From contig JBHLNZ010000068.1 of assembly GCA_048941015.1 (NCBI GenBank), forward strand, positions 1-15,254: a stretch of DNA of 15,254 bases. The letters run 5' to 3'. The position numbers and the translations under genes are program-made. This document shows positions 1-15,254 of this stretch, in pieces. Below the pieces are notes generated by a model that was not told the origin of the DNA, did not search any database, and saw nothing but the letters and a program-made list of their open reading frames with translations. Origin of the DNA: Promethearchaeota archaeon. GTDB lineage: Archaea > Asgardarchaeota > Lokiarchaeia > Sigyniarchaeales > SOKP01. Every line of letters begins with the position of its first letter. Within the stretch, counting starts at the first letter, position 1.

Positions 1-581
1 TCTTCAGTGACTGGAACTTCATTTGGGTCAACTAAACCATATTGCTCACTACTACAGGCAACTTGTACACTTTCTAAACCATCATCAAACCTTCTGGCTG
101 CCTCAAAAATTTTTAATGTACCAACAATATTATTATTGCTGACTCTTACTGGCTCTCTAAAAGAGGTCGGTATAAATGACTCTGCAGCAAGATGAAAAAC
201 GGCATTTGGTCGTATTTCTTCAAATACCTGTAGAATTCTTTCTGCACTTGTAATATCTGCTTCATGTAAGTGGATCTTACCTCTCAAATGTTCGATATTT
301 TCATGCATAGGAACAGCATGACGACGTATAGTTCCATGTACTTCGCATCCTAAATCTATTAATTGTTCTGCTAAATGGCTACCTGCAAATCCACTAATCC
401 CAGTAATTAGAATTCTCTTTCCTTTCCAAAACTTTTCATTAGGTAAAGCAGATTTTTGATCCTTGAATCCTTTTAAGTATGATTCAATGTTCTCTGGGGT
501 AATAATATACCCTTGCTCTTCAAGTTCTTTTACTCTTACGTTATCCTCAATAACATCTTCGATAGGTATCAGATCAACCAT
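1..581 (-). CDS. GDP-mannose 4,6-dehydratase-like extended SDR (NAD(P)-dependent epimerase/dehydratase), 3' end runs off the window
   Basis: Not in the ORF track; translated by hand from ATG at 581: MVDLIPIEDV...FWKGKRILITGISGFAGSHLAEQL...HEADIT...RPNAVFHLAAESFIPTSFREP...NIVGTLKIFEAAR...VACSSEQYG...VPVTE. It has the Rossmann TGxxGxxG motif, HLAAxS and SSE, as in the Gmd/Rmd family. The frame is open to position 1. Confidence 0.85.
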   Translation of the reverse strand, partial: MVDLIPIEDVIEDNVRVKELEEQGYIITPENIESYLKGFKDQKSALPNEKFWKGKRILITGISGFAGSHLAEQLIDLGCEVHGTIRRHAVPMHENIEHLRGKIHLHEADITSAERILQVFEEIRPNAVFHLAAESFIPTSFREPVRVSNNNIVGTLKIFEAARRFDDGLESVQVACSSEQYGLVDPNEVPVTE

Positions 582-735
582 AGTATACTTAAATTATAAT
601 ATTGAATAGATTTTTAATTTAATTATTAAAATTACGATTGTTTTTTAATAGTTTAATCTTAAATTATTTCAAGATTATTTCTGGATATTATAAAAACAAA
701 AAATAAAATAAATTGAAGGATTTTAATTACGTAAA

Positions 736-1923
736 ATGAAGAATATGAAAAAAGTTTTTTTATTATCACCTTTGGCATTAGAAAACGGCCGAGGAGGAGA
801 AATTTCATCGATGGAATTAGCAACAGGCTTGAATAAGTTATATAATGTTACATTTATGGACACAAATATCTTAATTGGAAAGAAATCTTTATCTAATAAT
901 GCTATAAGGAAAAAACTTATTAATCTCAAGAAAAAAGGGAGAATGATATTTGCAACATTCAGTTTTCATGGAAAGACATTTACTTTTCCATATCCCTCTG
1001 AGCTTTTAAGATTATATAGGGAGATAAAACAAAATGATATAATTTATTCTTCTTATCTTGACGTAAAATTAAGTATACTTATAATATTTTTCAGTGTTAT
1101 TCACAGGAAAGGAAAATTTATTATTGGGTATAGAAAACCACCTTATAGTGAGAAAGTTTTATCGCTTTATAATTTAAAGTATAGATTATCAATTCTTTTA
1201 TTTTCTATGTTTAAAAAAAATATAGTTCACCATGCTTTATCTTCATATTCTAAAAGTTTTTTGGATAATTTTTATGATCCAAATTCAGTTATTCATATTA
1301 CCCATGGAATTGATCTTGATAAATATAAGGGTAATGAATTGACGCATAAGAAACATGAAGTTTTAAATTTCGTATTTATAGGATATCTTGATAGCATTGA
1401 TAAAGGCGTTGATGTTTTATTAGAAGCTATAAATGAGTTAATTGAGGAGAATAAAAATCTTAAAATATTTTTTGAATTTTGTGGAATGGGTCCATTAGTT
1501 AAAGAAGTAGAAGAATTAGCAAATAAATATCCTGATTATGTTCGATTTAACGGATATATAAGTAATGAGGAAGTCGATAAACATTATAAAAAGAATGATG
1601 TGTTCTTATTTACATCAAGAAGAGAAACCTTACCTAGAACCATTATGGAAGCATTAGCGGGGGGATTAGTCATCTTAAGTAGTAAAACAATTGGTTCAAT
1701 TGAATTACTTAAAGGACAAAAATTTGCATATTTCTTAAAAGAACTTACTCCTCTTACAATAAAAGAAACAATAATTAAGATATACAATTTATGGGATACA
1801 AATTTTGAGCGATTTAATCAACTTCAAATTAAAGCAAAAGAATTTGTGTTTAAAAATTACTCTTTTGAAAAAGAATTGAATGAATTTAAGTTAGTTATTG
1901 ATAGGGGTACTTTTAAAAAGTGA
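736..1923 (+). CDS. Glycosyltransferase family 4 (GT-B, retaining)
   Basis: N-terminal GRGGE loop, HGID, FIGYL..KG.D.L, and the C-terminal E-x7-E motif (ETLPRTIME-ALAGG) typical of Glycos_transf_1. The start could be the second ATG at 745. Confidence 0.9.
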   Translation: MKNMKKVFLLSPLALENGRGGEISSMELATGLNKLYNVTFMDTNILIGKKSLSNNAIRKKLINLKKKGRMIFATFSFHGKTFTFPYPSELLRLYREIKQNDIIYSSYLDVKLSILIIFFSVIHRKGKFIIGYRKPPYSEKVLSLYNLKYRLSILLFSMFKKNIVHHALSSYSKSFLDNFYDPNSVIHITHGIDLDKYKGNELTHKKHEVLNFVFIGYLDSIDKGVDVLLEAINELIEENKNLKIFFEFCGMGPLVKEVEELANKYPDYVRFNGYISNEEVDKHYKKNDVFLFTSRRETLPRTIMEALAGGLVILSSKTIGSIELLKGQKFAYFLKELTPLTIKETIIKIYNLWDTNFERFNQLQIKAKEFVFKNYSFEKELNEFKLVIDRGTFKK

Positions 1924-1982
1924 TTTATTTCAAAAATTACCTCTGATTTTTTCTTCTAATTAAGTAAAAAAGGAATTGAAGT

Positions 1983-4412
1983 TCAGTGTGTTAAAAGCCA
2001 TTTCATAATAGCTACGTATTTCTGAACATATACTTTATATGAAAAAAAATTTATTGCCCAATTGGATAGATCTCGTCGATTAATTGCTAAATAGTTATTG
2101 ATAAAAGTTTTTAATTTTGATAAAACTTCATTATCGTCATAAATATCATTTAAAACAATACCGTAATCTGTTTTTACTAACATTTCGGAGAAATTTGCTA
2201 TTCCAATTCCAGTGATGACTGGTAAACCACAACAAAGATATTCGCCGAATTTTCCAGGAGCTGCGACGTTATTCATTGGATGGTTATCTCTTAATATAAT
2301 CCCTAAATCTGCGGCATTAAGATAATTGGGAATTTTTTCATTAGGGACAGAATATCTTATTATCAGTTCATCTTGAATAATATTATGTTTTTTTAAAAAA
2401 TTATTTAAAATATCTTTGTCCGATTCTCTAGTAATGATAATAAATTTAATACTGTTTTCTATTTTTTTAATTAGATTGTAAATTTCCAAGGTTCTTGATA
2501 TCTTTTGCCAGCTGAAGTAAACACTTCCAACATAGATCATAACAAAAGCAGTCTTTAAACCAAGTTTTTCTCTCATTTGCATTCTTAGAGATGGATTAAA
2601 GTAAAACTTATTTGAATCGCAACCTGTTGTTAAAGTACTAATCTTTGCTTTATCTATTGAGTCTCTTGAAATGTACAAATCTTTTAAATTCTCAGTTACA
2701 CATAATATATGGTCTGCTTTCTTTAAACTAGATTTATACCTTTCTAAAATGTAATTTTGATTTTTTAATATATTCGAGTAAAATTTTTTTTTGTAAGGAT
2801 GAGTTTCAAGATATTGAAATTCGGATTCAATATCCCCCTCACTTTCTATAATATATTTGAATCTCCGTGGAAAAATTATTTTTAATTTTTCAAAAATGAA
2901 CGTCCCCCTTTTTCTAACCTGGACTATTACCATCTTATTTCTAAGAATTTGATATAAAAAGAACAGAAAAATTATTGCTCTGTCCAAAAATTTTATAGAG
3001 GGGAGCATAATAAACTCATTACCCTTATATTTTGGAGGTAAGTTTAAAAAATCCTTTATACTAACAGTTGTAAATAAATAAATTGGTAAATCAAATTTTC
3101 TCGCTTCTAAAACCCAACCCTTATAAAAATGTAGATGAGCACTTAAACCTCTTGGAGCGAAATAATAAATTTTTCGGTTTTTCCATTTTTTATCTTTTTT
3201 ATTATTTATTTTCTTTAAAAAATAGAAAAAGTGAAAAGGAATTATAATATTTACCAAAAACTCAATGTAAATATAAAATATCAATTTAATAAGAAAAATA
3301 AACTTATATTTTACTAGACCCGATTGATTGATTGTAGAATTAAAAAAAATTAATTTACGGATCTTTTTGAGATATATATATAGTAAACAAGCAATTCCGA
3401 TTATAAACAAAGCTAATCGTGCTAGAAGAAAAATCGGAAAAATTACTAAATAAGCTGAAATGAAAAATAAAATTAAAAATTTTAAAATATTCACTTTTCT
3501 TTTTTGGAAGGAATAAATCAAAAAATTTTCTGTCCAAATCATCTTTTGGCGGATAAATTCCTTTAAACTGCTTGAATAATCAACAAATATCCTATGATTA
3601 TAGTCTACATTTCTATAGGTTTTAAATCCTTTTGAAAAAATATCCTCACCCATTGATTTATCAGTAGCATACTTTTTATCTTCAGAAAAGAATTTAATTT
3701 CCTTGATTACATCATAGTTTACCACGGAGGTTTGACCTGACATAATTTTTCTTTTTTGATATCTGCTAAATTTATATTTGAAGTCTGAATTTCTATCAAA
3801 CTGCAAATAATTTATAAAATCGTTGCTTTGCTGGGTTTCTAAGGGTCTAGCGCCTCCAGCTATAACATTTTCGTTCAAATTAGTGATTGGATAAATCATT
3901 CTTAAAAGAATTTCATCATTAATGTAGGTATCAGCATCAATGAAATAGACAAGCCCATCCTTAATATGATCTATGCATTGGTTAATTGCCTTGACTTTTC
4001 CTAAGGAAGGTCTTTCAGAACCACCTTTTTGGTGTAAAATGATAAAATTATCATATTTTTTAAATGAATTTGCTATTTCAATTGTACGTTTGTTACCCCC
4101 TGCATTGACTATCGCTCTTACTTTAGGGTAGGTAAGATTTTTTATGGATTCTAAACATCTTTTAAACAATTCTCCCTCTTTCCATGCTGGTACAAGAAAA
4201 TTTACAAGAGGAGTATACTTGAGATCCTTTAAAGCGATCGTTTCTGGATCTCTATGAATGTTATAAGCTTTAGCATATCGTCTGTCCTTTAATAAAAAAA
4301 TTAGTAAATGAATTATTATTACTACACTAATGATAGTAATAATTCCATAAATCGATTCCAAGAAAATTAATATAGAATTAAAAAAGATAATAATTTGATA
4401 AAATAAATTCAT
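1983..4412 (-). CDS. Membrane-bound GT2 glycosyltransferase fused in frame to a GT4 glycosyltransferase
   Basis: N-terminal TM segment(s), then VPAWKE, the DxD motif FIDAD, ATD (TED-like), QKMIW (QxxRW-like) and further TM helices. These are followed by a GT-B domain (ADHILCVT, YVGS, YLNAADLG, PGKFGEYLCCGLPVI). ATG at 4412 is preferred over the TTG at 4499. See the finding on the junction. Confidence 0.8.
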   Translation of the reverse strand: MNLFYQIIIFFNSILIFLESIYGIITIISVVIIIHLLIFLLKDRRYAKAYNIHRDPETIALKDLKYTPLVNFLVPAWKEGELFKRCLESIKNLTYPKVRAIVNAGGNKRTIEIANSFKKYDNFIILHQKGGSERPSLGKVKAINQCIDHIKDGLVYFIDADTYINDEILLRMIYPITNLNENVIAGGARPLETQQSNDFINYLQFDRNSDFKYKFSRYQKRKIMSGQTSVVNYDVIKEIKFFSEDKKYATDKSMGEDIFSKGFKTYRNVDYNHRIFVDYSSSLKEFIRQKMIWTENFLIYSFQKRKVNILKFLILFFISAYLVIFPIFLLARLALFIIGIACLLYIYLKKIRKLIFFNSTINQSGLVKYKFIFLIKLIFYIYIEFLVNIIIPFHFFYFLKKINNKKDKKWKNRKIYYFAPRGLSAHLHFYKGWVLEARKFDLPIYLFTTVSIKDFLNLPPKYKGNEFIMLPSIKFLDRAIIFLFFLYQILRNKMVIVQVRKRGTFIFEKLKIIFPRRFKYIIESEGDIESEFQYLETHPYKKKFYSNILKNQNYILERYKSSLKKADHILCVTENLKDLYISRDSIDKAKISTLTTGCDSNKFYFNPSLRMQMREKLGLKTAFVMIYVGSVYFSWQKISRTLEIYNLIKKIENSIKFIIITRESDKDILNNFLKKHNIIQDELIIRYSVPNEKIPNYLNAADLGIILRDNHPMNNVAAPGKFGEYLCCGLPVITGIGIANFSEMLVKTDYGIVLNDIYDDNEVLSKLKTFINNYLAINRRDLSNWAINFFSYKVYVQKYVAIMKWLLTH

Positions 4413-4580
4413 ACTTAATATCCAAAGTTTACATTTTATTAAATCTATTATGTATTTTATAGAAAAATAGATTAAATTTAAAGTTGATAGAGAAAACAAT
4501 AAAAAGTGGTATAGATGCGTATTAGAAAAATGAGAATCAACTTATTAATCATTTCTAAGTAAATTTATATTGAGTTCTAA

Positions 4581-5693
4581 TCATTTGTCAATTTTTTCTA
4601 ATAAAATTTTAATTAACCTCTCTCCTATTTTGTTAGTTGTACAATATTTTTTAAATAACCTATAAGCGTTTTCTGAAATCTCGTATCTTAATCTTTTATT
4701 ATTGATTAATTTTAAAATTGCATCTGCTAAAGATTTAGAATTCCCAGGATCACATAAAATAATATCTTTGCCTTCTGTGAATAACTCTCTTACAGCAGCA
4801 CTTTCAGCAGAGATCATAGGAATTTTCATAGCCATTCCATCAAACAATTTATTTGGTATAACTAAATCTACTTTGAAAAAAGCCCCAAAAATTCCAAGAC
4901 CAATATCACAATTTGCAATTATTTTTGCAACCTCTTTGACTGGAACGAAATCAAGAAATTTTACATTTTTCAGATTTAATCTTTTCACTAATTCTTTATC
5001 TTTCTCATAAGTTATTCCTCCTCCCAGTAGGAGTAGTGAAAGATTTTTTTGTTCTTTAAGAGATGCTATTGCCTTAATTATATAGTTTACTCCGGATGCT
5101 TGGATGAAACTACCCCAGAATCCAACTAATATGTTATGATTATCTGATTTCTCGCATTCTATCGGATAAAAATAGTCTTCTCGACTCCCTACATATATCT
5201 TTCTAAATTTCTTTAACGGAATTTTAAATGTTTCACGAAAATATTTAATATGAGAAGCTGTATCTAATACTACAAAATCAGATAGATGACATAATAAAAA
5301 TTCCAATACATAAAAATACAAGTAATACAATATCTTCGGAATAAATCTCTTTCTATTTTTCAGGCCATAAACATTATAATAAGTTAATAGCTTAGAAATA
5401 TGAACATCATGGATTAAGGGAACTCCTTTTAAAAACGCTAATAATTTTGAAAACATAAAGGAGATTGAATTCCTAAATGAATAATAGATTATAGCATCAT
5501 ATTTGAGATTTAAAAATCTTTTAAAATTCTTAATTAAAAATCTAATCAAAGATTTATTGCGATATTTATTGGTATTAAACTCTATTACATTTATATTATG
5601 ATTACGAAGGCCCTGAATGAAATTATGGTTTCTGATATAATCTGGATTATAATTTCCAATATACAAAATATTTTTAAGTGATTTATTTGTCAT
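4581..5693 (-). CDS. Glycosyltransferase family 4
   Basis: GFWGSF..GV.YI, CDIGLG, IPNKLFDGMAMKIPMI and SLADAILKL are GT-B C-terminal motifs. ATG at 5693 (the ORF track starts one codon earlier, at TTG). Confidence 0.9.
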   Translation of the reverse strand: MTNKSLKNILYIGNYNPDYIRNHNFIQGLRNHNINVIEFNTNKYRNKSLIRFLIKNFKRFLNLKYDAIIYYSFRNSISFMFSKLLAFLKGVPLIHDVHISKLLTYYNVYGLKNRKRFIPKILYYLYFYVLEFLLCHLSDFVVLDTASHIKYFRETFKIPLKKFRKIYVGSREDYFYPIECEKSDNHNILVGFWGSFIQASGVNYIIKAIASLKEQKNLSLLLLGGGITYEKDKELVKRLNLKNVKFLDFVPVKEVAKIIANCDIGLGIFGAFFKVDLVIPNKLFDGMAMKIPMISAESAAVRELFTEGKDIILCDPGNSKSLADAILKLINNKRLRYEISENAYRLFKKYCTTNKIGERLIKILLEKIDK

Positions 5694-5874
5694 CAAAATC
5701 GTAATTTTGGTAAAAATGGTTTATAATATTTCAAGTGATAATTCTGAATTTAAATTTTTTTAACATTATATAGCATTATTGAAAATAGTAAAGCGATTAT
5801 TAGACAAATTAATAAACATAACATTATTTATTAACAAAACTAACAAGTTCTTCTTAAAATCTAGAAGTTGTACT

Positions 5875-7518
5875 ATGTCTGAGCCTACTAAGAATAACGT
5901 AGATGAAGAATTAAAGCAAAACCAGAGAACTTTAGCTAAAAGTTCAATTTTTTCATTATTATATAAATATGGGGTTCAAATTTTCTCTATTTTTACTTCG
6001 ATTTTAATGGCAAGGATAGTCTCTCAAGCAGAGTGGGGATTATTAATATTAGCTATTTCTTATACTGGAATTTTCAGTCAAATTATCTCCTATCTTCCAC
6101 CAGGATTGGATTCAACTCTGAATTATTATATCCCTCGTTATATTGGTCTTAATAAATATAATTCCCTTAAATCGCTCATTAAAAATATGTTTTTTATTCG
6201 AGTAGTAATCTTAATTCCAGCATGTGTTATTCTTTTATTATTTATATTTTTCTTATCGAACATTTTCTTCATAAATTTGAATGAATCTATATATCTTCTT
6301 TATATTATGTTTCCAATTGTCATTGTATCTGGAATAAACCAAATATTAGCTGGTATAAATCGAGGGTTCAATATGTTCAAATTAATGTTTCAATTATTAG
6401 TTCTTAGTAATGCAATTTATCTAGGGGGTCTAATAGTCTTCTTTTTATTTCTTAGAAATATTGGAATTGAACCCATAGCCATACTTTATACAATTTCAAT
6501 CATTATTCCTTTTCTTATAAATCTCCTGCTAATGATAATCAAGTTAATTAAATTAAAAAAAAAAAGCAACGATTTAAATTCATCTTTTAGAGCTGATCTA
6601 AAAAAGATAATAAGTTATGGGACTCCAGTAACCCTGACAGTATCTATGTATTATCTTTGGGAACAAATTCAAATTCAAGCAATAGGAACATTCCAACCAA
6701 CAGAGGTAGTTACGGGTTTTTCTATTGCAAAAAATTACAGCCAGAACTCTATCAATGCTGTCACAGGTTTTAATGAGCCTTTGATTACTTCGGTTTCTAA
6801 ACTACATTCACAGAAGAACTTCAATGAAATTAATAAAATTTATAATACAATAAATAAGTTTTCAGTATTTATTCTTTTCATATTAACGGGAACTTTATAC
6901 TTTCTAGCAGATTTCTTTTTAAAATTTATTTATGGTGAAAGTTATCTCATTTTTTCAATTTATTTAAGAATTCTGTTATTTGCTTTTATGTTTCGAATTT
7001 TCTTAAATATGTTTGAGACTTATGTGCTTGCTACGAATAAAGTAAAACTTCTTCCTATTTACAAATCTATTGCTATAATAATATTAGCTATTCTATTCTT
7101 TTTTGGTTTAATGTATTATGGTATTTTAGGCGCTCTTGTAGGATTATTATTAGGAAATATTGCTCTATTTGTTATGTATCTCTTTCTAACATTAAAATTC
7201 TTATCAATTAAATTAAAAAGTATCTTTCTCCAATATTGCACTTTTTTTATCTCTTTTGCAATAACTTTATTTCTTCAATTACTCTTTTTTCAAAATTTTG
7301 AAGATCAAATCTTTATTTCATTAAATTTAGGGCTTTTTCAAAATTTACATCTTTTAGCAATAATTATTTTTTTAGGAATTTACTTATGTCTAAACATTAT
7401 TTTCCGAATATTTACTAAAAAAGATATCGAAGATGTGGAATCATTCTTTAGAAAAGATACAATGTCTCATCGATTTATTAAAAAAGTTCTTAATATTACA
7501 AAAAAAGTAGTTAGATAA
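5875..7518 (+). CDS. Wzx/RfbX-like oligosaccharide flippase (MOP superfamily)
   Basis: About 14 hydrophobic segments. The N-terminal pattern 'LAKSSIFSLL...SILMARIVSQAEWG' matches the ARxLGxxxYG-type motif, and mid-protein 'IISYG.P...VVTGFSIA...YGESY' also fits. It lies among glycosyltransferases. ATG at 5875 (MSEPTK) is preferred over the TTG at 5779. Confidence 0.85.
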   Translation: MSEPTKNNVDEELKQNQRTLAKSSIFSLLYKYGVQIFSIFTSILMARIVSQAEWGLLILAISYTGIFSQIISYLPPGLDSTLNYYIPRYIGLNKYNSLKSLIKNMFFIRVVILIPACVILLLFIFFLSNIFFINLNESIYLLYIMFPIVIVSGINQILAGINRGFNMFKLMFQLLVLSNAIYLGGLIVFFLFLRNIGIEPIAILYTISIIIPFLINLLLMIIKLIKLKKKSNDLNSSFRADLKKIISYGTPVTLTVSMYYLWEQIQIQAIGTFQPTEVVTGFSIAKNYSQNSINAVTGFNEPLITSVSKLHSQKNFNEINKIYNTINKFSVFILFILTGTLYFLADFFLKFIYGESYLIFSIYLRILLFAFMFRIFLNMFETYVLATNKVKLLPIYKSIAIIILAILFFFGLMYYGILGALVGLLLGNIALFVMYLFLTLKFLSIKLKSIFLQYCTFFISFAITLFLQLLFFQNFEDQIFISLNLGLFQNLHLLAIIIFLGIYLCLNIIFRIFTKKDIEDVESFFRKDTMSHRFIKKVLNITKKVVR

Positions 7519-7528
7519 GTAAATTTTT

Positions 7529-8152
7529 TTATAAATTTTTGAATTTTTGAATTACTGAATTTGGATCTTTAGCTTTTAATATTGCACTTGAGCTTGTTAA
7601 AATGTCTACTTTTTTCATCTTTTTTATAGTTTCCAAATTTACTCCTCCATCAACATCAATAATGAAAGGATATTTTTTTTTTAACTTTGATAATTGATAT
7701 ATTTTCTGTAAAGTCTCGGAAATGAATTTCTGCCCAGAAAATCCTGGTTCAACTCCTAAAATTAACACAACATCAAGTTTAGGTAGAAGATATTCAATTT
7801 GAGCAATTATTGTCTTTGGATTAAGAACTATTCCAACTAATTTACCCGAGGATTTTACTCTATTTATGATTTGAATTATGCCTCTTTCTATTTCAAAATG
7901 AAATAAAAAAACATCGATATAGTCAATGATCTCATCAATATATTTCAAGGGATCAGAAACCATCAAATGGACTATAATAGGTATGTTAAAATTTGCCTTT
8001 ATTTCTTTAAAAACATTTAAATTAAGACATTTATTCTCGACAAATTTGCCATCCATTACATCAACATGAAAATAATCGAAATTCTTTAAGTTTTTCAACG
8101 GTTCAATCGAGAAATCATTGGTTGCATGAATTGAAATAGCTACTTTTTTCAT
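7529..8152 (-). CDS. rpe: Ribulose-phosphate 3-epimerase
   Basis: HVDVMDGKFV, VHLMV, V.PGFSGQKF and VDGGVN are signature motifs, with the metal ligands His/Asp/His/Asp present. Length of 207 aa fits. Confidence 0.9.
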   Translation of the reverse strand: MKKVAISIHATNDFSIEPLKNLKNFDYFHVDVMDGKFVENKCLNLNVFKEIKANFNIPIIVHLMVSDPLKYIDEIIDYIDVFLFHFEIERGIIQIINRVKSSGKLVGIVLNPKTIIAQIEYLLPKLDVVLILGVEPGFSGQKFISETLQKIYQLSKLKKKYPFIIDVDGGVNLETIKKMKKVDILTSSSAILKAKDPNSVIQKFKNL

Positions 8153-8270
8153 GATTGTTCCATTTAATTAAAATGAATGAAAATTTTAATATCATTTCTT
8201 ATTTACTTCCTTAATTTTTATTAGCCAGTGATCATTAATTATACTATTCAAAGCTTAAAATTGTTGATTT

Positions 8271-9311
8271 ATGGATAAAATTTTGGTAACTGGTGCCGCT
8301 GGATTTATAGGGTCTCACCTTATTGACTATTGCATTAAAAAAGAATTTGAAATATACGCGTTAGATCGCCCAAATGTCTCAATGAGAAACTTAATGCATT
8401 ATACCAATAATAAAGAATATTTTTTAAAAAAAGACAAGAACAAAATATTTGGTGAAAAAATTAAAATCTCAAGTAATAAACCAAATTTATCGTTTATAGA
8501 ATGTGATTTAAAGAATAGTAAATTATTAGAAAAAATCATAAGCAATCTTAGACCAAAATTTATATTTCATTTCGGCGCTCAACCATATATCTTACCATCC
8601 TGGGAAGACCCTCGCAATACTATTGAAATTAACGTTATTGGCACAATTAACATTTTCGAACCATTGAAAAATTACAAGATAGACGCAAAAGTAATTTTTG
8701 CAGGAACCTCGGCAGAATTTGGTAGTACTGCTAATATCGGACGTCCATTAAAAGAGGATGATCCTTTATTGGCAATTCATCCTTATGGAATAAGTAAGTT
8801 AGCTTCAGAGCTATTAGGAAGACAGTATTTTCTCAATTTTGGAGTTAAAACCCTAAATTTACGGTTCTTTAATTTAACTGGAACACGAAGAGTTAATGAT
8901 GCAGCATCTGATTTTATAAGAAAAATCGCTCAAATTAATCTCGATTTAGCTGAACCTGTTATCGAAGTTGGAAATCTCGAACCATATCGAGACATATTAG
9001 ACGTAGAAGATGCTGTAGCAGGAATCTGGTTAGTAGCAACTAAAGGCCGCCCAGGTGAGGTGTATCATATCTGTTCAGGTAAAAAAGTTCAAATTCGGGA
9101 GCTTCTAAAGATTGCTTTAAGCTTAACTGAAAAAAAAATAGAAGTTATTGAAAATGTCCCCGAAAAACTTAGAACTACTGATGAGGACATTATTATTGGA
9201 GATAATTCTAAGGCAACATCAGAATTAGGTTGGAAAGTGACTAAGAATCTTAAAGAAACTCTTACAGATATGTTTAATTATTGGATTGACTATTATCAAT
9301 CGAATTTATAG
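8271..9311 (+). CDS. GDP-4-keto-6-deoxy-D-mannose reductase (Rmd)-like / GDP-mannose 4,6-dehydratase family extended SDR
   Basis: TGAAGFIG, PYGISK (YxxxK), RFFNLTG, VGNLEPYRDILDV, GEVYHICSG and ELGWK. The overall pattern resembles Rmd/Gmd family proteins. The exact activity cannot be determined from sequence. Confidence 0.8.
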   Translation: MDKILVTGAAGFIGSHLIDYCIKKEFEIYALDRPNVSMRNLMHYTNNKEYFLKKDKNKIFGEKIKISSNKPNLSFIECDLKNSKLLEKIISNLRPKFIFHFGAQPYILPSWEDPRNTIEINVIGTINIFEPLKNYKIDAKVIFAGTSAEFGSTANIGRPLKEDDPLLAIHPYGISKLASELLGRQYFLNFGVKTLNLRFFNLTGTRRVNDAASDFIRKIAQINLDLAEPVIEVGNLEPYRDILDVEDAVAGIWLVATKGRPGEVYHICSGKKVQIRELLKIALSLTEKKIEVIENVPEKLRTTDEDIIIGDNSKATSELGWKVTKNLKETLTDMFNYWIDYYQSNL

Positions 9312-9348
9312 TAAAGAAAAATAGTTTTAAAATTTATATTATCTTATA

Positions 9349-12300
9349 TTAAGCTACTTTTTTAAAACTAAAACTTATTGTTTTAATTTTATCTTCACTG
9401 AGTGCTGTATCACAATAAGGGCATTTTACTTTCTGTTTCTTTTTAAACCTTGCTAATATATTATCTTTTAATGATGCTGAACATTCTTTATTTGAACAGA
9501 TATTTAGAACACCATACACATATTTATCTTGTTTCGTGATTAATTCATTACCAATTTCAAGAGTTTTTGCAGTGACTTTTTCTGAAATTGATTCCTTAAA
9601 TTTTCCTAAATAATCTTTCAAATAATCAGCATCAGTACCTAAGAATAATAATATTTCTTCGCCGACTTTATACTTATTGTTTTTGCGTGAATATTGAATA
9701 TTACGTATTAAATCGTTTACAACGCGTTCTGCTAATAATTCATCATCAAGAGAGATGTCAAGATATAAATTGTAATACTTTGATTCTGCTTTAAGTAACC
9801 CTTCTTTTTTAGCTATGGATTTAACTACTTCTAATTCTTTTACATTTCCCATTTGTTTAATCAATTCAGGAAATTTTATTTCAGGCATCTCTTCTTTCTC
9901 TTCGATTATTATTTTCTTATTTGGCCATCTTAATCGTATTTTATTCTCATCCTTTAATGCTCGTATAGTTTCTATTATGTCTCTTGTGAATTTCATTTGC
10001 TCTTCTAACCGATCATCAATTAAATTATCATTATACACAGGATAATCTTGAAGGTGAATACTTTCAGTTTCATTACGACCCATTGATTTTAAGTATTGTT
10101 TAAACATTTTAAGATAAATTTCTTCAGTTAACATTGGATTTATTGGAGACAACATTAGCAAAAATTGAAATAAAATTTCGAACAAAAGCGCCATAACTTG
10201 ATATTTATTGGGATCTTCAGAATAGAGATCTAACTTTTCTCGATTCAACATTATGTACCATCGACTAACATCATTCACAATAAAGTCTCTTAATACTCCT
10301 GGAATCCAAGGTAATTCATACTTATCTGAATGCTCGATCACCCTCTTAATTACAGAATGCAATCGTGAAACTAACCACTTATCTATTTTATCTAGCTTAT
10401 TCAAATTTAATTTGTGCTCAGAAGGATTGAATTTCGCTAGAGAAAATTTCTCGTTTGCATATACGTACACATTCCAAATAGTATTAATAGTTTTGTATGT
10501 ATCAGCATATTCCTTAACATTGAAATTTAAGTCTCGACCTGGTTGGGTGGCTCCTATAGAATAGAATCTAAACGTTTCGATGCCTTTTATATTGGAATAG
10601 CTTTTATTTCCTTGAAGTTCCTCGAGAGTTCCGTTTATTAGATCTTCTGGTTCAAATGAAGTTCCCTTAGATTTACTCATTTTTAATTTTTCTCGCAAAA
10701 ACCATCCATGCATATAACACGCATTATAATTTTTGCGTTTGGATGAAACCATAGCACTACATAACAAACTGTTAAACCATCCTCTTATTTGATCTTTTCC
10801 TTCAATTATGAAATCAGCTGGGACCCAGCTGTCATAATGACTCTTTCCATCATATACTTCTTGAGCAGCCCACATTACAGAACCAGAATCTAACCATACA
10901 TCTAAAATATCTGGAATTCTTTTCTTTGTACCTTTATTGCATTTTTTACATTTCCAAGTAACTTGATCTATCCAAGGACGATGCAGATCATCCGGACATT
11001 CTCCTGCAATTTCTTTCAACTCTTGTCCAGATCCTATAACCGTAGTATCTTTACAATTTTCATTATCACAGATCCAAACACTTAAAGGAATTCCCCAATA
11101 ACGCTGTCGTGAAATACACCAGTCCTTTAATGTACTCAACCAACTCTTAAACCATCGATTTCCTGCCCAATCAGGTATCCAATAAATCTCCTCATTTTTC
11201 TTTAGTAAATCTTCGATTAAATCTTCTGTTTTAAAAAACCATTGATTTGTTGCTCTATAAACTAACTTTGAATCGCATCTCCAGCAATGGGCATATTCAT
11301 GTTCAATCTCACTGGTATGTATAAGAGTTCCCTTTTTCTTCAAGAGTTCTAAAATTTCTTGGTTAGCGTCAAAAACATGTTTACCCGCAAATTTTCCCGC
11401 TTCTTTTTTATAAATTCCCCTTATATTAACAGGATTAAAGATAGGAATATTATTTGCAACTCCTACTTCAAAATCTTCAGGTCCATGTCCAGGTGCAGTA
11501 TGAACTAATCCTACCCCTTCTGAAGCAGAAACATATTCTTCAGATAATATAATAGTATGAACTGTATCGCTTTGCCTTGCAAGTTCTTTTTGATATGGAA
11601 CTTCTTCTAAAAGGGGATGTTCGTACTTCATCCCTTTTAAATCTTCACCGTAATATTCTTTGATTAACTTGTTTTTATAACCTAATTCACCAGATATTAG
11701 AAATGGTGCTGCTGCTTTTGACATAATCCAATTCTCTTTTAGATCTTCGATCCTAAATTTACCATATTCTGCAAATGGATTTGCCATTATTGCCTCATTA
11801 GCCACTAAAGTCCAAGGAGTTGTGGTCCAAATTATAAAATATGTGTCTTTTTCTTCAGTTGATTTCAATTTTAAAAATAAACTGGTATCTTTAATATTTT
11901 TATATTCGTGTTCGTGTTTAGCTAAAGCTGTAGCGCATCTTGGACAACAATTTAATGGGCGATAAAATCTGTACAATAAACCATTTTCCCAAGCTTTTTT
12001 CAATGTCCACCAAATTCCCTCAATATAACTGTTCTTTAAAGATATGTAAGGATTATCCCAATCCCAGAAATAACAACCAAGTCTTTTAAATTGATCATTC
12101 ATAAGTTTTAAGTTTTTCAAAGCAAACTCTCTGCAACTTTTAATGAACTTATCTTCACCAAAATTAATAATCTCTTGTTTATTTTTTATCCCAAGCTCTT
12201 TTTCCATCTGAACTTCAATAGGTAACCCATGAGTATCATAACCTGGCGTGTCAGTAACTCTAAATCCTCTCATTCGTTTGTATTGAATAAGATAATCTTT

Positions 12301-12498
12301 TAAAATTTTATTCCATGCAGTACCTAGATGAATTGAGCCAGTCGTATATGGAGGTCCGTCTATAAACCTCCAAGATTCTTTTCCTTGTTCATTTTTCCTT
12401 ATTAAGGAATAGATCTCTTCTTTTTTCCAGAATTCTAAAATTCTCTGTTCTAATTCTGTTAAATTTAAGCGTTTATTTAATGCTTCCACGAGACTCAT
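9349..12498 (-). CDS. ileS: Isoleucine--tRNA ligase (archaeal type)
   Basis: DGPPY..G.IHLGT (HIGH variant), GYDTHGLPIE, WTTTPWTL, VHTAPGHG.ED (editing site), DWCISRQRYWG, EGKDQIRGWF and KMSKS. Length 1049 aa. Confidence 0.97.
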   Translation of the reverse strand: MSLVEALNKRLNLTELEQRILEFWKKEEIYSLIRKNEQGKESWRFIDGPPYTTGSIHLGTAWNKILKDYLIQYKRMRGFRVTDTPGYDTHGLPIEVQMEKELGIKNKQEIINFGEDKFIKSCREFALKNLKLMNDQFKRLGCYFWDWDNPYISLKNSYIEGIWWTLKKAWENGLLYRFYRPLNCCPRCATALAKHEHEYKNIKDTSLFLKLKSTEEKDTYFIIWTTTPWTLVANEAIMANPFAEYGKFRIEDLKENWIMSKAAAPFLISGELGYKNKLIKEYYGEDLKGMKYEHPLLEEVPYQKELARQSDTVHTIILSEEYVSASEGVGLVHTAPGHGPEDFEVGVANNIPIFNPVNIRGIYKKEAGKFAGKHVFDANQEILELLKKKGTLIHTSEIEHEYAHCWRCDSKLVYRATNQWFFKTEDLIEDLLKKNEEIYWIPDWAGNRWFKSWLSTLKDWCISRQRYWGIPLSVWICDNENCKDTTVIGSGQELKEIAGECPDDLHRPWIDQVTWKCKKCNKGTKKRIPDILDVWLDSGSVMWAAQEVYDGKSHYDSWVPADFIIEGKDQIRGWFNSLLCSAMVSSKRKNYNACYMHGWFLREKLKMSKSKGTSFEPEDLINGTLEELQGNKSYSNIKGIETFRFYSIGATQPGRDLNFNVKEYADTYKTINTIWNVYVYANEKFSLAKFNPSEHKLNLNKLDKIDKWLVSRLHSVIKRVIEHSDKYELPWIPGVLRDFIVNDVSRWYIMLNREKLDLYSEDPNKYQVMALLFEILFQFLLMLSPINPMLTEEIYLKMFKQYLKSMGRNETESIHLQDYPVYNDNLIDDRLEEQMKFTRDIIETIRALKDENKIRLRWPNKKIIIEEKEEMPEIKFPELIKQMGNVKELEVVKSIAKKEGLLKAESKYYNLYLDISLDDELLAERVVNDLIRNIQYSRKNNKYKVGEEILLFLGTDADYLKDYLGKFKESISEKVTAKTLEIGNELITKQDKYVYGVLNICSNKECSASLKDNILARFKKKQKVKCPYCDTALSEDKIKTISFSFKKVA

Positions 12499-12520
12499 CT
12501 TGTCAAATATGTGAATGTAA

Positions 12521-12530
12521 ATTATAATAA
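12521..12530 (-). promoter_or_regulatory. Putative archaeal TATA box for ileS (possibly leaderless transcript)
   Basis: TTATTATAAT on the minus strand, 23-32 nt upstream of the ileS ATG, which is the spacing expected for an archaeal promoter. Weak evidence because the region is very AT-rich. Confidence 0.3.
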
Positions 12531-12628
12531 ATACAGACTAAAAAATTTAACCAATTCTTTAAATAAGGGACATTTTTAATCAATTAAGTTAGAAAATTAT
12601 AAAAAGATCTTAAATAACAAATACTTTT

Positions 12629-14347
12629 TTAATCAGGTATTAAATTAGGAGGAGGAGTTTTCAAACAAAATCCACACTTGCCAAAAGACTTAATTGTTTG
12701 TTCCCAGCAATGCTTATGATAGGACCTTTCACAATAGGGACAATCAACATGACATGTATCTCCATCTGATCCGGCTATTTTTAAACTACACGTAGGACAA
12801 TCTATTTTATGGCAAATTACACATGAGACGACTGAGACTTCAAATATCTTCTTTGAAATTAAATTAAATAAATCTACAAGATAACTAAAAGGAGTCCACT
12901 CTTCAAAAAAATCCTTAAACGAGCTTTGAAGATCATTTTTTATTTTTTCATGGGCTTCAATTTCGAATTCATTAATAATCTTAATAGAAGGCATCTTCAT
13001 GGGATATTCTGGAGGTAAATTAATCTGGAATTGAAAGGTCAAATCCTGTGTTTTCATTTTACCTTTCATTTCAATGTTTAAAATTTCTTCAGAAGGGAGA
13101 TATTCAATATTTTGATAATGTTCTTTTAATAACTCTATTTCAAAATCAATTCTTGAATTCTTATCAACTAACCAAGCAATTTCTCTTATAAGTTCGACAG
13201 ATTCAGATTCATTTTCTCTCCAATTTTTGTAAGCATCAAGTTCTGTGATTGGGATTCTAATTAATTCCTGAAGCTCTGATGCTAATTCTACTTTAGGAGG
13301 CATAGGATAAGTACCTAAATTAACCTCTAATGAATATTCTCTAAATCCATAAGTAACCAGATGAACTGATAAATGAGTTATGTCATTAGGATTAAGATCA
13401 CATTGATATTCTCCAAGAATCTTCTTAGACTCTAATTCAATTTCTTTTATGAAAAGTAATTTATTCTCTAATTCATGGATAATGTCAACAATATGCGGAG
13501 GATTTGTACTTGACCATTTCCTCAATGTTTCTAATGATTGATCTGGATCACCTAATAAATTTGATACTTCTTTCGGGAAAGAGATTATAGGTTTTTCAGG
13601 ATAATTTTGAAAATTGATATAAATCATGAAAGTCTTCGAAACCGTTATAGTGAGATAAATGGTTAATTCTACTTTATTTTCTCTTTCTTGGTCGTAAGCA
13701 TATTCTTGTTGAATTAATCCCAACTCGGTTTTTAAAGTTAAGTTTAATTCTTCTTGAACATCGAATAAATCTTCTTGTAAAGGAGTTTCGCTTTCTGGAA
13801 CATTGATATTATTTTCAGAAGCATCTTCAATCAATGCATCATATTTTTCTGGCGCAGTTGTGAATTTTTCATAATCGAAGTCTGGAGGATAAGCATTCAA
13901 ATCTGGAGTAATATACTCTTCAGTTTGTGGTAAAGATTGTTCAACCTGTTTTGGTTCTTGATTAAGAATCTCTTTAGAATCATCTGAATCTTTAGAAATT
14001 TCAGGAGTTAGAATTACAGGCTCTTCTTCAACTTTTTTATTGATTTCTAGAGCTTGCTTTATCTTTACTTTGAGTTCATTCACGACATCAACGACTCGAG
14101 ATTCAGATGTCCATTTTGTTAAAGATTCTAAATCGATCTCACCTAATAGATTCTTAATTTCATCATGAAATAACAATTTTGGTGGAGTATTTGGAAAATT
14201 CTCATCAAATTTTATTTCTAATTCATACTTTTTATCAGCGCTTTCATATGCATATCCATATAAATGAGCAATATTTCCTGATACCATCCAAAATGAAAAG
14301 TTGGCCGCAAGTTTCTGTGCTTCCTTTAAGAGCCTTTGTTTATTCAT
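12629..14347 (-). CDS. Multi-UEV/RWD (E2-like fold x4) plus C-terminal RING finger protein; candidate ubiquitin E3 ligase/scaffold
   Basis: Four ~100-aa repeats, each with the E2/RWD (F/Y)PxxP(P) turn (FPNTPP, YPEKP, YPMPP, YPMKMP) and a downstream W...V(D/E)hh helix. The N-terminus has an E2-like RLLKE helix, residues ~101-200 form an acidic linker, and the C-terminus reads CVIC-x4-CPTC...CPYC-x4-HKHC-W...CGFC. Confidence 0.75.
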   Translation of the reverse strand: MNKQRLLKEAQKLAANFSFWMVSGNIAHLYGYAYESADKKYELEIKFDENFPNTPPKLLFHDEIKNLLGEIDLESLTKWTSESRVVDVVNELKVKIKQALEINKKVEEEPVILTPEISKDSDDSKEILNQEPKQVEQSLPQTEEYITPDLNAYPPDFDYEKFTTAPEKYDALIEDASENNINVPESETPLQEDLFDVQEELNLTLKTELGLIQQEYAYDQERENKVELTIYLTITVSKTFMIYINFQNYPEKPIISFPKEVSNLLGDPDQSLETLRKWSSTNPPHIVDIIHELENKLLFIKEIELESKKILGEYQCDLNPNDITHLSVHLVTYGFREYSLEVNLGTYPMPPKVELASELQELIRIPITELDAYKNWRENESESVELIREIAWLVDKNSRIDFEIELLKEHYQNIEYLPSEEILNIEMKGKMKTQDLTFQFQINLPPEYPMKMPSIKIINEFEIEAHEKIKNDLQSSFKDFFEEWTPFSYLVDLFNLISKKIFEVSVVSCVICHKIDCPTCSLKIAGSDGDTCHVDCPYCERSYHKHCWEQTIKSFGKCGFCLKTPPPNLIPD

Positions 14348-14475
14348 AGAGTTTAATTCTTTATAATTATGTACCTTATTAAAAACATTAAATTACATTC
14401 TTAAAAATATTTTTAAATATTGAAAGAACAATATACAAATAGCAGGTTTGTATCAATTATAACCAATAAAGGAAT

Positions 14476-15254
14476 ATGGTTTTGAATTTTCGTGAAAATT
14501 TTAAAAGAAATATTGTGATTCTTAGTAGTTTTATCATTTTCAGTATCATCTATATCAGTTTTTTACTAAAATTAAATGAAATCCAATACGGCTTTTATGT
14601 TCCCCCTTTACTAGTTCTTGGATTTGTTTTGTTCATTTTTGGTTTTTTCTATTTCTTTTTTTATTTAAATCATAAAAAAAATGAGTTCCTAACCTTTCAC
14701 ATAAAGCTGATGAATGAATTTACATTTATGCTGATTATTTTCATTTTAATGTTAATCTTTTTTTTTATACCTTCTATAACTTTCTCAGATATGATAATCG
14801 GCTGGAATGAGATACCTATTTTAAATTATATAAGGGCAGGAATTTACACAATCGGAAGTGGTTTTATTCCAGGATATTGTCTATTAAACATCTTCCTTCC
14901 TAATAACGATTTACATAAAAGATTTGAGGTTGAACCCTTTATTATCAAACTTGTATTATATCCCCTCATTTCATACACATTCCTAGGAAGTTTCACATTG
15001 ATTGTTGATCAAATAGGATTATCGAGAGGATTATATCAATATGTTCTCATTATTGCTATAATTATATTATTTTCTATCAATTTGTTTATCCAAAAACGGC
15101 GCGGTGGTAAAATTTTGTCTATTAAAAAGACAGAGATGAAAATTTCAAAATATACAATATTTTTGCTTTTTCTAATATTTTCAATATTGCTAATATGTTT
15201 AGGAGTAAGAACAAATACCCTCTTTTTAGTTGATAATGACAATTATCGAGTATT
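14476..15254 (+). CDS. Polytopic membrane protein, partial (possibly GT-C-fold/DUF1616-like)
   Basis: Not in the ORF track; translated by hand from ATG 14476 and open to the window end (~259 codons): MVLNFRENFKRNIVILSSFIIFSIIYISFLL...IIGWNEIPILNYIRAGIYTIGSGFIPGYCLL...LYPLISYTFLG...DNDNYRV. About 7 hydrophobic segments, preceded by AAAGGA. Confidence 0.75.
   Translation, partial: MVLNFRENFKRNIVILSSFIIFSIIYISFLLKLNEIQYGFYVPPLLVLGFVLFIFGFFYFFFYLNHKKNEFLTFHIKLMNEFTFMLIIFILMLIFFFIPSITFSDMIIGWNEIPILNYIRAGIYTIGSGFIPGYCLLNIFLPNNDLHKRFEVEPFIIKLVLYPLISYTFLGSFTLIVDQIGLSRGLYQYVLIIAIIILFSINLFIQKRRGGKILSIKKTEMKISKYTIFLLFLIFSILLICLGVRTNTLFLVDNDNYRV

Follow-up and report, generated by a model that had tools for sequence, protein, structure and literature searches.

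We find that the minus-strand gene at positions 12629..14347 of the window (the whole 15,254-nucleotide stretch of Promethearchaeota archaeon DNA that was analyzed) encodes a protein, P0001, that is probably a RING-type ubiquitin (or ubiquitin-like) E3 ligase with a body built of non-catalytic pseudo-E2 domains. A single open reading frame covers the region, running from an ATG at 14347 to a stop codon at 12629-12631 and specifying 572 aa, and there are more than 300 full-length homologues with 55-80% identity. The motifs quoted in the first-pass annotation of this DNA are present in P0001 exactly as given, and that annotation knew of no such architecture characterized in a prokaryote; the literature that we searched contains no description of a protein joining four pseudo-E2 units to a RING. 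A search for sequencing runs listed DNA from sediment and other metagenomes and no RNA. Comparison of P0001 with NCBIfam returned nothing meaningful, and a scan for sigma-70 promoters and terminators, which uses a bacterial model that is not applicable to an archaeon, gave no more matches than shuffled sequence.

The same annotation described four internally similar units in tandem, each an inactive E2 fold, followed by a Cys/His finger. The units are real and mutually homologous, but they are not contiguous; instead, one unit is followed by a disordered acidic linker of ~90 aa and then by three units. In the AlphaFold2 model of P0001 (mean pLDDT 81.8, with domains at 82-97) there are four helix/beta-meander/helix domains at approximately aa 1-108, 200-298, 299-408, and 410-505. 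These correspond to unit 1 (aa 1-108; 14024..14347), unit 2 (aa 200-298; 13454..13750), unit 3 (aa 299-395; 13163..13453), and unit 4 (aa 396-505; 12833..13162), all on the minus strand, with the C-terminal helix of unit 3 extending to about aa 408 in the model. Two Pfam families score above their cutoffs, UQ_con with 42 bits (cutoff 27; best stretch aa 38-94, in unit 1) and RWD with 30.9 bits (cutoff 22.8; aa 402-497, in unit 4). When profiles of the single units, taken from a family alignment of 55 sequences, were compared using hhalign, all six pairs matched with probabilities of 95.5-99.4% and pairwise E values of 1e-8 to 5e-21, unit 2 matching unit 1 at 99.2% and unit 3 at 99.4%. Judged by these profiles, the four units are homologous to one another, and their internal similarity hints that all four group together.

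Structural comparisons support the UBC-like fold that had been proposed for the repeats. For units 1 and 4, superposition on solved E2, UEV, and RWD domains gives Z scores of 10-12 and rmsd values of 2.2-3.0 Å over ~100 residues. Unit 1 (pLDDT 93-97) is the most E2-like of the four; in VIA searches it scores Z 11.4-11.9 with a Plasmodium E2 and Z 10.4 with Ube2V1 (rmsd 2.2-3.1 Å), and Z 9.4-10.3 with the UEV domains of Vps23/Tsg101. Unit 2 (pLDDT 82-93) is UBC/UEV-like by its hhalign matches and takes the place of the ELF domain of FANCL in a collinear alignment. Unit 3 is the first half of a double-RWD-like pair, as judged from superposition of units 3 and 4 together on double RWDs, and unit 4 is RWD-like, with VIA Z scores of 10-11.6 to E2s and to the RWD domains of the SEA complex, RWDD1, RNF25, and GCN2. 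Residues P250, P348, and P449 are invariant in the family, and P0001 has both the (Y/F)PxxP turn and the fold of the UBC superfamily. That these E2 folds are inactive is also borne out: a catalytic Cys is missing from every unit, the HPN motif of active E2s is absent from P0001, and the sole Cys outside the finger, C316, is an unconserved residue in an early strand. Unit 1 contains no Cys at all, and its position 72, equivalent to that of the catalytic Cys, is variable across the family, with Q the commonest residue.

The linker between units 1 and 2 (aa 109-199; 13751..14023, minus strand) has pLDDT values of 31-51 and contains 26 D/E against 5 K/R, together with 10 Pro. Within it is a short linear motif, EEYITPDLNAYPPDF (aa 143-157; 13877..13921, minus strand), whose columns are 70-90% conserved among 39 full-length homologues, the remainder of the linker being unconserved. 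Unit 1 and the linker motif also occur together in a stand-alone gene, that of the unit-1 paralogue P0396.

The expected Cys/His finger follows the units at aa 506-572 (12632..12832, minus strand) and has 12 conserved ligands; residues C509, C512, C539, H544, C547, C558, and C561 are invariant, and C517, C520, and C536 are nearly so. Modeled on its own, the finger has a pLDDT of 89.9, and in an exhaustive VIA search of 48,161 chains the top 50 matches are RING/U-box-type domains, with Z scores of 7.2 for Ltn1, 6.2 for LTN1, 5.3 for FANCL, and 5.0 for Apc11; PHF7, a PHD that binds UBE2D2, is at Z 4.7. Because these scores are modest (Z ≤7.2), their weight rests on the uniformity of the RING/U-box list. 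Foldseek matches the finger to RINGs with probabilities of 0.94-1.0 (best E value, 8e-3), and its list, too, consists almost entirely of RING/U-box domains. A search of PDB sequences with P0001 alone gave only weak matches (E ≥0.03), and a search with the family profile gave stronger ones, to Apc11 (E = 1.9e-4), Arkadia (5e-4), and the RWD and RING of Listerin (1.7e-3), with the RNF165 RING also found. The finger is thus predicted to adopt the RING cross-brace fold, as the first-pass annotation had supposed, rather than that of a zinc ribbon, and PHDs fall far lower in both the structural and the profile lists.

All 12 conserved ligands align with those of RBX1/APC11, which would imply three zinc sites. 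Numbered as in the RBX1 literature, C509, C512, H544, and C547 would form the first site, C536, C539, C558, and C561 the second, and C517, C520, C532, and H546 a putative third. The residues expected to contact an E2 are atypical: E2-binding RINGs typically have a Trp four residues after the ligand corresponding to C547, a Pro between the last two Cys, and an Arg or Lys after the last Cys, whereas the finger of P0001 has its Trp directly after C547, G-F between the last two Cys, and a Leu after the last. The Pfam family Prok-RING_1 (PF14446) scores 13.1 bits on P0001, under its gathering score of 29.1, and is matched by nine of the 55 relatives (best E value, 3.8e-6). We found no further copies of the finger in the host genome. 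In other Asgard proteins the same finger is joined to a beta-helix and transmembrane segment or to leucine-rich repeats, or is part of small transmembrane proteins, and such placement on varied targeting modules is what one would expect if the finger were a shared catalytic module.

The four-unit gene adjoins an isoleucyl-tRNA synthetase gene, and this pairing is conserved. No E1, E2, or JAMM genes lie within ~7 kb of it in the host genome or in 15 related loci. Away from the four-unit gene, the host genome does carry the ubiquitin system on which the earlier interpretation depended: one contig (C29) encodes ubiquitin-like proteins, an E1, an E2, and a JAMM protein, another (C90) encodes a second E2, and there are further E1-like genes. 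Elsewhere in the genome there are five zf-RING_2 matches; three exceed the cutoff, which makes a minimum of three further canonical RING proteins, so that P0001 is not the only candidate E3 and we reject the idea that it is the sole RING E3.

Shorter relatives are linked to ubiquitin-system genes. Natural forms with three units and a RING, of 350-430 aa, exist, and one such homologue from the same class is encoded directly upstream of an E1 gene on the same strand. Among 301 sampled genomes of the phylum, the three- and four-unit forms were found only in the window's own (Loki-type) class; outside it, 230 sampled Asgard genomes searched with P0001 alone yielded no multi-unit homologue. A profile search then revealed a shorter relative that the single-sequence search had missed, the Jordarchaeial double-RWD-RING protein P0375 (293 aa), which is homologous over unit 4 and the RING (profile E value, ~1e-15; BLASTP, 4e-7). 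P0375 follows the same logic of pseudo-E2 followed by RING, and its gene adjoins those for ubiquitin, E2, E1, and JAB. It differs from P0001 in belonging to a different Asgard class, in having two units and not four, and in its RING, a C4HC3 finger of the plain two-zinc type whose Trp lies four residues beyond the sixth ligand.

A plausible mechanism is that the putative three-zinc RING at the C terminus recruits a charged E2~Ub, which could be supplied by either of the two stand-alone E2s that the genome encodes at other loci. Units 2-4 may form a FANCL-like scaffold, consisting of an ELF-like domain and a double-RWD-like pair, that would bind substrate or partners and position the RING. Unit 1, a UEV-like pseudo-E2 tethered by the ~90-aa acidic linker with its conserved motif, would be a mobile accessory module, and might bind, for example, ubiquitin, an E2, or a partner. 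Recruitment of an E2 and activity as a ligase are inferred, as are the functions of the scaffold, unit 1, and the motif. In favor of an E3 are the four UBC folds without catalytic Cys, the RING fold, the FANCL-like whole-model matches, the ubiquitin system of the host genome, the location of relatives in ubiquitin-system loci, and the reuse of the finger; counting against it are the absence of ubiquitin-system neighbors, the atypical E2-contact positions, the PHD-compatible ligand spacing, the modest finger scores, and the presence of other RING proteins.

An unlikely alternative is that P0001 has no catalytic role and serves as a scaffold or as an adaptor that binds ubiquitin; here the pseudo-E2s would bind ubiquitin, E2s, or partners, as do BRCC45/BRE in BRISC and BRCA1-A and the double RWDs of kinetochores, with the RING-like finger being purely a structural or oligomerization zinc module, as in the RINGs of GATOR2 and SEA. 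BRCC45 is indeed among the top whole-model matches (6gvw_C; E = 3e-6), units 3 and 4 fit the KNL1 double RWD (3.8 Å) better than the FANCL DRWD (7.0 Å), and the GATOR2 and SEA RINGs and the SEA RWD are among the structural matches; local Pfam BRE matches near threshold in 11 of 55 relatives point the same way, as do the unusual E2-contact residues and the lack of ubiquitin-system genes beside the four-unit gene. However, BRE and the kinetochore RWD proteins have no RING, and the best matches of the finger are RINGs of active E3s (Ltn1, APIP6, EL5, Apc11, and RNF4). Moreover, the shorter relatives sit in E1/E2/ubiquitin clusters at the place usual for the cluster's E3, and unrelated targeting modules carry the same finger.

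Two further interpretations concern particular parts of the protein. One or more pseudo-E2 units could act as a UEV-type cofactor, pairing with an active E2 as Mms2/Uev1 do with Ubc13, orienting the acceptor ubiquitin, and setting the chain type, with the RING merely raising the local E2 concentration. This is a specialized version of the ligase explanation, in which the units act on ubiquitin and the E2 and not on substrate, and we think it quite unlikely. The unit 1 matches to Ube2V1 and to the Vps23/Tsg101 UEVs noted above, the Pfam UEV matches in seven of the 55 relatives, and the stand-alone gene for unit 1 with the linker motif, as expected of a separable cofactor, are consistent with it, although the structural matches are at the level of the fold and are tied with those to many active E2s. 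Very improbable, in our view, is a finger that serves as a PHD-like reader, or as a zinc module binding nucleic acid or lipid, in a protein that plays no part in ubiquitin transfer. Its C4HC3 order and C-x2-C-x4-H-x2-C spacing are also compatible with a PHD, and there are weak matches among the relatives to zf-HC5HC2H (2/55), Rubicon-homology (6/55), and C1_1 (two relatives). Nonetheless, PHDs rank low structurally (Foldseek probability 0.41 and TM 0.35 for Pygo), none is among the best 60 PDB-sequence profile matches, which include several RINGs, and the finger is preceded by four folds of the ubiquitin system; we rank a PHD identity low and favor a RING-type E3 ligase.

Non-catalytic E2 folds (RWD and UEV) build eukaryote-specific machines, including FANCL, Listerin, the GCN2 pathways, BRISC, kinetochores, and Mediator, and eukaryotic RWD proteins such as Ltn1, RNF25, RNF14, and GCN2 are tied to translation-linked quality control. 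An earlier study put forward descent of the RWD and UEV folds from a non-catalytic E2 of archaea, and it reported just one Asgard RWD-like sequence (PMC6601020). Here, a conserved archaeal family already has a RING joined to an array of dead E2s, two of which form a double-RWD-like pair, in the order seen in FANCL. Shorter relatives lie in ubiquitin operons, and the proposal of archaeal descent becomes testable with archaeal proteins. The archaeal ubiquitin cascades characterized so far use small RING proteins (PMC5654768; bioRxiv 10.1101/2023.07.25.550441), to which the candidate would add a large multidomain E3. A more speculative reading, which we consider doubtful, is that the Lokiarchaeial forms (one plus three units) and the Jordarchaeial form are surviving members of the lineage behind the eukaryotic RWD-RING ligases (FANCL, Ltn1, and RNF25-like) and double-RWD scaffolds (kinetochore and Mediator), and that the pairing with isoleucyl-tRNA synthetase reflects translation-linked quality control; if the lineage reading were true, the ELF-DRWD-RING body plan would predate eukaryogenesis. 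The narrow taxonomic range of the family limits how widely the finding applies, and the candidate ligase is known here from sequence and models.

The first-pass annotation guessed at FANCL, BRCC45/BRE, and Listerin, and these prove to be the closest solved multidomain matches by Foldseek, VIA, and language-model features. FANCL, the E3 of the Fanconi anaemia core complex, consists of an ELF domain, a double RWD, and a C4HC3 RING, and P0001 residues 206-572 share its domain order at nearly equal length, with an E2-like fold, a double-RWD pair, and a C4HC3-type RING. Its structures include PDB 7kzp_L, 9a0j_L, 3k1l, and 3zqs. FANCL is the best whole-model Foldseek match (E = 1.6e-8; 403 columns), VIA aligns all of human FANCL collinearly (7kzp_L; Z 9.3 over 306 residues, 206..572 matching 2..370) and 3zqs_B over 298..500 (to 109..291), and units 3 and 4 align with 176 of 186 residues of the human DRWD (Z 10.0; rmsd 7.0 Å). 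By protein-language-model features the nearest non-self clusters are FANCL (0.90) and listerin (0.87). The proteins differ in sequence (10-13% identity) and in domain orientations (whole-chain rmsd 23-28 Å), and P0001 has an additional N-terminal pseudo-E2, the acidic linker, and the proposed third zinc site. None of the Pfam FANCL models (FANCL_d1, FANCL_d2, FANCL_d3, and FANCL_C) matches P0001 even at E values up to 10, and FANCL_d1 reaches two of the 55 relatives at a subthreshold 2e-4, so P0001 is not a FANCL family member by sequence; we know of no Fanconi partners in archaea.

In Listerin/Ltn1, as in P0001, a RING directly follows an RWD-like domain. Listerin 1489-1764 is covered by the alignment with the family profile, the Atlas structure rows for Listerin align with P0001 residues 308-572, and among solved structures the finger fits the Ltn1 RING best; P0001, however, has four UBC-like domains and not one, and its 572-aa model lacks the N-terminal domain and long HEAT/ARM solenoid of Listerin. 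With RBX1/APC11 the finger shares an H-x-H-C motif and, inserted after the first ligand pair and before the second, a segment containing a CxxC...C triad, the alignment of ligands being weak for RBX1 (E = 0.07) and stronger for Apc11. In P0001 the second site has C-x2-C and not C-x-H, the last ligand is Cys and not Asp, and the N-terminal strand that binds cullin or Apc2 is missing; Pfam zf-rbx1 is reached by only one of the 55 relatives (E = 0.002). Pfam BRE does not match P0001, and its matches in the relatives (25-31 bits; cutoff 25.8) cover only ~70 of 320 profile positions; this and the presence of a RING argue against membership of the BRE family. Nonetheless, P0001 shares with BRCC45/BRE, KNL1, and CENP-O/P the use of arrays of catalytically dead UBC folds, which in those proteins serve as scaffolds, and units 3 and 4 superpose on the KNL1 double RWD over 178 residues with a Z score of 10.2.

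The four-unit gene is a single open reading frame of 572 codons that fills positions 12629-14347 on the minus strand, with its ATG at 14347, and the motifs quoted in the first-pass annotation are present in its product, P0001. In Pfam, UQ_con reaches 42 bits over two stretches (against a cut-off of 27) and RWD reaches 30.9 bits (cut-off 22.8), with UBC_like and Prok-RING_1 below threshold. When unit profiles were cut from the family alignment A1 (55 sequences) and compared pairwise by hhalign, all six pairs proved homologous (probability 95.5-99.4%), so the proposed internal repeat of four similar units is real; unit 4 diverges most, and units 1-3 are closest among themselves. The AlphaFold2 model run on A1 (mean pLDDT 81.8) contains four helix/beta-meander/helix domains at about residues 1-108, 200-298, 299-408, and 410-505, together with a confidently folded C-terminal finger and a disordered segment (108-199). 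Structural superposition of units 1 and 4 onto solved E2, UEV, and RWD domains gives Z scores of 10-12 (rmsd 2.2-3.0 Å, about 100 residues), in keeping with the UBC/UEV/RWD fold predicted for the repeats. None of the four units has a cysteine at the E2 active-site position, the equivalent position in unit 1 (72) is variable across the family with Gln commonest, and unit 1 has no HPN motif; on these grounds all four units are catalytically dead E2 folds. Of the 12 cysteines of P0001, eleven are confined to residues 509-561; the other, C316, is absent in several homologues.

Full-length homologues of P0001 fall into >300 clusters at 90% identity, share 55-80% identity, and derive from Lokiarchaeota, Promethearchaeota, 'Hodarchaeota', and Hermod- and Thorarchaeota MAGs by their source names; a few are annotated as 'ubiquitin-conjugating enzyme E2 variant' or 'ubiquitin-protein ligase'. 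An exhaustive phmmer search over 1.84 billion representatives returned only 134 clusters, including natural forms of about 350-430 residues without unit 1. In a sample of 301 genomes from the phylum, proteins with three or four units and a RING were confined to the class of the window, where P0001 has matches in family f1 (53/68) and in f2, f3, and f4; a profile search also recovered proteins of about 293 residues from another class, Jordarchaeia by source names, with matches to unit 4 and the RING. In two larger variants, P0142 and P0147 (671-691 residues), the pseudo-E2 array and C-terminal finger are preceded by a further, N-terminal RING (zf-RING_2, sub-threshold). Conservation in the 92-residue acidic linker of P0001 is limited to EEYITPDLNAYPPDF (residues 143-157). 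This motif is kept in P0396, a stand-alone 170-residue paralogue of unit 1 and the linker (L020:11740-12252, plus strand; also L021), which is labeled UQ_con by Pfam, is 60% identical to P0001 residues 21-110, and is encoded 3 kb downstream of a full-length orthologue in another genome. Because this stand-alone protein carries both, unit 1 and the EEYITPDLNAYPPDF motif behave as a separable module. We also observed two metagenomic proteins (P0203 and P0220) that join an N-terminal longin domain (Fuz_longin_1, sub-threshold) to a UBC/BRE-like domain resembling unit 2. A literature search found no published description of a four-pseudo-E2 plus RING architecture, and only one Asgard RWD-like sequence is mentioned in PMC6601020.

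No ubiquitin-system genes lie within the window, whose other genes encode glycosyltransferases, a flippase, sugar epimerases, and isoleucyl-tRNA synthetase (IleRS); among them is an 838-codon frame (1983-4499, minus strand) with an N-terminal GT2 domain and a C-terminal GT1/GT4-like domain. The first-pass annotation had named a host genome with no ubiquitin system as an argument against its reading, but this genome (3.59 Mb, 95% complete) does encode Ub-like, E1, E2, and JAMM proteins outside the window. A cluster at C29:17987-24600 (L010, L002) specifies two Ub-like proteins, one of 129 residues with an acidic N-terminal extension and ending in STAG, and the other of 264 residues, whose N-terminus is hydrophobic and probably spans the membrane and whose Ub-like domain is C-terminal, together with an E1 (410 residues), an E2 (175 residues), and a JAMM protease (277 residues); no RING gene was seen in this cluster. 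A second stand-alone E2 is encoded on contig C90, and further E1-like genes are also present. On contig C89, 1.2 kb separates a gene for a 527-residue stand-alone E1 with an insertion from one for a Gtr1/RagA-like GTPase (L051:5320-6903 and 8073-9017), and upstream are genes for a subtilase and a 1200-residue TPR/MIT protein. Elsewhere, relatives do have the ubiquitin-system neighbors missing at this locus: a three-unit plus RING homologue from the window's class is encoded directly upstream of an E1 gene on the same strand, and a Jordarchaeial double-RWD-RING gene adjoins ubiquitin, E2, E1, and JAB genes. The Jordarchaeial ubiquitin cluster includes a second gene (L033:150-872, minus strand) fusing an M48/SprT-like metallopeptidase motif to a C-terminal RING. 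In the window, IleRS (9349-12498, minus strand) is immediately downstream of the four-unit gene on the same strand, as it is at 10 of 15 orthologous loci (L037-L041, L043, L044, and L047-L049; 57-76% identity); the pair recurs at one further same-family locus (L065, in G030), and a different family has it in head-to-head orientation (L062; 42% identity). The pairing may be a relic of inherited gene order or may signal a functional link. A search of sequencing runs listed no RNA dataset containing the four-unit gene, a result that weighs neither way.

Modeled alone (residues 500-572, 51-sequence alignment), the finger has a pLDDT of 89.9, and Foldseek places RING and U-box domains at the top of its list (Rad18, APIP6, LTN1, Apc11, EL5, RING1B, TRAF6, and RBX1; probability 0.8-1.0), compared with only 0.41 for the Pygo PHD finger. 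Essentially all top 50 rows of an exhaustive VIA search (48,161 chains) are RING/U-box-type domains, led by yeast Ltn1 (Z 7.2), with APIP6 and human LTN1 at 6.2, FANCL at 5.3, and Apc11 at 5.0. These modest scores are expected for a domain of only 70 residues, and it is on the uniformity of the structural match list that the RING assignment, proposed in the first-pass annotation, rests. The family profile matches Apc11 (E 1.9e-4), Arkadia (5e-4), RNF165, and RCHY1 among PDB sequences, as well as Listerin across RWD plus RING (E 1.7e-3). In alignments every conserved ligand pairs with a ligand of the three RBX1/Apc11 zinc sites, from which we infer putative sites Zn1 (C509, C512, H544, C547), Zn2 (C536, C539, C558, C561), and Zn3 (C517, C520, C532, H546); H513 and H533 are unlikely ligands, since Tyr or Phe replaces them in paralogues.

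The best-supported reading, and in our judgment a probable one, is that P0001 is a putative E3 ligase of the RING type with a division of labor among three parts: the RING would recruit E2~Ub, the FANCL-like pseudo-E2 scaffold would bind substrate or partners, and the tethered UEV-like unit 1 could serve as an accessory module. The main rival, which we consider unlikely, is a non-catalytic scaffold with a structural finger, comparable to BRE, kinetochore, or GATOR2 proteins. Some features of the finger call for caution: its Trp directly follows C547, whereas canonical RINGs have it four residues further on; Gly-Phe separates its last two cysteines, where RINGs usually carry Pro; C561 is not followed by a basic 'linchpin' residue; and its ligand spacing is compatible with PHD fingers too. 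The finger alone (47-66% identical) also terminates other Asgard proteins (P0168, P0170, P0178, P0186, P0180, P0169, P0175, and P0181), including asparagine-rich repeat proteins (by eye beta-helix, NosD-like) with a transmembrane segment and zinc ribbon, leucine-rich repeat proteins, and small transmembrane proteins. These proteins look like membrane-anchored RING proteins, and such reuse would be the pattern expected of a shared E2-recruiting module under the E3 ligase reading.

The first-pass annotation drew architectural parallels with FANCL, Listerin, and BRE, and all three are among the best Foldseek matches to the whole P0001 model: human FANCL is top (7kzp_L, E 1.6e-8, 403 columns), followed by BRCC45/BRE, LTN1/Ltn1, Mediator subunits, CENP-O, and KNL1. 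FANCL (0.90) and listerin fragments (0.87) are likewise the closest non-self clusters in ESM Atlas language-model features. In an exhaustive VIA search, which is independent of Foldseek, P0001 residues 206-572 align along their whole length with FANCL 2-370, with the order preserved (306 residues, Z 9.3), although the rmsd of 28 Å over this collinear alignment indicates that the domains are oriented differently. Units 3-4 superpose on the FANCL double RWD (176/186 residues, Z 10.0, rmsd 7.0 Å), and more tightly on that of KNL1 (178 residues, Z 10.2, rmsd 3.8 Å). Sequence comparisons do not support placing P0001 in any of the families FANCL, Listerin, or BRE, and what it shares with FANCL is architecture and fold. 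Given the strong mutual resemblance of its four units, convergence by independent internal duplication is no less likely than inheritance of the complete body plan.
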